This document shows positions 1 through 64,000 of a DNA stretch of 64,000 nucleotides, piece after piece (within the stretch, counting starts at the first letter, position 1; each line of letters starts with the position of its first letter). The stretch is from Acidobacteriota bacterium. GTDB lineage: Bacteria > Acidobacteriota > UBA890 > WLXD01. The stretch lies in the NCBI GenBank assembly GCA_965205505.1, contig CBDBHB010000006.1, forward strand, positions 434,111 to 498,110. The letters run 5' to 3'. The position numbers and the translations under genes were made by a program. The notes beneath the pieces are model-generated. The model worked only from the letters and a program-made list of their open reading frames with translations, was not told the DNA's origin and made no database searches.

Positions 1-1535
1 TGCGAATAGCCCACCGCTTCGATTCCGGGCTGTACCAGCAGGTCGGCGCGCAGCTCGTCGAAGAAGGTGCTGAGCTCCTTCACCGGGTAACCCTGCAGCG
101 CCGGGTCGACGCTGGCGTGAACCAGGCCCTCCGGGTTGAAGCCCAGATCAAGACGCTGCACTTGCTGCAGACTTCGCAGCACCATCCCGGCGGCAATCAG
201 CAGCACCAGGCACACGGCCACCTGGCCGACGACGAGAGCCTCGCGCAGGCGCGTCGAGCGCCCTCCAGAGCCGGGCGCACCGTCCTTCAGCGCGACGACC
301 AGATCCTGGCGGGTGGAGGCGATCGCGGGCGCCAGCCCGAAAACCAGCCCGGTGGCCGCCGTGACCAGGAACGTGAACGCCAGCACGGTGGCGTCCATCC
401 CGACGTCGATCCGCAGCGGCACCCCGGTTGGCGGCTGGAATGACTTCAGCAGGCCGATCAGCGCCAAGCCGAGGAGCACGCCGAGCACTCCGCCGAGCGC
501 CGACAACACGGCGCTCTCGGTCAGCAGCTGGCGGCTTAAGCGTCCTCTGCCGGCGCCCAACGCCAGACGGATACCCACCTCGCGCGTCCGGGCGGTCGAC
601 CGCGCCACCAGCAGGCCGGCGACGTTGGCGCAGGCCAGGAGCAACACGAAGCCGACGACGCCCGACAACAACGACAGCATGGCGACAAAGCCGCCGCGAA
701 CCGCAGGGTGCAGCGCCGCCTTACTCTCCGGATAGAAATCGACCGTGATGGCGGTATTGGTATCCGGGTAGAGATCTTCCAGATGCACGTACAAGGCGTC
801 GAGTGCCGATTTGGCCTGCTGCATCGTGACACCAGGCCTCAACCGGCCGGTGGCTGACTGGATCCAATGGTTACCGCGACGCTCGAGGTTGGAACCCGAA
901 GGAGTTAGCGCAGGCTCCATGCTGAACGGGATCCAAAGCTCGGTTCGAATGGCGGTGTTGTTGCCTTCATAATCGGCGGGCGCCACCCCGATCACGGTGA
1001 TCTCCTGTCCGTTCAGCAACATACTGCGCCCCAGAGCTCCGGGATCGGCGCCGAAGACGTCGCTCCAGAACCGATGGCTGAGGACGGCCACCGGATGGGT
1101 CCCCTCGGTCTGATCTTCTTCGGGGAGGAAGCCGCGCCCGAGCTGCGGTTCTACACCCAGCATGTCGAAGTAGTTTCCAGTGACATAGGTGCCGAAGATT
1201 CGGCGGCTCTCGCCGCCGGCGCTGAAGCTGAAGATACCGACGGTGTCGGCCAAGACCTGCTGGAACACGTCGTCGGTGGCCGCGCGCATGTCCACCAGGT
1301 CGGGGTATGACCAGGAGCCGAACTGCAGTCCGTTGTTGTAGTTGAGGTACATGCGCACGAGGCTCTCGGGCTCACGGATCGGCGCCGTCTGGTAAAGAAA
1401 CGCCCGCACGAAGCTGAACGCGGCCGAGTTGGCTCCGATGCCGAGCGCCAGGCACGCTACCGCCGCCACGGTGAACCCGGGACTGTTGATCAGCTGTCGG
1501 GCCCCGAACCTCAGATCTCGTGCGAAATCACCCAC
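1..1535 (-). CDS. ADOP-family (FtsX/MacB-like) ABC transporter permease, 3'-truncated by window edge
   Basis: Minus-strand translation from GTG near 1535 (RBS AGGAGG 5 nt upstream) gives MGDFARDLRFGARQLINSPGFTVAAVACLALGIGANSAAF..., the signature ADOP/MacB-type N-terminus. A large periplasmic domain and a second TM block follow. The ORF runs off position 1. Confidence 0.8.
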   Translation of the reverse strand, partial: MGDFARDLRFGARQLINSPGFTVAAVACLALGIGANSAAFSFVRAFLYQTAPIREPESLVRMYLNYNNGLQFGSWSYPDLVDMRAATDDVFQQVLADTVGIFSFSAGGESRRIFGTYVTGNYFDMLGVEPQLGRGFLPEEDQTEGTHPVAVLSHRFWSDVFGADPGALGRSMLLNGQEITVIGVAPADYEGNNTAIRTELWIPFSMEPALTPSGSNLERRGNHWIQSATGRLRPGVTMQQAKSALDALYVHLEDLYPDTNTAITVDFYPESKAALHPAVRGGFVAMLSLLSGVVGFVLLLACANVAGLLVARSTARTREVGIRLALGAGRGRLSRQLLTESAVLSALGGVLGVLLGLALIGLLKSFQPPTGVPLRIDVGMDATVLAFTFLVTAATGLVFGLAPAIASTRQDLVVALKDGAPGSGGRSTRLREALVVGQVAVCLVLLIAAGMVLRSLQQVQRLDLGFNPEGLVHASVDPALQGYPVKELSTFFDELRADLLVQPGIEAVGYS

Positions 1536-1688
1536 GATAGCCTCCTGCCTCTGCCGCGCCGTCGGACAGACGGGACATGCGCCTGTCTAGCTGGTACGAC
1601 GACGACCGCGCACGTCCGGTTTCCTTTTGTTGGCACGACCGACGGCTGATACCCTCTCGCCCAACTTCCCACGGACTCGCCTCCGATC

Positions 1689-2747
1689 GTGACGAACGTC
1701 GTCGAAACTGACTCGCAGCGCCGGACCCGCAAGCTTGCTGGCTTGCTCCAGATGGGCTTCGAGTGCGTCGAGGGACCGCTCACCACCGAGGCTGAGATGC
1801 TTGCCGATGGTTGGCGGGTCTCGCAGTCAGTGCCGGCGATGGGAACCGTGGTCTCAGTGTCTGCGTTTCATGAGTCGCGCCTGCTGTCGGAGGAAGCGAT
1901 TGGACGTGGGCTGGCGGAGATGGACCGGCTCATAGCGATCCTCAATCGGCACGAGCCGACCTCTGCGATGGGGGTGCTCAACGACACCGGAGCGCTGCGA
2001 TCGGCCCCCGATGAGCTCGTCTACCTGCTACGACGAGCTCGTGGGTTCGAGCTGCTCAGCGCCGGTGCCTTCGACATCGCCGTGGCGCCAGTAGTTGACC
2101 TGCTGCGCCAGCGGCGTGAGTCCGGCGACGGCCGCCCGCTGAGTAATGGCGAGCTCGGCGAAGCGCTGGCCCGGGTGGAAGCGGGCCGCGTCGATGTCGA
2201 TGGGCGAGGCGTTCGATTTCGTGGAGAGCGCACCACCGTGACGCTCGACGGTATGGCGAAGGGGTTCATCGTCGACCGCATGGCGCACGCGCTGGAAGCG
2301 TGTGGCGCCGACGGCTACCTGATCAACGCGGGCGGCGATATCCGCACGGCCGGAACTCGCGATGGACGGGCGCCCTGGAGCGTGACAGTACAGGACCCCG
2401 ACAAAGGAGGCGAGTACCCTGACGTGCTGCGGTTGCACGACGGCGCCGTCGCCACTTCGGGGAGTTACGAGATCTATTTCGATCGCCAGCGCACGCTGCA
2501 CCACATCATCGACCCGACCGGCGGATGGCCGGTACACACCAGCAGCGTGACCGTGCGTGCGGCCACCGCCATGACTGCAGACGCCCTGGCGACAGCAGTT
2601 TTCGTGGCCGGGCCGGAGAAAGGCATGCCGCTGGTCGCTTCGATCCCCGGGGCTGCCTGCCTGATCGTTGCCGCTAACGGCTCTATCCTCAAATCCGCCG
2701 GATGGACGAACCGGCCCGAGATCGCCGCACCCCCTGGAGACCGATGA
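1689..2747 (+). CDS. apbE: FAD:protein FMN transferase (ApbE family)
   Basis: 352-aa ORF with ApbE motifs (TLDGMAKGFIVDR, INAGGDI, HHIIDPTGG). Confidence 0.85.
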   Translation: MTNVVETDSQRRTRKLAGLLQMGFECVEGPLTTEAEMLADGWRVSQSVPAMGTVVSVSAFHESRLLSEEAIGRGLAEMDRLIAILNRHEPTSAMGVLNDTGALRSAPDELVYLLRRARGFELLSAGAFDIAVAPVVDLLRQRRESGDGRPLSNGELGEALARVEAGRVDVDGRGVRFRGERTTVTLDGMAKGFIVDRMAHALEACGADGYLINAGGDIRTAGTRDGRAPWSVTVQDPDKGGEYPDVLRLHDGAVATSGSYEIYFDRQRTLHHIIDPTGGWPVHTSSVTVRAATAMTADALATAVFVAGPEKGMPLVASIPGAACLIVAANGSILKSAGWTNRPEIAAPPGDR

Positions 2748-3235
2748 CCCATTCGACATCGCAGTACCGGAGTGGACAGAGGCTGGCGCTGGTGGCCCTG
2801 CGGATGCTGGTTGGCTGGCACTTGCTGTACGAGGGCATCGCCAAGCTGCAGAATTCTTACTGGACTTCGGCCGGGTTCGTTTCCGAGGCGCAGGGGCCGT
2901 TTGCGGGGTGGTTCCTGTGGTTGGTGTCGGAACCGGGGCGCCTACAGCTGGTCGACCTGCTCAACAAGTGGGGCTTGACGCTCATCGGCCTGGCCCTGGT
3001 CGTCGGTCTGGGGTCACGCACGGCGTCGTTGCTGGGCATGGTCCTGCTAGGACTCTACTACGTCGCCAACCCGCCCCTGCCCGGACTGGACACGGCGATT
3101 CCCGCCGAGGGGTCGTACATGATCGTCAACAAGACCTTGATCGAGATTGCGGCGCTGTTGGTCATCAGGGCCTTCCCTACCGATGACGTGGTGGGCCTCG
3201 GTCGACTTCTGCGACGCGAGAGGGAATCGGCATGA
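2744..3235 (+). CDS. DoxX family membrane protein
   Basis: Internal Met start in an ATGA overlap with the apbE stop. Hydrophobic multi-TM sequence (LALVALRMLVGWHLLYEGIAKL...) typical of DoxX. Confidence 0.65.
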   Translation: MTHSTSQYRSGQRLALVALRMLVGWHLLYEGIAKLQNSYWTSAGFVSEAQGPFAGWFLWLVSEPGRLQLVDLLNKWGLTLIGLALVVGLGSRTASLLGMVLLGLYYVANPPLPGLDTAIPAEGSYMIVNKTLIEIAALLVIRAFPTDDVVGLGRLLRRERESA

Positions 3236-4848
3236 GCATGGACGACAACGAGCAGACGATCCACGACGCCGGCAACGCGCCCGACAAGAGCAGAGTTCAC
3301 GGCAAGGCGCTCGACCGCCGCGACCTCTTCAAGGGGCTGGCATCGCTGCCGGTTCTCGGGACGCTCGGATGGGGGGCGTGGCGTAAGAAAACGCTTGCTG
3401 ACGAGCGCCGAAACCAGGTGCTGGCCGAGCTCGGGGTGAGCGGTGATGCGCCAGCGATCATCGACCACGCACAAAGCCGGCCACCTGCCGATCGCATCAA
3501 CCTCGGGATTATCGGCTTCGGCGGCCGGGGCGAGACGCTGATGCGCGGCGCGGGGTTCGCTCACCCTGAAGTTACCGAGGAGTGGCGGCAGGCCGCGGCC
3601 GAGGATCCGCGTAACACTCGACTCTCCGAGTTCATGCTGCAGGGCGATCTGAACGTGGCGTTTACCGCCGTCTGCGACGTGTTCGACGTGCGCGCCGAAC
3701 GTGCTATCGCAGCGTCAGCTAACGAGACGCGCCCGGGCGGTGACTCGGGCTCCCGGCCCGCCTACCGGTTCCGCCACTACGAGGAGCTGCTCAATTCCCC
3801 CGATGTCGACGCCGTGCTGATCGGCACCCCCGATCACTGGCATGCGCCGATGACAATCGCCGCCGCCGCTGCCGGCAAGCACGTCTACTGCGAGAAGGCG
3901 ATGACGCGCACCGAGGAAGAGGTCCTGCCGATGGTGGAGGCAGTCAAGGCCTCGGGCATCAAGTTCCAGCTCGGTCACCAGAATCGTCAGCTCGAGAGCC
4001 ACGAAAAGGCGCGCGAGATCATCGAGAAGGAGATCCTCGGCAAGGTGACGCTGGTGGAAACAACCACCAACCGTAATGATCCCTGGGGCGCTTGGGTATG
4101 GGACATTCATCCCGAAGGCAACCCCGACACCATCGATTGGGAGCAGTTCCAGGGCAACGCCGCCAAGCAAGTGCCTTTCAACCTCGAGCGGTTCTTTCGA
4201 TGGCGCTGCTGGTACGACTACGGCACCGGGTTGGCGGGCGATTTGCTGTCGCATGAGTACGATGCCCTCAACCAGATCATGAACCTGGGAATCCCGAAGT
4301 CTGCGGTCGCCTCGGGCGGCGTTTACTTCTTCAAGGATGGCCGCGATGTGCCCGATACCTTCCAGGTGGTCTACGAGTATCCGGAGCGCGACCTTACCGT
4401 CGTGTACAGCGCCACGCTGGCGAGCGGACGCGGACGCGGCAAGGTGTTCATGGGTCACGACGCCGCGATGGAAGTCGGCAGCGGCGTGCGGGTGATCGCC
4501 GACGCGCAGTCGACACGCTATGCGGATCTGATCGAGCGCGACGTTGTTGATGTCGATCGGGCTCTGCTTACGTATCGACCAGGCTTCAAGGGGCTCGACG
4601 CCGTGACCACCGCCACCGAGGAGTACTTCGCCAGTCGCGGATTGTTATTCACCTACCAAGGCGGCCGACGCGTCAGCACGCATTGGCTGCATATCAAGGA
4701 CTGGCTCGATACGGTGCGCCATGGCGGCGAGCCGAGCTGCAACATCGATCGCGGCTTCGAGGAAGCGATGACCTGTCATATGGCCACGAAGTCCTACCAG
4801 CTCGCCCGCAGGGTCGAGTGGGACCCGGTCCAGCAGAAGATCGTGTAG
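3232..4848 (+). CDS. Gfo/Idh/MocA family oxidoreductase with twin-arginine (Tat) signal
   Basis: 538 aa. RRDLFKGLASLPVLG Tat motif, then Rossmann NAD-binding region (INLGIIGFGGRG) and Gfo/Idh/MocA C-terminal domain. Start overlaps the doxX stop (ATGA). Confidence 0.8.
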   Translation: MSMDDNEQTIHDAGNAPDKSRVHGKALDRRDLFKGLASLPVLGTLGWGAWRKKTLADERRNQVLAELGVSGDAPAIIDHAQSRPPADRINLGIIGFGGRGETLMRGAGFAHPEVTEEWRQAAAEDPRNTRLSEFMLQGDLNVAFTAVCDVFDVRAERAIAASANETRPGGDSGSRPAYRFRHYEELLNSPDVDAVLIGTPDHWHAPMTIAAAAAGKHVYCEKAMTRTEEEVLPMVEAVKASGIKFQLGHQNRQLESHEKAREIIEKEILGKVTLVETTTNRNDPWGAWVWDIHPEGNPDTIDWEQFQGNAAKQVPFNLERFFRWRCWYDYGTGLAGDLLSHEYDALNQIMNLGIPKSAVASGGVYFFKDGRDVPDTFQVVYEYPERDLTVVYSATLASGRGRGKVFMGHDAAMEVGSGVRVIADAQSTRYADLIERDVVDVDRALLTYRPGFKGLDAVTTATEEYFASRGLLFTYQGGRRVSTHWLHIKDWLDTVRHGGEPSCNIDRGFEEAMTCHMATKSYQLARRVEWDPVQQKIV

Positions 4849-4919
4849 CGTTCGCCGGTTCGAGGGCGACGAGGAACATCGGCTCGTCGATAGACATCCG
4901 CCAGGGGCACGTGACACGC

Positions 4920-6125
4920 ATGCACGGCAAGTTCCAGCTCGGCTTGATGATGTTCCTGCAGTACGCCATCTGGGGCGCGTGGGCCCCGGTGTTGTCTGCG
5001 TATCTGCTCGCGGACCTGAGCTTCGAGGGCACGCAAGTCGGGTTCGTCTATTCACTCTTGCCGATGGCCACGATCATCGCTCCGTTCGTCGGCGGGCAGA
5101 TCGCTGATCGCTACTTCGCCTCCGAGCACACCATCGCCTTTCTGCAGCTGTCGGGCGGCGGGGTGCTGCTATACGCGGCGACGCTGACCGACTACCGGTC
5201 GCTGGTATTGGTGATGTTCGTGTATTGCCTGTTGTATGCGCCGACGTTGGCGCTTACCAATTCGATCGCCATGAGCAACCTCGACAACTCCGAAGAGGGG
5301 TTCGGTCGGATCCGGGTCTGGGGAACGATCGGTTGGATAGCAGCGGGGTGGATGCTCTCGGCCTGGCGCGCCGGCACCGGCGGAATGGTGGTGGCCAGCG
5401 ACATGTTCCTACTCGCCGGCGGCTTCTCCATCGTCATGGGGTTGCAGTCGTTTCTGTTGCCGCATACGCCGCCGCGGCGTGACAGCCGCACGCCCTGGCC
5501 GTTTCTGGAAGCGCTGCGCATGCTCCGAGATCGCGAGTTCGCCATCTTCATGTTGATCTCGTTCGTCGTTGCCACCGAGCTGCAGTTCTACTATGTGCTT
5601 ACTGCGCCATTTCTTCAGTCGTCGGCTATCGGCATTTCACCGGCGCGCGTGCCGGCCGTCATGACGGTCGCTCAGATCGCCGAGATCTTCGTGCTGGTGG
5701 TGATGCTGTCGTGGTTTCTCAAGCGTTACGGAATGCACTCTACGCTGGCGCTGGGCGTCATCGCGTGGCCGGTGCGCTACGTGATCTTCGCCATTGGCAC
5801 TCCATGGTGGCTGGTGGTGGCGTCGTTGACCCTGCACGGTTTCTGCTACGTTTTCTTTTTCGTGGCGGCGTTCATCTACGTTGACTCGGTGGCGCCGACG
5901 AGCATCCGGGCCTCGGCCCAGAGTCTCATCGCCATCGTCACCTTGGGGGTCGGCAGCTTCGTCGGCAGCAACTTTGCCGGCTACGTGCAAAGCTGGTTCA
6001 CCGTTGACGGGGCGACCGATTGGTTCAACGTGTTTCTCGTACCCTGCGCCGTGACGGTGTTGTGCGCCGTAGCGTATCTCTTGTTCTTCAAGGACCAACG
6101 CGCGGCGCAGCCGGTTGCCGTTTGA
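4920..6125 (+). CDS. MFS transporter, nucleoside:H+ symporter-like family
   Basis: About 400 aa and 12-TM, starting MHGKFQLGLMMFLQYAIWGAWAPVLSAYL... The upstream 80 codons of the listed ORF look non-coding. Confidence 0.7.
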   Translation: MHGKFQLGLMMFLQYAIWGAWAPVLSAYLLADLSFEGTQVGFVYSLLPMATIIAPFVGGQIADRYFASEHTIAFLQLSGGGVLLYAATLTDYRSLVLVMFVYCLLYAPTLALTNSIAMSNLDNSEEGFGRIRVWGTIGWIAAGWMLSAWRAGTGGMVVASDMFLLAGGFSIVMGLQSFLLPHTPPRRDSRTPWPFLEALRMLRDREFAIFMLISFVVATELQFYYVLTAPFLQSSAIGISPARVPAVMTVAQIAEIFVLVVMLSWFLKRYGMHSTLALGVIAWPVRYVIFAIGTPWWLVVASLTLHGFCYVFFFVAAFIYVDSVAPTSIRASAQSLIAIVTLGVGSFVGSNFAGYVQSWFTVDGATDWFNVFLVPCAVTVLCAVAYLLFFKDQRAAQPVAV

Positions 6126-6146
6126 CGGCCCCATGAATCGAGCCCC

Positions 6147-7397
6147 ATGACTCAACGACGACTCGGTGTAGGGATTATCGGTGGCGGCTTCGTCGGCCGC
6201 TTCCACATCCGTTCCTTCATCGGCGTCCGCGACGCCGATGTCCTCGGCGTGGTCAGTCGAAGCGGTGAGACCGCGGAGGAAGCGGCCGCCCTAGCGCGCC
6301 AGCTTCGCGTCGGCGAGGCGCGGCCGTTCGCTTCGATTGCCGAGTTGGTTGCCGATCCTGGTATCGATGCGGTGTGGATCTGCTCGCCCAACTTCACCCG
6401 TATCGAAGTCATGGAGGAGATCGTCGACGCGGTGAAATCGGGCAAGGGCAAGTTGCTAGGTGTAGCGTGCGAAAAACCGCTGGGGCGCAATACCGCCGAG
6501 GCGATGCGCATGGTCGAGCTGGTGCAGGAGGCCGAGCTGCTCGACGGCTATCTGGAGAACCAGTTGTTTACGCCGAGCGTGGTACGCGGCAAGCAGATCG
6601 TCTGGGAGCGCGGCGCTGCCCTCACGGGACCACCCTACCTGGCACGGGCGGCGGAAGAGCACGCTGGCCCGCACATGCCCTGGTTCTGGTCGGGTGAGTT
6701 GCAAGGGGGCGGGGTGCTCAACGACATGATGTGCCACTCCGTGGAGACAGCGCGCTTTCTGCTGACGCCGCCCGAGGCGCCCCGCGATGCGCTGACGCCG
6801 GTTCGCGTGACCGCCTACACCAACTGCTTGAAGTGGCAGCAGCCGCACTACGCCGAGCAGCTGGCACGAGCGAGCGGAGGACAGAACGACTACCAGACCC
6901 GCCCGTCCGAGGATTTCGCGCGTTCGCTCGTCGAGTATCGCGACCCGGACGGCAACCCGCGCATCGTCGAGACCACCACATCGTGGTGCTTCGTCGGCGC
7001 TGGGCTGCGGCTCACGATGGAGCTGCTCGGCCCCGAATACTCGATGTCAGTGAACTCACTCGACATGGGCCCCAAGCTGTTCTTCTCGAGGCAAGTGGTC
7101 GGGACGGCAGGCGAGGACCTGGTAGAGAAGCAAAACGCGGAAGTTGGCCAGATGCCGGTGGTGGCCGACGAAGAAAGCGAGTATGGCTACGTCGGTGAGA
7201 ATCGGCACATGGTGCGGTGCTTTCTCGACGGCCGACGGCCGGACGAGACGTTCGACGATGGTCTCAACGTCACGGAGTTGCTGATGACCGCTTATATGAG
7301 TGCCGAGCGTGGCGCTGCCATCGAGTTTCCGCCGCCGGACCTGGCAGGCTTCGTGCCGGCCGTGGCGCGCGGCGAATGGAACCCCAAGAGCGAATAG
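6147..7397 (+). CDS. Gfo/Idh/MocA family oxidoreductase (cytoplasmic)
   Basis: 416 aa. N-terminal GVGIIGGGFVGRFH Rossmann motif and Gfo/Idh/MocA architecture. Confidence 0.8.
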   Translation: MTQRRLGVGIIGGGFVGRFHIRSFIGVRDADVLGVVSRSGETAEEAAALARQLRVGEARPFASIAELVADPGIDAVWICSPNFTRIEVMEEIVDAVKSGKGKLLGVACEKPLGRNTAEAMRMVELVQEAELLDGYLENQLFTPSVVRGKQIVWERGAALTGPPYLARAAEEHAGPHMPWFWSGELQGGGVLNDMMCHSVETARFLLTPPEAPRDALTPVRVTAYTNCLKWQQPHYAEQLARASGGQNDYQTRPSEDFARSLVEYRDPDGNPRIVETTTSWCFVGAGLRLTMELLGPEYSMSVNSLDMGPKLFFSRQVVGTAGEDLVEKQNAEVGQMPVVADEESEYGYVGENRHMVRCFLDGRRPDETFDDGLNVTELLMTAYMSAERGAAIEFPPPDLAGFVPAVARGEWNPKSE

Positions 7398-7423
7398 AGC
7401 CGCTACAGGCAGGAGATCCCCTG

Positions 7424-8155
7424 ATGACCCATGATGTGAGACGACTACCACTACCTGCCATCGTGTTCAGCGTCGGCGCTGCAGCTGCCATCGCTGTCGG
7501 CGCCGTACGCTCGCTGCCCGCTGGCGGTGAAGCCAGTGCGATTCCGCCGGTGGAGGAGACGATGTCGGTGAGCTCAGATGGTTTCGAGGACCTGATCCAG
7601 CGGAACGACAACGGCGTCTTTCACAAGGGCGGTTGGAACCACTACGGACCGGGCTACTTCGTGCTCGATGGGGAAACCGGCGTGTTCGAGTCGCACGGCG
7701 GCATGGGGCTCATGTGGTACAGCGCCCGCGAGTACTCCGACTTTGCGCTCGAGCTCGATTTCAAAACCAGCAAGCTGGAAACGAATTCCGGGGTGTTTAT
7801 TCGCGTTCCCGGTGTTCCGAGTAGCGACGATTACATCTATCACTCGTTCGAGATCCAGATCTACGATGCGACCGAGGAGGGGATCCACCGGACCGGCGCA
7901 GTCTACGACGCGGAACCGGCGACGCACTTGGCCTCTCGCCCGACGGGCGACTGGAACCACATGCGTGTGACCTTCGTAGGTGATCACATCGCCGTCGAGA
8001 TCAATGGCGAGATGGTGGTCGATTGGGATGCGGAGCCACGCGGGAAGATTGCCGACTTCGCCGCCTCCGGCTATGTGGGGTTGCAGAACCACGACCGCGA
8101 CAGCTCGGTCTGGTTCCGCAACATCCGGGCCAAGGACTTGACCGCCGCGCCGTGA
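7424..8155 (+). CDS. DUF1080 (3-keto-disaccharide hydrolase-like) domain protein with signal peptide
   Basis: Start at MTHDVRRLPLPAIVFSVGAAAA (signal-like), followed by a DUF1080-type beta-sandwich (FHKGGWNHYGPGYF, GYVGLQNHDRDSSVWFRNIRAKDL). Confidence 0.7.
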   Translation: MTHDVRRLPLPAIVFSVGAAAAIAVGAVRSLPAGGEASAIPPVEETMSVSSDGFEDLIQRNDNGVFHKGGWNHYGPGYFVLDGETGVFESHGGMGLMWYSAREYSDFALELDFKTSKLETNSGVFIRVPGVPSSDDYIYHSFEIQIYDATEEGIHRTGAVYDAEPATHLASRPTGDWNHMRVTFVGDHIAVEINGEMVVDWDAEPRGKIADFAASGYVGLQNHDRDSSVWFRNIRAKDLTAAP

Positions 8156-8185
8156 CGGCGACCTGGGCTACCGGCCACTAGCGCA

Positions 8186-8449
8186 CTAGTCGTTGCCAGG
8201 TGTCGGCGGATCCGCGGACCCTTCGTCGTCGCGCCGCGACCGTTGTCGCTCCTGGAGCATGTGGCGCCGGTCGGGCTCGAGAAGGGACTGCACTTCGAGC
8301 AGCGCGTTGCCGACCCGAGCCGACGATCCACCGCGACGCCAGTCGTCGCTTACCCAGCGTTGCTCGCGCCGCTTCATCAGCCAGCCAACCCAAAGGAAGG
8401 CGCCCACGGCTACCACGATCACGATCGCGAGCTGTGCGAGCTCACTCAT
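8186..8449 (-). CDS. small single-pass membrane protein, hypothetical
   Basis: About 87-aa ORF MSELAQLAIVIVVAVGAFLWVGWLMKRREQRW... in the gap between DUF1080 and the TIM-barrel gene. No family recognised. Confidence 0.3.
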   Translation of the reverse strand: MSELAQLAIVIVVAVGAFLWVGWLMKRREQRWVSDDWRRGGSSARVGNALLEVQSLLEPDRRHMLQERQRSRRDDEGSADPPTPGND

Positions 8450-8522
8450 CGTCGATACCGTAGACCCCACCGCCGGAGCAGCAACTCGTATCGCAGCTGG
8501 ATTGGCGCGCCGATCGCACGCT

Positions 8523-9446
8523 TCAGGACATCTCGCTGGCAAGCTCGTTGCGGACTCGCTCCAGCAGTGCCTTGGTGGCGCGAATCCCATCGGGCTCCGA
8601 CAAGCGCTCGCCCTCGTACTCAATGCCCACCCGGCCGCGATACCCGGCGTTGCCAACGATGCGCAGCAGGCGGTCATAGTCGAGCCGGACCTCGTTGCCG
8701 TCGGGTCCGAAATCGTACGACTTGGCGCTCACGGCGCGCGCCATGGGCATCAGCTCCTCGACACCGAGGTAAAAGTCATACCAGTCATCATCGGCGATTC
8801 GGAAGTTGCCGAAGTCCGGCAGGGTCCCGAGCCCCGGATGGTCGCCGCGACGGATCGTCTCGGCCAGCCACTTGCCATTGCTCGATAGGCCGCCGTGATT
8901 CTCGACCAGCACGCTCAAGCCATGGTCCGAGGCGAACTCCGCCAGGCGACGCAACCCATCTGCGGCCAGCCGGCTCTGCTCCTCCCAGGTGCCCTCCGAC
9001 GCTGCGTTCACGCGGATGCTGTGACAGCCAAGGAAGGCGGCAGCCTCGACCCACTTGTGATGGTTCTCGATTGCCTGAGTACGTACTGCGGCGTCCGGAT
9101 CTCCGAGGCGTCCCTCGCGGTCGCACATGATTAGCAGGCTGCGAACGCCCTCACCGTCGCAACGCGCCTGCATCTCCTGCAGGTAGGCTGCGTCGCGTGC
9201 CCGTTCGAAGAAGAAGACGTTGACGTACTCGACCGCGTCAATGCCGAACGTGGTGCGGGCTCCATTGATGAAGTCGAGATGGTCGAGCTCACCCGCGAGC
9301 AGAGCCCGGTGCTGCGACCACTCCGCCAACGAGATGCTGAACCACGAGTCGCTCGCGCGGCCGTGCGCAGAAATGGCAGGAAGCGCCGCGACCGCCCCCA
9401 GTGCTGCTGACTGCCCCAGGAATCGCCGGCGTGTCGTGGGCTTCAT
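8523..9446 (-). CDS. sugar phosphate isomerase/epimerase (xylose isomerase-like TIM barrel) with Tat signal
   Basis: Start at MKPTTRRRFLGQSAALGAVAALPAISA (Tat motif), followed by a TIM-barrel AP-endonuclease/xylose-isomerase-like fold (SIRVNAASEGTWEE, GLSVLVENHGG). Confidence 0.8.
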   Translation of the reverse strand: MKPTTRRRFLGQSAALGAVAALPAISAHGRASDSWFSISLAEWSQHRALLAGELDHLDFINGARTTFGIDAVEYVNVFFFERARDAAYLQEMQARCDGEGVRSLLIMCDREGRLGDPDAAVRTQAIENHHKWVEAAAFLGCHSIRVNAASEGTWEEQSRLAADGLRRLAEFASDHGLSVLVENHGGLSSNGKWLAETIRRGDHPGLGTLPDFGNFRIADDDWYDFYLGVEELMPMARAVSAKSYDFGPDGNEVRLDYDRLLRIVGNAGYRGRVGIEYEGERLSEPDGIRATKALLERVRNELASEMS

Positions 9447-9468
9447 GATCGAGCCTTCTCCGAGAGGC

Positions 9469-10056
9469 TCAGTCGCCGAGTCGGCTGTCGAGCCGCAACC
9501 AATGCGACGGTACGCCCAGGCGGCGCGCCTCCGCTCGCAGGGCACTTTCCAGGGCACGCCAGGCTCCTAGCTCCCGGCGATTCGCTGTCAGGCGGGCGGA
9601 GCCGTATCCGCTGCCTGCTCCGGGGCGGCTGCGTGTACGCTGCTGCCCAGCTTCCAGGCTCGAGATCTGCTCGCGCAGCCAAGCCATCTTCTCCTTCCAG
9701 TAAGCGCGGTCAGCCGGATCGAGATAGAAGCTCTCGGGCTGAGGCGCAGACGAGGCGATCGGGCTTCGTCGCTCGTGAACGCGCGTCGCGGGTCGCCGCG
9801 CCGGATTGCCATCAGCGGGTCGGGCGTTGATCGTGCGGGGCACAGACCCCGGAGAGCGACCGTCGTCGCGCCGGATCTGGCGCACGAGGTCGGCCGACAT
9901 CGCCACCTCGACGCCGTAGGCTCGAAAAACCACCTTGCCGTTCTCGATGCGCGCATCCTCGACCTGCAGGACACGGCCGTTCGCAAGCCAGACCGTGTCG
10001 GCGGCGGCCGGTACGGTCACACTGGCGACGACCAGAACGAGGAGGAAGGTTCGCAT
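9469..10056 (-). CDS. secreted hypothetical protein
   Basis: 195 aa with N-terminal signal peptide MRTFLLVLVVASVTVPAAA. No recognised domain. Confidence 0.45.
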   Translation of the reverse strand: MRTFLLVLVVASVTVPAAADTVWLANGRVLQVEDARIENGKVVFRAYGVEVAMSADLVRQIRRDDGRSPGSVPRTINARPADGNPARRPATRVHERRSPIASSAPQPESFYLDPADRAYWKEKMAWLREQISSLEAGQQRTRSRPGAGSGYGSARLTANRRELGAWRALESALRAEARRLGVPSHWLRLDSRLGD

Positions 10057-10194
10057 GCCGGCAACCTTGCACCGGCGGATGCCGCGCCGTCTAGTGTGCT
10101 GAGTCAGGAATCCGTTGCATATTGCTGGGCCGAGATGGGAGCAAGCTCAAGGCGCGATGAGGAAACGCCCGCCGCCCCCGGGTACACTCGTGGC

Positions 10195-11814
10195 ATGCGC
10201 TTGCACTACGTTCGCCACCTGCCTGCCGTGGGTCTCGGCAACATACGGCCCTGGGCGCTACGGTGTGGCTGGGAGATAACCGAGACGCGACCCTACGCCG
10301 GGGAGAGCTTCCCTGGCCTCGACGGCATCGACCTGCTCATCGTGTTGGGTGGCCCGATGGGAGCCTGCGACGAGCACGAGCACGCCTGGCTACTGACGGA
10401 GCTCGACTTCGTGGAGCGTGCCATCGAAGCCGGCACGAACGTCCTGGGAATTTGTCTCGGCGGCCAGATAGTCGCCCGCGCTCTTGGGGCACGGGTGGTG
10501 CGCCATCGCCATCCCGAGCTCGGATGGCACGTGATCGAGCCGACCGTCGAAGGCAGCATGGACGGGCGCCTAGCGCCCTTCTTTGCCCCCGAGCTGGCCG
10601 TGATGCAGTGGCACTTCGACACATTCGATCTGCCTCGCGGCGCCGTTCACCTGGCCCGGAACGAGGCGTGCGAGAACCAGGCCTTCAGCTGGGGCGCCAA
10701 CGTTCTCGGGCTGCAATTTCACCCTGAGATGACGCTTCAAGTTGTCGCCGATGTCTTGAAGCGCTACAACCCGCTGCCGGACGGAGAGTTCGTGACGAGG
10801 GCCGACGAGATGCTCTACGCGGCACGCTTCGCCACCTTGGCGGCAGCCAACGGCAGTTTTCTCGATGGCATGACCGGGCGGGTACGTGGCGAAGGTGACG
10901 TGGCGTCGGCGCCAGCTCACGCCAGCGGAGCGGCACCTAGCGCGGACGTACATCTCGTCGACGGCACGTACGAGCTGTTCCGGCATTTCTACGCCTTGCC
11001 GCGAAGCCAGGACGGCGCGGGCTTGGAGGTCGGCGCAGTTCGAGGCGTGCTGGCCTCCATGCTCGGATTGCTACGTGACGGCGCGACGCACATCGGCGTG
11101 GCAACGGACCATGTGATCGAGTCGTTTCGCAACGAGATGTGGGATGGCTACAAGCGCGGGGATGGCATCGATCCCGAGCTACTGGGGCAATTCGAACCGC
11201 TCGAGCAGGCATTGGAGGCAATGGGCATCGTGGTGTGGCCGATGCGCAAGTACGAGGCGGACGACGCGCTCGCTTCCGCCGCTGCGTGCCTCACATCCGA
11301 CAGCTCAGTGCGCCGCGTGCTTATCTGTACGCCCGACAAGGACCTGGCGCAGTGTGTGGTCGACGATCGCGTGGTGCAGCTGGATCGTCGGGCGCGGACG
11401 GTGCGGGGCGTAGCCGGTGTGCTGGAGAAATTCGGTGTGCTACCGGGCTCGATCCCCGACTACTTGGCGCTGGTCGGCGATAGTGCCGACGGTTATCCGG
11501 GGGTGCGACGCTGGGGCGCAAAATCCAGCTCGACGCTCCTGCATCAATATGTTTATCTCGAGGCGATCCCGCGTCAGGCCGAGGCCTGGAAGGTCCAGGT
11601 AAGAGGAGCCCACAAACTGGCCGCCACGCTCGCCGAGAGCTGGGACGACGTGCTCTTGTTTCGTGACCTGGCGACGCTGCGCACCGACGCGATCGTTGTA
11701 TCGGCCGAGGCCCTGCGATGGGAGGGTCCGACGGACCGGTTCGCGGCGCTGGCTGACGATCTCAGGTCTCCGCAGCTCGCTGAACAAGCGGCGAAGCTGG
11801 CCGCCATTCGGTGA
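10195..11814 (+). CDS. fusion ORF: class-I glutamine amidotransferase-like domain + 5'-3' exonuclease (Xni/ExoIX-like flap endonuclease) domain
   Basis: N-terminal ~240 aa carry a GATase1 catalytic triad context (GICLGGQ Cys, LQFHPE His-Glu). After a low-complexity linker (GEGDVASAPAHASGAAPS) come 5'-3' exonuclease motifs (VHLVDGTYELFRHFYA, KYEADDALASAA, ICTPDKDLAQCV, DYLALVGDSADGYPGV). No stop codon separates the two parts. Confidence 0.65.
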   Translation: MRLHYVRHLPAVGLGNIRPWALRCGWEITETRPYAGESFPGLDGIDLLIVLGGPMGACDEHEHAWLLTELDFVERAIEAGTNVLGICLGGQIVARALGARVVRHRHPELGWHVIEPTVEGSMDGRLAPFFAPELAVMQWHFDTFDLPRGAVHLARNEACENQAFSWGANVLGLQFHPEMTLQVVADVLKRYNPLPDGEFVTRADEMLYAARFATLAAANGSFLDGMTGRVRGEGDVASAPAHASGAAPSADVHLVDGTYELFRHFYALPRSQDGAGLEVGAVRGVLASMLGLLRDGATHIGVATDHVIESFRNEMWDGYKRGDGIDPELLGQFEPLEQALEAMGIVVWPMRKYEADDALASAAACLTSDSSVRRVLICTPDKDLAQCVVDDRVVQLDRRARTVRGVAGVLEKFGVLPGSIPDYLALVGDSADGYPGVRRWGAKSSSTLLHQYVYLEAIPRQAEAWKVQVRGAHKLAATLAESWDDVLLFRDLATLRTDAIVVSAEALRWEGPTDRFAALADDLRSPQLAEQAAKLAAIR

Positions 11815-11899
11815 TGCGCACTTCGGCGTTGTCGGAGTCGGTGATGTAGCCACGCCCGGGTCCTTCTGTCGCCGCGGCTGAGCCTGCCGGGATGTGAGC

Positions 11900-14467
11900 C
11901 TATTCGGTCGTCGGCCCGTACCCTGCGCCGAATTGTCCTTGCGCCGCCGCACGCGCGCCCTGCACCCATTCCTCGAGCCGAATCCTGCCGATCAAGCGGG
12001 GCTCGCGCGCCTCGATCCACTCGACGTCGCTCTGGTTCCAATCCGCGATCTGGTTGTAGGTAAAGATCCCGGTGGCGTTGAGAAGCTCGGCCGTCTTCGA
12101 GCCGATTCCCTTGATGGCCGTCAGATCGTCTCCCGTAGGGGGCTCGACGCGGAGTAGGGTGCGCATCTGCCGTCCCTCGATCTCGCGCTCGTGGAGCTCG
12201 CGGAGTAGTCGCTCGCGCGTATCGTCGCTGCGAATCATCTGCGCCTCGAGCGTCTCGATCCTGGCGTTGCGACGCTCGATGCGCGTCTCCGCCACTTCTG
12301 CGTCGTCCTTGGCATGCTCGGTCTGGAGCAGGTGCTCCGCCAGCTCGGCCTCGCGGTCGCGGAGCATACCGGCAATACCGTCGCGCTCGAGCTGCCGCTC
12401 GCGCAACCGCCGCTCGTAGCTGACCTCCATTTCGGCCATGTCGGCCTGCATGGATTCCGCCAGCGCTTGGGTTCGAGCCTGGGCGGTCTCGGCGGCTTGC
12501 AGCTCCGAAATCCGCGTTCCCAACTGTGCTTGTGCGTCTAGTGCCTGGGCGCGCTCCTGATCGAGCGTCGAACGCAAGCCCGTCACCTCCTGGTCGAGTC
12601 GCCGCACGGTCTCACCGGACGTTCGGATCTCCTCCAGCTGCGCCTCGAGCGTACGGCGTAGACGGTCCATCTCCAGGTCGCGCTCACGAAGCGACCGCTC
12701 CGTCGCTGCCGTGTGCTCCTCGACCTCTGCCTGGAGTGATTCGATGCGCTCGCGATCGTTTTTTACTTGCTGGTCGCGCCTTGCCAACATCTCGGTTTGC
12801 TGGGCGGTGCGCTGCTCGAGGCGCTCGATACTCGAGTCGCGCTCCGCGAGGATCGCTTCAGCCTCTTCGGTCTGACGCTGATTCTGCTCCGTGAGCTCGG
12901 CAAGGAGGCGATCAAGCTCGACGCGTCTCTCGCCGTTCCGGGCCATGCGCGCCTCGAGTGCCAGGAGCGAATCGTTGAGCTCCTCGATATGGAGGACATG
13001 GGCGCGCCCCTGCTCCTGGGTGTCGAGCAGGCGGGTCCCGACCGCGTCGGCGCGCGCCTGCATTTCCTTCAACTGCTGGTCACGGCGTTCGATCTGCACG
13101 ACGTAGTCAGCCTCGAGGGTCCGCGCCTCGTCACGTGCCGCGCGCAGGGCCTCGGCGCGCTCCTGGAAATCTCCGGTTAGGGCCGCCAAGCTGGCAGCGA
13201 GCTCGTCGTGCTCGGCGGTCAGGTTGTCGATCCGGGTGTTCGCCTGGCGCAACTCCTCGCCATCGCGGTCGATGCGTTCACCCGAGCTTTGGCGCTCATC
13301 GCGAAGCCGTTGGATCTCCTCGGTGCGCTCCTCCAGTCTCTGGCGGAGTTGCTGGACCTCATCGGCTGGCTCGCGCACCTGCTGCCCGTAGCGCCGCTCG
13401 AGCTCGTCCAGCTCACCCTGGAGACGGGAGACGCGCTCGCCGCCGCCGCTGATCTGATCCTCCATTGCTGCCAAGCGCTGGGTGGCTTCGTCGCGCTCGC
13501 TGGTCAGCTGGGCACGCTCTTCCTCGCTCTCCGCGAGCTCCTGGCGCACTTCGGCGAGCCAGATCTCGACTTCGGTGGTTGCCTGCGGAGCGGCTTCGAG
13601 CTCGGTGATCCGCGCGTCGCGCCAGCGGATCTCATCGTCGTGGCGAGTCTCCAGATCGACGATAGTAATGTGCGCCTCCTCTAGCTCGGTGACCGCCGCT
13701 CGAATGTCGCCATCTCTCGACAACAGGCCGATTTCTTGTGAGCCGTTTTCCGCCGCGAGTGTGGCCGTGTTTGCTTGCGCGGCCTCGAGCTCCTGTTGCA
13801 ACCGAGCGGTTTCTTCGTCGCGCGCCGCCAGAGTCTGTAGCGCCTCGCGCAGCTGGCCGCCCTGGTTGTTGAGTTGACCACCCAGCCTCTCGAGGTCGAG
13901 ACGCAGCGCGCCAACATCCACACCATCAGCGTTTGCAGCGCTCGCCGACGATTCGGCCACTTGACGGCGCAGAGCCTCGAGCTCTCGGGTGACCTCTTGC
14001 AGACGACCGGCATGTGCCTCGCAATCGCTCATGGTGATGTCGAGCGCAGTCTGTCGATCGATGAGTTGATGCTCGAGCGCGCTGTTCTCGCTGCGCAGCG
14101 CCTCGATCTCGTCTCGTGTCGCATGCAGTCGGGCTTGGCTCTCGGCCAGCACTTCTTCGCGGCGCTTGAGCTCCGCCGCGGCGGTGCTCGCGGACTCGTC
14201 GGCAGCATCACGTTCGAGCTCTCCACGCTCGAGCTGAGCGCGCAACGCGTCGCGATCCGACTCGGTCTCCAATAGCTTGCCGTTCAGCTCATCACGCTCA
14301 CGTTGCACGCGGCGCAGCAGTGCGGTGGATGTGCTCGAGGCGGTGCGCTTCCCGGTAGCCGAACCGATCAGGTAGCCGATCGCGGCTACTAGCAAGAGGC
14401 TGATGACGACCGTGAGAGCGGGAGGGAGCATCCGGTTACTTCCAGTTGCGGTTGTGAGAATGGCCAC
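11900..14467 (-). CDS. membrane-anchored long coiled-coil protein with C-terminal helix-hairpin-helix-type domain
   Basis: 855 aa. N-terminal TM helix (LPPALTVVISLLLVAAIGYLIG), about 750 aa of heptad-rich E/R/L/A coiled coil, and a C-terminal DDLTAIKGIGSKTAELLNATGIFTYNQIADW HhH-like module. Confidence 0.7.
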   Translation of the reverse strand: MAILTTATGSNRMLPPALTVVISLLLVAAIGYLIGSATGKRTASSTSTALLRRVQRERDELNGKLLETESDRDALRAQLERGELERDAADESASTAAAELKRREEVLAESQARLHATRDEIEALRSENSALEHQLIDRQTALDITMSDCEAHAGRLQEVTRELEALRRQVAESSASAANADGVDVGALRLDLERLGGQLNNQGGQLREALQTLAARDEETARLQQELEAAQANTATLAAENGSQEIGLLSRDGDIRAAVTELEEAHITIVDLETRHDDEIRWRDARITELEAAPQATTEVEIWLAEVRQELAESEEERAQLTSERDEATQRLAAMEDQISGGGERVSRLQGELDELERRYGQQVREPADEVQQLRQRLEERTEEIQRLRDERQSSGERIDRDGEELRQANTRIDNLTAEHDELAASLAALTGDFQERAEALRAARDEARTLEADYVVQIERRDQQLKEMQARADAVGTRLLDTQEQGRAHVLHIEELNDSLLALEARMARNGERRVELDRLLAELTEQNQRQTEEAEAILAERDSSIERLEQRTAQQTEMLARRDQQVKNDRERIESLQAEVEEHTAATERSLRERDLEMDRLRRTLEAQLEEIRTSGETVRRLDQEVTGLRSTLDQERAQALDAQAQLGTRISELQAAETAQARTQALAESMQADMAEMEVSYERRLRERQLERDGIAGMLRDREAELAEHLLQTEHAKDDAEVAETRIERRNARIETLEAQMIRSDDTRERLLRELHEREIEGRQMRTLLRVEPPTGDDLTAIKGIGSKTAELLNATGIFTYNQIADWNQSDVEWIEAREPRLIGRIRLEEWVQGARAAAQGQFGAGYGPTTE

Positions 14468-14856
14468 GCGCCCGAAAGCGAGGTGCGCTCAGCGGTTGAG
14501 TATTACCAACAGATCCGCCACCGTCGATGCGCGGTCGTCAAGCCGGGCGTCGAATCCGGCCATCACGAGACAACCGCGTCGCCTGGTCGCCGGGACGATG
14601 CGCCGACGCACGCTGTTCGGTCCCAACGACACCCGAGCCAATCACGTGCAGGCACTTTCTGATTTTCGCGGCGGCTCGCAGCCGCGCTGGGTGGCGTCGC
14701 GAGGCGACACTAGTGGCCTACGCAAGCCTGTTCATCGCTGAGCGCACCGCGCCGGTGGACGTTGCCCTCGGTTCGCGCTATTCATGAGCTGCAGCCCAGT
14801 GTGGACAGCCAAGGCCTCGGAGGCGACTGCGGCGACCATCGGCGGGGGCGCCGGCG

Positions 14857-15918
14857 TCAGTAGTGGGCACCGGCGCCGCCCGGTCTGGCTCCGAGTAGCG
14901 GCATGACGGCCAGCCCCAGCAGCAACGGCAAGTAGAAGCTGAAGAATCGCCAGCCAGCGGTGACGATTCCGAGGATTCCCTCCGCCACGAAGCCGTCAAT
15001 CACAGCACCAAAAGAAGCCTCGGCACCGAGTGCCGCGCCCGGCGTGGGTACGAACACCATCATCATGAACACTACCCACTGCAACAAAAAGAACAACACC
15101 GGGTCGACCCGGGTTCCGAGTCCGTAGAGCACTGCCGTGGCCACCGAGCAGCGGGTCACCCAGAGGCCGGTGGTCAGTACGACCGCGACCAGGAACCGGG
15201 TCTTGCCGAACTTGCCAACTAGCTCGTAGGCCGACACGAATTCGTCACGCACGCGCGCCAGGGCACCGCGAAAGCCGACCGTGTCGGCCGCTGGATTCCG
15301 GACACGAAGCCAACGCACGAAAAGGAGCAGTCCGACGACCGCGATAACCCCAACGATCCACGGCGTGGCCGAGACTGCTTTGTCAGCCACCCTACCTAGT
15401 ACTACTTGAACCTCGGGCAGGGCCCAGCGGGAGGTCGCGAAGGCGATCGCGGGAGCCACGCCGACGAAGAACACGATGTCGACGAGGTTGTCCAACATCA
15501 ACATCGAGGCTGCGGTGCCGGTTCGTACCCCGCTATCGACGAGTAAGCCGACCTTGACGGGGGCGCCGCCGATCGCCTTGGGGCTGATCGACGATCCCAG
15601 CTCGGTACCAACGCCCACCCGCAGCGCGTTGCGAGCGGTAATGGGCGAGCCAAAGAACCTCGCCCACATCCACGCTCGCGCGGCCGTAAAGAACCAAGGC
15701 GCGACTCCCAGGGCGATAGCAGCACCCAGCCATATCGGTGCTACGGAGCGCAGAGTTCCTGCTGCTCCGACGCGTATCGATTGCCAGGCCAGCGCGAGGT
15801 TGACGGCGGCACCGACGAGGATGATACCTATCCCCCACCTAGCAATCGTTGCGAACAGCTTGGACCGCGAAGGGCTCGACAATGCGCTCTCTGAAGGCGG
15901 CATGATGGCGCCGAGCAT
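14857..15918 (-). CDS. flippase-like / lysylphosphatidylglycerol-synthase-TM-domain family membrane protein
   Basis: 353-aa polytopic membrane protein. Resembles the UPF0104/LPG_synthase_TM family. Confidence 0.55.
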   Translation of the reverse strand: MLGAIMPPSESALSSPSRSKLFATIARWGIGIILVGAAVNLALAWQSIRVGAAGTLRSVAPIWLGAAIALGVAPWFFTAARAWMWARFFGSPITARNALRVGVGTELGSSISPKAIGGAPVKVGLLVDSGVRTGTAASMLMLDNLVDIVFFVGVAPAIAFATSRWALPEVQVVLGRVADKAVSATPWIVGVIAVVGLLLFVRWLRVRNPAADTVGFRGALARVRDEFVSAYELVGKFGKTRFLVAVVLTTGLWVTRCSVATAVLYGLGTRVDPVLFFLLQWVVFMMMVFVPTPGAALGAEASFGAVIDGFVAEGILGIVTAGWRFFSFYLPLLLGLAVMPLLGARPGGAGAHY

Positions 15919-15927
15919 CGTCGGCAG

Positions 15928-16572
15928 CTATCTCCAGGTGCTCGTATGCGGGTAGAAGCTCCGCCAGCCCTGCTCGTAGGCGAGCACCGACATCAGCAAC
16001 TCGCCGGCGTCGTTCTCGGCCCAAGCCGTTAGTCCTTCGGCGTCGAAGTGGATGGTTATCGCAGTTCCGCCGCCGCTCATTCGTACCGGCGTGTCGGCGC
16101 GGGCGAGCTCGGGGAAGGGAAAGAACCAAGCCTCGTTGCCGATGGCCAGACCGAGCCCGAGCGCCGAGGTGTCGTGGCCGCCGCCCGGCGATCGTCGCTC
16201 GCCGGGCACGACGTCGTTGAGCACCTCGTAGAGTGCCAGATAGCGGATCGGATAGGCTATCGGCTGGCCGTCGACTACCAGTCCGAGGACGAGCTCATCA
16301 TCGGCGAGATCAGCGGCCGCGGCGGCTACCGAGGGCGGGTCGACCGGCGATTCGTGCACTCGCATGTCGATCTCCTCGGGCGGAGCACCCGGGCGCGGCT
16401 GCACGTGAGCACGCACGGTGCGCTGCCGGCTCTGACCATCGCCATCGGCGTATTGCTCCAAGTACTCGATAGCCGGCGCCTTTAGCGCGGCGCCCACTTC
16501 GGTGATCTCGGCTTGCGCCGGCGGTACGGGCGAAAGCGCCAGTGCGACGATGCCAATGACGAATGCGAACAT
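15928..16572 (-). CDS. secreted hypothetical protein (weak DUF3179-like similarity)
   Basis: Signal peptide MFAFVIGIVALALSPVPPAQA. The segment AYPIRYLALYEVLNDVVPG resembles the DUF3179 core, but the conserved Cys motif is absent. Confidence 0.4.
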   Translation of the reverse strand: MFAFVIGIVALALSPVPPAQAEITEVGAALKAPAIEYLEQYADGDGQSRQRTVRAHVQPRPGAPPEEIDMRVHESPVDPPSVAAAAADLADDELVLGLVVDGQPIAYPIRYLALYEVLNDVVPGERRSPGGGHDTSALGLGLAIGNEAWFFPFPELARADTPVRMSGGGTAITIHFDAEGLTAWAENDAGELLMSVLAYEQGWRSFYPHTSTWR

Positions 16573-16673
16573 CTGATGTCGACCTCACTCCTGGATGTTG
16601 ACGTTGCCACCATGCTGCCCCATCGTTGCCCCGGCGGCCACTATGCCGCCGCTGACCCAGACAAGGAGCGGGC

Positions 16674-18321
16674 GTGGGTTCCACGTACAAGGCAGACGCG
16701 GTCATCGTGGGCGGTGGGCTCGCTGGATTGACCGCCGCCCTCGAGCTCCTCGAGACCGGACGCAGCGTTGTACTGCTCGAACGCGGGTCTGAGAAGAAGC
16801 TCGGCGGGCTGGCGAGAATCTCGTTCGGCGGTGTTTTTATCGTCGGATCGCCGGAGCAGCGGCGCGCCGGCATCCGCGACAGCGTCGACCTGGCGCTGCG
16901 CGATTGGTTGAGCTTCGGCGAGCATGGAGCCGAGGACGTGTGGCCGCGCCGCTGGGCCGAAGCATACGTTTCGGGGTGTCGGGAGCAGGTATACGACTGG
17001 CTGCGCGGTCACGGCGTGAAGTTCTTCCCGGTGGTGCACTGGGTCGAGCGAGGACTTCATGGCGGCGGCAACACGCTGCCGCGGTTTCACATCGTCTGGG
17101 GTACCGGCGAGAGATTGGTGCTCGCTTTACTCGAGCGACTCGAGAGTCATCCTCACCGCGACCGTTTGTTGCTACTGCATGGTCATCGCGTCACCGATCT
17201 GGAGAGCGTCAACGGTGCGTTCGTGGGCTGCTCCGGCGTTGTCGAGTCGGAAGATGCCGACGGCGACCGACTCGCCGGCAGGCAGGCGGCCGGTGAGTTT
17301 GCCGCCGCAGGCGATTGCCTGGTGATCGCCGCCGGTGGGATCTGCGGCAACCTGGCCCTGGTTCGACAACACTGGCATGCTGATTGGGGGACACCTCCGG
17401 AGACGCTGTTGAATGGCTCGCATCCCGCCGCGGACGGGCACCTTCACGGCGTTGCCGCGCGACTCGGTGCCAACATCACGCACCTCGACAAGATGTGGAA
17501 CTACGCTGCCGGCGTGCATCACTGGCGGCCGCACCACGAGCACCACGGAATGTCCCTCGTGCCACCCATGTCGGCTTTGTGGCTCAACTGGCGTGGTGAG
17601 CGGTTGGGCCCCCCGGCCATGATGGGGGGCTACGACACGCGCTATCTCGTGCAGATGGTTTGCGGCCAGGAACGCCAGTACTCGTGGCAGGTATTCAACT
17701 GGCGCATCGCCATGAAGGAGCTTGCGGTTTCCGGCGCGGAGTTCAATCATGCGGGTCCGCGAGCGCAAGCTGTTGCAGTTCCTGCTCACCACTCTCCGAG
17801 GCGACGCGGTACTTGTGCGCGAGCTCGTCGAGCATTGTGAAGACTTCGTGACTGCCGACTCATTGCCGGAGCTGGCCGAGAAGATGAACAGCCTGACCGG
17901 TAGCGATGACGTTGATTCGCAGACGCTTGCGAATGTGGTCGGACGCTACGATGAGGCGATCAGGCGTGGTGGCAAGCTGAGCAACGACGATCAGATCCTG
18001 CGGCTGCATCACGTTCGTCGCTACCGGGGCGACCGGGCGCGAACCTGCAGGCCGCGTCCGATCGACGATCCGCGAGCTCGTCCGCTCATCGCCGTCCGCG
18101 AGTTTGTCATCACACGCAAGAGCCTCGGCGGCCTGCAAACCGACCTGCAGTCCCGTGTCCTCGACCACGCCGGGGAGCCGTTGCCGGGTCTGTACGCGGT
18201 CGGGGAGGCGGCGGGATTCGGAGGTGGCGGTATTCACGGCTTGCGTTCGCTGGAGGGCACCTGCTTGGGTGGCTGTGTCTTCACCGGTCGCGCTGCGGCG
18301 CGAGCCATCGTCAAGGGCTAG
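16674..18321 (+). CDS. FAD-binding dehydrogenase (FAD_binding_2 / KstD-fumarate reductase-like), disrupted by an apparent +1 frameshift near 17745
   Basis: N-terminal ADAVIVGGGLAGLTAALEL dinucleotide-binding motif. The C-terminal part (…GLYAVGEAAGFGGGGIHG…) continues in another frame as ORF 17722..18321. The junction reads ttc aat c atg cgg. Confidence 0.65.
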
Positions 18322-19451
18322 CAGCCCGCCGCGACCCGGCGACGCCTGCCGGCCACCGCCTGTCCCAAGATCTCGATAGTGTGTTGCTGTTGCGCCTCGG
18401 TGATTCCCGCGAACATCGGCAACGACAGGATCTCGTTGGCTGCCTGCTCGGCGACGGGGAATGATCCCGGCCCCTTCCGCAGGTCGGCATAGGCACCCTG
18501 TAGATGGATCGGAATCGGATAGTGAATCCCGGCACCGATCCCTCTCGCATTGAGGTACTGCAGAACTCGGTCCCGTTCGGCTACCCGCACGACGTACAGA
18601 TGCCAGACAGGCTCGTTCCCCTCGAGCACGCTCGGTCGCGACACCTCGGGTATGTCTACGAGGAGCTCATCGTAGAGCTCTGCGGCCTCGCGACGATGTT
18701 GATTCCCCGTCGCCAAGTGCCGGAGCTTGGCCAACAGTACGACCGACTGCAGGGTGTCGAGGCGGGAGTTGAAGCCCATCTCCGGATGATGGTACTTGCG
18801 ATCGCTCCCCCAGTTCCGCAATCGTCGGACAGCATTGTGCACATCCGCGTCGTGGGTGATCACCGCACCCGCGTCGCCGTATGCTCCGAGGTTCTTGCCC
18901 GGATAGAAGCTGAACCCCGCTGCCAGCCCGAAGCTACCTGCCGTCTTTCCGTGGCGGCGGGCGCCGTGCGCCTGCGCGGCGTCCTCGATCACCACAAGAT
19001 CGTGGCGGACAGCGCACTCTAGCAGCTGTTCCATCGGCGCGAGCTGACCGTACAGGTGCACCGGGATGATCGCGCGTGTGCGCGACCCCACGGCTTCCTC
19101 TGCTCGTTGGATGTCGATCAGATGATGCTCGGGGTCACAGTCAACCAGCACCGGGACTGCGCCGGTACGGCTGACCGCGAGCGCGGTGGCGATGAACGTA
19201 TTCGCCGGCAGGATCACCTCGTCACCGGCGCCGACGCCGAGGGCGCGCAGGGCCATCTCCAGCGCGTCGGTGCCGCTGCCGACCCCCACACAGTGGGGCG
19301 CCTCCTGGAATCGAGCAAACTCGGCCTCGAACTCCCCGACCTGGGGTCCGAGGATGAAGGCGGTGTCGGCCATCACCTGACTCAGCCCCGCAGAAACTTC
19401 ATCGGCGATCAACGCGTGCTGCAGCTTCAGGTCAACGAGCGGGATCTTCAT
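18318..19451 (-). CDS. DegT/DnrJ/EryC1/StrS family PLP-dependent sugar aminotransferase
   Basis: 377 aa. Family hallmarks (SGTDALEMALRALG, FSFYPGKNLGAYGDAG). Confidence 0.85.
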   Translation of the reverse strand: MKIPLVDLKLQHALIADEVSAGLSQVMADTAFILGPQVGEFEAEFARFQEAPHCVGVGSGTDALEMALRALGVGAGDEVILPANTFIATALAVSRTGAVPVLVDCDPEHHLIDIQRAEEAVGSRTRAIIPVHLYGQLAPMEQLLECAVRHDLVVIEDAAQAHGARRHGKTAGSFGLAAGFSFYPGKNLGAYGDAGAVITHDADVHNAVRRLRNWGSDRKYHHPEMGFNSRLDTLQSVVLLAKLRHLATGNQHRREAAELYDELLVDIPEVSRPSVLEGNEPVWHLYVVRVAERDRVLQYLNARGIGAGIHYPIPIHLQGAYADLRKGPGSFPVAEQAANEILSLPMFAGITEAQQQHTIEILGQAVAGRRRRVAAGC

Positions 19452-19452
19452 G

Positions 19453-20428
19453 TCACACGTGCATCTCGGCGCCGCCGCCCGCGATCGATCGATCGATTGC
19501 TTCCAGAGTACGCACTACCGCGAGCCCTTCCGCCCCGGCAGACAGCGGGCGACTCCTCTCCTGGACGCACTCCAGAAAGTGATTCACTTCGACCTTGAGC
19601 GGTTCGGTCATCTGTACCCGTGGGATCACGATGTCGCCCTCGCGGACGCTCATCCGGAAGCTGGCGAAGGTATCCACGAACGGCACGTCGATGCGCTCGT
19701 TGCGTACCTTCTTGTCGTAGATGCGTAGCGGCTCCGACAGATTTCCGTCATCAAAAGTCAGCATGCGACGCTCGCCCACGACGGTGATGGCACGTGACTT
19801 GCGCGGGTTCAGCCACGAAGCGTGCAGGTGAACGAGGACGTCGGCGGGGTAGCGCAGGGTCGCAAACACCGCGTCCTCGATTCCCGGGCCCCGCCCACTG
19901 CCGAGGCGGTCACCGGGTTGCCGTTGAGCCAGTAGTTGGCGAGCGATACATCATGGGCGGCCAAGTCCCAGGCAGCGTTGACGTCGGCCCGTATCGGTCC
20001 CAGGTTCGTACGCTCCATTGAGATGTAGTACACGCGCCCGAGCTCACCTTTGCCGATGTACTCCTTCGCCCGACGAGCCGCAGCGTTGTAGACGAAGATG
20101 TGACCCACCATGAGCACGAGATCTGTGCGCTGCGCTAGCTCACAGAGCGCCTCGGCATGCTCGGCGCTATCGGCGAGCGGCTTTTCGACCAGCACGTGCT
20201 TTCCGGCTTCGAGAGCAACGGTAGCAAGCTCGTGGTGGGTGCTGGTAGGAGTAGCCACGACGACCGCATCGCCCGTAGTCTGCACCCCGGGAAAGCGGGC
20301 TGCCACCGTCGCGAGGCGATCGGGATTGGTATCGGCCACCCACGCAACCCACGCGTCGGGTTGCGTGTAGAGATTGTTGATGAGGTTTGGGCCCCAGTGA
20401 CCGGCGCCCACCACCGCGACTCGTATCA
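19453..20428 (-). CDS. Gfo/Idh/MocA oxidoreductase (WbpB/GnnA-like sugar 3-dehydrogenase candidate), disrupted by an apparent frameshift in a G/C run near 19880
   Basis: N-terminal VIRVAVVGAGHWGPN Rossmann motif (GTG start after GGGGA RBS). The C-terminal domain continues as ORF 19453..19869 in another frame. The junction lies in gggcggggcccggg. Confidence 0.7.
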
Positions 20429-20576
20429 CCGCTCCCCCGAAGAGCGTCACGACCGCGGTGCGTTCCCGGCCAGTGTCGCCCCGCTTCGACCGTTGACACA
20501 CACGTCGTGCGCCGTTAGCGTCCCCCCAACGCTAATGAGAGGATGATACCCGAAACAGGCGCGTCGGCGCGCCGGG

Positions 20577-21248
20577 CTAGTCGAGACTATCTGTAGGAAC
20601 GGTCGAATACTCGGGGTAGCGAGCGCGAATTCCGCGGCGCAGCTGTTGCCTCGCCAGCGCCACGTGGGTGCGCACAGTTGAGGTACTGCAGCCCAGCGCG
20701 CGCGCAACTTCACGCGCCGGAAGGTCTTCGATCTCGCGCAGAATGAAAGCTGCCCGCTGTCGCGCCGGAAGCTCGGCGGCGAGCTCGTCCCAGATGCGCT
20801 GTACCTCCTCCCAGCGAATCGCCAGGCTCGGGTCGGCCGAATCGTCGGCGGGCAGGCGTTGCGCCGCAGTCTCCGTAGTCACCCCGGGGGCAAGCGAATG
20901 CGCCGCCGACCCGCGTGCAGCCCCTGTCGCCTCCGACCGCTCGCCCAGCGGCACCGGCTGACGTCGCTCGTTGCGCCAGCGATCAATCGCCTTGTTGGTA
21001 ACGATGCGTGCGAGCCAGGCATCTACCGTAAACCTCGTTCGGTAGCGTGGGCAGTGTCGCCAAAGCGCGACGAACGCCTCCTGCGCGACATCCTCCGCCG
21101 CACCGCGATCACCTAGCATCTGGTAGGCAATGCGCTGCACGCGACGATGCTTGCGTTCGTATAGTTGTCGGAACGCATCCGTATCACCGCGCCCGGCAGC
21201 GCGTACCAGGTGGGCATCGGACGGCCCATCGAGCGCATCGGGCATCAC
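20577..21248 (-). CDS. RNA polymerase ECF-type sigma-70 factor
   Basis: 223 aa with sigma-70 region 2 (DVAQEAFVALWRH) and region 4 HTH (EDLPAREVARALGCSTSTVRTHV). Confidence 0.8.
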   Translation of the reverse strand: MMPDALDGPSDAHLVRAAGRGDTDAFRQLYERKHRRVQRIAYQMLGDRGAAEDVAQEAFVALWRHCPRYRTRFTVDAWLARIVTNKAIDRWRNERRQPVPLGERSEATGAARGSAAHSLAPGVTTETAAQRLPADDSADPSLAIRWEEVQRIWDELAAELPARQRAAFILREIEDLPAREVARALGCSTSTVRTHVALARQQLRRGIRARYPEYSTVPTDSLD

Positions 21249-21254
21249 GCGCCG

Positions 21255-22277
21255 CTATGGATTGACGATCGAGACAGGCTCCGCTAGCTCGTGCGCGCTC
21301 TGTCGCGAGCTCTCCTTCCGCCGGCCGAAGATCATCTTCCCGGCGCTCGTTTGAAGAACCGACGTCACAATCAGATCAACTGTCGACCCACGATGCGCGC
21401 TGGCGCCATCGACGACCACCATGGTCCCATCGTCGAGGTAGCCGACGCCCTGCCCCGCCTCCTTGCCCTCCTTGACGACGAACACCGACATCGGTTCACC
21501 CGGAAGGAACGCAGGTTTGACCGCGTTGGCAAGGTCGTTGACGTTGAGCACCCGAACACCACGCACTTGTGCCACCTTGGCGAGATTGAAGTCGTTCGTA
21601 AGCACTACACCGCCACGCTGGATCCCGAGCTCGATGAGCTTCGAGTCGACCTCGGCAATACCCGGAAAGTCGGTGGCATCGATTTGAACGTCGAGATCAG
21701 CGCTGCGCTGCAGATCTCGGAGGATGTCGAGGCCGCGGCGGCCTCGCGCACGCTTGAGCGCATCACTCGAATCGGCGACCTGCTGAAGCTCGTTGAGCAC
21801 GAACTGCGGTACGAGCAAGGTGCCATCGATAAACCCGGCGGCCGCGATCTCGGCAATCCGACCATCGATGATCACCGACGTGTCCAGGATCTTGTCGGCG
21901 ACGCCAGCGCGCTGGTCCTCGAGAAACGGCCTCCAGGGGATCCACCATTCGCCAGATTGACCTTTGAGCGACCCGATTACCATGCCCAAGTAGGCCAGGG
22001 TCAGAACCGCGACTCCCTGGATCACGGCCTCGGAAGTAGTGCTCAGGTCGAGCTGCCTGCCGACGACTCCGAACGCCATTGCCAGCACCAGCCCCATGAA
22101 CGTGCCCACGACGCCGCCCATGAGGACGTTCGGGTGAATGCTGTGGAGCTTGACCTCCAGCAGGACGACCACGACCGCGAACACGAGCCCGACAGCCAGG
22201 CCACTCACACCACCCGGGATTCCGAGAAACCCGATGGCCGCGCAGGCCAGGATAAAGAGCACACGGATGATGCTCAT
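21255..22277 (-). CDS. PIN/TRAM domain membrane protein (YacL-like)
   Basis: Start at MSIIRVLFILACAAIG. N-terminal TM helices, a PIN domain (ILDTSVIIDGRI) and a C-terminal TRAM-like beta domain. Confidence 0.7.
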   Translation of the reverse strand: MSIIRVLFILACAAIGFLGIPGGVSGLAVGLVFAVVVVLLEVKLHSIHPNVLMGGVVGTFMGLVLAMAFGVVGRQLDLSTTSEAVIQGVAVLTLAYLGMVIGSLKGQSGEWWIPWRPFLEDQRAGVADKILDTSVIIDGRIAEIAAAGFIDGTLLVPQFVLNELQQVADSSDALKRARGRRGLDILRDLQRSADLDVQIDATDFPGIAEVDSKLIELGIQRGGVVLTNDFNLAKVAQVRGVRVLNVNDLANAVKPAFLPGEPMSVFVVKEGKEAGQGVGYLDDGTMVVVDGASAHRGSTVDLIVTSVLQTSAGKMIFGRRKESSRQSAHELAEPVSIVNP

Positions 22278-22380
22278 TGCGTATGACCTCCAGGCCACCC
22301 GTGGGGAGCCCGCGTATAAAAGGGGGGTATGACGGATGATGGCTGGATTATAACGCTGGGTGGTCGTCGGCACGCCGCGC

Positions 22381-23139
22381 TCAGACTGTCGTGCCGGACT
22401 CCACAAACCGCCCGCGCTCTATCCGCGCCCAGAAGAACGGGTAGATCATGCGCCACCAGTCGAGGCCGGGGCGGATCTTCGTGTAGGCCTGACCACGGCT
22501 CGGATAGCGCATCGTGATGGGAACCTCGAGCCAGCGGACCGCAGCTCCCGCGATCAGCACCTTGCCGTAAAGATAGGGCTCGAACGCATAGGTCCACAGC
22601 CACTCGGCACGCCAATCGAACCGGGCGCGGTCGAAGATATCGACACGAAAAGCACGGTAACCGCAGGTCGCGTCGGTGACGGGCGAGCCGGTCGCCCAAC
22701 GCGCGGCCAGATTGACAATCGGGATGGCGCAGCGACGAAAGGCGGGCAGGTTGGGCGACGTGCCCCCCTCCAGATAGCGGCTGCCGGTGACATAATCGGC
22801 CTCGCCGCGGCGAATCGGCCCTACGACACGCTCCATTTCCGCCGGCAGCATCTTTCGGTTCGAGGCCAGACCAACGAGCACGTCGTAGCCGTGCTCCCGG
22901 GCCCATTCGGTCGCGGCGATAATCGCCCAGCCGACGCCTCGATTGCGCGCCACTTCGATGCAGGGCCAGCCTGACGCGCGAACAATGTGCTCCGAGCCGT
23001 CGTTGGAGCCGTTGTTGACCAGCAAGAACTCGTCGCACGCAGGCCCCGTTGCGCTCAACTCCTCCAGCAGTGTGGGGAGCTCGCGTAGCTGGTTGAAGAC
23101 CGGAGAAAAACCGAGCACCTTCAAAGAAAGTCGCTCCAT
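22381..23139 (-). CDS. family 2 glycosyltransferase
   Basis: Start MERLSLKVLGFSPVFNQ. GT2 signature region (VNNGSNDGS, DxD context). Confidence 0.75.
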   Translation of the reverse strand: MERLSLKVLGFSPVFNQLRELPTLLEELSATGPACDEFLLVNNGSNDGSEHIVRASGWPCIEVARNRGVGWAIIAATEWAREHGYDVLVGLASNRKMLPAEMERVVGPIRRGEADYVTGSRYLEGGTSPNLPAFRRCAIPIVNLAARWATGSPVTDATCGYRAFRVDIFDRARFDWRAEWLWTYAFEPYLYGKVLIAGAAVRWLEVPITMRYPSRGQAYTKIRPGLDWWRMIYPFFWARIERGRFVESGTTV

Positions 23140-23984
23140 TCCTCGGGTACCCAGTCCTCGACCCGTCGTTCGCCGGGCGACACCTGGGCCCACGGATAGT
23201 CGCGGTCAACGCAACGAATCCATGGATAGGGCTGGTGCACCTGGTCGCCGATCTTGTGCATGATGCGGCGGCAGTCAATGCGATTCTCGGCTGGCGATCC
23301 GTCCATGAAAGCGTACGCCGGCACCTTGCCTCCCACCTTCGAGTTTGCCCCGACGATGGCATGTACACCGAGTCGAGTGCCGGGGAGAATCGTGGCGTGC
23401 ACGGCGATGGCGCAGAACGGTGCCACCTGGGGCGCCTCTTCCACCGCGAACACCGGGAACGCTCGGTCGTTGGTGAAAACCACGAACGGATGAACCCACA
23501 CGAACGGGCCGATGCGTGTGCCGGAGCCAACCGTCACATAGGAGTGCAAGCGTACATAGTCGCCGATCTCGACGTTCGGTTGGATGTCACAGTTGTTACC
23601 GATCGAGCAGTTGTTTCCGACACGGGTGCCTTCGCGCATGGCCACGTATGGGCCAGTCTGTAGGTTCTCGCCGACTTCGGTGCCCGCGTTGATGATGGTG
23701 CCACGGCGGAGAATCGAGCCGCTGCCAACGCGCGTCCGGTTGGCAACGTAGCCGCCGCGGTCACGAAAGAACCCGTAGGTCGGCTCGCCGAGACTGCAAT
23801 CGGGCCCCACCCACACGTTGTCCCCGATGGCGACGCGATCGTACAGAATAACACCGGGCCCTACGTGAACGTTGTCGCCGAGCGTTACCCCGCCGCCCCA
23901 GCGAACCGAGTCGTCGAAGGTGCACCCGGCACCGAGCGCCACATCCGGACCCGGTGTCGCTCTCAATCCGAAGCCGGCAGTCAT
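23121..23984 (-). CDS. left-handed beta-helix (hexapeptide-repeat) acyl/acetyltransferase
   Basis: Start MTAGFG after GGGGGA RBS. Repeated [LIV]GxxxxIG hexapeptides (VGPGVILYDRVAIGDNVWVGPDCSLG...). Confidence 0.75.
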   Translation of the reverse strand: MTAGFGLRATPGPDVALGAGCTFDDSVRWGGGVTLGDNVHVGPGVILYDRVAIGDNVWVGPDCSLGEPTYGFFRDRGGYVANRTRVGSGSILRRGTIINAGTEVGENLQTGPYVAMREGTRVGNNCSIGNNCDIQPNVEIGDYVRLHSYVTVGSGTRIGPFVWVHPFVVFTNDRAFPVFAVEEAPQVAPFCAIAVHATILPGTRLGVHAIVGANSKVGGKVPAYAFMDGSPAENRIDCRRIMHKIGDQVHQPYPWIRCVDRDYPWAQVSPGERRVEDWVPEEWSDFL

Positions 23985-24040
23985 TCCAACTCCCCCCTGT
24001 CCAGCGCCGATGACAGACTCCACCTGCTCACTACAACCAG

Positions 24041-25309
24041 CTATACCTTCAGCGTCACCCAGCGCACGAGCTCGTTGATCAGCAGCTTCCCGTCCCAGGG
24101 AGACTCCTGCACGTTCATCAACCCCGGGCGCACGCAACGGGCGGCTCCCGCGAGGGTGGCGGCCTCGGCGAACTCGCGTGCCTCGCCGTCGTCGCCGAAG
24201 GCTATGCCGACCGTCTGCACGCGGGGATTGATCAGCGGTACCACCAGACGCCACGAATCCACCGCCGTGAGAAACACCGTGCGCGACTGGATAGGTTCCT
24301 TGAGCGACACGTCGGCGTCCATGCACACGGTCCAGTTGGCGCCATCGCGCGATGCGATCATGTCTCGCCGCTCATCGAGCGCCCACTCGGCGCGAGTATT
24401 GGCGATCTGCACGGTTGTGTAGGCATCGAGGGCCGATTTCGGCGGCAGGCGCTCAAGAGCCGCCGCGAAGCGCTCGCCGACATCGCCCAGGGCGCCGTTC
24501 GTTGCCTCGACGAAGATCGTCTGTGGCGAAGAACAGGCACGTTGATCGAAGATGGCAACGTCTCGTACGAACGCGGCGACCACCCGGTCGAGCGCCGCGG
24601 GCTGTTCGAGAAGGGCACCACCGATCAGGCCTATCGAGTATTTCGGACCGAACTCGACGTTCACGCAATGCGGCTGCTGCGGCAACCTACGTATCGCCTC
24701 GATAGCCGTCTGCCCGCCCCAGGTCACCTTGGCATCGGCCGCCAGCGACATCGCTGTACCCAAGTCGCTTTCGCTGGAGCTGTACCAGACCACCGCAAGA
24801 CAAGCGCACAGATCGGCGCCCGAGAGGCCATCCACCGAGCATCCGGCCAGCACGTCGAGCATTGCGTCGATGCCGCCGGGCTGGGCGTCGGCCAGCTTCA
24901 CGAGGCAGACGTTCCTGGCCAACAACGCTGGTACCAGCGCGAAGACCGGCAGCGTGGGCACGTTGCCCGCCATCCACATCGACACCAGGCCGTGTGGCTT
25001 CGCCGCCAGCTGCCGATCGTCCACGTCGACGAAGCCATCGAGCGCCGTTACATGACCACCGAGGTTCAGCACCAGCATCTTCTCGAGATTTGAGCGCTTG
25101 AGCCACGCGGACAGAAACGTCACGCCCTCGAGCCCTCGGGTATGAGGGTCCTCGAGCAGGCGCGAGCCGAAGGCGGCCAGTAGATCAAGCAACGACGCGG
25201 TGGGAACCGCAGCCATCGAGACACGCCGCTGCTGCAGCGCAGCGGTGATCGCCCCCAGATCGCTGAACGATTCGGGAGGCTTGCCGGGGCGAAAGTAGAT
25301 GCCGCTCAT
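24041..25309 (-). CDS. LuxC-like acyl-CoA (acyl-protein) reductase family protein
   Basis: About 420 aa from MSGIYFRPGK. Global resemblance to the LuxC fatty-acyl reductase family. Start overlaps the upstream gene stop (ATGA). Confidence 0.7.
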   Translation of the reverse strand: MSGIYFRPGKPPESFSDLGAITAALQQRRVSMAAVPTASLLDLLAAFGSRLLEDPHTRGLEGVTFLSAWLKRSNLEKMLVLNLGGHVTALDGFVDVDDRQLAAKPHGLVSMWMAGNVPTLPVFALVPALLARNVCLVKLADAQPGGIDAMLDVLAGCSVDGLSGADLCACLAVVWYSSSESDLGTAMSLAADAKVTWGGQTAIEAIRRLPQQPHCVNVEFGPKYSIGLIGGALLEQPAALDRVVAAFVRDVAIFDQRACSSPQTIFVEATNGALGDVGERFAAALERLPPKSALDAYTTVQIANTRAEWALDERRDMIASRDGANWTVCMDADVSLKEPIQSRTVFLTAVDSWRLVVPLINPRVQTVGIAFGDDGEAREFAEAATLAGAARCVRPGLMNVQESPWDGKLLINELVRWVTLKV

Positions 25310-26454
25310 TCGAGCTGCTTCACTGCAAAGGTATCGCCACAACCCCGCACCGCAACGCGCTCGACACGGCGCGTAAAGCGAAAGTACTGCCCTGACCGCC
25401 CGCACGGGCAGTCGTCTACGCCGACCAGCGTTCCCTGATCTTCAGTGAGGAGAGCTTGGCCCGGATAGCTCGTCGGCAGCACGCTCACCACCTCGATGAT
25501 GCCGGTTTCCCCCGGCGCCACCGGCTCCAGCGTATGAGGCCTGCGGATCACGACATCCGCGAAGGCGGGAGCATGCTTGTTGCCGGCCACGCAGTCGACG
25601 AAGACCGTGCCTACTTGCTCAACCATGCCGTAGAAATCAAGCACCGCACCGGAGTTCATTCCCAACACGTCGCTGACGCGCTCGTTGAAGACAGGCTTCG
25701 ACACCGCGTCGGCCTCGAGCTTCTTCCAGCCTCCAGAGTGCAACAGCACGGCTTCCGGGGCATCGAAGCGCGCGCCGCGCGCCTCCGCCGCGCGAACGAA
25801 CCGCGACCAAACGATGAACGTGAACCCGAAGACGAGTATCGGCTTGTCGCCATGCAGTTGGAAGAATGCTTCGATTGCGTCCCAATCAGGCATGAGGTCA
25901 CCGTTGTCTGCCGATCGCAACGCGTAGGTGGTGGAGCTCGCGAAGCTGCCGATTCCGCGGATCGCCGCGCCCCGAGCGGTCAGTACATCGCCAGCGGCGG
26001 CGGCCTCCTCGACGTCGACCACTAGATACGGGCGTCGCCTACCGCCCAACACGTCCTTGAGAATCGATACCAGCGCCCTCGACTGCCGGAAGGCGGTGGT
26101 CTTGTCGATGAAGATACGGCTGGGCTTCTGGCCGGTCGTCGACGACGAGTGCAACTCTCGAACCACCCGTTCCGGCGCGACGGCCGAAAGTGCGAAACGC
26201 TTGAACATGGTGACCGGCAAGGGCGGCACATCGGCAACCCGTGTCCAGTCTGCCGGGCTCCCGCCAAGGCGAGCGAGGAAGCGCGCATACGGTGGACAGG
26301 CTTCCGCCATCTGCTCGCACAGAGGTCGCAGGATCGCCAGAAGGTCGTGATCCTTATCGGCCTGCTTCGACGAGAACTGATCTCCGGCGATCAACGCGGT
26401 GATCGCCGTGTCGACCTCGGCGCGGCACGCATCGGACAGCCCTGCGGTGCTCAT
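25306..26454 (-). CDS. LuxE-like acyl-protein synthetase (LuxE/PaaK adenylating superfamily)
   Basis: 382 aa. Resembles the LuxE family. Translationally coupled to neighbours on both sides. Confidence 0.7.
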   Translation of the reverse strand: MSTAGLSDACRAEVDTAITALIAGDQFSSKQADKDHDLLAILRPLCEQMAEACPPYARFLARLGGSPADWTRVADVPPLPVTMFKRFALSAVAPERVVRELHSSSTTGQKPSRIFIDKTTAFRQSRALVSILKDVLGGRRRPYLVVDVEEAAAAGDVLTARGAAIRGIGSFASSTTYALRSADNGDLMPDWDAIEAFFQLHGDKPILVFGFTFIVWSRFVRAAEARGARFDAPEAVLLHSGGWKKLEADAVSKPVFNERVSDVLGMNSGAVLDFYGMVEQVGTVFVDCVAGNKHAPAFADVVIRRPHTLEPVAPGETGIIEVVSVLPTSYPGQALLTEDQGTLVGVDDCPCGRSGQYFRFTRRVERVAVRGCGDTFAVKQLE

Positions 26455-28028
26455 GCCTCAGATCCGCAATCACTGGCCGCATCTCGCAGCTGCGCCTTCA
26501 AGACCTTACCGGCGGCGTTCTTCGGAAGGTGATTGGTGAGCTCGACGGTCGTCGGGATCATGTGGTTGGGCAAATGGTCGTGGCAGTGACGCACGATCGA
26601 TCGACCGCTGAGCTCCCCTTCGCGTACGGGCACCACAACCGCCTTGATCGCTTCCCCCCAGATCTCGTCGGGAACGCCGATGACGGCCACTTCGACCACC
26701 TCTGGCAACGCCGCGATGACCTCCTCGATCTCTGTAGGGCTGACGCGTATCCCCATCGACTTGATGAAGTCACGGGCGCGGTCGACGATGAAGATGAACC
26801 CCTCCGCGTCGACGCGCGCCAGGTCGCCCGTTCGCAGCTTGCCATCGCCGAAGTACTTCTGCGTTCCGGCGACATCGTTCCAATACCCCGGGCTCACGTT
26901 GTCACCCGTGGCGACGATCTCGCCGATTTCGACAGAGCCGGGGCGCACCGGCGAACCATCCTCTTTCAGCACCTCCAAGACGGTCGACGGCAGGCCGCGG
27001 CCGATGGAGCCGAGCTTGTCGTCAAGCCGCTCCGGCGGAAGATAGGACAGCCTCGCGGTGGCCTCCGTCTGGCCGTACATCACGTACAAGTGCACGTCGG
27101 GAAAGGCCTCCCGCATTTCACGTATGAACGGCTCCGGCAATCTTCCACCTGCTTGCTGGAGCCATCGGAGTGCCGGGAAATCGCGCTCCTTGAAATGGCT
27201 TCGGCGTAACAGGATCTGATAGGTCGACGGTACGCCGGCGAGCCCGGTACACCCCTTGGCCTCCATGTCGTCGAGTACCTTCTCCGGAAACATGAAAGCG
27301 TTGTTGATTACCACCGACGCGCCCGCCGACAGATGTGCATGTAGGACCGACAGACCGTAGCAATAGTGCAGCGGCAGCACCAACATCGCGCGGTCGGTCG
27401 GCACGAGCCCCATGTACTCGACAATGTCGCGCGTGTTGGTGGCGATGTTGCGATGCGTGACCATGACACCCTTCGGCACTCCCGTGGAGCCGGCCGTGAG
27501 AAAAAGGGCCGCGAGAGTGCTCGATGGATCGAACGTGCCCGTCGATTCGACCTCTGCGGCGAGCGCGTCCCCCTCCAAGGGCTGATCGAGCTCTTCCTCG
27601 GACCACAGCTCGACCTCTGCGGCGGCCATGGCCCCGATGAGATCGGCATCTGGCGCCATCCGAGACGATACGAGCATCAGCTGCATGTCGGTATCGATGG
27701 CGATGCGACGAAGTCGCTCGACTGGCAACGTCGTCGGCAAGGGAACAACGCATAGCCCGACGCGTATCGTCGCCAGGTAGGCAACGACGAAGAAAACGCC
27801 GTTCTCGGCCACCAGACCAACACGCGATCCTGGCGCGAGGCGTGGCGCGCGTAGACGCGCCGCCGCCCGGTCAACGCGGCGGCGAAGCTGCCTGTAGCTG
27901 ACGTCTTCAGCACCGACCGACAGCACCAGATCGGACGCCTCCCCGGCGGCGAGCAGCTGTGAGGCGACATTATCCTGCGCTCTCTGCGGGGCAGGTTCGC
28001 AGGGGTCGGCAGCCGCGCTCTTGGTCAC
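26451..28028 (-). CDS. AMP-dependent synthetase/ligase (acyl-CoA/acyl-ACP ligase)
   Basis: AMP-binding motifs (LTAGSTGVPKGVMVTHRN, YGQTE, GDLARVDAEGFIFIVDR). Probable GTG start overlapping the ACP stop (GTGA). Confidence 0.8.
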   Translation of the reverse strand: MTKSAAADPCEPAPQRAQDNVASQLLAAGEASDLVLSVGAEDVSYRQLRRRVDRAAARLRAPRLAPGSRVGLVAENGVFFVVAYLATIRVGLCVVPLPTTLPVERLRRIAIDTDMQLMLVSSRMAPDADLIGAMAAAEVELWSEEELDQPLEGDALAAEVESTGTFDPSSTLAALFLTAGSTGVPKGVMVTHRNIATNTRDIVEYMGLVPTDRAMLVLPLHYCYGLSVLHAHLSAGASVVINNAFMFPEKVLDDMEAKGCTGLAGVPSTYQILLRRSHFKERDFPALRWLQQAGGRLPEPFIREMREAFPDVHLYVMYGQTEATARLSYLPPERLDDKLGSIGRGLPSTVLEVLKEDGSPVRPGSVEIGEIVATGDNVSPGYWNDVAGTQKYFGDGKLRTGDLARVDAEGFIFIVDRARDFIKSMGIRVSPTEIEEVIAALPEVVEVAVIGVPDEIWGEAIKAVVVPVREGELSGRSIVRHCHDHLPNHMIPTTVELTNHLPKNAAGKVLKAQLRDAASDCGSEA

Positions 28029-28300
28029 CCGACCCCCTTGTTCGCCAGGATCTCGAGGATCTTCCGAACGTCGACCATCTCCATGATCTCGTCGACCTCG
28101 AACTCGACTCCGAAGGCGGCTTCCATCGCCGCCACCAGATTCATGTGTCCGATCGAATCCCATTTCCTGACGTCGTCGGGAACGGTGTCCGGATGGAAGC
28201 GGGCGGCATCGTGAGCGAAGGTCTGCTCGAACACCGCCGCCAGTCGCTCAACCAGAGCGCTGTCTTCCACAGGTAGTGAGTCGGCAGGCGATCCCGACAT
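28025..28300 (-). CDS. acyl carrier protein (phosphopantetheine-binding)
   Basis: 91 aa. Conserved Ser in WDSIGHMNLVAAME. Confidence 0.7.
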   Translation of the reverse strand: MSGSPADSLPVEDSALVERLAAVFEQTFAHDAARFHPDTVPDDVRKWDSIGHMNLVAAMEAAFGVEFEVDEIMEMVDVRKILEILANKGVG

Positions 28301-29016
28301 CAGAGGGCCATGCCGCCATCAACAGAGAACACGGCTCCGGTGACGCCGACGGCGTCGTCTGAGACCAACCAGCTCACCAGGCCGGCTACTTCGTCGACGC
28401 TTTGTAGTTTCCCGAGTGGTACGGCCTTTTCGATCATCGCGAACATGGCTCGACTGGTGAGGTTGGTCTTCACTGCGCCAGGCGCCACCGCCACGGCCCG
28501 GATCCCCGCCGCGGCATATTCGGCGGCGATGCTCCGTGTGTAGTGGATCAAGCCAGCCTTGGACGCTGCGTACACTGATAGCTTCGGCGACGCCTTGATG
28601 CCGGCGACCGAGGCAATGTTGATAATCAGTCCCGGGGTCTGGCGCTCGCTCATCACCTTCAAAGCCGCGGCGCTGAGGCGAAGGGGCGCCGCCAGATTGG
28701 TCTGCAGTTGGTCACCGATCGTCGCGGCATCGGCATCATGAGCATTCTCAAAACGCATCACCCCGGCGTTGTTGATCAGCACGTCGAGGCCATCGCGGTC
28801 GGCGACGATCGACTCGAGCAGGCAAGCCGCGGCGTCCAGGTCTCGGACGTCGGCCTGGTGATAGCCGACCTTGGCGGCGAGCTCGCTGGAGCCTTCAGCC
28901 CACACTGCCGGCTCGCGCCGGGCGATGACCTCCACCGCGTGACCCTCAGCCGCCAGGCGACGCACTATTGCCAGCCCAATGCCGGAGGATCCCCCGGTGA
29001 CGACAATCTTCTTCAT
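28300..29016 (-). CDS. SDR family oxidoreductase (FabG-like)
   Basis: TGGSSGIG Rossmann motif, NNAG, and catalytic YAASK. Confidence 0.85.
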   Translation of the reverse strand: MKKIVVTGGSSGIGLAIVRRLAAEGHAVEVIARREPAVWAEGSSELAAKVGYHQADVRDLDAAACLLESIVADRDGLDVLINNAGVMRFENAHDADAATIGDQLQTNLAAPLRLSAAALKVMSERQTPGLIINIASVAGIKASPKLSVYAASKAGLIHYTRSIAAEYAAAGIRAVAVAPGAVKTNLTSRAMFAMIEKAVPLGKLQSVDEVAGLVSWLVSDDAVGVTGAVFSVDGGMAL

Positions 29017-29050
29017 TGGCTCTCCCCCAAAGAGCCTTCGCCCCCAAATT

Positions 29051-30127
29051 CTATATCACGTCCGGCGGCTTGGGACCCTCCCCCACGGCGACCGCAGACG
29101 ACGAACCCGCAGGCGTAGCACGCGCCTGCGCGGATGTCACATCGCGTAGCCGTACGCCCTCGGCGGCCAAAACCCCGAATCCGAGCAACATCGGCGGAAC
29201 GAACGTCAGCGTGTGAACCAGGAGCGAGTAGCCTAGCGCCTCGCTCTTGGGCACCCCGAAGATGCCCAGTGCGACGATGCAGCCTGCCTGAAAGGTGCCG
29301 ACGAAACTGGGCGCCGCCGGGATCATCACAAACACCGCGACCAACGCCGTGGCAACGATGGCAAACCTGAGGACGGGAACGCCGTAGCCGACGTCCATGC
29401 CCATCGCCAACGCCACGAGCGCGAACGGCGCGGCGAGCGTCGCCCAGACATAGGCGCTGGCCAACAGCAGCGTCAGCAGTTGGCGCAAGTCCGTCAACGC
29501 ATGCAGGCCATCGACAAAGGAGTGGACAGAAGCGCCCACAGGGGCGCCGATCCTTTTCGGCAACCGGTCGATGAACCGGTCGAGCCACCGAAGCGACATG
29601 TCCTGAAACAGGATCAGAGCCAGGATCAGCGCCGTCACCAGGCCGGCAACCGCGGCGAGCAACCGTACCGCACCGGCCACCTGAGGACCCGCGCCTTCCG
29701 GGATCGGCACCAACATAATGGCGACAGCCAGCATCGCACCGACGGTCACCAAGTCGAAAACTCGCTCCAACACGACGGTGGCGAACGCTGTCGAGAACGG
29801 CAGCTTCTCTTTCCGCGCGATCGAGTAGGCCTTGACGGCCTCGCCGGCGCGGAGCGGCAGCACGGCGTTGGCGGCGTACCCGACCGCCTGCGAGGCGAAC
29901 AGAGTGCGGGTTGCTACCGGCCGCAGATGTGCGAACAGCATCTTCCAGCGCTGCGCCCGAGCGTAGACTGACAACAACGAGACGCCGGCAACCAGCCCCA
30001 ACCACCCGGGTTTCGCGCTCCGCATGGCCCCCCACACCTCCGCCATCAAGACGTCACGGGTGACGACCCAAAGGAACAGTGCGCTCACCGCAATTCCGAC
30101 CGCCAGCTGCAGATACCGCTTGTTCAC
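29051..30127 (-). CDS. flippase-like domain membrane protein (UPF0104 / LPG-synthase TM family)
   Basis: 358-aa polytopic protein. N-terminus LAVGIAVSALFLWVVTRDV...RAQRWKML is typical of the family. Confidence 0.7.
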   Translation of the reverse strand: MNKRYLQLAVGIAVSALFLWVVTRDVLMAEVWGAMRSAKPGWLGLVAGVSLLSVYARAQRWKMLFAHLRPVATRTLFASQAVGYAANAVLPLRAGEAVKAYSIARKEKLPFSTAFATVVLERVFDLVTVGAMLAVAIMLVPIPEGAGPQVAGAVRLLAAVAGLVTALILALILFQDMSLRWLDRFIDRLPKRIGAPVGASVHSFVDGLHALTDLRQLLTLLLASAYVWATLAAPFALVALAMGMDVGYGVPVLRFAIVATALVAVFVMIPAAPSFVGTFQAGCIVALGIFGVPKSEALGYSLLVHTLTFVPPMLLGFGVLAAEGVRLRDVTSAQARATPAGSSSAVAVGEGPKPPDVI

Positions 30128-30198
30128 GGACGAGGCTCGTTGCGACGCTTCGGGCGGGTGCTCGGTTCGACTAGGGAGAGCATGGTGGAGGGAGTTTA

Positions 30199-30236
30199 AG
30201 GCAAAGGAAAAGCCCGGGAGCGCGTGCGCTCCCGGG
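30199..30236 (-). terminator. rho-independent terminator downstream of hsp20
   Basis: Near-perfect GC hairpin cccgggagcgcgtgcgctcccggg, followed on the minus strand by CUUUUCCUUUGCC. Confidence 0.5.
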
Positions 30237-30267
30237 CCACGGGAACCGATGGATCCACCGGTGACAG

Positions 30268-30717
30268 CTAGTTGACGGTCACCTCGATCTTCTTCGGCTT
30301 GGCCTGCTCGGCCTTTGGAAGGCTGATCACCAACACGCCGTTGTGGAACTGCGCGTCGATGTGCTCCTGATCCACCGCGGTCGGCAAGGTAAAGACGCGT
30401 CGGAAGCTCCCGTAGCTGCTCTCGATGCGCCGGTAGTGGCCATCCGAAGCGTCGTGCTGGAACGTCTTCTCACCCTTGAGGGTGAGCTTGCTGTCCTCCA
30501 AGGTGATCTCGACGTCCTCTTCGGTGAGGCCGGGGAGCTCGGCGCGCAGCAGAATCTGATCCTCCTGCTCGATAACGTCCATGGCCGGCGCCCACCCTGC
30601 CGTATCGGCGGGTGAAGGGCTCTCGAAGAGGCGCCCCCAGTTACCGGCGGATATGGTGCCAAAACGGCGCTGCAGGAGCGCCAGGTCGGGGAATGTGTTG
30701 GTGCGACGGACCAGCAT
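30268..30717 (-). CDS. Hsp20/alpha-crystallin family small heat-shock protein
   Basis: Start MLVRRTNTF after GGAGG RBS. Alpha-crystallin domain (MDVIEQEDQILLRAELPGLTEEDVEITLEDSKLTLKGEK...GVLVISLPKAE). Longer upstream ORF extension is AT-richer and not protein-like. Confidence 0.8.
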   Translation of the reverse strand: MLVRRTNTFPDLALLQRRFGTISAGNWGRLFESPSPADTAGWAPAMDVIEQEDQILLRAELPGLTEEDVEITLEDSKLTLKGEKTFQHDASDGHYRRIESSYGSFRRVFTLPTAVDQEHIDAQFHNGVLVISLPKAEQAKPKKIEVTVN

Positions 30718-31000
30718 TTGTAGTCCTCCTTCAGGAATTGAAAGCCGATTGGCAAGAGCCACCGGCGGGCAAATCGCCGGAGCTGAGTTACACGTCGGGG
30801 GCCTCGAAACCTGTCGCGGGTTCCCCGTCATTTCCTTATCAGCTGTCGACATCATAAAACTTGCTGGTTTCTTACTCAAGTCTTATTATGACCAATACTT
30901 AGATTATGAATCTAGCACAGGACGTGAGACGTGCCGGCGACGTAAGTTACTGAACAATAATGAGTTACCGCCGCGGACGAAACTTCTTCGATGGCGGTGC

Positions 31001-31906
31001 TCAGAGGGACGACTTCAGATCCGGATGGTTGGCGGCGAAATATCGCCCCATTGCATGCCGCCAGTGCGGCAGATCCGGCAACCCCAGGTCGCGCAGCGCG
31101 GCGTTGTCCAGAGCGGTGTAGTCGGAGCGCTTGGCCGGCGCCCCGAACTCGGTGGCTGTCGTGGGCCCCAGCCAGCGCCGCGCGCCGACAGCTTCGAAAG
31201 CAATCTCCGCGATCTCGAACCAGGTGGCCTGTCCCTTATTGGCAACGTGGAACAGACCGCAGGCGCCGCAGTCCAGGAGCCCCCAGATGGCCGACGCCAG
31301 GTCGAGCGCGTACGTAGGACTGACGACCTGATCGTTCACCACTCGCGTCTCTGCCCCCTGCCGGGCGCGCTCGAGCATACGCTCGATGAACGGAGGGGTC
31401 CCGTGTCCCGAGCGAGCTCTCCCGTATACGGCCGACGTACGCACCACGGTGTGCATCTCCGAAGCCGCCAGGACCAGGTGTTCACCGGCAAGCTTGGAAG
31501 CGGCATAGACATTCTGAGGCGCCGGCAGGTCGGTCTCGCGGAACGGCACGCGACGCGGACCACCGAACACGTAGTCGGTCGACAGGTGAACCAGTCGCGT
31601 CGCCGCTCGCTTGCAGGAGCGAGCCAGCATGCCGGCCGCCACCGCGTTCACTCGGAAGGCCTGTGCAGGCTCGGTCTCACACAGGTCGACGGGCTGGAAT
31701 ACAGCGCAGTTGATGGCGGCGCCGGCCCGATGCTCCTGGAGCAGATCCTCGACGCGCTTCTCGTCGGTGATATCGGCATCGCCGCGACCGAGCTGCACGA
31801 TATGCGCGGGGTCGCGCCCCGCGACCTCCGCAGTGGTGGCAAGCGCCTCCCCTACCTGGCCGTAGCCGCCGAAGACAAGGACCCTATCGGGTGAAGCTAT
31901 AACCAC
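31001..31906 (-). CDS. rfbD: dTDP-4-dehydrorhamnose reductase
   Basis: 301 aa. RmlD family (VLVFGGYGQVGEAL, YAASKLAGE). Confidence 0.8.
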   Translation of the reverse strand: MVIASPDRVLVFGGYGQVGEALATTAEVAGRDPAHIVQLGRGDADITDEKRVEDLLQEHRAGAAINCAVFQPVDLCETEPAQAFRVNAVAAGMLARSCKRAATRLVHLSTDYVFGGPRRVPFRETDLPAPQNVYAASKLAGEHLVLAASEMHTVVRTSAVYGRARSGHGTPPFIERMLERARQGAETRVVNDQVVSPTYALDLASAIWGLLDCGACGLFHVANKGQATWFEIAEIAFEAVGARRWLGPTTATEFGAPAKRSDYTALDNAALRDLGLPDLPHWRHAMGRYFAANHPDLKSSL

Positions 31907-33350
31907 CTCCGAGATAGTAACTACGCAGCCCCGAACGCAGCGCGTCGTCCCATCCGCCGGTTAGGAAGAAGCGGCTGCCCAGGTTCCACTGAAACCGCAG
32001 CTTGACGTGCGGATCGGGGTCGCGGCCAAGATCCCAAACTTCGCCGATGAATCGCAACCGATCCTGTACGGCGAAGTAGTCGATCCCGAAACCCGCCTGC
32101 GACTCGAGAATGCCGCCGCGCACCTGTACCCGGCCGAAGCGTTGCGCCATCACTGCGCTAACCCGAAACCCCTCGCTGCGGACGAGCTTGCGCTCGACCG
32201 TCGTAGTCAACAAGTCACCGGTGAATGGGTGGAACGTCTGCGTCGTGATGTTGGTCTCGGTGATGCCCCCGATGTTGTCGTCGACGAGATGAAACTCGAA
32301 ACCGCGGCCCGATCCCAGATCACCGAGCTCCATGCGAATCCCGAAGTAGTTCTTGCTGGACTCGAGGCGCTGATAGAACTCCGATCGCCACTCGAAGCTG
32401 AACTGGGCCTCACCAACACGACGAAAGAACGTGTCGGCGGCGGCCAGGCTGTCATCGACCGAGTCGAGGGCCTCGTTGAGTCGATCGATCGTGTCCGACT
32501 CGTTGACCAATCTCCCCACCGTCCCTTCGCCGCGGTTCGCCTTACCGAGGATCTCTTCCAGATCGGCCGCGGAGCGATTCAGTCGCTCGGTAACTTCGCG
32601 TAGGTTCGCGCCGGCGCTGCCAAGTCCGTCGCCGCTGCGACCCATGACCTCGGACACGTCCGCCGACAAGCTGTGCATCTGGTCGATCAACTGGGGCAGG
32701 CTCTCCTTGAGCGTTGCCGACAGCTCGTTGATGTTGCCGAACGCTGCGTCCATGTTGCCAAAGCCGGAGTCGATGATGGCGCGATTCGCCGACAGGATCT
32801 CATCAAAGCGTCCCGTAACACTCTGAACACTAATGAGAATCTCGCGAAGCGATGCCTCACCCTCTTCGGTGCCGAGCACCGACGATAAGGTGCGCGTCGT
32901 GAGTTCGAGGTTGCGCCCGATGCTCGACATGACTTCGACCAACTGGTCGACCGAAACGGGATCCCCGCCGCGGATCCATCCACCTTCCGCCACGAGCGGA
33001 CGTTCGGGTGAGCCCGGCCGCAGATCGAGCACACGGTCTCCGAGCATCCCGGTGGACCCGACGATCGCCACTGCATCATCGTGCACCTCCACGGCGCGCA
33101 ACAGTTGAAGCTCGACCTCCGCAACACCCTCCCGCATGTTTAGCCGCACCGCCGACACCCTGCCGACACGTACCCCTGCAAGCATGGCGGGGTCGTCTAC
33201 TCCAAGGCCGGCAGCATTCTCGAATCGGACGTTGATCACGTAGCTGTCCGCACTCTGGAAGCTACCTATGTCCTCGATCTTGATGACGAAATAGGCCAGG
33301 GCCACGATCGCCACCAGAACCACCACGCCGACCTTGATTTCCGTACGCAT
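31884..33350 (-). CDS. MlaD/MCE family protein
   Basis: N-terminal TM anchor, then MCE domain (VINVRFENAAGLGVDDPAMLAGVRVGRVSAV), with a long C-terminal extension. Confidence 0.8.
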   Translation of the reverse strand: MRTEIKVGVVVLVAIVALAYFVIKIEDIGSFQSADSYVINVRFENAAGLGVDDPAMLAGVRVGRVSAVRLNMREGVAEVELQLLRAVEVHDDAVAIVGSTGMLGDRVLDLRPGSPERPLVAEGGWIRGGDPVSVDQLVEVMSSIGRNLELTTRTLSSVLGTEEGEASLREILISVQSVTGRFDEILSANRAIIDSGFGNMDAAFGNINELSATLKESLPQLIDQMHSLSADVSEVMGRSGDGLGSAGANLREVTERLNRSAADLEEILGKANRGEGTVGRLVNESDTIDRLNEALDSVDDSLAAADTFFRRVGEAQFSFEWRSEFYQRLESSKNYFGIRMELGDLGSGRGFEFHLVDDNIGGITETNITTQTFHPFTGDLLTTTVERKLVRSEGFRVSAVMAQRFGRVQVRGGILESQAGFGIDYFAVQDRLRFIGEVWDLGRDPDPHVKLRFQWNLGSRFFLTGGWDDALRSGLRSYYLGGGYSFTR

Positions 33351-33529
33351 GCGCTTGCCTCCGCAAGATCGCCGGGTATCCGCTCTTCAAGCTACCTTGC
33401 AGGACTAAGAATAGCGGCTGCCCGGCACCGGTGCGCGGTTCCCCGCTTTTCCACCATGTTAGATTGCGCAGCTCCAAGTTTCGCGGCCATACTGGTTCGC
33501 CGTCTGACAATCTAGGAGCAGCGAGTCTC

Positions 33530-34102
33530 ATGCCCCTCGAAGTCGCGCCGACGGACATCCCCGATGTGCTCTTGATCCGGTCGGAGCTGCTCCGCGATAG
33601 CCGTGGTGGCTTCCTCGAGACCTTCCGGCACTCCGTGCTTGCCGCGCAGGGAGCTGACGTTCGTGTAGCACAGGTCAACGAGTCCATCTCGGAGGCCAAG
33701 GTGCTGCGTGGGTTGCACTATCAGCTAGAGCCAAATGGGCAGGGCAAGCTGGTGCGGGTGTTGCGCGGCGCCGTGTTTGACGTTGCCCTGGATGTGCGGC
33801 GCGGTTCGCCCTGGTTCGGCCAGCACGTCGCGATCGAGCTCAGCGCCGAGAACCGAAGCCTGCTATGGATCCCGCCGGGATTCGCACACGGATTCTGCGC
33901 GCTCGAGGACGACACCCACTTCCTCTACGTGCAAACAGCCGAGTATGCCCCCGAATCGGAAGCTGGAGTCAACGCCTTCGATCCGGCGTTGGGTCTTCAG
34001 TGGCCGTTCCCACGCGACGACGTGATCCTGTCGGACAAGGATCTGGAGCTGCCGTCACTATCGTCCGCCCGCCTGAACTTCGACTATCGTGCAAGGCCGT
34101 GA
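33530..34102 (+). CDS. rfbC: dTDP-4-dehydrorhamnose 3,5-epimerase
   Basis: 190 aa from MPLEVAPTDIPDVLLI. RmlC cupin motifs (RGLHYQ, LWIPPGFAHGF). Confidence 0.85.
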   Translation: MPLEVAPTDIPDVLLIRSELLRDSRGGFLETFRHSVLAAQGADVRVAQVNESISEAKVLRGLHYQLEPNGQGKLVRVLRGAVFDVALDVRRGSPWFGQHVAIELSAENRSLLWIPPGFAHGFCALEDDTHFLYVQTAEYAPESEAGVNAFDPALGLQWPFPRDDVILSDKDLELPSLSSARLNFDYRARP

Positions 34103-34115
34103 TCGCGCTCGCAGG

Positions 34116-34394
34116 CTAGCAGGCCGTGGTGAAAGTGTGGTGGGTCTGGTTACGGCGAGTTGGGGCCAGATGCAAGGCGGCCTGACACTGGCGATGACCT
34201 AGCCATCGTCGAGGAAGGCCAACGTCGCAGATGGCCCCAAATCGCCGTAACCCTTCGGGCGACAGGGGGTTGCGCGCGTATCCTGCGTCGTTCCTCGTCA
34301 ACGATGGGGTAACCATCGCCTCCTCCTCTCTCCTTGCCTGCACTTCGCAAGACCCTGTCGCCAGACCCACCACACTTTCACCACGGCCTGCTAG
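34116..34394. repeat. 279-bp structured element bounded by perfect 34-bp terminal inverted repeats (MITE/REP-like)
   Basis: ctagcaggccgtggtgaaagtgtggtgggtctgg (34116-34149) is the exact reverse complement of 34361-34394. A nested 19-bp near-perfect IR lies at 34150-34168 / 34232-34250. The element fills the convergent gap between rfbC and mlaF. Confidence 0.6.
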
Positions 34395-34409
34395 GCACGT
34401 TCCCCACGT

Positions 34410-35180
34410 CTACATCATCTTGATCGGCCCGTCCGCGCGCCCGTTGATGAACTGCTGGATGACCGCGTTGTCGCTGGCCTGGATCTGCTGCGGAGTGCCG
34501 GCTTCCTCGATCTTGCCCTCATGAAGCATCGCGATTCGATCGGCGATCTTGTATGCCGACACCATGTCGTGCGTGATGGTCAGCGAAGTCGCGTTAAGCC
34601 GCGTGTTGAGGTCGACGATCAGATCGTTGATCTGGTCGGCAAGAATAGGGTCGAGGCCGCTCGTGGGCTCATCGTAGAGAATGATCTCTGGCTCGAGCGC
34701 AATGGCCCGAGCCAGCCCCACGCGCTTCTTCATGCCGCCCGAAAGCTCGGCAGGCACCTTGCCCTCGATGCCCTTGAGACCCACCCAGCGGAGCACCTCA
34801 CGCACCCGCTCCTGCACGCGCGCCTCGGGCCAGTCGCGTTGTTGGCGTAGCGCGAAAGCAACATTGTCGCCGACGTTCATCGAGTCAAACAGTGCGGCGT
34901 ACTGAAAGAGCATGCCCATGCGTCGGCGGAGCCTGGAGAGAGCATCACGTCCGAGCCCGGGAACCGACGACCCATCGACAACCAAGTCGCCGTGATCGGG
35001 TGCCAGCAAACCGATCACGTGCTTGAGCAGCACGCTCTTGCCGGTACCCGAGCTGCCGATAATCACCAGCGATTCGCCGCGGGCAACGTCGAGATCGACA
35101 CCGCGCAATACATGCAGTTCGCCGAAGCTCTTGTGCAGATCGCTGATACGGATGAATGACTGTTCGCTCACATGTCCCAT
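34410..35180 (-). CDS. ABC transporter ATP-binding protein (MlaF-like)
   Basis: Start MGHVSEQSFIRISDLHKSF. Walker A GSSGTGKS, signature LSGGMKKRV, Walker B ILYDEPTSGLD. The 644-aa listed ORF is an artefactual upstream extension. Confidence 0.8.
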   Translation of the reverse strand: MGHVSEQSFIRISDLHKSFGELHVLRGVDLDVARGESLVIIGSSGTGKSVLLKHVIGLLAPDHGDLVVDGSSVPGLGRDALSRLRRRMGMLFQYAALFDSMNVGDNVAFALRQQRDWPEARVQERVREVLRWVGLKGIEGKVPAELSGGMKKRVGLARAIALEPEIILYDEPTSGLDPILADQINDLIVDLNTRLNATSLTITHDMVSAYKIADRIAMLHEGKIEEAGTPQQIQASDNAVIQQFINGRADGPIKMM

Positions 35181-35953
35181 AGAACGAGTAACGCTTTGGT
35201 GAGAAAGAAGTCGGAGACCAAGATGGCCATGCTGCTGGTCACGACGGCGCTGGTGGTGGCCCTGCCGACACCCGCGGCTCCGCCGCTGGCGCCGAAGCCA
35301 CGTATACAGGAAAAAATGGCGATCATGACGCCGAAGATCGACGCTTTGATCAGCCCAGAGACGACATCGTCGACGGTAATGAAGGCGAAGCTGGCCTCCC
35401 AGTAGGCAACCGGGCGCGCGTCGTTCATATACACGGAGACCACGTAGCCACCCAAGATGCCCAAGAGGTCGCCGATCACCACGACCACGGGCAACATCAC
35501 CGCCCCCGCGATGACGCGCGGCACGACGAGGTACTTCACCGGGTCGGTCGCCATCGCTTCCATCGCGTCGATCTGCTCCGTGACGCGCATCGTGCCAATC
35601 TCCGCCGCCATCGCGGCGCCGGCCCGGCCGGCGACCATCAATGAGCCCAGCACCGGGATGAGCTCGCGCGTCATCGCCAAGGCAACCGAGAAAGCGACCA
35701 GTGTCGTGGCACCGAACTGCTCGAAGCCTTCCCAGATCTGCAAGGCGAACACGGCACCCGAGAACACGGCGGTAACGATGATGACCGGCAAGGAACGATT
35801 GCCGAGCTCGACCATCTGCTCGAACCAATTCCGCACGTACAGCGGTCGACGAGTCAGGCTGGTAAGCGAGTGCCATAGCAGCAGCGACGCTTCCCCCGCC
35901 GATTCGAGGAACCCGATCGCGAACCGACCGATGCCGGCCACCAATCGGCTCAT
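35168..35953 (-). CDS. ABC transporter permease (MlaE-like)
   Basis: 261-aa polytopic protein of the MlaE/YrbE family. Overlaps the alr stop (ATGA). Confidence 0.8.
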   Translation of the reverse strand: MSRLVAGIGRFAIGFLESAGEASLLLWHSLTSLTRRPLYVRNWFEQMVELGNRSLPVIIVTAVFSGAVFALQIWEGFEQFGATTLVAFSVALAMTRELIPVLGSLMVAGRAGAAMAAEIGTMRVTEQIDAMEAMATDPVKYLVVPRVIAGAVMLPVVVVIGDLLGILGGYVVSVYMNDARPVAYWEASFAFITVDDVVSGLIKASIFGVMIAIFSCIRGFGASGGAAGVGRATTSAVVTSSMAILVSDFFLTKALLVLWDM

Positions 35954-37284
35954 CGCTGCGTCTCCGCTGCGTCGTTGACGGCGGATGTCGGGTAGCGTCG
36001 CGGCACTCTAGAGCCGATACGGCTGAGAATCTCGTGCGGGATGGTCTCCGCCCATTCCGAAACTTCCTCGACGCTGATGCACGCCTGCCTGGCGGTTTCC
36101 ATAGAGACAGGCCGCGCCTTGACGGTGGCCTCGTCGTCGTCCCCATCGGCGGCCGCAACGGCGATCGACAGGGTGTCAGAATAGCCCGCCGATTCGGCTT
36201 CGGCCTCACTCGTGGAGCCCGCCAAAGGTTCGGTACCACCGAACACGACGACTTCGTCGCCGACCCGTGCCGCAGGCACATCGGTAACATCGACGAGGGT
36301 GATGTCCATGCTGACCCTGCCGATGATCGGAGCCCGACGGCCACCTATCGAAACCCAGCCGCGGTTGCCGAGGGCGCGTGGAAGACCGTCGTGGTACCCC
36401 AGGGGCAATGCGGCTACCCGAGTCGCTTTATAGGTGGTGGCGGTCATCCCGTATCCCACCGTGACCCCCTTCGGAAGGTCGCGGATCGCCATGATGCCGG
36501 TAACCAGCCGCATCGCCGGACGTAGCCCGGCAATACCCCTTCCCGGGTTGAGTGAGCCTCCGTAGATCGCCAGGCCCGGTCGTACGCCGGTAAATGTTGG
36601 GCCACGCCATGACCCCGCGTGGTGCATCAGACCGGCGCTATTCGCCAGGGTGCGATGCGCCGGCAGTATGTCGTCCTGTTCGAGCACTGCACAGACCTGA
36701 TCGAAGATGTCGACCTGCTGCCGCACGAAGTCCGTTCCTGGATCAGCGTCGGCGAAGCTGTCGCTGCTGGCGAGATTCGAGAAAAGCCCGTCGAACGACA
36801 AGGTCGGCTCGTCGGCCAGCGCCCGCGCCAGGTGGGTGACCTGATCTGGCACGATGCCGAGCCGCCCCATACCGGTGTCGACCTTGAGATGGACCGAGGC
36901 CGGTCCGATTCCGAGCTCTCGAGCCGTGTCCGCCAGTCGAGCTCCGACGGTGGCATCCTGGATACCGGCGGCGAGGCCATACTCCACGACCATTCGAAAG
37001 GCATCTTCCGATGCTGAGACGGCGAGCCCGGCCATGACCAGAACAGGCACTTCGATGCCCGCCTGCCGCAACTGGCGACCTTCACAAGCGGTCGCCACGC
37101 ACAACCCGGCGACGCGTTCGGCGCAGAGCGCGCTGGCGACAGCCACGGCTCCATGTCCGTACGCGTCGGCCTTGACCACAGGCCAGATGTCGATGGCGCC
37201 GACCTTGTCGCGCAGGCGCCGCAAGTTGTGCACGCAGGCGCCGAGATCGATCTCCGCCACGGTCGGTCGGCAGGAGCTTGGCAT
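35950..37284 (-). CDS. alr: alanine racemase with C-terminal acidic extension
   Basis: PLP-site VVKADAYGHG. Alr N- and C-domain architecture (GRVSMDITLVDVTD). Confidence 0.8.
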   Translation of the reverse strand: MPSSCRPTVAEIDLGACVHNLRRLRDKVGAIDIWPVVKADAYGHGAVAVASALCAERVAGLCVATACEGRQLRQAGIEVPVLVMAGLAVSASEDAFRMVVEYGLAAGIQDATVGARLADTARELGIGPASVHLKVDTGMGRLGIVPDQVTHLARALADEPTLSFDGLFSNLASSDSFADADPGTDFVRQQVDIFDQVCAVLEQDDILPAHRTLANSAGLMHHAGSWRGPTFTGVRPGLAIYGGSLNPGRGIAGLRPAMRLVTGIMAIRDLPKGVTVGYGMTATTYKATRVAALPLGYHDGLPRALGNRGWVSIGGRRAPIIGRVSMDITLVDVTDVPAARVGDEVVVFGGTEPLAGSTSEAEAESAGYSDTLSIAVAAADGDDDEATVKARPVSMETARQACISVEEVSEWAETIPHEILSRIGSRVPRRYPTSAVNDAAETQR

Positions 37285-37341
37285 CGGCGATGAAGCTTCG
37301 CGCATGCGCCTATGTTAGCTGCGCGCTCAACGCCGCACCGA

Positions 37342-38691
37342 TCAGAAGGCTCCCTCGACGTCGGCGCGATCCTTGAAGAGCGTGTAGGGCTTCAGGAAGG
37401 CGAGCGGAACGCTGCCGGTCGGGCCGTTTCGCTGCTTGGCGATGATGAGCTCGGCGAGACCCTCGAGCTCCGGGTCCTCCTGGTTGTACACCTCGGGGCG
37501 GAAGATGAACGCAACGACGTCGGCGTCTTGCTCCAGGTTGCCGGATTCGCGCAGGTCCGACAGCTGCGGGCGATGACCCGACCGCGTCTCGGTGGCACGC
37601 GAGAGCTGAGAGAGCGCCAGTACTGGCACCTGCAGCTCCTTGGCGAGCGCTTTGAGCGAGCGTGATATCTCTCCCAGCTCGAGGTTGCGGTTGTCGGTAC
37701 GGGTGCTGCCGCGAACCAGCTGCAAGTAGTCGACGATCAACAAATCGAGGCCGTGCTCGGCCTTCAGCCGGCGCGCCTTGGCACGCATCTCGAGCGCCGT
37801 TAGCGAGGCCGAGTCATCGATGAAGATCTTGGTCTCGGACAGCTTGTGCAGACCGTCGAGCAGGCGGTCCTTGTCGCCGCTCGACAGAAACCCAGTGGCG
37901 AGCTTGTGAGCATTCACCTGGGCGACGGCGGTGACCAGCCGGCGGATCACCTGCTGGACAGACATCTCGAGCGAGAACACCCCGACGGTGCCGCCCACCT
38001 CGAGCGCCACGTGTTGGGCGACGTTGAGCGCCAAGGACGTCTTACCCATCGACGGGCGCGCCGCCAGGATCACCAGGTCGCCCGGTTGCAAACCGGCGGT
38101 CAAGGCGTCGAGTCGCTTGAAACCAGTGGGCACGCCGGTGACATAGTCACCGCGCTCCATTAGCTCCTCGATCTCCTTCATGGCGTCGAAGGCGACGTCG
38201 CGGACGGAGAGGAACCCGCGCCGAATGTTGCTCTCGCTGATCGCGAAGATCGAGTGCTCGGCGCGATCGAGCAAATCGTCGGTCGCGATGGCGCCCTCCA
38301 GCGCCATGCGGATGATGGAGTTGGACGCCCCGATGAGATTCCGCAGCGCTGCCTTGTCCTTGATAATGCGCGCATACTGATCGACGTTCGCCGCTGCTGG
38401 CAAGCCGTCGATCAAGCTGGAGATATATGCCGCTCCGCCGGAGCGCTCCAGCGCGTCACGCCGTGCTAGTTCCTCGCGCAGGGTCACCGTATCGATGGCT
38501 TCGGAACGCTCCGACAGCCAGGCCATGGCCTCGTAGATCAGCCGGTTGGCATCACCGAAGAAATCTTCGGGAGAGAGGATCTGGGCCGCGGCGTTGAACG
38601 CCTGATTGTCCAGCAGCACGGCACCAAGGATGGAGCGCTCTACCTCTACGTTGTGCGGTAACGCGCGCTCAGTGGTGAGCTCCTGCTGCAA
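37342..38691 (-). CDS. dnaB: replicative DNA helicase DnaB
   Basis: 449 aa. Walker A GARPSMGKTSLALN, DnaB C-terminal RecA-like domain and N-terminal primase-interaction domain. Confidence 0.9.
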   Translation of the reverse strand: MQQELTTERALPHNVEVERSILGAVLLDNQAFNAAAQILSPEDFFGDANRLIYEAMAWLSERSEAIDTVTLREELARRDALERSGGAAYISSLIDGLPAAANVDQYARIIKDKAALRNLIGASNSIIRMALEGAIATDDLLDRAEHSIFAISESNIRRGFLSVRDVAFDAMKEIEELMERGDYVTGVPTGFKRLDALTAGLQPGDLVILAARPSMGKTSLALNVAQHVALEVGGTVGVFSLEMSVQQVIRRLVTAVAQVNAHKLATGFLSSGDKDRLLDGLHKLSETKIFIDDSASLTALEMRAKARRLKAEHGLDLLIVDYLQLVRGSTRTDNRNLELGEISRSLKALAKELQVPVLALSQLSRATETRSGHRPQLSDLRESGNLEQDADVVAFIFRPEVYNQEDPELEGLAELIIAKQRNGPTGSVPLAFLKPYTLFKDRADVEGAF

Positions 38692-38765
38692 GATCGGCCT
38701 CCGACGCTACGCGACAGCAAATGCGAATTCTATGTTACGCCGCTCGCTAGTGTCCTTACGGGACG

Positions 38766-38915
38766 CTAAAAAAGCGCATAGATGAAGGGCGCGACGGCGG
38801 AGCCCTCCGAGAGCACGATCAACAAGCCGAGCAACACGAGGAACACCACGATCGGCGTCACCCACCACTTCTTGCGGGATCTCAGAAAACCCCAGATGAG
38901 ACTTAGCCTCGACAT
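38766..38915 (-). CDS. DUF5989-like small membrane protein (SxtK-like)
   Basis: 49 aa, MSRLSLIWGFLRSRKKWWVTPIVVFLVLLGLLIVLSEGSAVAPFIYALF, after AGGAGG RBS. This small protein family travels with SxtJ and carbamoyltransferase genes. Confidence 0.55.
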   Translation of the reverse strand: MSRLSLIWGFLRSRKKWWVTPIVVFLVLLGLLIVLSEGSAVAPFIYALF

Positions 38916-38994
38916 CCCTGTACCTCCTGCTCCAGCGTCCTGCGATTCGTCACGGAGAATACAGCATCGCCACCGTGGCTTTCGCGGCCAAGCC

Positions 38995-39393
38995 TCAATA
39001 GGGCTTATCGGAGCGTGCCGCGGGCCCGTCCGGCTCCACCGGAACCCAGTAGCTCTCAGCATCGGGATCTCGTCGCATGTCCAGGAGGTCCTTTCCTGAC
39101 AGCCGCAGCAAGAAGCCCATCGGGGTCATCACAACGAAGAACATCAGCGTCAAGATCAGCGTCGTCATGACAACCTGCAGAAGGCGCGCCAACGCCATCC
39201 AGACACGCTCGATCGGTGCCAGAACCGGCGGCAGGATCAGCGCGGCAACGAGGAACGCCGCGCTCACGTAGAGCAGATACGGGCCCGCCGGCCGCTCTCT
39301 CCACAACAGCAACGACGCCAGCAGCGCAAACGCCACCGCCATCACGATTCCGAACTTACGCAGCCGCTGCGCGTCAGTTTGCTGCTTCTTCAT
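38995..39393 (-). CDS. SxtJ-like membrane protein
   Basis: 132 aa. MKKQQTDAQRLRKFGIVMAVAFALLASLLLW...; two to three TM helices. Confidence 0.6.
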   Translation of the reverse strand: MKKQQTDAQRLRKFGIVMAVAFALLASLLLWRERPAGPYLLYVSAAFLVAALILPPVLAPIERVWMALARLLQVVMTTLILTLMFFVVMTPMGFLLRLSGKDLLDMRRDPDAESYWVPVEPDGPAARSDKPY

Positions 39394-39405
39394 GGCCTCG
39401 ATTTG

Positions 39406-41226
39406 CTAATCCAGATCGTAAATGTCGCGCCAGTCCACATCGTCACCGAGCGGCGGCTGGTCGGACTTCATCAGGATGCAATCTTGCAGGACGAGCACGT
39501 CCATTTCCGTTCGCATGAAGCAGAGATAGGCATCCTCGGGGGTGCATACGATCGGCTCGCCGCGAACGTTGAACGACGTGTTGACTATGATGCCGTAGCC
39601 GGTGCGCTCCTTGAACGCTTCGATCAGCCGGCGATACTGCGGATGATCACGCGCATCGACCGTCTGCACACGGGCAGAGTAGTCGACGTGTGTCACCGCT
39701 GGGATGTCGGAACGCGGTACGTTCAACTTGCTGATACCGAATAATCGTGCCTGCTCCTCGGTCATCGCGACCCGACGCTCCTCTCGCACCGGGGCAACCA
39801 GCAACATGTAGGGCGATGGCCGATCGAGGTCGAAGTACTCCGAAACGTCTTCGACCAGGCAGCTGGGTGCGAACGGGCGGAACGACTCGCGGTACTTGAT
39901 CTTGAGGTTGAGCTTGCGCTGCATTTCCCGATCGCGGGAGTCGCCGATGATGCTTCGCGCGCCCAGCGCGCGCGGCCCGAACTCCATGCGTCCGCTGAAC
40001 CAGCCGACCACGTTTCCCTTAGACAGCGAGTCAGCGGTGACATCGGGGATGGTCGTCTCGGTGTGACGCTCGTAGGGGTAGCGCTGCTCGAGAAGCCACT
40101 GTTCGATCTCGTCACCGCTCCACGACGGCCCCAGGTAGGACCCGCTCTGCAGATCGCGTCCATCGGCAGCGGTGTAGCGCGGCACGGCGTGAACCTGGTG
40201 GGCTACGAAGAGCGCCGCGCCCAAGGCGCCGCCGGCGTCGCCTGCCGCGGGCTGGATCCAGACATCGTCGAAGATGCCGGCTCGCAGGATCTTACCGTTG
40301 GCGACGCAGTTCAAAGCCACGCCGCCGGCCATGACCAGATTACGCTCACCAGTCTGTGTGCGGACGTGCCTGGCCATCCGCAGCATCACCTCCTCACAAA
40401 CCTCCTGGACCGACCGCGCCAGGTCCATCTCGCGCTGAGTGAGCTCACTCTCTGGCTGCCGCGGAGGCGCGCCGAACAGCTCGTGGAACGCCTCCGAGGT
40501 CATGGTCAGACCCTGGCAGTAGTTGAAGTACTTCATGTCGAGCCGAAAGGAACCGTCTGCACGCAGATCCATCAGCTCGTCGAGGATCAAGTCTACGTAC
40601 TTGGGCTCGCCGTACGGTGCGAGGCCCATGACCTTGTACTCACCGGAGTTCACTCGGAAGCCGGTGTAGTAGGTGAACGCGGTGTACAGCAGGCCCAGGC
40701 TGTGCGGGAACCTGAGCTCGGCGGCAAGCTCGATGCTGTTGTCTACCCCAGCGCCCCAGGAGGCGGTCGCCCACTCGCCTACCCCGTCGATCGTGAGGAT
40801 CGCAGCCGACTCGAAAGGCGAGGGGAAGAACGCCGAGGCGGCGTGTGACTGGTGATGCTCCGGGTAGAGCATATCGCCCTCGAAACCCGTCTCCCGGGCG
40901 ATCAGCTCTCCCATCCAGAGCTTCTGCTTGAGCCAGAGCGGCATGGCCTTCAGAAACGAGTTGAGGCCCTGCGGGGCGAATGCTAGGTAGGTCTCCAGGA
41001 GACGCTCGAACTTGGCCCACGGCTTGTCATAGAAGGCGACCGCGTCGAGATCCGACGCCTCGATATCGCCGGTTCTCAGACAGTACTCGACAGCGTGGGC
41101 GGGAAAACGGAAGTCGTGCTTCTTGCGCGTGAAGCGTTCCTCTTGGGCCGCCGCCACGATGGTGTCGTCGCGCACCAAGCACGCCGCGGAGTCGTGGTAG
41201 AAAGCCGAGATCCCGAGGATGTTCAT
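39406..41226 (-). CDS. carbamoyltransferase (NodU/CmcH family)
   Basis: Start MNILGISAFYHDSAACLV, the canonical N-terminus of the family. KAE1/Kae1-like ASKHA N-domain plus C-terminal carbamoyltransferase domain. Confidence 0.85.
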   Translation of the reverse strand: MNILGISAFYHDSAACLVRDDTIVAAAQEERFTRKKHDFRFPAHAVEYCLRTGDIEASDLDAVAFYDKPWAKFERLLETYLAFAPQGLNSFLKAMPLWLKQKLWMGELIARETGFEGDMLYPEHHQSHAASAFFPSPFESAAILTIDGVGEWATASWGAGVDNSIELAAELRFPHSLGLLYTAFTYYTGFRVNSGEYKVMGLAPYGEPKYVDLILDELMDLRADGSFRLDMKYFNYCQGLTMTSEAFHELFGAPPRQPESELTQREMDLARSVQEVCEEVMLRMARHVRTQTGERNLVMAGGVALNCVANGKILRAGIFDDVWIQPAAGDAGGALGAALFVAHQVHAVPRYTAADGRDLQSGSYLGPSWSGDEIEQWLLEQRYPYERHTETTIPDVTADSLSKGNVVGWFSGRMEFGPRALGARSIIGDSRDREMQRKLNLKIKYRESFRPFAPSCLVEDVSEYFDLDRPSPYMLLVAPVREERRVAMTEEQARLFGISKLNVPRSDIPAVTHVDYSARVQTVDARDHPQYRRLIEAFKERTGYGIIVNTSFNVRGEPIVCTPEDAYLCFMRTEMDVLVLQDCILMKSDQPPLGDDVDWRDIYDLD

Positions 41227-41302
41227 CGCGGCACCGTCCACCCTGCGATCAGCGGCCGGTGCAACCGAACCACGGCCTGCTAGGAGCACTTCGCTTCGCC
41301 GC

Positions 41303-41875
41303 TCAGGCGTCCTCGTTTTCGGAGGGAGCTTCGTCGTCGGTCACGTTGTCCTCGTCGTCGTCGGAATCGACTGGCTCGACTACCTCGTCGGCTGCGTCGC
41401 CCGGAGCGGACTCCACGGCCGCGCCATCCTCACTGGAGACGATCACACGCACCGCCGCCGCGACGCCGTGCGCCAGCGACAGCGGCACATCGTACTCGCC
41501 GAGATGCTTGATCGGCTGCTCGAGATGGATCTCGCCTCTTTGGATCGTGAAGCCCCGCTCCCCCAGATCGTCGCCGATATCGGCGACGCTCACCGACCCG
41601 TAGAGCGTTCCCGCACCAACGTCGGCCACCTTGCGCCTGAAGCTCAGCGACACGTCGGCCAGCGACTTGGCGATGATCTCGGCCTGGGCACGCTTCTCGG
41701 CAGCCTCGGCGCGAAGTCGCGTGAGCTCATGGTCGATCGAGCGAAGGTTGGCCTCGGTAGCGCGAATGGCCAGTTGCTGCGGTAGAAGGTAGTTGCGTGC
41801 GTAGCCTTTCTTGACTTCTACGAGGTCACCTGGCTCGCCCAGGTGGGTGACGCTCGCTCTCAAAATCAGCTTCAT
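41303..41875 (-). CDS. rplI: 50S ribosomal protein L9 with acidic C-terminal tail
   Basis: MKLILRASVTHLGEPGDLVEVKKGYARNYLLPQ...; ends in D/E-rich tail. Confidence 0.85.
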   Translation of the reverse strand: MKLILRASVTHLGEPGDLVEVKKGYARNYLLPQQLAIRATEANLRSIDHELTRLRAEAAEKRAQAEIIAKSLADVSLSFRRKVADVGAGTLYGSVSVADIGDDLGERGFTIQRGEIHLEQPIKHLGEYDVPLSLAHGVAAAVRVIVSSEDGAAVESAPGDAADEVVEPVDSDDDEDNVTDDEAPSENEDA

Positions 41876-41933
41876 GGTCGTGTCCTCGATGAGTCCGACA
41901 CCCGGCAGTCATGTGGCACGGGTGTCGGCCGCC

Positions 41934-42158
41934 TCACTCAGAGACGTACGGCAACAGTGCCATATAGCGCGCGCGCTTCACGGCGCCGCTCAGCATGCGC
42001 TGATGGCGGGCAGAGTTGCCGTTCGTTCGACGCGGAATGATCTTGCCGCGGGGGTCGATGTACTGCCTCAGCAGCTCGACGTCTTTGTAGTCGACGTATT
42101 GAGCGTTCGACTTGGTGAGCTTGCTGACCTTCTTGCGGCGGGGACGAAAGGAGCGCAT
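41934..42158 (-). CDS. rpsR: 30S ribosomal protein S18
   Basis: 74 aa. ...YIDPRGKIIPRRTNGNSARHQRML... Confidence 0.9.
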   Translation of the reverse strand: MRSFRPRRKKVSKLTKSNAQYVDYKDVELLRQYIDPRGKIIPRRTNGNSARHQRMLSGAVKRARYMALLPYVSE

Positions 42159-42161
42159 CGC

Positions 42162-42992
42162 TCAGTCCTCCTTCCGAGGTTCGCCTTCGGCGACGCCATC
42201 GGAGCTGTCATCAGCCGGCGGCGTTTCGCCTGCCGGCTCGTCGTCGGAATCATCGTCGGCCGAGTCGTCGTCAACCACCACTGCCTCGTCAGCGGAAGCC
42301 GTGTCATCGCCGCCGAGTGCAACAGTCTCGTCAGTCGGAGCCGTGTCATTGTCGTCGATTGCGACAGTCTCGTCAGCCGAAGCCGTGTCGTCGTCGATTG
42401 CGACAGTCTCGTCAGCCGAGGCCGTGTCGTCGTCGATCGCGACAGTCTCGTCAGCCGAAGCCGTGTCGTCGTCGATCGCGACAGTCTCGTCAGCCGAAGC
42501 CGCGTCGTCATCGATTGCGACGGTCTCGTCAGCCGAAGCCGTGTCATCAGTCTCCGCCAACTCATCGCGCTCCGACACCGACGTTTCCGCCTCGGCGCGC
42601 TTCGCTGCGGCGCGCTGATCGGCTGCTTCCATCTGCGCCTTGGCCAACTCTTCATCTACCGGGCCCCGCTCAGCGAGCGCCTGCCGCGCAGCTGTCTCTT
42701 GCACATCGCTCAGACGGACCGCCATCTCCCGAAGGATCGATTCGCGGATCTTGGTGTAGGCGCGGAACTCGCCCGGCAGCGTCGCGGGTCCCGTCGCGTA
42801 GATCAGCAGGTAGACGCCTTCGGTGTGCTTGCCGATGGGGTACGCAAGCTTGCGGCGGCCCCACCTGTTGACGTCGATGACCTCGCCACCGGACGCGGCG
42901 AGCTGCTGTCGTAGCCCGCCGATGACCGCGTCGATTCCCTCGTCAGTTTCATCGGGAGACGCGATCACCAGGATCTCGTACAGGTTATTCAT
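42162..42992 (-). CDS. rpsF: 30S ribosomal protein S6 with long repetitive acidic C-terminal extension
   Basis: Start MNNLYEILVIASPDE after AGGAGA RBS. S6 core of about 100 aa, then about 170 aa of tail including five or more tandem DDTASADETVAID units. Confidence 0.85.
   Translation of the reverse strand: MNNLYEILVIASPDETDEGIDAVIGGLRQQLAASGGEVIDVNRWGRRKLAYPIGKHTEGVYLLIYATGPATLPGEFRAYTKIRESILREMAVRLSDVQETAARQALAERGPVDEELAKAQMEAADQRAAAKRAEAETSVSERDELAETDDTASADETVAIDDDAASADETVAIDDDTASADETVAIDDDTASADETVAIDDDTASADETVAIDDNDTAPTDETVALGGDDTASADEAVVVDDDSADDDSDDEPAGETPPADDSSDGVAEGEPRKED
42296..42545. repeat. tandem 39-nt direct repeats (about six copies) inside the rpsF 3' region
   Basis: Reiterated ...cgacagtctcgtcagccgaagccgtgtcgtcgtcgat... 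units encoding the 13-aa acidic repeat. Confidence 0.6.
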
Positions 42993-43070
42993 GTTCTCCT
43001 CTCGGACAAATGGCCCCCGGAGGGGCGAGGAGCGCACGCTCGGAGTGCCCGTTGTGCAGGGGAACTCCTC

Positions 43071-45122
43071 TCACACCAGAAGCGGCGCGATGACGAGCGA
43101 TACGACAGACATCAACTTTATCAAGATGTTCATGGACGGGCCACTCGTGTCCTTGAACGGATCGCCGACGGTATCACCGACGACGGCCGCCTTGTGGGCA
43201 TCGGAGCCCTTGCCGCCGTGGTGGCCCTCCTCGATGTACTTCTTGGCGTTGTCCCACGCGCCGCCGCCGTTGGACATCATCAGCGCCAACAACACACCGA
43301 CGACGGTCGCGCCCGCCAGCATTCCGCCGAGCGCCTCCGGGCCGAGGCCGAAGCCGACAACCACGGGCGCAATCACTGCGAGTAGCCCTGGCAGCACCAT
43401 TTGCCTGAGCGCCGCATCCGCGGCGATCGACACACAGCGGGCCGGGTCCGGTTTCCCGGTGCCCTCCATGATCCCGGGAATCTCGCGGAACTGACGGCGA
43501 ATCTCCTCCACCAGCTCACCGGCCGCTCGGCCGACGGCGGTCATCGTCAGGCCCGCTGCCAGATAGGGCACCACACCGCCGATCAGCATCCCGACGACCA
43601 CGTGGGGGTTAGTGAGCAGGATGACAAGCCCGCCCGGCTCACCAGCCTGGCGCATGGCATCGGACACCGACTGTGCATAGGCGGCGAACAAGGCCAGGGC
43701 GGTGAGCGCCGCCGACCCGATGGCGAACCCCTTGCCGATTGCGGCGGTGGTATTGCCCACGGAGTCGAGACTGTCGGTGATCTTGCGCACCTCCGGCCCC
43801 AGACCCGCCATTTCGGAGATGCCTCCGGCATTGTCCGCGACGGGTCCGTAGGCATCGACGCTCATGGTGATACCTACCGTCGCCAACATGCCCACCGCAG
43901 CGATACCGATTCCGTACAGACCCGCAGACTCGAATGCGAAGTAGATCGCAGCGCAGATAGCCAGCACTGGCAGCGCCGTCGATTCGAAACCCACCGCCAG
44001 GCCGTTGATGATGTTGGTGGCCGCGCCGGTCTCCGACGACGCCGCAATTCGGCGCACCGGGGCCGCCGACGTGTAGTACTCGGTGATGAAAGAGATCAAC
44101 AGCCCTACCCCCGCTCCCCAGAAGATCGCCGACCAGATGCCGTTGGCCACCGGGATAGCATCGATATAGAGGTAAGCGATACCGACGAACAGCGCGGCGG
44201 CGATGATCGTCGCCCAGCGCAGCGCGGCTGCCGCGTCGAAACGCTTCAGGATCGCCATCGACGCGATCCCCAGCAGGGAGCAGATGAGGCCCAGGAACGC
44301 GAGCATCAGCGGCAGGCTCATCAACCAGCTCTTGACCTGCGCCGCCTCGATCATCGGGTCGGCGGCCATGGCGATCAGTTCCTCGCCGAAAAGCGTCGCG
44401 CCGATGGCGATAGTGGCGATAATCGAACCCACGTACGATTCGAAAATGTCAGCACCCATTCCGGCGACATCGCCAACGTTGTCGCCGACATTGTCGGCGA
44501 TCACACCGGGATTGCGTGGGTCATCCTCGGGTATACCAGCTTCGACCTTGCCCACCAGGTCCGCACCAACGTCGGCGGCCTTCGTGTAGATTCCGCCGCC
44601 GACACGGGCGAACAGCGCGATGGAGGAGGCTCCCATCGCGAACCCGTTGATCACATGGGCAGTGTCGGGGCTGCCATACCAGAGATACCAAACGCCGACG
44701 CCGATTAGCCCGAGACTGGCGACCGACAACCCCATGACCGAGCCGCCCAGAAACGCCACCATCAGCGCGGCATCGCGGCCCTCGTTCTTCGCCGCCGCTG
44801 CGGTACGCACGTTGGCCATGGTTGCCGACGTCATGCCGGCGAAACCGGCAGCGATCGAACAGGCCGCACCGGTAATAAACGCGGCGGAGGTCGGGGTCGA
44901 CACGAAGTAGCCGAGCAAGACAGCAACGATGGCAATGAAAATAGCCAGCAGGGTGTATTCGCGGCGCAAGAACACCATCGCGCCGTCGTGGACCTGGGCG
45001 GCGATCTCGGCCATCTGATCGGTGCCGACATCGCGACGTCGAATGACCATGAGAATGACCAAGGCGATTACCAGGCCAATTCCGCCCAGTACGGGAACCG
45101 CCTCGATGGGGATGTTGCTCAT
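43071..45122 (-). CDS. hppA: membrane-bound proton/sodium-translocating pyrophosphatase
   Basis: 683 aa, about 16 TM. V-PPase motifs ([45 protein letters not shown]). Confidence 0.9.
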
Positions 45123-45135
45123 GCTCTTACTCCAG

Positions 45136-45738
45136 TTAATCGGGAGTCTCTTGCGGATTCGTTGTCTCGGTTTTCGGTCGCTGATTGTACGTGTTCATCG
45201 CGGCGCTCAGACCCCGCCGGAGGATCATCCGCACCGCCGCGACGGCACGGTCGAGCATCTCGTTGAGCGCCGCCAGCTCGGTCTCGTCGAACGCCTCGAG
45301 AACGTATCCGGCAGTGTCGCGTCCGCGACCTTGGCCCCGCACGCCGAGCCGGAGTCGTGGTACTTGCTGCGTCCCGAGCTCCTCAAGCACGGATTTCAGA
45401 CCACGGTGACCGGCGTCGCCACCCGCGGGTCGGAGACGAAGCACGCCCAAAGGCAAATCGATTTCGTCGTACGCCACGAGTAGGTCGCCGGGATCGATAG
45501 ACAAGCTCCGACAAGCGTAGGAGACTCCCACGCCGCTGTTGTTCATGAACGACAGCGGACGCATCAGCCAGAGCGCTGCCGGTCCCAGCTTGACACGCTC
45601 GAGTTGCACCGATTCTTTCTGTCGTGTCTCGATGACCTTGCCGGCGGCACGCAGACGGTCAAGGAGCATCCAGCCAGCGTTGTGACGCGTGGAGACATAC
45701 TCGCTCCGGGGGTTTCCGAGCCCGGCTAGAGCGCGCAT
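45136..45738 (-). CDS. pth: peptidyl-tRNA hydrolase
   Basis: [11 protein letters not shown]...TRHNAG...GHRGLKS motifs. Confidence 0.85.
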
Positions 45739-45747
45739 TCGGCGAGT

Positions 45748-46419
45748 CTACTCGTCGTTCTCGGATTCCTCCTCGTCCTCGTGGCCAATGAGCTCTGGCT
45801 CTTCTAGGGTCGCAAGCAAATCCTCGTCTTCCTCTACAACCTCATCCTCAATCGCGACCGTCGGCGGGGCAATGGTTAGCACCGTCTGATCCAGATCCAC
45901 GAGCAACTCGACGTTGTCGGGCACCTCTAGATCAGACACCTGTGCCACGTCGCCGATGTTGAGCTCGGTCACGTCGACCCGGAGACTGTCGGGAATATCG
46001 GTCGGCAGGCACTTGACGTGCACCTCTCGGAGGATCATGTCGAGGATGCCTCGATCAACCTTGACTCCGAACGCCTCGCCGACAACCTCGACTGGAACAT
46101 TCACCTCGATCTCGATCGCCAGGTCGATGCGACGAAAGTCGACGTGCTGAAGCTTGCGAGAGATCGGGTCCACCTGGTAGTCGTGGATCAGGGCCGTCTG
46201 CTCGGCTCCGTCTCCGACTCTCAAGCTGAGAATCGAGTTCTGACCGTGCTCGGATCGCAGAATCTCGATCAGCGTCCGCGGGTCCACGGCGATCGAACGC
46301 GTGTCGCGACCTCCGCCGTACAGCACAGCGGGGACCTTGCCGGCACGGCGCAACTGCTTCGCCTTGTTGCTCGAACCGGGCACGCGAAGCACGACCTCGA
46401 GCAGTTGTGTATCTGCCAT
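45748..46419 (-). CDS. rplY: 50S ribosomal protein L25 / general stress protein Ctc, acidic C-terminal tail
   Basis: Start MADTQLLEVVLR. L25/Ctc two-domain fold, ending in E/D-rich tail. Confidence 0.8.
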   Translation of the reverse strand: MADTQLLEVVLRVPGSSNKAKQLRRAGKVPAVLYGGGRDTRSIAVDPRTLIEILRSEHGQNSILSLRVGDGAEQTALIHDYQVDPISRKLQHVDFRRIDLAIEIEVNVPVEVVGEAFGVKVDRGILDMILREVHVKCLPTDIPDSLRVDVTELNIGDVAQVSDLEVPDNVELLVDLDQTVLTIAPPTVAIEDEVVEEDEDLLATLEEPELIGHEDEEESENDE

Positions 46420-46453
46420 CGTTGTTACCCCTCGGAGTGAGCAGCCGTCGAGA

Positions 46454-47401
46454 TCAGATAAACAGCCTCGAGATGCTGGTTTCCTCGTAGATGCTGCGTA
46501 TCGCTTCACCGAACAACCCTGCGACCGAGAGCACCTCGATCTTGTCGCAGGCGGCGGCTTCGGGCGGCAACGGGATCGTATCCGTCACAAAGACTCGTTT
46601 CAGCGGGCTGGCCTCGATGCGCTCGATAGCCGGTGAGGAGAGTACCGCGTGAGTGGCAAACGCGTAGACCTCGCGTGCTCCCTCGTCGAGCACCGCCGTG
46701 GCTCCGGTGGTCAGGGTACCGGCGGTGTCGACCATGTCGTCGTAAAAGCAGCACACCGCGTCGCGGACGTCGCCTACGACGGTCATTTCCTCGACCTTGT
46801 TGGCGACACGGCGACGCTTGTCGATCACGGCCAATCCAGCCTCGAGCCGCTTGGCGATGGCACGAGCGCGCTCCACACCGCCGGCGTCAGGCGAGACCAT
46901 GACCAGATCGCGGTCGATGGCACCGATCCGGCGCACCGCGATTGGCGCTGCAAAGAGGTGGTCGAGCGGGATGTTGAAGTAGCCCTGGATCTGACCCGCG
47001 TGCAGATCCATCGCCAGCACCCGCGAGGTTCCAGCAGTGGTCAGCAAGTCAGCGACGAGCTTGGCCGAGATGGGCACCCGTGGGCTGTCTTTCTTGTCCT
47101 GCCGGGCGTATCCGAAGTACGGGATCACAGCCGTGATGTGATGAGCCGAAGCGCGCTTGGCTGCGTCGATCATCACCAGCAACTCCATGAGGCTATCGTT
47201 CACCGGCCGGCACGTTGACTGGACGAGGAACACCTCGACGCCGCGCACGTTCTCTCCGAACTGGCAGCGCACCTCGCCGTCGGCGAACAGCCCGATGTCG
47301 ATGGCGCTCAAGGACAAACCCATCGATCCCGCGATGGCCTCCGCCAACGCCGGGCAGGCATTGCCCGCGAAGATCTTTAGCTTGCGGTCGGTATTGGACA
47401 T
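46454..47401 (-). CDS. prs: ribose-phosphate pyrophosphokinase
   Basis: Start MSNTDRKLKIFAGN. PRPP-binding motif VGDVRDAVCCFYDDMVDTAGTL. The upstream ORF extension is spurious and covers the tRNA. Confidence 0.9.
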   Translation of the reverse strand: MSNTDRKLKIFAGNACPALAEAIAGSMGLSLSAIDIGLFADGEVRCQFGENVRGVEVFLVQSTCRPVNDSLMELLVMIDAAKRASAHHITAVIPYFGYARQDKKDSPRVPISAKLVADLLTTAGTSRVLAMDLHAGQIQGYFNIPLDHLFAAPIAVRRIGAIDRDLVMVSPDAGGVERARAIAKRLEAGLAVIDKRRRVANKVEEMTVVGDVRDAVCCFYDDMVDTAGTLTTGATAVLDEGAREVYAFATHAVLSSPAIERIEASPLKRVFVTDTIPLPPEAAACDKIEVLSVAGLFGEAIRSIYEETSISRLFI

Positions 47402-47480
47402 CGAGCCGTGCGGCTGAGGTGCGGTTTGTGATCCGAATATCGGAGCAATGCTCGCCCTCGATGGACTAGCAGGCCTAAAG

Positions 47481-47555
47481 CTGGGGCGGCAGGATTCGAA
47501 CCTGCGAATGCCGGATCCAAAGACCGGTGCCTTGCCTGACTTGGCGACGCCCCAA
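47481..47555 (-). tRNA. tRNA-Gln (anticodon UUG)
   Basis: 75-nt cloverleaf on the minus strand, UGGGGCGUCGCCAAGUCAGG...CACCGGUCUUUGGAUCCGG...GCAGGUUCGAAUCCUGCCGCCCCAG. Anticodon loop CUUUGGA. Close overall match to canonical bacterial tRNA-Gln. CCA is not encoded. Confidence 0.8.
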
Positions 47556-47638
47556 AACCAACTGCCTGTGGACGCAGAAGTCCCGAGCAGCGTCTCCGGG
47601 ACGCGACCCCGACGAGGGCTGCATTTCAGACACGCACT

Positions 47639-47668
47639 ATTATAAGCGCCCCACTTTTTAGGCATCAA
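47639..47668 (-). promoter_or_regulatory. candidate sigma-70 promoter for tRNA-Gln/prs (TTGATG-N18-TATAAT)
   Basis: The minus strand reads ttgatgcctaaaaagtggggcgcttataat, about 80 nt upstream of the tRNA 5' end. Confidence 0.35.
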
Positions 47669-47725
47669 ACTACGCCGGGGGCGCATTCGCGTCAGCTCGG
47701 CCGACGCCGGGGGGTGCGCTGCGAT

Positions 47726-48583
47726 CTACTGCCCTTCAGGTACCTCGCGCCTGAACAGACCGCCTTCGCGACCCAGGTCGGAGATCGGTAGCTGCAATAC
47801 TCCTACCGGGACTTCGAGCTCGAAATGCGCCGGCGGGAACTCGACGTTGGTCGACGGCTCACCCAGCAGCTGCATCGTGATCCCGTACCCAGCGGGTTCG
47901 ACGCGCAGCTGCAGGCTCGAGGGAACCAGGACCGTCTGACCGTCGACCTCGGCGGCAGTCGGATCGAGCGCCTCGAGCGCTACCGTGTTGTCGGCGCGTC
48001 GATGCTCAATACGATCGAACCACAGCGTAGGTGGCAACAGCCACGCGCTGGCCTCCTCGCCGTAATCGATCCGCACCCGCCGAGCCCTCTCGTCCCAGCT
48101 CGGCCGACCGGGTGGATGGCTGGCCGGATCGATCCCGTATCCCAGCAGGGCCGCCACGACGTCTCCGGCTGACAGCCCGAAGCCAATCGCTTGCTCGAAG
48201 GACGTACGCGTCGCCGGTCCACGATAGAGGAGTTGCTCCTCGCGCAGAAACAGACCGACTTCGGCTGTGTTGGCGCGTAGATAGGCTTGAATGCCGCCGG
48301 TCGGGTCGAGTACCAGGATATCGACGTCCGCTGGCCGGCGAACCGACACGAAAGTGTCGACCGACCGCCGTCCGATCCCCCGCGAAAAACGCATCGTGTA
48401 CGACGCCACGAGACTCTCGAGCGGTGCCGTCAGCTGCAGCGCCGGCTCCAGGAAGCTGCCGGGGCTCTGGCGCGCTCGTTCAACGAGCTCCGGTTGACCG
48501 CGAATCCAGCTGTTGCCGGCGCAACCGATCACCAACAGACCGAGCGTCAATGCAGCGGCTGATCGGCCTGTCACACGCCCCAC
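47726..48583 (-). CDS. lipoprotein, hypothetical (LolB-like position and size)
   Basis: Signal peptide with lipobox LLVIGCAGN. About 285 aa of beta-rich sequence. Located upstream of prs, where lolB commonly sits. Confidence 0.45.
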   Translation of the reverse strand: MGRVTGRSAAALTLGLLVIGCAGNSWIRGQPELVERARQSPGSFLEPALQLTAPLESLVASYTMRFSRGIGRRSVDTFVSVRRPADVDILVLDPTGGIQAYLRANTAEVGLFLREEQLLYRGPATRTSFEQAIGFGLSAGDVVAALLGYGIDPASHPPGRPSWDERARRVRIDYGEEASAWLLPPTLWFDRIEHRRADNTVALEALDPTAAEVDGQTVLVPSSLQLRVEPAGYGITMQLLGEPSTNVEFPPAHFELEVPVGVLQLPISDLGREGGLFRREVPEGQ

Positions 48584-49825
48584 CTAATCCGTCCAGCCGC
48601 CGCTCGAGACACGCGTCATTCGCCAAATCACGCGGCGCTCGCCGCCCTCCGTGGCATCGGGGTTGACGAACTCCCACACGATGTCACCTCCCTCGGTTAC
48701 CTCGAACACAAGGCCCGCATCCGATTCCGTGATCAGCGTGTTGCCGTTCGGCAAGCGCTGAACACTCCCGCGCAATGGCGTATGGAACTCCTCGGACTCA
48801 TAGCTCCAGCCGATCTCGTTGGATCGCGGATCGACCTCCAGCACACGCGAGCGCGACACCCCATTGTCGAACACCAGTAGCCGCCCATTGGGCAAGAGGG
48901 TTGGATGATGTTGCCCGTAGAGATTCGACGGACCCCAGATCCAGAGGACATCCTGGGTTGCGCCATCGAGGATCATGATGGCGTTCAGGTGGCGCATCGA
49001 GAGAAGAATGTTGCCAGCACCGAACAGCGGCGAAACTGAGGCGAGCGATCCATCGAACACTGACACGTGGTTCGTATGCAAGGTATCCAACGGACCGTCG
49101 GCGGCGACGAACTGGCGACGCGCGACGCTGGCCAGCAGGAAACCGTAGGACGAGGAGCGCACAACGTCGAGCAATGAAAGCTCCTCGCGCACCTCGCCCG
49201 TCTCCAGCGACAGCACGGTCAGCGTGTCCTCGAGGATTTGCTGAGTCGGATGCACTTCGGGAATCGATCTCTCTCGTCTCGAAAGTGCCCAAAGGTCGTC
49301 GCCGTGAATCGCGACATCATGATGAGCCCGCACGTCGGCGATCCAGCGCGGGCGGGATTCGGAATCGAGGCGCACGACCTGTTTGTCGAACCTCACCAAG
49401 AGCAGTCCGGCGTCCGGCAGTAGCTCGGCGTGCGCGATCAGCGCCCCGGGGTCTGACCAGCGCCGCACCTCGCGTCCTTCCATGTCGACTAGCAGAAACG
49501 GTGCTTGAAAGGCCGAGTGATAGAAATTCAGACCCTGCCAGGCGCGCTGCGCGTCGTGGACCTGGACGCCGCGGCGATCGGAGTCCGGATCGAAGTTCGC
49601 GCCGACATAGGCGAGCGCTCGCAGGTCCCGCAGCGGGCGCCCCCGTGGGCGGATCCAGCTGTAGGGCTTGCTATCGGTGTCGGCCAGAAACCACGAGATG
49701 ATGGAGTAGGGGAAAATCGCGCCGCGATGGCTCTGATAGCCCCACAGAAAGCTCGCGCCGAGCGCCAAGAGGGCCAGGGGTACAGCCAGCATCGGGCGCG
49801 GCAGGGTACGTCGCGACGGTGTCAT
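48584..49825 (-). CDS. arylsulfotransferase (ASST)-like beta-propeller protein with N-terminal TM anchor
   Basis: Start MTPSRRTLPRPMLAVPLALLALGASFLW. Repeated propeller-like blades (LLPNGRLLVFDNG, RLPNGNTLITESDAG). Confidence 0.55.
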   Translation of the reverse strand: MTPSRRTLPRPMLAVPLALLALGASFLWGYQSHRGAIFPYSIISWFLADTDSKPYSWIRPRGRPLRDLRALAYVGANFDPDSDRRGVQVHDAQRAWQGLNFYHSAFQAPFLLVDMEGREVRRWSDPGALIAHAELLPDAGLLLVRFDKQVVRLDSESRPRWIADVRAHHDVAIHGDDLWALSRRERSIPEVHPTQQILEDTLTVLSLETGEVREELSLLDVVRSSSYGFLLASVARRQFVAADGPLDTLHTNHVSVFDGSLASVSPLFGAGNILLSMRHLNAIMILDGATQDVLWIWGPSNLYGQHHPTLLPNGRLLVFDNGVSRSRVLEVDPRSNEIGWSYESEEFHTPLRGSVQRLPNGNTLITESDAGLVFEVTEGGDIVWEFVNPDATEGGERRVIWRMTRVSSGGWTD

Positions 49826-49920
49826 CCCCACCTTCCCCTCAGGGCGAGCCCACGAGACCGAGACGTGGTCGCCTGATGCCCCCGCCAGTATCGCCCCTGT
49901 TCGATCGATTATACGCCCGC

Positions 49921-49969
49921 TTGCACGGCCCCCGCCCGTGTCAGCGCGCTCATCGCTGGGGCCTATAAT
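49921..49969 (+). promoter_or_regulatory. candidate glyA promoter (-10 TATAAT at 49964-49969)
   Basis: A perfect TATAAT lies 56 nt upstream of the glyA ATG. The -35 is poor (gtcagc), so only a weak call. Confidence 0.25.
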
Positions 49970-50025
49970 GGCCGTCTTCGAGCCCAGCCCGACACCATCT
50001 CTGCCGCAGAACCCGGAGCTCCGGA

Positions 50026-51318
50026 ATGGTCGACTCTTCGTTTTCGGCGCCACACACCGGCGCGCGTCTGGCTCGAAGTCTTGTTGAAGTCGACCCCGAG
50101 GTCGCGAGCGTCATTCGCAAGGAAACCGAGAAACAATCGCGCAAATTGGTCATGATCGCCAGCGAGAACTACAGCTCCGAGGCGGTATTGGAGGCGTGTG
50201 CCTCGGTGATGTCGAACAAGTACTCCGAGGGCTATCCAGGCCACCGATACTACGGCGGTTGCGAGTTCGTCGACATGACGGAAACGCTCGCGATCGAGCG
50301 TGCGCAACAACTGTTTGGCGCCGAGCACGCCAATGTTCAGCCGCACAGCGGTACACAAGCGAACATGGCCGTGTACTACGCGGCGCTGCAGCCAGGCGAC
50401 ACGCTGATGGGCATGGGGTTGTCGGAAGGCGGGCATCTGTCGCACGGCCATCGGATGTCGTTCTCAGGCCAGCTGTACAACGTCGTCACTTATGGCGTCG
50501 ACGAGGAAACGGAACTGCTCGACTACGACGCCATGGCGGTGATCGCCCGAGAGCATCGACCCAAGCTCATCGTCGTCGGGTTCTCGGCCTACCCGCGCCA
50601 CATCGACTTCGCCCGTTGCCGGGAGATCGCCGACGATGTCGGCGCCGTACTACACGCCGACATCGCGCACCCGGCCGGGCTGGTGGCAGCGGGACTGCAC
50701 CCCGATCCCTGCCCGCACGCCGACTTCGTCAGCTCGACAACCCACAAGACGTTGCGTGGACCGCGTGGCGGCATCGTGCTGTGCCGCGAGAAGCACGCTG
50801 CTCGGCTCGACCAGGCAGTGTTTCCTGGCCTCCAAGGCGGGCCCTTTCAGCATCTGATCGCCGCCAAGGCAGTCTGCCTGGGGGAGGCTCTGGACGAGAG
50901 CTTCGGCGCGTATGCAGCGCAGATCATCGCCAATGCCAAGGCCCTCGCCGCGGAGTTCAGCAACGCGGGTTTCCACTGTGTGTCGGGCGGCACCGATACG
51001 CATCTTGTTCTCATCGACGTCGGCCAACAGGGTGTCACCGGGAAGGAAGCCGAGGCTTGGCTCGACCAGGCGGGTATCGTGGTCAACAAGAACACGATTC
51101 CGTTCGACCAGCGCTCGCCGTTCGTCACCTCGGGCTTGCGCATCGGCACGCCGGCCACCACCACGCGGGGCCTCACGGAGGAGCACATGCGTCAGATCGT
51201 CGGTTGGATGGCGCGGGTGCTCGAGTCGCGCGGCAACCCGGACGTCATCATCGACGTCGCCGCGCAGGTGGCCGAGCTCACGGACGCCTATCCGATCTAC
51301 GACTGGCGCCTGCAGTAA
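50026..51318 (+). CDS. glyA: serine hydroxymethyltransferase
   Basis: 430 aa. PLP-Lys context TTHKTLRGPRGG, plus ENYSSEAVLEA and SHGHRMSFSG. Confidence 0.9.
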   Translation: MVDSSFSAPHTGARLARSLVEVDPEVASVIRKETEKQSRKLVMIASENYSSEAVLEACASVMSNKYSEGYPGHRYYGGCEFVDMTETLAIERAQQLFGAEHANVQPHSGTQANMAVYYAALQPGDTLMGMGLSEGGHLSHGHRMSFSGQLYNVVTYGVDEETELLDYDAMAVIAREHRPKLIVVGFSAYPRHIDFARCREIADDVGAVLHADIAHPAGLVAAGLHPDPCPHADFVSSTTHKTLRGPRGGIVLCREKHAARLDQAVFPGLQGGPFQHLIAAKAVCLGEALDESFGAYAAQIIANAKALAAEFSNAGFHCVSGGTDTHLVLIDVGQQGVTGKEAEAWLDQAGIVVNKNTIPFDQRSPFVTSGLRIGTPATTTRGLTEEHMRQIVGWMARVLESRGNPDVIIDVAAQVAELTDAYPIYDWRLQ

Positions 51319-51491
51319 GCGAAGCACCGGGCGCGCCGACCGAGCCTGCCGCACCGTGACCGCCAGCCAACGACAGCCAGCCAACGACCACCAGAGTTGG
51401 TGCGTGACCTGCTAAACTAGCCGCGCTGCGGCCGTCGATTCGGGGACATGGGGCTTTCGGCGGCGCCACGAATCTCTCGGGAGGCCATCCG

Positions 51492-52175
51492 ATGAAGATC
51501 TTCCTCGACACCGCGAATATCGACGAGATCCGGGCGGCCGGAGAAACCGGCGTGCTCGATGGAGTGACCACCAACCCGTCACTCGTGGCGAAAGAAGGGC
51601 GCCCGTTTGCGGACGTGATCGCCGAGATCTGCGAGATCGTGGACGGCCCAATCAGTGCCGAGGTGCTGTCGACCGACTACGACGGCATGGTCGACGAGGC
51701 TCGTCGCCTGGCGCCGATGCACGACAACATCGTGGTCAAGATCCCGCTGCTTCGAGAGGGCATCCGCGCCGTGGCGACCCTCTCCCAAGAGGGCATCCGC
51801 ACGAATGTGACGCTCTGTTTCTCGCCCCTGCAAGCACTCCTCGCTGCGAAGGCAGGCGCAACGATCATCTCGCCCTTCGCGGGCCGCCTCGACGACATCG
51901 GGCACGATGGAATGGAGATGGTCCAGCAGATCGTCCAGATGTACGAGAACTACGGCTACGCCACGGAGGTGCTGGTGGGCTCCATACGCAGCCCGAAGCA
52001 TGTTCTCGACGCCGCGCTCATGGGCGCCGACATCGTCACGATACCGACCAAGGTATTCGACTCGATGTTCAAGCACCCACTCACCGACAAGGGGCTCGCC
52101 GCCTTCCTCGCCGACTGGGAAGGGGCGCGAGAGCTCGTGGCCGAACTGGCGCTCCCGGCCGGCGCCGAGGGCTGA
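51492..52175 (+). CDS. fructose-6-phosphate aldolase / transaldolase (MipB-TalC family)
   Basis: [13 protein letters not shown]...GVTTNPSL...VVKIP. About 220 aa. Confidence 0.85.
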
Positions 52176-52195
52176 CCGCCCGCGGATCGAACGCC

Positions 52196-53746
52196 GTGTC
52201 GTACGACGACCCAGCAGCCGAGCTCGAACGTCGCCGGCAGAACGCGCGTGCCGGCGGTGGTGAAACTCGCCTGGAGCGCCAGCACAACGCCGGCAAGCTG
52301 AGCGCGCGCGAGCGGCTGGACTACCTGCTCGATTCAGAGTCGTTTCAGGAGCTCGACGTACACGTTCGACACCAATGTAGCGACTTTGGCATCGAGGAGC
52401 GACGAATCGAAGGCGACGGCGTGGTGTCGGGCTTCGGACAAATCGATGGCCGGCTCGTGTACGTGTTCGCACAGGACTTCACGGTCTTCGGCGGCTCGGT
52501 TTCGGAGAGCAACGCCTGGAAGATCTGCAAGGTAATGGACTTGGCGATGAAGACCGGGGCACCGGTCATCGGCCTCAACGACTCCGGCGGGGCCCGGATT
52601 CAGGAGGGCGTCGCGTCGTTGGCCGGTTACTCGGAGATCTTTCTTCGCAATACGCTGGCCTCCGGGGTAATTCCGCAGATTTCGGCAATCATGGGCCCGT
52701 GTGCCGGCGGTGCCGTCTACTCACCGGCGATCACCGATTTCGTCGCCATGGTCGAGGGGAGCTCGTACATGTTTCTGACCGGCCCCGACGTCATCAAGAC
52801 GGTGATGCACGAGGACGTCTCAGCGCAGGACCTGGGCGGCGCAGCAGTTCATAGTGCGCGCAGCGGCGTGGCGCACTTCTCGTCGGCCAACGATCAAGAC
52901 TGCCTGGCGCTGATCCGCGAGCTGCTCTCGTACTTGCCGAGCAACAACCGAGAAGACGCGCCACGATTGGATCCGACGGATGATCCGCGACGCGCGGATG
53001 TCGAGCTCGACGAGCTCGTGCCCGTCGACCCGAACCGCCCATACGACATCGTCGACCTGATCAGCCGCGTCGTTGACCACGGCAACTTCCTGCAGGTACA
53101 CGAGGCCTACGCCCGTAACCTGGTCACCGGGTTCGCTCGATTACACGGCATGCCCGTGGGCATCGTCGCCAACCAGCCAGACCACCTGGCCGGCACGCTG
53201 GACATCGACGCGTCGGTCAAGGGCGCGCGGTTCGTGCGCTTCTGCGATGCCTTCAACATCCCGCTGGTGGTGTTCGAAGACGTGCCGGGCTTTCTGCCGG
53301 GCACAGAGCAGGAATTCGCCGGCATAATCAAGCACGGTGCCAAGCTGCTCTACGCTTTCGCCGAAGCCACGGTTCCGAAGCTGACCGTGATCACCCGGAA
53401 GGCCTACGGCGGTGCCTACTGCGTGATGGCTTCGAAGCACATCCGCACCGACGTGAATTTCGCCTACCCGGCGGCAGAGATCGCAGTGATGGGTTCGGAA
53501 GGCGCGGTAAACGTGTTGTTCCGCCGCGAGCTCGCGGCCGCCGAGGATGCGGAGGCGCTACGGGCAACCAAGGTGAAGGAGTTTCGCGACAAGTTTGCCA
53601 ATCCCTACGTAGCCGCCGAGCGCGGTTGGATCGATGAGGTGATTCACCCTCGCGATACTCGGCCGAGGCTCATTCGTGCACTTCTGGCGCTCGATACCAA
53701 GGCCGACAGCAACCCTCCCAAGAAGCACGGCAACATACCGCTCTAG
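52196..53746 (+). CDS. acyl-CoA carboxylase carboxyltransferase (beta) subunit (propionyl-CoA / methylmalonyl-CoA type)
   Basis: 516 aa. Carboxyltransferase N- and C-domains (MGPCAGGAVYSPAITDFV, ITRKAYGGAYCVM). Confidence 0.85.
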   Translation: MSYDDPAAELERRRQNARAGGGETRLERQHNAGKLSARERLDYLLDSESFQELDVHVRHQCSDFGIEERRIEGDGVVSGFGQIDGRLVYVFAQDFTVFGGSVSESNAWKICKVMDLAMKTGAPVIGLNDSGGARIQEGVASLAGYSEIFLRNTLASGVIPQISAIMGPCAGGAVYSPAITDFVAMVEGSSYMFLTGPDVIKTVMHEDVSAQDLGGAAVHSARSGVAHFSSANDQDCLALIRELLSYLPSNNREDAPRLDPTDDPRRADVELDELVPVDPNRPYDIVDLISRVVDHGNFLQVHEAYARNLVTGFARLHGMPVGIVANQPDHLAGTLDIDASVKGARFVRFCDAFNIPLVVFEDVPGFLPGTEQEFAGIIKHGAKLLYAFAEATVPKLTVITRKAYGGAYCVMASKHIRTDVNFAYPAAEIAVMGSEGAVNVLFRRELAAAEDAEALRATKVKEFRDKFANPYVAAERGWIDEVIHPRDTRPRLIRALLALDTKADSNPPKKHGNIPL

Positions 53747-53897
53747 ACCACTAGCAGGACGGGGGCGCTCAAAAAACCTCGACGAAACACGCCGGCCGGG
53801 GCTCTTACCGTGCAGAGAACGCGTTGTGCCCGGGCGCGGGAAGCGTTCGGTGGGCCTGCGCTCGGGTGCACGCGCGCTCCGCACGGGAGGCAGTACG

Positions 53898-55286
53898 ATG
53901 CACCGGCAGGCACGGAGCGCTGCTACTGGGACGTCGATCGCGGCGATCCTGACCGTGACGGTGCTGACCCCACGAGTGCAACTCAGCACCGAGGACATCG
54001 CGTCAGCCGCACCCACGGTGCAGCTAGCGGCGACCGAGGCGGCGCAAATCGAGCTCGGTGCGCTGGTCAGCACCTTCGAGGAGCTCTCCGGAGCTCCGCA
54101 ACGACGCGCCGACCTGGGCTGTCGCGACCTGCGCTCCCAACGATGTCAGGTGAACCTCGCTCGCGTGGGTGCGCTGTATGTTGATCTGCTTAGCCGCACG
54201 CGGGGAGTACAGCGACACGCGCTGGAACCATCAGGCAGGATCGATCTCGATGTGCTGGAGTGGCGGTCGCGGCTCGCCGTGGCACGGTACCTCGACCTCG
54301 ACTCCAACGGGTTTGACCAGCTCGGCTACGCGGCGCATATCCTGCGCCACACCGGACAGGAGCGCGACCCCGTTGAGCTCCATGAGCTCGGGCTGCGAGA
54401 GATCGAGCGGATCCGCAAGGCAATGCTGGATCTGGTTCATGCGCAGGATCCTGACGCCGATCTCGACGCGTTTCTCGAGGCAGCCCGAACCGACGGCCGC
54501 CTCTTTGCCGGCTCGCGCGAAGAGCTCAGGTCAATCGCCAGGACGATCGCCGCTCGCATAGAACGCCGACTGGGCTCGGCGTTCAACGGGATTCCGACTG
54601 TCCCCTATAGCATCGAGCTGTTGCGCCGAGGAGAGCGCGGGTTCATGGCCCAGTATCGCCAAGGCAACGAAGGAATCCGGGGTCGGCACGTCGGCTACGT
54701 CCTGCTGAACTCAGATCCTCGCCAGGTACCGCTTTTCGTGCTCGAAGCATTGTTGTTGCACGAAGCCATGCCTGGGCATCACCTACAGGCGACGTGGGCC
54801 ACGGCTCACGCCGAGGACTCCCGCTGGCGTAGGCGCTTCGCGATGACAGCCTTCGTTGAAGGTTGGGGGCTGTATGCCGAGAGCCTCGGAGCTGATCTCG
54901 GCATCTATCGCCACCCCATGACCGAGTTCGGCCGCCTGAACCTGGAAATGTGGCGCGCTATTCGGCTGGTGGTGGACACCGGACTGCACGCCTTTGATTG
55001 GGATCGTCGTCGAGGCGAGGAGCTGTTCCGCAAGCACACCGCGTTACCCGACGAGCAGATCCGCATCGAGGTGCGCCGCTACCAAGAAAACCCTGGCCAG
55101 GCAGTCGCTTACAAGGTGGGTGAGCTGAAGTTTCGCGAACTTCGGGCTGGCGCCGAGAAGGCGCTCGGTGCGGGCTTCGATCTTGGAGCATTTCACGATG
55201 CGGTGCTGGCCCACGGCGCTATTCTGTTGCAGTCGCTCGACGACCAGGTCGACGATTGGGTGGCCACCGCCGCCCAGGGAAGCTAG
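53898..55286 (+). CDS. DUF885 family protein (putative metallopeptidase-like) with signal peptide
   Basis: Start MHRQARSAATGTSIAAILTVTVL. DUF885 hallmark HEAMPGHHLQ and C-terminal conserved block. Confidence 0.7.
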   Translation: MHRQARSAATGTSIAAILTVTVLTPRVQLSTEDIASAAPTVQLAATEAAQIELGALVSTFEELSGAPQRRADLGCRDLRSQRCQVNLARVGALYVDLLSRTRGVQRHALEPSGRIDLDVLEWRSRLAVARYLDLDSNGFDQLGYAAHILRHTGQERDPVELHELGLREIERIRKAMLDLVHAQDPDADLDAFLEAARTDGRLFAGSREELRSIARTIAARIERRLGSAFNGIPTVPYSIELLRRGERGFMAQYRQGNEGIRGRHVGYVLLNSDPRQVPLFVLEALLLHEAMPGHHLQATWATAHAEDSRWRRRFAMTAFVEGWGLYAESLGADLGIYRHPMTEFGRLNLEMWRAIRLVVDTGLHAFDWDRRRGEELFRKHTALPDEQIRIEVRRYQENPGQAVAYKVGELKFRELRAGAEKALGAGFDLGAFHDAVLAHGAILLQSLDDQVDDWVATAAQGS

Positions 55287-55424
55287 TGTCCTGACTCAGG
55301 GCACTAGCAGGCCGAGCTGTCGATCCCGCGAGCATCACCGCAATGCCGCCTCGCCGCTCCGCGCCCCGCCAAGCCCCGGCGGTCGCGTTGGCAGACGACG
55401 GACACGAACGATACCTTTTCGCGC

Positions 55425-56951
55425 ATGAAGGAGATCCAGCGTATCCTCGTTGCGAACCGAGGCGAGATCGCAGTGCGTATCATTCGTGCCTGCCGCGATC
55501 TCGGCATAGAAGCGGTAGCAGTTTACTCGGACGCCGACCGTGAGGCGTTGCATGTTCGCCTGGCGAACCGCGCCTATCGGCTGGGGCCCGCGGCGGCGTC
55601 CGAGTCTTATCTGCGCATCGATCGGTTGATCGCGATCGCCATCGAGGCGAACGCCGATGCGGTGCACCCGGGGTACGGCTTCCTCGCCGAGAATCCCGAC
55701 TTCGCGCGCGCCGTCGGTGATGCCGGCTTGACCTTCATCGGCCCTCGACCCGAGGTCATGGCAGCGGTAGGCGATAAGAACCACGCACGCGAGATCGCCC
55801 GCGAAGTCGGCGCACCGACGGTACCGGGAAGCCCTGGACCCCTCGAAACTACCGACGCGGCCATCGCTGTTGCCGAGCAACTCGGCTACCCGGTGCTGTT
55901 GAAGGCTGTCGCCGGCGGCGGCGGAAAAGGCATGCGCCAAGTAGACGGCCCCGACGAGATGGAATCGGCTTTTCGTGCCGCTACCAGCGAGGCCAGCTCC
56001 GCGTTCGCTGATGGGCGCGTCTACGTCGAGAAGATGATTCTTGAGCCACGCCACGTCGAGATCCAGCTGCTCTGCGACGAGCACGGCAATCGCATCCATC
56101 TGGGTGAGCGCGAGTGCTCGCTGCAACGTCGACACCAAAAGGTTGTTGAAGAAGCTCCATCGCCGGCGCTCGACGACGACCTGCGCGACCAGATGGGTAA
56201 GGCGGCGTTGGCGATCGCCGCCAGGGTCGACTACACGAACGCCGGTACGGTCGAGTTTCTGCTTGATACCGAGGGCAGGTTCTACTTTATCGAGCTCAAC
56301 GCGCGGCTTCAGGTCGAGCATGCCGTCACCGAGATGGTCACCGGCATCGACATCGTCGCGGCCCAGATCGCGGTCGCCCGGGGCGAGCAGCTCCCATGGG
56401 ACCAGCGCGACGTGCGCGTGCGGGGCCACGCCATAGAGTGCCGAATCTACGCCGAGGATCCGTTCAACAATTTCGCCCCGGCACCGGGACGAATCGAGGG
56501 ACTCCGCGCACCCGGCGGTCCTGGAGTGCGCAACGACTCCGCCCTTTACGATGGCTACGAGGTATCGATCTTCTACGATCCGATGATCTCCAAGCTGATC
56601 GTCTGGGGCGCGGATCGCCCGGCCGCGCTGAGCCGCATGCGACGCGCTTTGAAGGAGTACAAGATCGTCGGCATCTCGACGACGATTCCGCTTTTTCAAC
56701 ACATCATGCAGGAGCCAGCATTCCTCGCGGGGAACTTCGATACTGGCTACCTTGATGGCCTTCTCGGCGATTCGGGCCCGCTCGGACCGCGTCATCTTCG
56801 CCATGCGGAGCTCACCGACATTGCCGCGATAAGTGCCGCGTTGCACGCCTTTCGACGCGAGGAGACTCGCGCTTTCCAGCTCCGCAACGGCGGATCGTCG
56901 GCCTGGAAGGTGGCGGGGCGAGAACGAGGCTTGCGGGGAATCCCCCGATGA
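55425..56951 (+). CDS. accC: biotin carboxylase subunit of acetyl/propionyl-CoA carboxylase
   Basis: MKEIQRILVANRGEIAVRIIRAC..., ATP-grasp (LLKAVAGGGGKGMR), EMNTR-type motif ELNARLQVEH. Confidence 0.9.
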   Translation: MKEIQRILVANRGEIAVRIIRACRDLGIEAVAVYSDADREALHVRLANRAYRLGPAAASESYLRIDRLIAIAIEANADAVHPGYGFLAENPDFARAVGDAGLTFIGPRPEVMAAVGDKNHAREIAREVGAPTVPGSPGPLETTDAAIAVAEQLGYPVLLKAVAGGGGKGMRQVDGPDEMESAFRAATSEASSAFADGRVYVEKMILEPRHVEIQLLCDEHGNRIHLGERECSLQRRHQKVVEEAPSPALDDDLRDQMGKAALAIAARVDYTNAGTVEFLLDTEGRFYFIELNARLQVEHAVTEMVTGIDIVAAQIAVARGEQLPWDQRDVRVRGHAIECRIYAEDPFNNFAPAPGRIEGLRAPGGPGVRNDSALYDGYEVSIFYDPMISKLIVWGADRPAALSRMRRALKEYKIVGISTTIPLFQHIMQEPAFLAGNFDTGYLDGLLGDSGPLGPRHLRHAELTDIAAISAALHAFRREETRAFQLRNGGSSAWKVAGRERGLRGIPR

Positions 56952-57481
56952 TCATCGAGGTCGACATCGAGGGTGAAGACGGCGTGCGCCGGTACCGGGT
57001 ACGGCGGGACCGCGGCGCCATCCGTATGTGGCGGCTTTCCGTCGCCGACTCCGATGAAAACGCTTTTGAGGTTCAGATCGATTGGCGGATGCCCGAGCCT
57101 GGCAACTACTCCCTGCTCGTCGACGGCCGCTCATATGATGTACACGTCGACGAGATCGATGAGGACCCCGAGCTGCTGGAGCTGCACCTGCTAGGCGCTG
57201 TGGTCCGCGCGCGGGCCTCGGACGCCCGACGACGCCGAATCGCCCCGACGGGCACCGAACCGGACGGCACGGTCTCTGTGACGGCACCGATGCCGGGGCG
57301 TGTGCTCAAGGTGCTCGCTCCGCGAGGCACCGCGGTAAGGCGAGGTGATGGCATCATCGTTCTCGATGCCATGAAGATGGAGAACGAGCTCAAGGCGCCG
57401 CGCGATGGCACCGTGGTAGACGTGGTCGTCGAAGAAGGGGCGGGCGTGGAGCGCGGCGCCGTCTTGGCGATCATCGAATGA
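56948..57481 (+). CDS. biotin carboxyl carrier protein (biotin/lipoyl attachment domain)
   Basis: C-terminal biotinyl domain with AMKMEN motif. Overlaps the accC stop. Confidence 0.8.
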   Translation: MIIEVDIEGEDGVRRYRVRRDRGAIRMWRLSVADSDENAFEVQIDWRMPEPGNYSLLVDGRSYDVHVDEIDEDPELLELHLLGAVVRARASDARRRRIAPTGTEPDGTVSVTAPMPGRVLKVLAPRGTAVRRGDGIIVLDAMKMENELKAPRDGTVVDVVVEEGAGVERGAVLAIIE

Positions 57482-58287
57482 ACGACGCGATGATCTACGG
57501 CCAGGAGCCACGGCCGTCCGGCCCATTTCGGATGGGCGATTGGTCGGTCGATCCGTCTTCCGGCACCGTCACGTGCGGCCAGGCGGAGGGGCGGTTGGAG
57601 CCCAAGGTCATGGAGGTGCTTCTGCAGCTCGCCGGCCGTCCAGGAGCAGTGCTCTCCAAGAACGAGCTGATCGACGCCGTATGGCCTGACAGCATCGTCG
57701 GCGAAGCAGCGCTGAGCCGCTGTATCTCGGAGCTACGCCGGGCTCTCGGCGACGACGCGCGGGAGCCGCGATACATCGAGACGCTGCCCAAGCGCGGGTA
57801 CCGGCTCCTGGCGGATGTGCGGGCGGTGCCCGTGCGCGAGCCAGCCCGCAACGTAGTCGCACCACCGGTACGCAGTAGGCGGTCGTGGCAAGTGTTGCTG
57901 GCCGGCACGATCGCGGCGGCGCTGTTCGCCGCCTGGTGGGCGGCGCGGCAGCCGGCAAGTGTGCCGGGAAATATCGAATCGCTTGCTGTGTTGCCGCTAC
58001 GGGCGCTCTCGGATGACCCCGAGCAACGGTTCTTTGCAGAGGGACTCACGAACCAGCTGATCACGCAGCTCGCCACGGTGCGGACGCTCCGCGTCGTGTC
58101 GGGCCTGGCGGCGCGTCAGGCACGCGACGCCGACGCGGCACTGGCGTTGCTGGAGATGGCCGCCGAACGACGGTCGTTGCGCCTTGCCGCGATTCTGGAG
58201 GATCCGTATCTGCGTCAGCTACGAGACAAGACCCGCTTCAAAGCGCTTCTCGCAGGGATGGCGCTGCCGCTGGGCGATGATCGGTAG
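57478..58287 (+). CDS. membrane-anchored winged-helix transcriptional regulator (OmpR/PhoB-type DNA-binding domain, CadC/ToxR-like)
   Basis: N-terminal trans_reg_C-type wHTH (…RLEPKVMEVLLQLAGRPGAVLSKNELIDAVWPD…YIETLPKRGYRL), then a TM helix (WQVLLAGTIAAALFAAWW) and an extracytoplasmic tail. Confidence 0.6.
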   Translation: MNDAMIYGQEPRPSGPFRMGDWSVDPSSGTVTCGQAEGRLEPKVMEVLLQLAGRPGAVLSKNELIDAVWPDSIVGEAALSRCISELRRALGDDAREPRYIETLPKRGYRLLADVRAVPVREPARNVVAPPVRSRRSWQVLLAGTIAAALFAAWWAARQPASVPGNIESLAVLPLRALSDDPEQRFFAEGLTNQLITQLATVRTLRVVSGLAARQARDADAALALLEMAAERRSLRLAAILEDPYLRQLRDKTRFKALLAGMALPLGDDR

Positions 58288-58396
58288 ACGAGGATCGTAC
58301 GGTCGTTCCCACCCTGCGCAGGCCTGAGGTGAGCCGGCGGATACAATCCTGGATCACCGACGTCCGCCAGCGCGCCACCATCAGCCGGATGTACCC

Positions 58397-59491
58397 GTGA
58401 CCCCACGTTCCGGCGCAAAAGCGCCACTCTCGCTTACCACTCCACCGCCGATCACCGACGGCCACGGCTTCGGTGCCATCGTTGGTCAGGAGTCTGTGAT
58501 TGGCGCACTCCGGCGAGCTCTCAGCAGTGCGCGGCTACCACACACGCTGTTGTTCGCCGGCCCCCCCGGCGTGGGCAAGGCGACCTGCGCAGGCATCGTC
58601 GCGCAGGCGCTCAATTGCGCCGAGCAGGGTCCGGCCGATGCCTGCGGAGAGTGCGTATCGTGCCGGAAGGTCGAGCGCGGCCTGCATCCCGACGTGCTGT
58701 GGATGGCACCAGCGCCTCGTACGGTAGGGATCAAGGCAGTGCGCCGCGCTGCTGCTGCGACGGGCTATCGACCGTACGAAGGCCGCCACCGTGTGGTGGC
58801 GGTGGATGAAGCCCACATGCTCACCACCGAAGCCCAGAATGCGTTCCTCAAGACGCTCGAAGAGCCGCCGGCGTCTTCGGCGATCGTGTTGGTCACGCCG
58901 GCGCCAGGAAGCTTGCTGGCAACCGTTCGGTCGCGGTGCCAGTCGCTGCGCTTCTCACCGTTGCCGCAGTCCCTGGTGCGCGCCTACCTGACTGACAAAC
59001 GCGGTCTCGACCCCGACGAGGCGAGGTTGCGGGCGGCCCTCACCCCGGGAAGCATCGGACGTGCCCTGTGCATCGATCTGGACGGCTACGCGGACCTGCT
59101 CGAGGCGGTGGTCGAGGCGTTGCGATCGGCGCAGCTTGGCGGCGCCGGCGTAATTGCTGCGGCCGAGAGCTTGTCATCGATCGGTACCGGCGAGACGGCG
59201 ACACAGCGGGCAGTCAGCACGTTGGAGGTCGGCCGCGACATCCTCCGCGACCTCCTGGTGGTATCTGCTGGAGGCGCTCGCTCGAGTCTGGTCAACACGG
59301 ATCGATTCGAGGCCTGGAAAGCATGGGCGCAAGACATGGACCCCGACGCGGCGGCTCGAGCGCTCGAGTCGTTGAACGAAGGCATCGATCGGTTGACCAC
59401 AGGTATTCAACCCAACGTAAAGCTGTCACTCGAGCACACGCTGATCGCAGTCGGCGAGCGACTCGATGGCTGCCACGTGCCAGTCTCATGA
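58397..59491 (+). CDS. holB: DNA polymerase III subunit delta'
   Basis: AAA+ Walker A-like PHTLLFAGPPGVGK, zinc module CGECVSCRK, and sensor motifs. Confidence 0.8.
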   Translation: MTPRSGAKAPLSLTTPPPITDGHGFGAIVGQESVIGALRRALSSARLPHTLLFAGPPGVGKATCAGIVAQALNCAEQGPADACGECVSCRKVERGLHPDVLWMAPAPRTVGIKAVRRAAAATGYRPYEGRHRVVAVDEAHMLTTEAQNAFLKTLEEPPASSAIVLVTPAPGSLLATVRSRCQSLRFSPLPQSLVRAYLTDKRGLDPDEARLRAALTPGSIGRALCIDLDGYADLLEAVVEALRSAQLGGAGVIAAAESLSSIGTGETATQRAVSTLEVGRDILRDLLVVSAGGARSSLVNTDRFEAWKAWAQDMDPDAAARALESLNEGIDRLTTGIQPNVKLSLEHTLIAVGERLDGCHVPVS

Positions 59492-60495
59492 GACCCTTTC
59501 TGGGCTGTAGCATGGGCGATCCCGCCGGGATCGGCCCGCAGATCCTGCTCCGCGCAGCTGCCGAGCTCGCGACTGCCGATTGCCTCCTTATCGGTGATGC
59601 TGCCGTATTCTCCAAGCACGCGGAATGCGCCGGTTTGAACCCTGATAGCTTCCGCGTGATCGACGGGATCGACGCCGCGCAGCGCGCCCGCAGCACGGGT
59701 GATCGCGGTCCGTGGATGCTCCCGTGCACCGCCGCCGCGGAGGGCTTCCGCCCCGGGCACGCGCAAGGAACGCAGGGCCCCGCGGCGCTCGACAGCATTA
59801 ACCAGGGCGAGCGCCTGGTACGCAGCGGTGAGGTCGACGCCCTGGTCACTGCCCCGGTCAACAAAGACCTCATCGCTACTGTTGAGCCGCGCTTCCGAGG
59901 ACATACCGAGTACCTTGCTGAGCGCGCCGGCGTGGACACACCGATCATGCTCTTCGCCGGGCCTCGCCCGCACATCGCATTGCTCACCACCCATCTGCCC
60001 ACCGCAACCGCGATCTCCCTCATTCGAACCGACTCCGTCGATGCGATGCTGCGCAGGTTGCACATGCGGTGGGCGTCGTGCTTCGGGAAACCCCCGGTCA
60101 TCGGCGTCGCGGCGCTCAATCCGCACGCCGGCGAGCAGGGACGGCTGGGCACCGAAGAAGCCCGCATTCTGTATCCGGCCATCGCCGCCACCCGTGCCGA
60201 CGGCATCGATGCTCGAGGCCCCTATGCCGCCGACTCCATCTTCCTCCGCTCTGAGCTCGACGTGATTCTCGCGCTCTACCATGACCAGGGCACCATCCTG
60301 GCGAAGCGCGCGCCCTGGCCCACGGTGAACCTGACGCTGGGCCTGCCTTACATTCGCACCTCGCCGGATCACGGCACGGCGTACGACCTTGCGGCATCCG
60401 GTACGGCCGATCATCGACCGATACTGGCGGCGATGGAGCTGGCGGCCGAACTAGCGAGGGGTGGAGGGGGGCGGAGAACACACCCATCCCCTTAG
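59488..60495 (+). CDS. pdxA: 4-hydroxythreonine-4-phosphate dehydrogenase
   Basis: Start MRPFLGCSMGDPAGIGP in an ATGA overlap with holB. PdxA motifs (HTEYL, NPHAGE). The last 9 codons are supplied by an inverted-repeat element. Confidence 0.85.
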   Translation: MRPFLGCSMGDPAGIGPQILLRAAAELATADCLLIGDAAVFSKHAECAGLNPDSFRVIDGIDAAQRARSTGDRGPWMLPCTAAAEGFRPGHAQGTQGPAALDSINQGERLVRSGEVDALVTAPVNKDLIATVEPRFRGHTEYLAERAGVDTPIMLFAGPRPHIALLTTHLPTATAISLIRTDSVDAMLRRLHMRWASCFGKPPVIGVAALNPHAGEQGRLGTEEARILYPAIAATRADGIDARGPYAADSIFLRSELDVILALYHDQGTILAKRAPWPTVNLTLGLPYIRTSPDHGTAYDLAASGTADHRPILAAMELAAELARGGGGRRTHPSP

Positions 60496-60609
60496 GGCAA
60501 CGTCACCGTTCTTGGTCGATCAGCGTCCTAGCTCGCGCGTCTCGGGCGGAGGTTGGCGAACGGAGGGTGTGGCGAGGTTGCCTACAGGGGATGGGTGTGT
60601 TCTCCGCCC
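60469..60609. repeat. perfect 23-bp inverted repeat pair separated by 95 nt, overlapping the pdxA stop
   Basis: gggcggagaacacacccatcccc (60469-60491) is the exact reverse complement of 60587-60609. Confidence 0.5.
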
Positions 60610-61028
60610 AGCACCGTTTTCGCTATCGGCGCCGCTTCAATGGCCCGGCATCGGGGCGTTGATCCGACACCGTAGGGGACTCTTGCTACTCGACGCCGAA
60701 GTACGGCGGCGGGGAGCGTCGACTCCAACACCCCGCCCACAAACAAGGACCCCAGAGGGGTCCGAGGACTGCGGCTCGCCCTCGGTGCCGCGAACGTCAG
60801 CGCGTTCAACACCGCCTCCTCTTCAGCAGGAGTCCCCCTGTAGGTTCTGAGTCGGGAGCGGGAGCAGTCTCCCCCACGGTGTGGCTAGCGCGATGGGTGG
60901 CGGTGTGCGTGAAGACAGCCTCGCCACACCGACCGTTCGGAGGCCGACGCCCGAGACGCGCGAGCAACCCAGCCGATCTATCACCAAGCGGTGACGCTGT
61001 CACTCACGCACACCGCCACCCATCGCGC

Positions 61029-61491
61029 CTACCTACGCCGTCGCAGAGCCTGCTCCACATCCCGCTCCACCGCCTCGCGCTTCAGGATGTCGCGCTTGTC
61101 ATAGTTTTTCTTGCCCCGCGCCACCGCGATCTCCACCTTGGCGCGACCGTTGCGGAAGTAGATGCGTAGAGGTACGAGGGTGAAGCCCCTTTCTATCTGG
61201 CGACCGAACACACGATCGATCTCACGCCGCTTCAGCAAGAGTTTGCGGACGCGCTCCGGGTCGTGCTGATTGTGCTTGCCGGCTGCGGGATAGGGGCCGA
61301 TGTGGAGGTTGTGCAGCCAGACCTCGCCGTCTGTGATCGAGGCGTAGGCATCCTTGAGGTTGGCATTTCCGAGGCGTAGAGACTTCACTTCGGAGCCCAG
61401 CAGGACGACGCCGGCTTCGTACGTATCGAGGAGCTCGTAGTTCTTACGCGCCCGACGATTGTTCGCGACCACCTTTAGGTCCTCGGCCATA
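61029..61491 (-). CDS. smpB: SsrA-binding protein
   Basis: Start MAEDLKVVANNRRARKNYE. SmpB core (…GSEVKSLR…LHNLHIGPY…) and basic C-terminal tail. Confidence 0.85.
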
Positions 61492-61494
61492 AGC

Positions 61495-62799
61495 CTACAG
61501 ACGCACGAGGTTCGGCGGCGCTTTCCCTTCGACGACGTTGCGCGTATCCACAACAAGCGGCGACGCAGCAACAACGCCCGCCCAGTCGATATTGCTGTGG
61601 TCGGTGCCCACGACGACACAGTCCGCCTCGGCACAGGCCTCGATCAGCCCGTCGATGGAATGCAGTGGACCGAGACCTTCGATGTTTTCGAGCGCCGGCA
61701 CGAACGGATTATGGTACGAGACGTCGGCGCCCTTGGCAGCCAGCAGCTGCATGATGTCGATGGCCGGCGATTCGCGCGTATCATCAACATCTCGCTTGTA
61801 CGCCACGCCGATCATCACGACGCGTGAGCCGTTAACGCTCTTCCGTTGATCATTGAGCGCATCAACTACCTTCTGCACGACGTGGTGCGGCATGCCCGCG
61901 TTGATCTCGGAGGCCACCTCGATGAGGCGGGCGTGATAGTCGAGGGTGCGTACCTTCCAGGTCAGCTAGTGCGGATCGATCGGTATGCAGTGTCCACCGA
62001 GCCCGGGCCCCGGGTAGAAGGGCATGAAGCCGAATGGCTTGGTAGCGGCGGCACGGATCACCTCCCACGAGTCGATGCCAAGCCGGTCGCATATCAGCGC
62101 CATCTCGTTGGCCAAACCGATGTTCACGGCGCGAAACGTGTTCTCGAGCAGCTTCACGAGCTCAGCGACGCGCGGCGAGGACACAGCATGCACCGTACCC
62201 ACGATGGTGCCATAGAGCGCCGTCGCCACATGGGTGCATTTCGTCGTCATGACCCCGATGACCTTGGGCGTGTTTTCGAGCGTGAAAGTCTCGTTTCCAG
62301 GATCGATGCGCTCGGGGGAGAAGGCGAGGAAATAGTCGCGCCCGGCTTGGCGTCCGTGGGTCTCCAGCCTCGGCAACAGCACCTCTTCGGTGGTACCCGG
62401 GTACGTGGTGCTCTCGAGAACCACGAGCATGTCGTCGTGCATCGCCTCGGCTACGCGATCGGCCGACGCGACGACATACGAAATGTCAGGATCGCGGGTC
62501 TTGCTAAGCGGCGTCGGCACGCAGATGTGGACGCTGTCTGCGGTGGCGATGACGGCCGCATCGGTGGTTGCCTCGACCCGTCCGGCCTCGACCTGAGCGC
62601 GCAGGCGCTCTGAAGCGGTGTCGGGTACGTACGACTCGCCCCGGCGGATCGCCTCGACCTTGGAGTTGTCGATGTCCAGCCCGGTTACCCGGAAGCCCGC
62701 CTCCGCAAAGCTCACCGCCAGCGGCAAGCCCACGTATCCGAGCCCCATGACGCAGACATGGGCGCTGCGATCTTGGATACGAGTGAGGAGATCGGACAT
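61495..62799 (-). CDS. nucleotide-sugar (UDP-N-acetyl-D-mannosamine / UDP-glucose family) dehydrogenase, interrupted by one in-frame TAG at 61966-61968
   Basis: Start MSDLLTRIQDRSAHVCVMGLGYVGLP (NAD-binding). Catalytic-Cys motif GGHCIPIDPH is followed by TAG, where the family has Tyr. The frame continues …LTWKVRTLDYHARLIEVASEINAGMP… to the C-terminal UDP-binding domain. Confidence 0.7.
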
Positions 62800-62974
62800 T
62801 CGCCCGGCAGGATGCGCGCGACCTGCGCAGAAGGAAGGGAACCGGCTGGCAGTATAGGTAGCAGGGTTCGGAACGGGCAAGCACGGCATGAGACGATGCC
62901 GCGGTGCGCGTTCCGCCGACGAGCTCACCGATCGCGCCGACTGCGATCACCCTGGAGCACGTTTGTTGGAAACG

Positions 62975-63469
62975 ATGAGAGCTTACCTGGGACTGGGTTC
63001 GAATGTGGGCAACCGTACTGCGTGGCTTCGTCGCGGCCTCGACGGATTGCGCAACGCCGGACTCCAGCTCGGCTCCGTGTCTTCGTTCTATCTGACGGAG
63101 CCGGTCGACAACCCGGCGCTTCCCTGGTTCGTCAACTGTGCCGCTGAGGTTCTTCATCCGCCGGCGCCACGTGCGTTGCTCGACGCCGCGCTACAGGTCG
63201 AGAAGGCCTGCGGACGGCGGCGCTCGAGTGCCACGGTCGAGGCGCGAACGCTCGACGTTGACATTCTGCTTTATGATCTTCGCATCGTGGACGAATCCGG
63301 CCTACAGATCCCACATCCCAGGATGCACACGCGGCGATTCGTTCTGCGCCCACTGGCCGAGCTTGCAGCGGATCTCCTACATCCGGCCTATGGCGCGCCC
63401 ATCAGTGACATGTTCCTGCGACTGGACGCCGCCGAGCGCGTCTGGCTGCTATCGCCGCCGCCTGCTTGA
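62975..63469 (+). CDS. folK: 2-amino-4-hydroxy-6-hydroxymethyldihydropteridine pyrophosphokinase
   Basis: Start MRAYLGLGSNVG. HPPK motifs (RTLDVDILLYD, HPRMHTRRFVLRPL). Confidence 0.85.
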   Translation: MRAYLGLGSNVGNRTAWLRRGLDGLRNAGLQLGSVSSFYLTEPVDNPALPWFVNCAAEVLHPPAPRALLDAALQVEKACGRRRSSATVEARTLDVDILLYDLRIVDESGLQIPHPRMHTRRFVLRPLAELAADLLHPAYGAPISDMFLRLDAAERVWLLSPPPA

Positions 63470-64000
63470 TGCGCAAGAATTACCTGGCCCTCGACGGCCC
63501 CATCGGAGTAGGCAAGACGAGTCTGGTCAACCTGATGGTGGAGCGCCTCGGAGCAACCAAGATCCTCGAGGATCCGGAGAACCCGTTTCTGGAGTCCTTC
63601 TACCAGGAGAAGACCGGGGCGGCGTTCCAGGCGCAGCTCTACTTCCTGCTATCGCGATTCCAACTGCTGACCCAAGCCCGGCAGAGCGACCTGTTCGCGC
63701 GCTTCACGGTGGCCGATTTCACTCTGCAAAAGGATCAAGTCTTCGCTCATCTCACGCTCACCGACAGCGAGCTGCTTCTGTACGAGAAGCTCTACGGCGT
63801 GCTCGCGCCGCAGGTGCCGAAGCCCGATCTGATCGTCTATCTACAAGGCTCGACCGAAGTACTTGTGCGGCGAGTCGAGATGCGCAGTCGCCCCGAAGAG
63901 CGCAGCATCTCGCACGACTATCTGCAGCAGGTGAACCAAGCCTACGCACACTACTACTTGCAGTATGACGAGTCGCCGCTGCTGGTCATCAACACGACCG
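63469..64000 (+). CDS. deoxynucleoside kinase, 3'-truncated by window edge
   Basis: MRKNYLALDGPIGVGKTS P-loop and dNK family architecture. ATG overlaps the folK stop. Confidence 0.8.
   Translation, partial: MRKNYLALDGPIGVGKTSLVNLMVERLGATKILEDPENPFLESFYQEKTGAAFQAQLYFLLSRFQLLTQARQSDLFARFTVADFTLQKDQVFAHLTLTDSELLLYEKLYGVLAPQVPKPDLIVYLQGSTEVLVRRVEMRSRPEERSISHDYLQQVNQAYAHYYLQYDESPLLVINTT

Follow-up and report, generated by a model that had tools for sequence, protein, structure and literature searches.

A Single Open Reading Frame Joins a Glutamine Amidotransferase-like Domain to a 5'-3' Exonuclease Domain

The window, i.e., the whole stretch of DNA analysed here (64,000 nucleotides), carries on its + strand an open reading frame (ORF) at 10195..11814, made of 539 codons and a TGA stop, which reads from 10195 to 11811 as 539 aa without any internal stop. 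The mechanical ORF spans 9775-11814 on the same strand; the supported start is ATG 10195, preferred over 9775 because the N-terminus MRLHYV is conserved in the closest stand-alone glutamine amidotransferases (GATases) and because a conserved TACACT-N6-ATG arrangement, at 10183-10197, also backs it. The original prediction was that a GATase1-like domain and a 5'-3' exonuclease domain, two activities usually found in separate proteins, are both encoded in full by one uninterrupted frame. Profile searches and reading of the frame upheld it, with GATase models covering aa 1-227 and exonuclease models aa 251-513, and all the motifs cited in its favor were found: GICLGGQ (85-91), QFHPE (174-178), VHLVDG (252-257), YEADD (353-357), and GDSADG (428-433). 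The observation of a GATase-exonuclease fusion ORF is, in short, confirmed.

The N-terminal half is a class-I GATase-like core (aa 1-227; 10195..10875, +) recognized by PF00117, NF005458, and NF006098. In Pfam, GATase PF00117 matches at aa 43-182 (E 4e-15; 56.3 bits for a cutoff of 22.8); in NCBIfam, NF005458 reaches E 7e-49 and NF006098 spans the core from end to end. The predicted catalytic triad consists of the nucleophile Cys87 in GICLGGQ and of His176 and Glu178 in FHPE; C87, H176, P177, and E178 are unchanged throughout an alignment of 10 homologues. The NCBIfam cutoff for a PRK07053-type equivalog is not reached (166.3 bits vs. 250), and the best PDB matches of this half are the stand-alone GATases 9xfs and TM1158 (1o1y). 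Compared with such “GMP synthase-like” GATases, including the PRK07053/PRK08250 types, the first 242 aa show 74-88% identity to stand-alone proteins of 240-256 aa and share their invariant Cys-His-Glu triad, but the fused protein lacks the GATase stop and runs on into the nuclease. No synthase domain that would accept ammonia was found in the ORF by Pfam or NCBIfam, nor among the adjacent genes, which are an AP_endonuc_2-type gene, a hypothetical gene, and a coiled-coil gene. The GATase half is an orphan of stand-alone subtype, with a partner possibly encoded elsewhere.

The C-terminal half is a 5'-3' exonuclease/flap-endonuclease domain with a resolvase-like (PIN-like) core and an H3TH/SAM-fold DNA-binding part (aa 252-539; 10948..11811, +). 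5_3_exonuc_N (PF02739) matches at aa 252-414, over profile positions 2-164 of 164 (E 6e-31; 107.8 bits, cutoff 34.3), and 5_3_exonuc (PF01367, the H3TH part) at aa 416-512 (E 1e-17; 64.6 bits, cutoff 40), both in Pfam; in NCBIfam, it is Pol I and 5'-3' exonuclease models that span aa 251-513. The carboxylates D256, D305, E354, D356, D357, D381, D383, D429, and D432, which correspond to the metal ligands of the family, align with the same residues in the 5' nuclease domains of Taq and M. smegmatis Pol I. The catalytic residues are retained in both halves. Structure-specific 5' nuclease activity, a trait of the family, is putative for this one.

As for its closest kin, the last 297 aa are 83-86% identical to stand-alone proteins of 297-299 aa from related Acidobacteriota-type MAGs, and this half is about 60% identical to hundreds more stand-alone proteins. 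These bacterial 5'-3' exonucleases, paralogous to the Pol I N-terminal domain and annotated “5'-3' exonuclease H3TH domain-containing protein”, share both Pfam domains and the aligned carboxylates; the fused domain differs from them in that both its start codon and its upstream element are gone and 242 aa of GATase precede it. Among solved structures, the best matches are the 5' nuclease domains of DNA polymerase I (Taq 1taq, E 1e-27; M. smegmatis 6vde, E 5e-30), which align over the whole domain and have the VDG, D, YEADD, DKD, and GDxxD motifs in common with the fused protein. The fused protein is far from a Pol I equivalog (171 bits for a cutoff of 720). Pol I shows that a 5' nuclease domain works while covalently fused to another enzyme, although its nuclease is N-terminal with a polymerase as partner, whereas here the nuclease is C-terminal and joined to a partner outside DNA metabolism. 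The label “Xni” originally given to this half was too specific: the NF007017 equivalog model yields 75.2 bits for a cutoff of 261, and in the PDB search Xni/ExoIX of E. coli (3zd8), a stand-alone FEN-type enzyme of the same fold family, matches with E 2e-12, much more weakly than the Pol I domains.

The Junction Is the Breakpoint of a 132-bp Deletion

Between the two domains lie the remains of two native tails. The first, aa 228-242 (GRVRGEGDVASAPAH; 10876..10919, +), is the C-terminal tail of the GATase, deprived of its last codon and stop; it aligns with the tail of the closest stand-alone GATase, P0276 (...ERVRGRADVASESAHT*), as well as with those of P0277 and P0279-P0282. This tail is variable in sequence and missing from P0278, the GATase of locus L001, which has an early TAG. 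The second, aa 243-251 (ASGAAPSAD; 10920..10947, +), is the N-terminal tail of the exonuclease without its Met-Ser, and aligns with MSASGAAPRTD of L096 and MSGAAAPSKSD of P0005. The “short Ala/Gly/Ser linker” that had been described here is not a dedicated linker, both segments being native.

The fused ORF was aligned globally with positions 1516-3232 of L096, the closest split relative (90.5% nucleotide identity). The alignment contains a single gap of 132 bp, located in the window at 10920 and corresponding to L096 2241-2372; the fusion junction (10919..10920, +) is the breakpoint of this deletion, uncertain by one base due to a C shared on both sides. The deletion took the last GATase codon, its TAG stop, a 120-bp spacer with a conserved, promoter-like TACACT box, and the ATG and second codon of the exonuclease; its length being divisible by three, the reading frame runs on from one gene into the other. 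The junction 30-mer reads GGCGCCAGCTCACGCCAGCGGAGCGGCACC, and the segment 10876-10945 is unchanged in all five assemblies compared. An alignment with L001 had suggested a different route, in which the stop was lost by a TAG to GGG change along with two deletions; this reading was dropped because the TAG of L001 is an early stop peculiar to its lineage (the ancestral GATase tail, judging from the GATase-side homologues, extends 15-16 residues beyond it) and because L096 gives a single-deletion account. No recoding signal or structured RNA was detected at the junction (no Rfam match; fold z = -0.04). An AlphaFold2 model of the fusion, based on an 8-sequence alignment, has a mean pLDDT of 41 and a pTM of 0.33, values too low for any structural reading.

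The Two Genes Are Separate in Related Lineages and Fused in One

Related genomes were compared for the fused or split state. In five out of five related lineages examined, the GATase and the exonuclease lie next to each other as distinct genes, 82-285 bp apart; these split, syntenic orthologues are L001-3, L092, L006, L093-95, and L096-97. In another relative, L004, the exonuclease adjoins a GCV_T gene instead. The fused state was found in the assemblies of other strains. An exact search with the window's own protein matched no contig, but P0121, a protein of the same length with 538 of 539 aa identical, occurs on 7 further contigs, four of which were retrieved (assemblies ERZ26694896, ERZ25072754, ERZ28763718, and ERZ25766156). 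Over their 11.6-kb neighbourhoods, about 55 SNPs plus indels set them apart from the window and from one another, the junction being unchanged, and the fusion is present in every strain sampled.

Among the protein matches listed, the two-domain architecture occurs only in P0001 and P0121, which belong to one 90% cluster and are 99.8% identical; the 119 other homologues listed have only the two exonuclease domains. A search of 1.84 billion representatives gave no match spanning both halves among its best 150, although clustering at 50% may leave some fusions concealed behind a representative with one domain. On the GATase side, none of the best 120 matches has an exonuclease domain, in a word-index search that missed P0001 itself. 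No paper on a fusion of glutamine amidotransferase and flap endonuclease genes was found in the literature. The fusion is real and lineage-specific; it is a new combination of domains from two families that are both already known.

A Probable Scenario: Deletion Followed by Passive Tethering

The best explanation, to which we give a probability of roughly 75%, is that one 132-bp deletion fused two ancestral genes and left their domains tethered and independent. The ancestor had a stand-alone class-I GATase-like gene and a FEN-type exonuclease gene, head to tail, each with its own start and with a TACACT box 6-7 nt upstream of it; these were probably separate, possibly leaderless, transcription units. 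A single deletion in the lineage of the window then placed both in one frame, so that a ribosome starting at ATG 10195 meets no stop until 11812; since no stop comes earlier, initiation at this ATG would necessarily yield the 539-aa polypeptide. In this product, the GATase would be followed by about 24 residues of poorly conserved, Gly/Ala/Ser/Pro-rich, presumably flexible tail sequence and then by the nuclease. The domains would keep their ancestral, unrelated activities, and expression of the nuclease would now be slaved to the promoter and start of the GATase. The fusion is older than the diversification of the sampled strains and is apparently tolerated, being neutral or nearly so.

Such an origin offers a clean, datable case of the birth of a multidomain protein from two independently expressed genes by one in-frame deletion. 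Provided that nuclease activity survives in the fusion, the case also shows that bacterial FEN-type enzymes may accommodate 242 aa of passenger protein at the N-terminus together with the loss of their own expression signals.

Expression Signals and a Possible Internal Start

A -10-like TACACT box lies six bases before the start of the fused gene (10183..10197, +, identified by motif match and conservation). TACACTN{5,8}ATG has a single match in the 64-kb window for 0.39 expected by chance, which is weak when taken alone; upstream of the GATase start, four of the five split relatives keep TACACT, and L096 has TAAACT instead. We consider the box at 10183 a candidate promoter of a leaderless transcript, which would now be the sole such box for both domains. 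The exonuclease has an upstream element of its own, GCCGTCTACACTGGGTCG, invariant in six split relatives, including L004 with its different upstream gene, and absent from the window. No sigma-70-like promoter was found in 9900-12000 by a consensus scan, the sigma-70 consensus being uninformative for a GC-rich host.

An in-frame GTG (Val236; 10900..10902, +), preceded by GAAGGTGA, was read from the sequence as a possible internal start, which could also give a free 304-aa exonuclease. This leads to another reading, which we find unlikely: the working nuclease would be made separately from GTG 10900 (or ATG 10870), possibly with an internal promoter, and the fusion would be a minor or unstable by-product. 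Indeed, GAAGGTGA is complementary to the 16S 3' end, and a 304-aa product would come near the length of the stand-alone orthologues (297-299 aa). However, GTG 10900 and the bases before it are ancestral codons of the GATase tail; GACGTGGCG is already within the GATase tail of the split relative L096 and, therefore, did not arise as an exonuclease start. In addition, few bases separate the AGG core from the GTG, the promoter scan of 9900-12000 gives no sigma-70-like promoter to drive such a product, and starts in the relatives seem to be of the TACACT/leaderless type, not of the Shine-Dalgarno type. Whatever happens at GTG 10900, ribosomes coming from 10195 would read through, as there is no stop on their way.

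Both Halves Appear to Be Constrained

On the branches to the split relatives, the GATase has a dN/dS of 0.14-0.21 and the exonuclease one of 0.09-0.16, which points to purifying selection on both halves; these values average whole branches, so they describe constraint along the branch rather than constraint specifically after the fusion. Within the species, the ORF has only four variants, three at third codon positions and one replacement. One substitution, Gly439Arg, affects the GhG hairpin of the H3TH DNA-binding motif; it is private to the copy in the window, all homologues having Gly, and could either weaken the nuclease of this strain or be an erroneous base.

This substitution is one of two arguments for seeing the fusion as a mildly deleterious lesion on the way to gene loss, with the expression or folding of one or both proteins crippled, the other being that the exonuclease is without its promoter-like box and ATG. 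We nevertheless judge such decay quite improbable: over 1,617 nt, there are no stops or frameshifts in five assemblies, whereas neighbouring genes are broken in two of them, every catalytic residue is kept, dN/dS relative to the closest relative is 0.14-0.21, and G439R is found in one assembly only.

Functional Coupling Is Very Unlikely

The fusion could also be taken as an adaptive bifunctional enzyme, the GATase-like domain serving as a regulatory, targeting, or co-catalytic module for the flap nuclease, for instance by tying nitrogen/glutamine status or a gamma-glutamyl/amide-hydrolysing step to DNA repair. Fusions of the “Rosetta-stone” kind do arise by intergenic deletion in the same manner, co-oriented neighbours being joined by the loss of a stop, a spacer, and a start, and the corresponding logic predicts a functional link; here, gene neighbourhoods outside the immediate clade argue against one. 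The two genes are same-strand neighbours in five related lineages, which leaves some room for a link, and the fusion is found in all the sampled strains with both halves looking constrained. Against this, the exonuclease of the split relatives has its own invariant upstream element, kept beside a different neighbour in L004, the junction consists of unaltered native tails, and no second two-domain protein appeared among the best matches of three large protein searches. We further looked at 160 more distant exonuclease loci, with relatives at 51-65% identity, comprising 80 genome loci (up to 4 kb of DNA each) and 80 metagenome loci (up to 1.5 kb each); they bear on the neighbourhood only and do not include close relatives. 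In the stretches retrieved, a homologous GATase lies upstream of none of the 160 listed; the sole distant GATase match, in L038, is downstream on the opposite strand, and functional coupling is, therefore, unsupported.

Known enzymes provide a useful comparison. In proteins of the GuaA, CTP synthase, and CarA/CarB type, a class-I GATase is likewise covalently tied to a second catalytic domain, but there the second domain is a synthase that accepts ammonia, and the two form an ancient, coupled architecture. In our case, a metal-dependent nuclease takes the place of the synthase, the fusion is restricted to a single species-level lineage, and there is no sign of coupling. To our knowledge, no chemistry links an ammonia-generating triad to a metal-dependent nuclease. 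We thus place very little weight on the adaptive reading. If it were true, it would reveal a previously unrecognised tie between an orphan GATase subfamily and DNA repair/replication and provide a first functional context for orphan “GMP-synthase-like” GATases, with the gene neighbourhood conserved across the wider clade as the first sign of such a tie. The fusion is instead a young evolutionary accident, in which nothing shows both activities working together, and it should not be taken as evidence of a functional GATase-nuclease pathway.

The Fused Frame Recurs in Independent Assemblies

The original prediction had left room for an assembly error merging adjacent genes, pointing to an ATGA that would form a stop/start overlap if a 1-nt indel lay just upstream. 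This ATGA does exist, out of frame, at 10871-10874, and single-base indels split neighbouring genes in L008 and L009 (window positions 9789, 12896, and 14644); the indel itself does not hold, because the GATase frame matches its orthologues at one residue after another through the ATGA and far beyond it, as far as ...DVASAPAH, leaving no frameshift there. An indel or mis-join in the contig is already effectively refuted as the cause of the fusion, since a clean 132-bp deletion removing both stop and start is beyond what any 1-nt error mimics, and since one and the same junction is shared by the window and the four retrieved assemblies, which come from distinguishable strains and were assembled independently. 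One of them, ERZ28763718, contains a fused genome (L010) and resolves the split genes in a related species (L092), so that the “before” and “after” states, kept in sister lineages, are seen here inside one metagenome; this ORF should not be “corrected” into two genes during annotation.

Domain Organization of the Fused ORF

The ORF at window 10195–11814 (+) has 539 codons with zero interruptions and, as the original prediction stated, joins a class-I glutamine amidotransferase-like (GATase) domain to a 5′-3′ exonuclease in a single frame. Pfam places GATase at aa 43–182 of the fused protein (E 4e-15), 5_3_exonuc_N at aa 252–414 (E 6e-31) and 5_3_exonuc at aa 416–512 (E 1e-17); NCBIfam GATase models cover aa 1–227, and Pol I/5′-3′ exonuclease models aa 251–513. 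The catalytic triad Cys87/His176/Glu178 is present in the GATase half, as are all the acidic residues D256, D305, E354, D356, D357, D381, D383, D429 and D432 in the nuclease half. The mechanical ORF start is a GTG at 9775, upstream of 10195 and overlapping the minus-strand gene; homologues place the true start at ATG 10195, as the closest stand-alone GATases also begin with MRLHYV. No second copy of either half was found elsewhere within the 64-kb window.

The nuclease half falls in the Pol I-5′-domain-like stand-alone FEN family. Of the earlier label “Xni/flap-endonuclease”, the second part stands and the first does not: this half is closer to the Taq and M. smegmatis Pol I 5′ nuclease domains (E 1e-27 to 5e-30) than to Xni (E 2e-12), and falls short of the Xni equivalog threshold. 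The GATase half belongs with the orphan “GMP-synthase-like” stand-alone GATases (TM1158 (1o1y), 9xfs, PRK07053/PRK08250 type) and scores under equivalog cutoffs. Those homologues that carry names point to Acidobacteriota MAGs.

The stand-alone exonuclease of ~300 aa keeps ~60% identity across MAGs labelled Acidobacteriota, Gemmatimonadota, Chloroflexota, Actinomycetota, Myxococcota, Methylomirabilia and even “Bathyarchaeota”; such conservation between phyla is unusually high, and horizontal spread or mis-binning may be alternative causes. Three other family members, P0179 (754 aa), P0189 (502 aa) and P0132 (410 aa), carry N-terminal extensions, one with a Mu-type phage portal domain (PF06074) before the nuclease and two of 100–200 aa with no Pfam match; these are either putative fusions or gene-calling artefacts.

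Recurrence of the Fusion in Distinct Strains

The fusion is real, reproducible and lineage-specific, and no artefact. The second member of its 90%-identity cluster, P0121, is also 539 aa long (538/539 identical) and was found on 7 contigs, of which we retrieved four, each from a different ENA assembly and each with the fused ORF: L008 (ERZ26694896), L009 (ERZ25072754), L010 (ERZ28763718) and L011 (ERZ25766156). Across these loci and the window, ~55 SNP positions over 11.6 kb show mixed patterns of sharing, in addition to 8-bp and 150-bp indels; they are thus distinct strains, not one assembly copied. Only four variable sites lie inside the fused ORF (10323, 10845, 10965 and 11509), none in the junction region, and the ORF is unbroken in all strains compared, despite indel-broken neighbour genes in the low-coverage L008 and L009. 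Assembly ERZ28763718 holds both states, the fused genome (L010) and a related split genome (L092), where a 240-aa GATase and a 298-aa exonuclease are separate genes with 113 bp between them.

It had been cautioned that a 1-nt indel just upstream of an ATGA overlap might have merged two adjacent genes. This ATGA (10871–10874) is out of frame relative to the fused ORF, and the GATase frame matches its orthologues at every residue through it and 15 residues beyond; with the fusion recurring in other strains, the caveat is refuted. The comparison of related genomes that had been suggested gave the fused form in L008–L011 and the split form in five related lineages.

Origin by a 132-bp Deletion

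The best exonuclease homologues (83–86% identity) are all stand-alone proteins of 297–299 aa (one of 313 aa). Their loci keep the gene order of the window, with a minus-strand AP_endonuc_2-type gene and a 172–195-aa hypothetical followed by plus-strand GATase and exonuclease and, beyond the latter, a coiled-coil gene and then LPG_synthase_TM. GATase and exonuclease are separate genes in all of them, with spacers of 82 bp (L093–95), 90 bp (L001–3), 113 bp (L092), 120 bp (L096/97) and 285 bp (L006).

L096 is the closest split relative (90.5% nucleotide identity over both genes). In a global alignment with it, the fused ORF shows exactly one gap in the window, of 132 bp, between 10919 and 10920; missing are ACG TAG (last GATase codon and stop), the 120-bp spacer and ATG AGC (first two exonuclease codons). 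The junction reads ...GCT CAC / GCC AGC GGA... (...A-H / A-S-G-A-A-P-S-A-D-V-H-L-V-D-G), so that the GATase tail runs straight into exonuclease residue 3. One 132-bp deletion created the fusion, in frame because 132 is divisible by three and both genes are in the same phase; microhomology at the breakpoint is one C. Searching with only the GATase half gave an ancestral GATase of 243–256 aa ending in ...F-L-[DN]-G-I-x-x-x-x-x-x-x-D/N-V-x-S-x-S-A-x-x*; GRVRGEGDVASAPAH in the window is this native GATase tail, and the early TAG of L001 is a quirk of that lineage.

Compared with the window, the exonuclease gene of L096 has a 35-bp gap at position 2475 that shifts the frame; the gap coincides exactly with the end of the sister contig L097, and an artefact of contig joining in the short-read assembly is more probable than a pseudogene.

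Expression Signals

In each of the six split relatives, an invariant GCCGTCTACACTG(G/C)GTC precedes the exonuclease ATG, with TACACT 6–7 nt before the ATG; the remainder of the spacer is unconserved. These six include L004, a close-clade locus with a GCV_T aminomethyltransferase gene upstream in place of the GATase. The GATase start is likewise preceded by TACACT-N6-ATG, conserved in 4/5 relatives and present in the window at 10183–10197, its only match in 64 kb (chance expectation 0.39; weak alone). Judging by geometry, the TACACT boxes are candidate −10 boxes of leaderless transcripts. The deletion took out the exonuclease's own box, so nuclease expression would now depend on the GATase unit. 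A free 304-aa nuclease could additionally be started from the in-frame GTG 10900, which follows GAAGGTGA; this GTG and the preceding bases are ancestral GATase-tail codons, present in L096 too.

We also noted GCCGTCTACACTGGGTCG, an 18-nt element invariant directly before the exonuclease ATG in six lineages with spacers that do not align elsewhere (L096 2340–2370; L001 and L004 4975–5003), kept even where the upstream gene differs and missing from the window; possible roles are a −10 box of a leaderless mRNA and a binding site for a regulator. No Rfam family matched at the fused locus, RNA folding found no unusual structure at the junction, and no sigma-70 consensus site matched within window 9900–12000.

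Selection and Functional Significance

Nei–Gojobori dN/dS against five relatives is 0.14–0.21 for GATase and 0.09–0.16 for exonuclease, values spanning the whole comparison to split relatives, from which the post-fusion branch is not separable. Against L096, it is 0.21 (GATase) and 0.14 (C-terminal 247 exonuclease codons), with dS ~0.24–0.30. Within the species, three of the four ORF variants (10323, 10845, 10965) are at third codon positions. These patterns are consistent with both domains still being functional.

The fourth variant, at 11509 (codon 439), is C in the window (Arg439) and G in the four other strains (Gly). Gly occupies this position in all stand-alone homologues, in the motif GV(R/K/V)GWGAKS, the GhG hairpin of the DNA-binding H3TH motif; Arg439 is a substitution private to the window and possibly damaging, or else a base error in its assembly.

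The most economical reading of the fusion is that two unrelated enzymes have been tethered with a neutral or near-neutral effect. That it reflects a true functional link is, in our view, highly improbable: to our knowledge, no chemistry links a glutamine-hydrolysing triad with a two-metal nuclease, and none of the 80 genome and 80 metagenome loci with more distant exonucleases (51–65% identity) has a homologous GATase in the upstream DNA scanned (up to 4 kb and 1.5 kb, respectively). The sole GATase match at these 160 loci is a 32%-identical fragment downstream on the opposite strand (L038). Within the close clade, L004 has the pair uncoupled: its GATase (P0280) and its exonuclease share a 672-kb contig but are not neighbours.

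No other two-domain GATase-exonuclease protein was found among the best matches of three large protein searches. Further fusions are to be read as “not found” rather than “proven absent”, because the searches cover best matches, the query's own cluster sits behind a representative with one domain in the library clustered at 50%, and the GATase-side word-index search did not recover the window's own fused protein (P0001). We found no report of the combination in the literature. The fusion is a new combination of domains from two known families, and nothing found here points to new biochemistry.

Neighbouring Genes and Strain Indels

The gene at window 11900–14467 (−) encodes an 855-aa coiled-coil protein, rich in Glu/Arg/Leu/Ala, with faint CCDC39/Golgin Pfam matches in orthologues; at the C-terminus it is similar to a 221-aa product with a weak HHH_5 match that is called at this position in L001. 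The orthologue has 841–843 aa in L010, L011, L092 and L093, whereas in L008 and L009 a 1-nt insertion at window 12896 divides it into two products of 338 and 524 aa. These two strains share single-base indels at 9789, 12896 and 14644, the insertions also cutting the 195-aa hypothetical to 115 aa; they are either a genuine haplotype of these strains or a systematic error of long reads at low coverage (3.34x according to the name of the L008 contig). Between the coiled-coil and LPG_synthase_TM genes, at the 3′ edge, 150 bp (14711–14860) are missing from L011 and 8 bp (14578–14585) from L010, both present in the window and the other strains. Further downstream, at window 16674–17840 and the ends of L008–L011, an FAD-binding oxidoreductase is called at 77, 409, 532 and 548 aa across strains and relatives; this spread suggests indels or frameshift differences, and the site is possibly among the “other apparent indels” of the original prediction.

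Follow-up and report, generated by a model that had tools for sequence, protein, structure and literature searches.

A probable CTAG-targeting MITE of IS5/IS1182-like lineage, with a paired hairpin core, between rfbC and mlaF in an Acidobacteriota genome

Introduction

A 279-bp element at positions 34,116–34,394 of the window, the whole 64,000-nt stretch of Acidobacteriota DNA analysed here, is very probably a non-autonomous mobile element (MITE) of an IS5/IS1182-like lineage that would insert at CTAG. Short motifs elsewhere in the window are most likely remnants of older copies, and the interior of the element holds a paired hairpin module that may act in cis. MITEs in general have been reviewed (PMC10969869). 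The features of a MITE that can be tested in a sequence are all present: the element is shorter than ~500 bp, non-coding and multi-copy, it is bounded by terminal inverted repeats (TIRs), it is associated with target duplication and empty sites, and it shares its termini with an IS. A search of the literature on IS1182 with CTAG, on MITEs of Acidobacteria and on the sequences of the element yielded no description of this MITE family.

The analysis supplies a clearly bounded pair of MITE and IS for the Vicinamibacteria-type Acidobacteriota, which are abundant in soil and for which few mobile elements have been described. Insertion at CTAG onto TAG stop codons would place a hairpin of ~280 nt in many 3′ UTRs while leaving the genes unbroken, providing a natural experiment on 3′-UTR structure. 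The core of the element is more conserved than its termini, and this across different IS5-type ends, which points to a cis requirement or a host effect unexplained by current models of MITE transposition. In practical terms, such repeats break short-read assemblies, and in metagenomes the family could be used to mark strains.

The element and its position

The element lies between two convergent genes: rfbC (dTDP-4-dehydrorhamnose 3,5-epimerase; 33,530–34,102, + strand; Pfam dTDP_sugar_isom), whose stop codon is 13 nt before it, and a gene for an mlaF-like ABC ATPase (34,410–35,180, − strand), whose stop codon is 15 nt after it. An initial annotation, made from the same DNA, had the element exactly filling this gap; the convergent location stands, but with 13 and 15 nt left over the 279 bp nearly, rather than exactly, fill the ~307–308 bp available (279 of 307). 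The exact MlaF protein is also found on long-read metagenome contigs (ENA, some NCBI), with the same gap of ~307–308 bp.

Both TIRs are 34 nt long including CTAG, and the perfect match between them claimed at the outset is correct: the left one, 34,116–34,149 (+ strand), reads CTAGCAGGCCGTGGTGAAAGTGTGGTGGGTCTGG, and the right one, 34,361–34,394 (− strand), is its exact reverse complement. The first ~21 nt (CAGGCCGTGGTGAAAGT) are common to an autonomous IS described below. The left CTAG (34,116–34,119) and the right CTAG (34,391–34,394) are taken to be the two copies of a duplicated target, be it CTAG or its central TA, from the CTAG flanks of 24 out of 24 full-length copies and of the IS, together with the length of the empty site. 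Allowing mismatches, the outer inverted repeat reaches 47 nt at 87%, and it encloses two nested inverted repeats, 34,148–34,173/34,227–34,252 (26 nt, 88%) and 34,255–34,274/34,346–34,365 (20 nt, 85%), one of which corresponds to the internal 19-bp repeat seen earlier. The predicted fold of either strand is a three-way, Y-shaped junction in which an outer stem carries two arms of ~105 nt; its energy is −178 kcal/mol, and comparison with 200 dinucleotide shuffles gives z = −14.7 and −13.7 for the two strands. The element is without transposase-coding capacity, and its ORFs are destroyed by compensatory substitutions among copies, such as ATG to ACG in L080.

A very stable hairpin on both strands, set between convergent genes, would also suit a unique bidirectional terminator or attenuator that evolved in place between rfbC and mlaF, and bidirectional termination had been suggested as a role for the copies. 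The sequence lends this role no support: both strands lack a T-run after the stem, and a promoter and terminator scan of 33,900–34,650 on both strands returned no promoter-like and no terminator-like site. A local origin is further contradicted by dozens of near-identical copies at unrelated loci, by 26 classified flanks that face gene 5′ ends, and by the spacer of only 30–32 bp in close relatives, all of which make it highly improbable.

A repeat family in Vicinamibacteria

When one genome per GTDB species was scanned for the 18-nt terminus, it turned up in at least 98 stretches, nearly all of them in MAGs of Acidobacteriota/Vicinamibacteria (Vicinamibacterales). Among the matches listed, 27 stretches belong to MAG CAXWPH01, 7 to CBDFKD01 and 4 to OZ244217.1, and a few come from bins labelled Planctomycetota, Gemmatimonadota and Myxococcota; many matches sit at contig ends. 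Neither the element nor its termini are therefore unique to this locus, and the repeat family that had been proposed is real.

At least 24 of the matches listed are full-length copies of 276–282 bp, all at distinct loci and all arranged as CTAG-element-CTAG, the outer flanks of the 24 being mutually unrelated beyond the CTAG. The target-site duplication for which the initial annotation advised looking is thus seen as CTAG on both sides of every full-length copy. Shorter relatives of 47–175 bp also exist, consisting of a single module or of two TIRs alone. Within the window's own subfamily, 19 copies have a mean pairwise identity of 94.5% and are each 91–99% identical to their consensus (98.2% for the window copy), which fits amplification from a master copy. 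In viral contigs, a scan with the shorter 14-nt terminus gave 68 single, chance-like matches.

Several copies (L086, L093, L103 and L111) of a 166-bp subfamily that has one module and the same 18-nt terminus come from MAG JAJDEV01, a bin labelled Planctomycetota. Either the subfamily has spread horizontally, or the bin or its label is at fault.

An autonomous partner

A candidate source of transposase is found in OZ244217.1, which also carries the MITE copies L080, L098 and L155. Here, L108:796–2300 is a 1505-bp element with MITE-type termini, CTAG flanks and one intact ORF of 472 aa; its ends read CTAG|CAGGCCGTGG(C/T)GAAAGT... and ...ACTTTCACCACGGCCTG|CTAG, and the stop codon of the ORF is the terminal TAG. 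The product matches Pfam DUF772 (E = 2.6e-19; 69.4 bits, which passes) and, weakly and below the cut-offs, DDE_Tnp_1_6 and DDE_Tnp_1. Its best NCBIfam model is IS1182, at 158.6 bits under a curated equivalog cut-off of 270, followed by IS5_4, at 79.7 bits with a cut-off of 140. On these scores, the transposase can be placed in the IS5/IS1182 superfamily, outside the thresholds of both curated families.

The L108 element is one of many. L101 holds a further IS copy, whose transposase is 64% identical to that of L108, and homologues at different sites in L179–L183 (66–71% identical) have ends of the form CTAG|CAG(C/G)(C/G)CGTGGTGAAAGT...ACCACGGGCTG|CTAG. More than 8000 homologues of the transposase were found at E < 1e-30, typically on contigs of 1.5–2 kb, as expected for a multi-copy IS. 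Sharing between MITE and IS is limited to the ~21 terminal nucleotides, and the interior of the MITE derives from none of the IS found. No transposase of the L108 family was found in the 64-kb window, nor, among the matches listed, in the stretches from CAXWPH01, the closest genome. Pairs of TIRs at IS-like spacings of 1.1–1.4 kb in L096, L119, L148 and L157 were rejected as further IS candidates, each being a real end plus a chance 14-mer inside genes.

At L101:1200–1320, one CTAG shared by both sides connects the right end of the IS (…CCACGGGCTGCTAG) with the left end, of the same type, of another element, and beyond this junction lies a different transposase-like ORF on the opposite strand.

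The full-length copies, the autonomous IS with the same ends and the empty orthologous sites described in the next section together bear out the reading as a MITE that the initial annotation had offered. A transposase with DUF772 at its N-terminus and a catalytic domain of the DDE_Tnp_1 type, with IS1182 and IS5 as its nearest curated families, would recognise the shared termini of ~21 nt, and, as the comparison suggests, the MITE would be moved in trans by this partner. Insertion would take place into CTAG, which is duplicated to give CTAG-element-CTAG at each copy.

IS5 itself duplicates YTAR, most often CTAG (PMC5493358). The CTAG flanks of the partner IS and of its homologues are in keeping with this. 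MITEs of the IS5 superfamily (IS5, IS1182, IS1031) resemble the present element in their small, non-coding, multi-copy form, in having the TIRs of a DDE IS, in the CTAG (YTAR) target, in their intergenic location and in their stable fold-back. They differ in that the partner here scores under the IS1182 and IS5_4 cut-offs, and the interior is a conserved two-module core, not a deletion derivative of an IS that was found.

Other known systems are less similar. Correia elements (NEMIS, in Neisseria) and ERIC/IRU (in enterobacteria) are palindromic MITEs of 100–300 bp that lie at gene ends, use a TA-containing target and are co-transcribed with neighbouring genes, with reported effects on mRNA processing and stability. 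The present element is like them in being a palindromic MITE at gene ends, but it shares no sequence similarity with them and differs in host phylum, in TIRs and in the 4-nt context of CTAG. RUP is a MITE of the IS630/Tc1-mariner type, and IS630 uses CTAG as its insertion site, of which TA is duplicated. Copies of such MITEs are likewise flanked by C-TA-G, whereas the transposase that shares its termini with the present family has DUF772 and DDE_Tnp_1 and no IS630-type domain.

The initial annotation had also named a REP/BIME-like family, that is, inverted REP units (or a REPIN-type arrangement) mobilised by a RAYT (TnpA-REP, HUH) transposase. Intergenic, palindromic, multi-copy repeats, with short solo motifs occurring beside inverted doublets, are common to both. 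REP units are short palindromes that carry a GTAG/CGTC tag, go with a RAYT gene and leave their target unduplicated. In contrast, the termini here belong to an IS whose transposase is of the DDE kind and not HUH/RAYT; every copy has a CTAG duplication; none of the solo motifs is a palindrome; and 279 bp with 34-nt TIRs far exceeds a REP unit. This assignment can be given up with little hesitation.

Target choice and empty sites

In relatives, the orthologous spacer between mlaF and rfbC is 32 bp in L173 (MlaF 88% identical) and 30 bp in L177 (90%). Taking the element and one CTAG out of the window predicts a spacer of 32 bp. Aligned with each other, the window reads acgtggggaacgtgc-CTAG-cctgcgagcgcga and a relative gtgttgggaacgcgt-CTGC-tgtcaggccgcga; the four letters in question are CTGC and CTAC at the two empty sites instead of CTAG, and the pre-insertion target is thus deduced from length. 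The 30–32-bp spacers would therefore represent the empty site, in which CTAG is not intact in these more distant genomes, and the window copy would have entered a 32-bp spacer between the convergent genes. Duplication of the 4-bp CTAG and duplication of TA within CTAG are indistinguishable from sequence alone.

The same spacer has been a repeated target. In L172, a 37-bp internally deleted copy (4769–4805) starts at the TAG stop codon of mlaF, L178 has CCTGCTAG, and L174 has a decayed TIR-like stretch; since these family remnants are independent and occur in three related lineages, the mlaF-rfbC spacer appears to be a site that is hit repeatedly. Copies also target one another: in L144 and L077 a copy is inserted at a CTAG inside another copy, and in L084, L117 and L101 (L144 is also so classed) elements abut through one shared CTAG.

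Gene ends near copies were classified by a GC3-based frame call on the flanks, by which 31 element ends face a gene 3′ end and 26 a gene 5′ end. In about half of the former (15/31), the stop codon of the gene is the TAG of the terminal CTAG. CTAG is scarce in the window, with 54 sites where base composition predicts 211, a depletion of about four-fold. Clustering at gene ends may thus be explained by C-TAG stops being among the few CTAGs available, and by a duplication that keeps the stop. Targets would often be such stops or short intergenic spacers, so that copies gather at gene ends and genes stay intact.

Two observations touch on the age of insertions and on the length of the duplication. 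L122:3525–3803 and L090:7–53, which belong to two subfamilies, apparently occupy the same orthologous site in two MAG species, the flanks having 78% identity over 367 nt; either an old insertion has survived speciation, or one CTAG has been used repeatedly. A shared insertion would imply long persistence, leaving room for a host-level role. In the metagenome elements of type A, L197, L244 and L260 (termini GGGCCTGT...), the duplications are apparently 3-bp TAA/TTA, not CTAG, and the superfamily may accordingly include different duplication lengths.

Short motifs elsewhere in the window

The terminal motif had been noted at four other places in the window, and it is present at all of them. The 14-mer CTAGCAGGCCGTGG recurs exactly once, at 41,270–41,283 (− strand), between the stop codon of rplI and the start of a carbamoyltransferase gene, as a solo terminus with no partner arm and no module. 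The window has five occurrences of the shorter CTAGCAGGCC, where 0.09 would be expected, and none of 100 shuffles matched this count; two of its sites are solo fragments on the + strand, at 47,466–47,475 between tRNA-Gln and prs, and at 55,304–55,313, 18 nt past a TAG stop codon. The fourth place, 53,751–53,758 (+), holds CTAGCAGG 5 nt past a TAG stop codon. CTAGCAGG is also read on one strand at 8 of the 54 CTAG sites of the window, including 3041–3050 and 57,185–57,194.

These motifs cannot be counted as copies of the element, as had been supposed. They overlap the terminus by only 8–14 nt, the inner part of the TIR is not found elsewhere in the window, and no second full copy or hairpin module is present in its 64 kb. 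L077 offers a guide to what they are, in the form of a 16-nt fragment of the terminus that lies beside a deletion and is inserted at the CTAG inside another copy. The solo motifs at 41,270, 47,466, 53,751 and 55,304 appear to be the same kind of object, so that the 8–14-nt CTAGCAGGCC(GTGG) motifs are most likely remnants, the decayed or truncated ends of older copies, which would arise by adjacent or internal deletion followed by decay.

The hairpin module

The interior of the element is built from two modules of ~110 nt in opposite orientations, giving the order TIR, module (+ sense), 5-nt linker, module (− sense), TIR; the element aligns to its own reverse complement at 67%. Module L (34,145–34,257, sense on +) scores 115.9 bits with covariance model R1, and module R (34,253–34,365, inverted, sense on −), which is more degenerate in this subfamily, 76.8 bits. 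The layout of module L is a P2 stem, AGATGCAAGGCG, a 4-bp P3, GAC..GGCGATG, a loop, CATCGTCGAGGA, P3′, AACG.CGCAGATG and P2′.

Diverged copies of ~75% identity (L080, L098, L100, L168 and L092:3669–3947) keep three motifs, AGATGCAAGGCG, GAC-N3-GGCGATG-loop-CATCGTCGAGGAG and AACGC.GCAGATG, while their P2 and P3 stems carry compensatory changes, in 33/95 pairs for the whole element and 23/35 for the module. For 55 distinct genomic modules, the paired share of cells is 91.4% and double changes are present in 28/35 pairs, a covariation that 0/500 shuffles reach and for which slid controls give 33–51%. A metagenome scan with the core pattern of the module returned at least 120 stretches, and 111 distinct modules from metagenomes have 94.4% of cells paired and double changes in 30/35 pairs. 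Conservation is higher in the unpaired motifs than in the stems, where neutral decay with palindrome correction would leave the reverse, and this argues for function.

The module is not tied to one set of ends. L092:3669–3947 has the same modules within different outer TIR sequences, and the termini of metagenome modules include YTAR|GGG(C/T)CTGT..AATAA, the IS5-like GGGTTCGCGCAAGAATAAG, CTAG|GAGCCYGTCCGAGAATTAGG, CAGGYTGCTGAAAAA and also GAGCCYGTCCGAGAATT... All paired module-bearing metagenome elements among the matches listed are 178–423 bp long; no transposase was found beside modules in 711 kb of metagenome loci, nor any IS with a module at its ends. The presence of the module inside MITEs with differing IS5-type termini suggests that the core has been conserved across families whose ends diverged.

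The most likely reading, held with modest confidence, is that the module acts in cis for the propagation of the element itself. It could do so as fold-back DNA that joins both ends of a very short element; alternatively, it could be a putative binding site for a host or transposase factor.

The same features have been weighed under a different reading, which has the element mainly as a vehicle for a functional structured RNA or ssDNA motif acting on the host, for instance by stabilising the 3′ UTR, by offering a site for RNase processing or as a regulatory RNA co-transcribed with the upstream gene, the MITE termini merely spreading the module. The palindromic two-module design would then give a sense copy in transcripts from either side. 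Conserved unpaired motifs between covarying stems favour such a role, as does the recurrence of the module in MITEs with different termini (GGGYCTGT.., GAGCCYGTCCGAGAATT.., CAGGYTGCTGAAAAA.. and L092:3669–3947). Every sense copy is recovered by R1, at 75–118 bits, against 22–39 bits for the antisense strand, and a G.T pair in P4 is kept in 49/55 modules of the genome sample, which was selected by TIR; in the metagenomes the conservation of P4 is circular, its sequence having been part of the search pattern. Co-transcription of the element is probable where it faces gene 3′ ends, about half of which stop in its CTAG, and L122 and L090, from two species, apparently keep one insertion at an orthologous position.

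The composition of the stems speaks against a vehicle for RNA. Outside P4, ~97% of paired cells are Watson-Crick and G.U is barely above A.C, which is not typical of RNA; in the variable stems, the counts are 49 G.U against 31 A.C cells, and 11 against 10 pairs. Stems so nearly pure in Watson-Crick pairs are expected of a DNA palindrome that is maintained by template-switch correction or because a hairpin is required in the DNA. The counts do not demonstrate strand-specific selection on RNA in the variable stems, which was considered as a candidate. Rfam 15 returned only a tRNA at the gathering threshold in the window, and nothing below E = 1 in the region of the element when searched to E ≤ 10; for five loci with diverged copies, the only match was a sub-threshold one to a plant miRNA-precursor model. 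The absence of promoter-like and terminator-like signals from the scan of the region adds to this, and the orthologous loci of close relatives are without the element, which is hence dispensable at this locus. A role chiefly as a vehicle is, on balance, unlikely.

Action in cis remains the favoured reading, and a broader proposal that takes in both kinds of role can be put forward tentatively. The ~110-nt module, defined by AGATGCAAGGCG, GAC..GGCGATG-loop-CATCGTCGAGGAG and AACGC.GCAGATG, might be an undescribed functional nucleic-acid structure that has been passed among MITE families with differing IS5-type termini, in Acidobacteriota as well as in other bacteria of soil and sediment. It might serve as a cis ‘transposition enhancer’ of IS5-superfamily MITEs, or as a 3′-UTR RNA element placed at TAG stops genome-wide; this is a possibility less probable than not.

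A coding role for the module, suggested by the ATG in AGATGCAAGG and by GAGGAG as a Shine-Dalgarno sequence, was rejected, as ORF lengths are unequal and the ATG, missing from R modules, is not a conserved feature.

Other repeats in the window

A scan of the window for tRNA and tmRNA found only tRNA-Gln. Two related hairpin elements of ~141 nt lie in inverted orientation, 278 bp apart, at 60,469–60,609 and 60,888–61,028, between the end of a pdxA-like ORF and smpB (61,029–61,634, − strand). Arm lengths are 39 nt (87%) and 25 nt (100%), and the folds reach −100 and −88 kcal/mol; over ~90 nt the two elements are 74% alike, and both start beside CTAGCG. They have no match in any locus retrieved, and neither ARAGORN nor Rfam identifies them as tmRNA. 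Downstream of the rplI/rpsR cluster, in what is apparently a coding region, 42,228–42,587 contains seven tandem copies of a 39-nt unit, the central copies being 93–96% identical.
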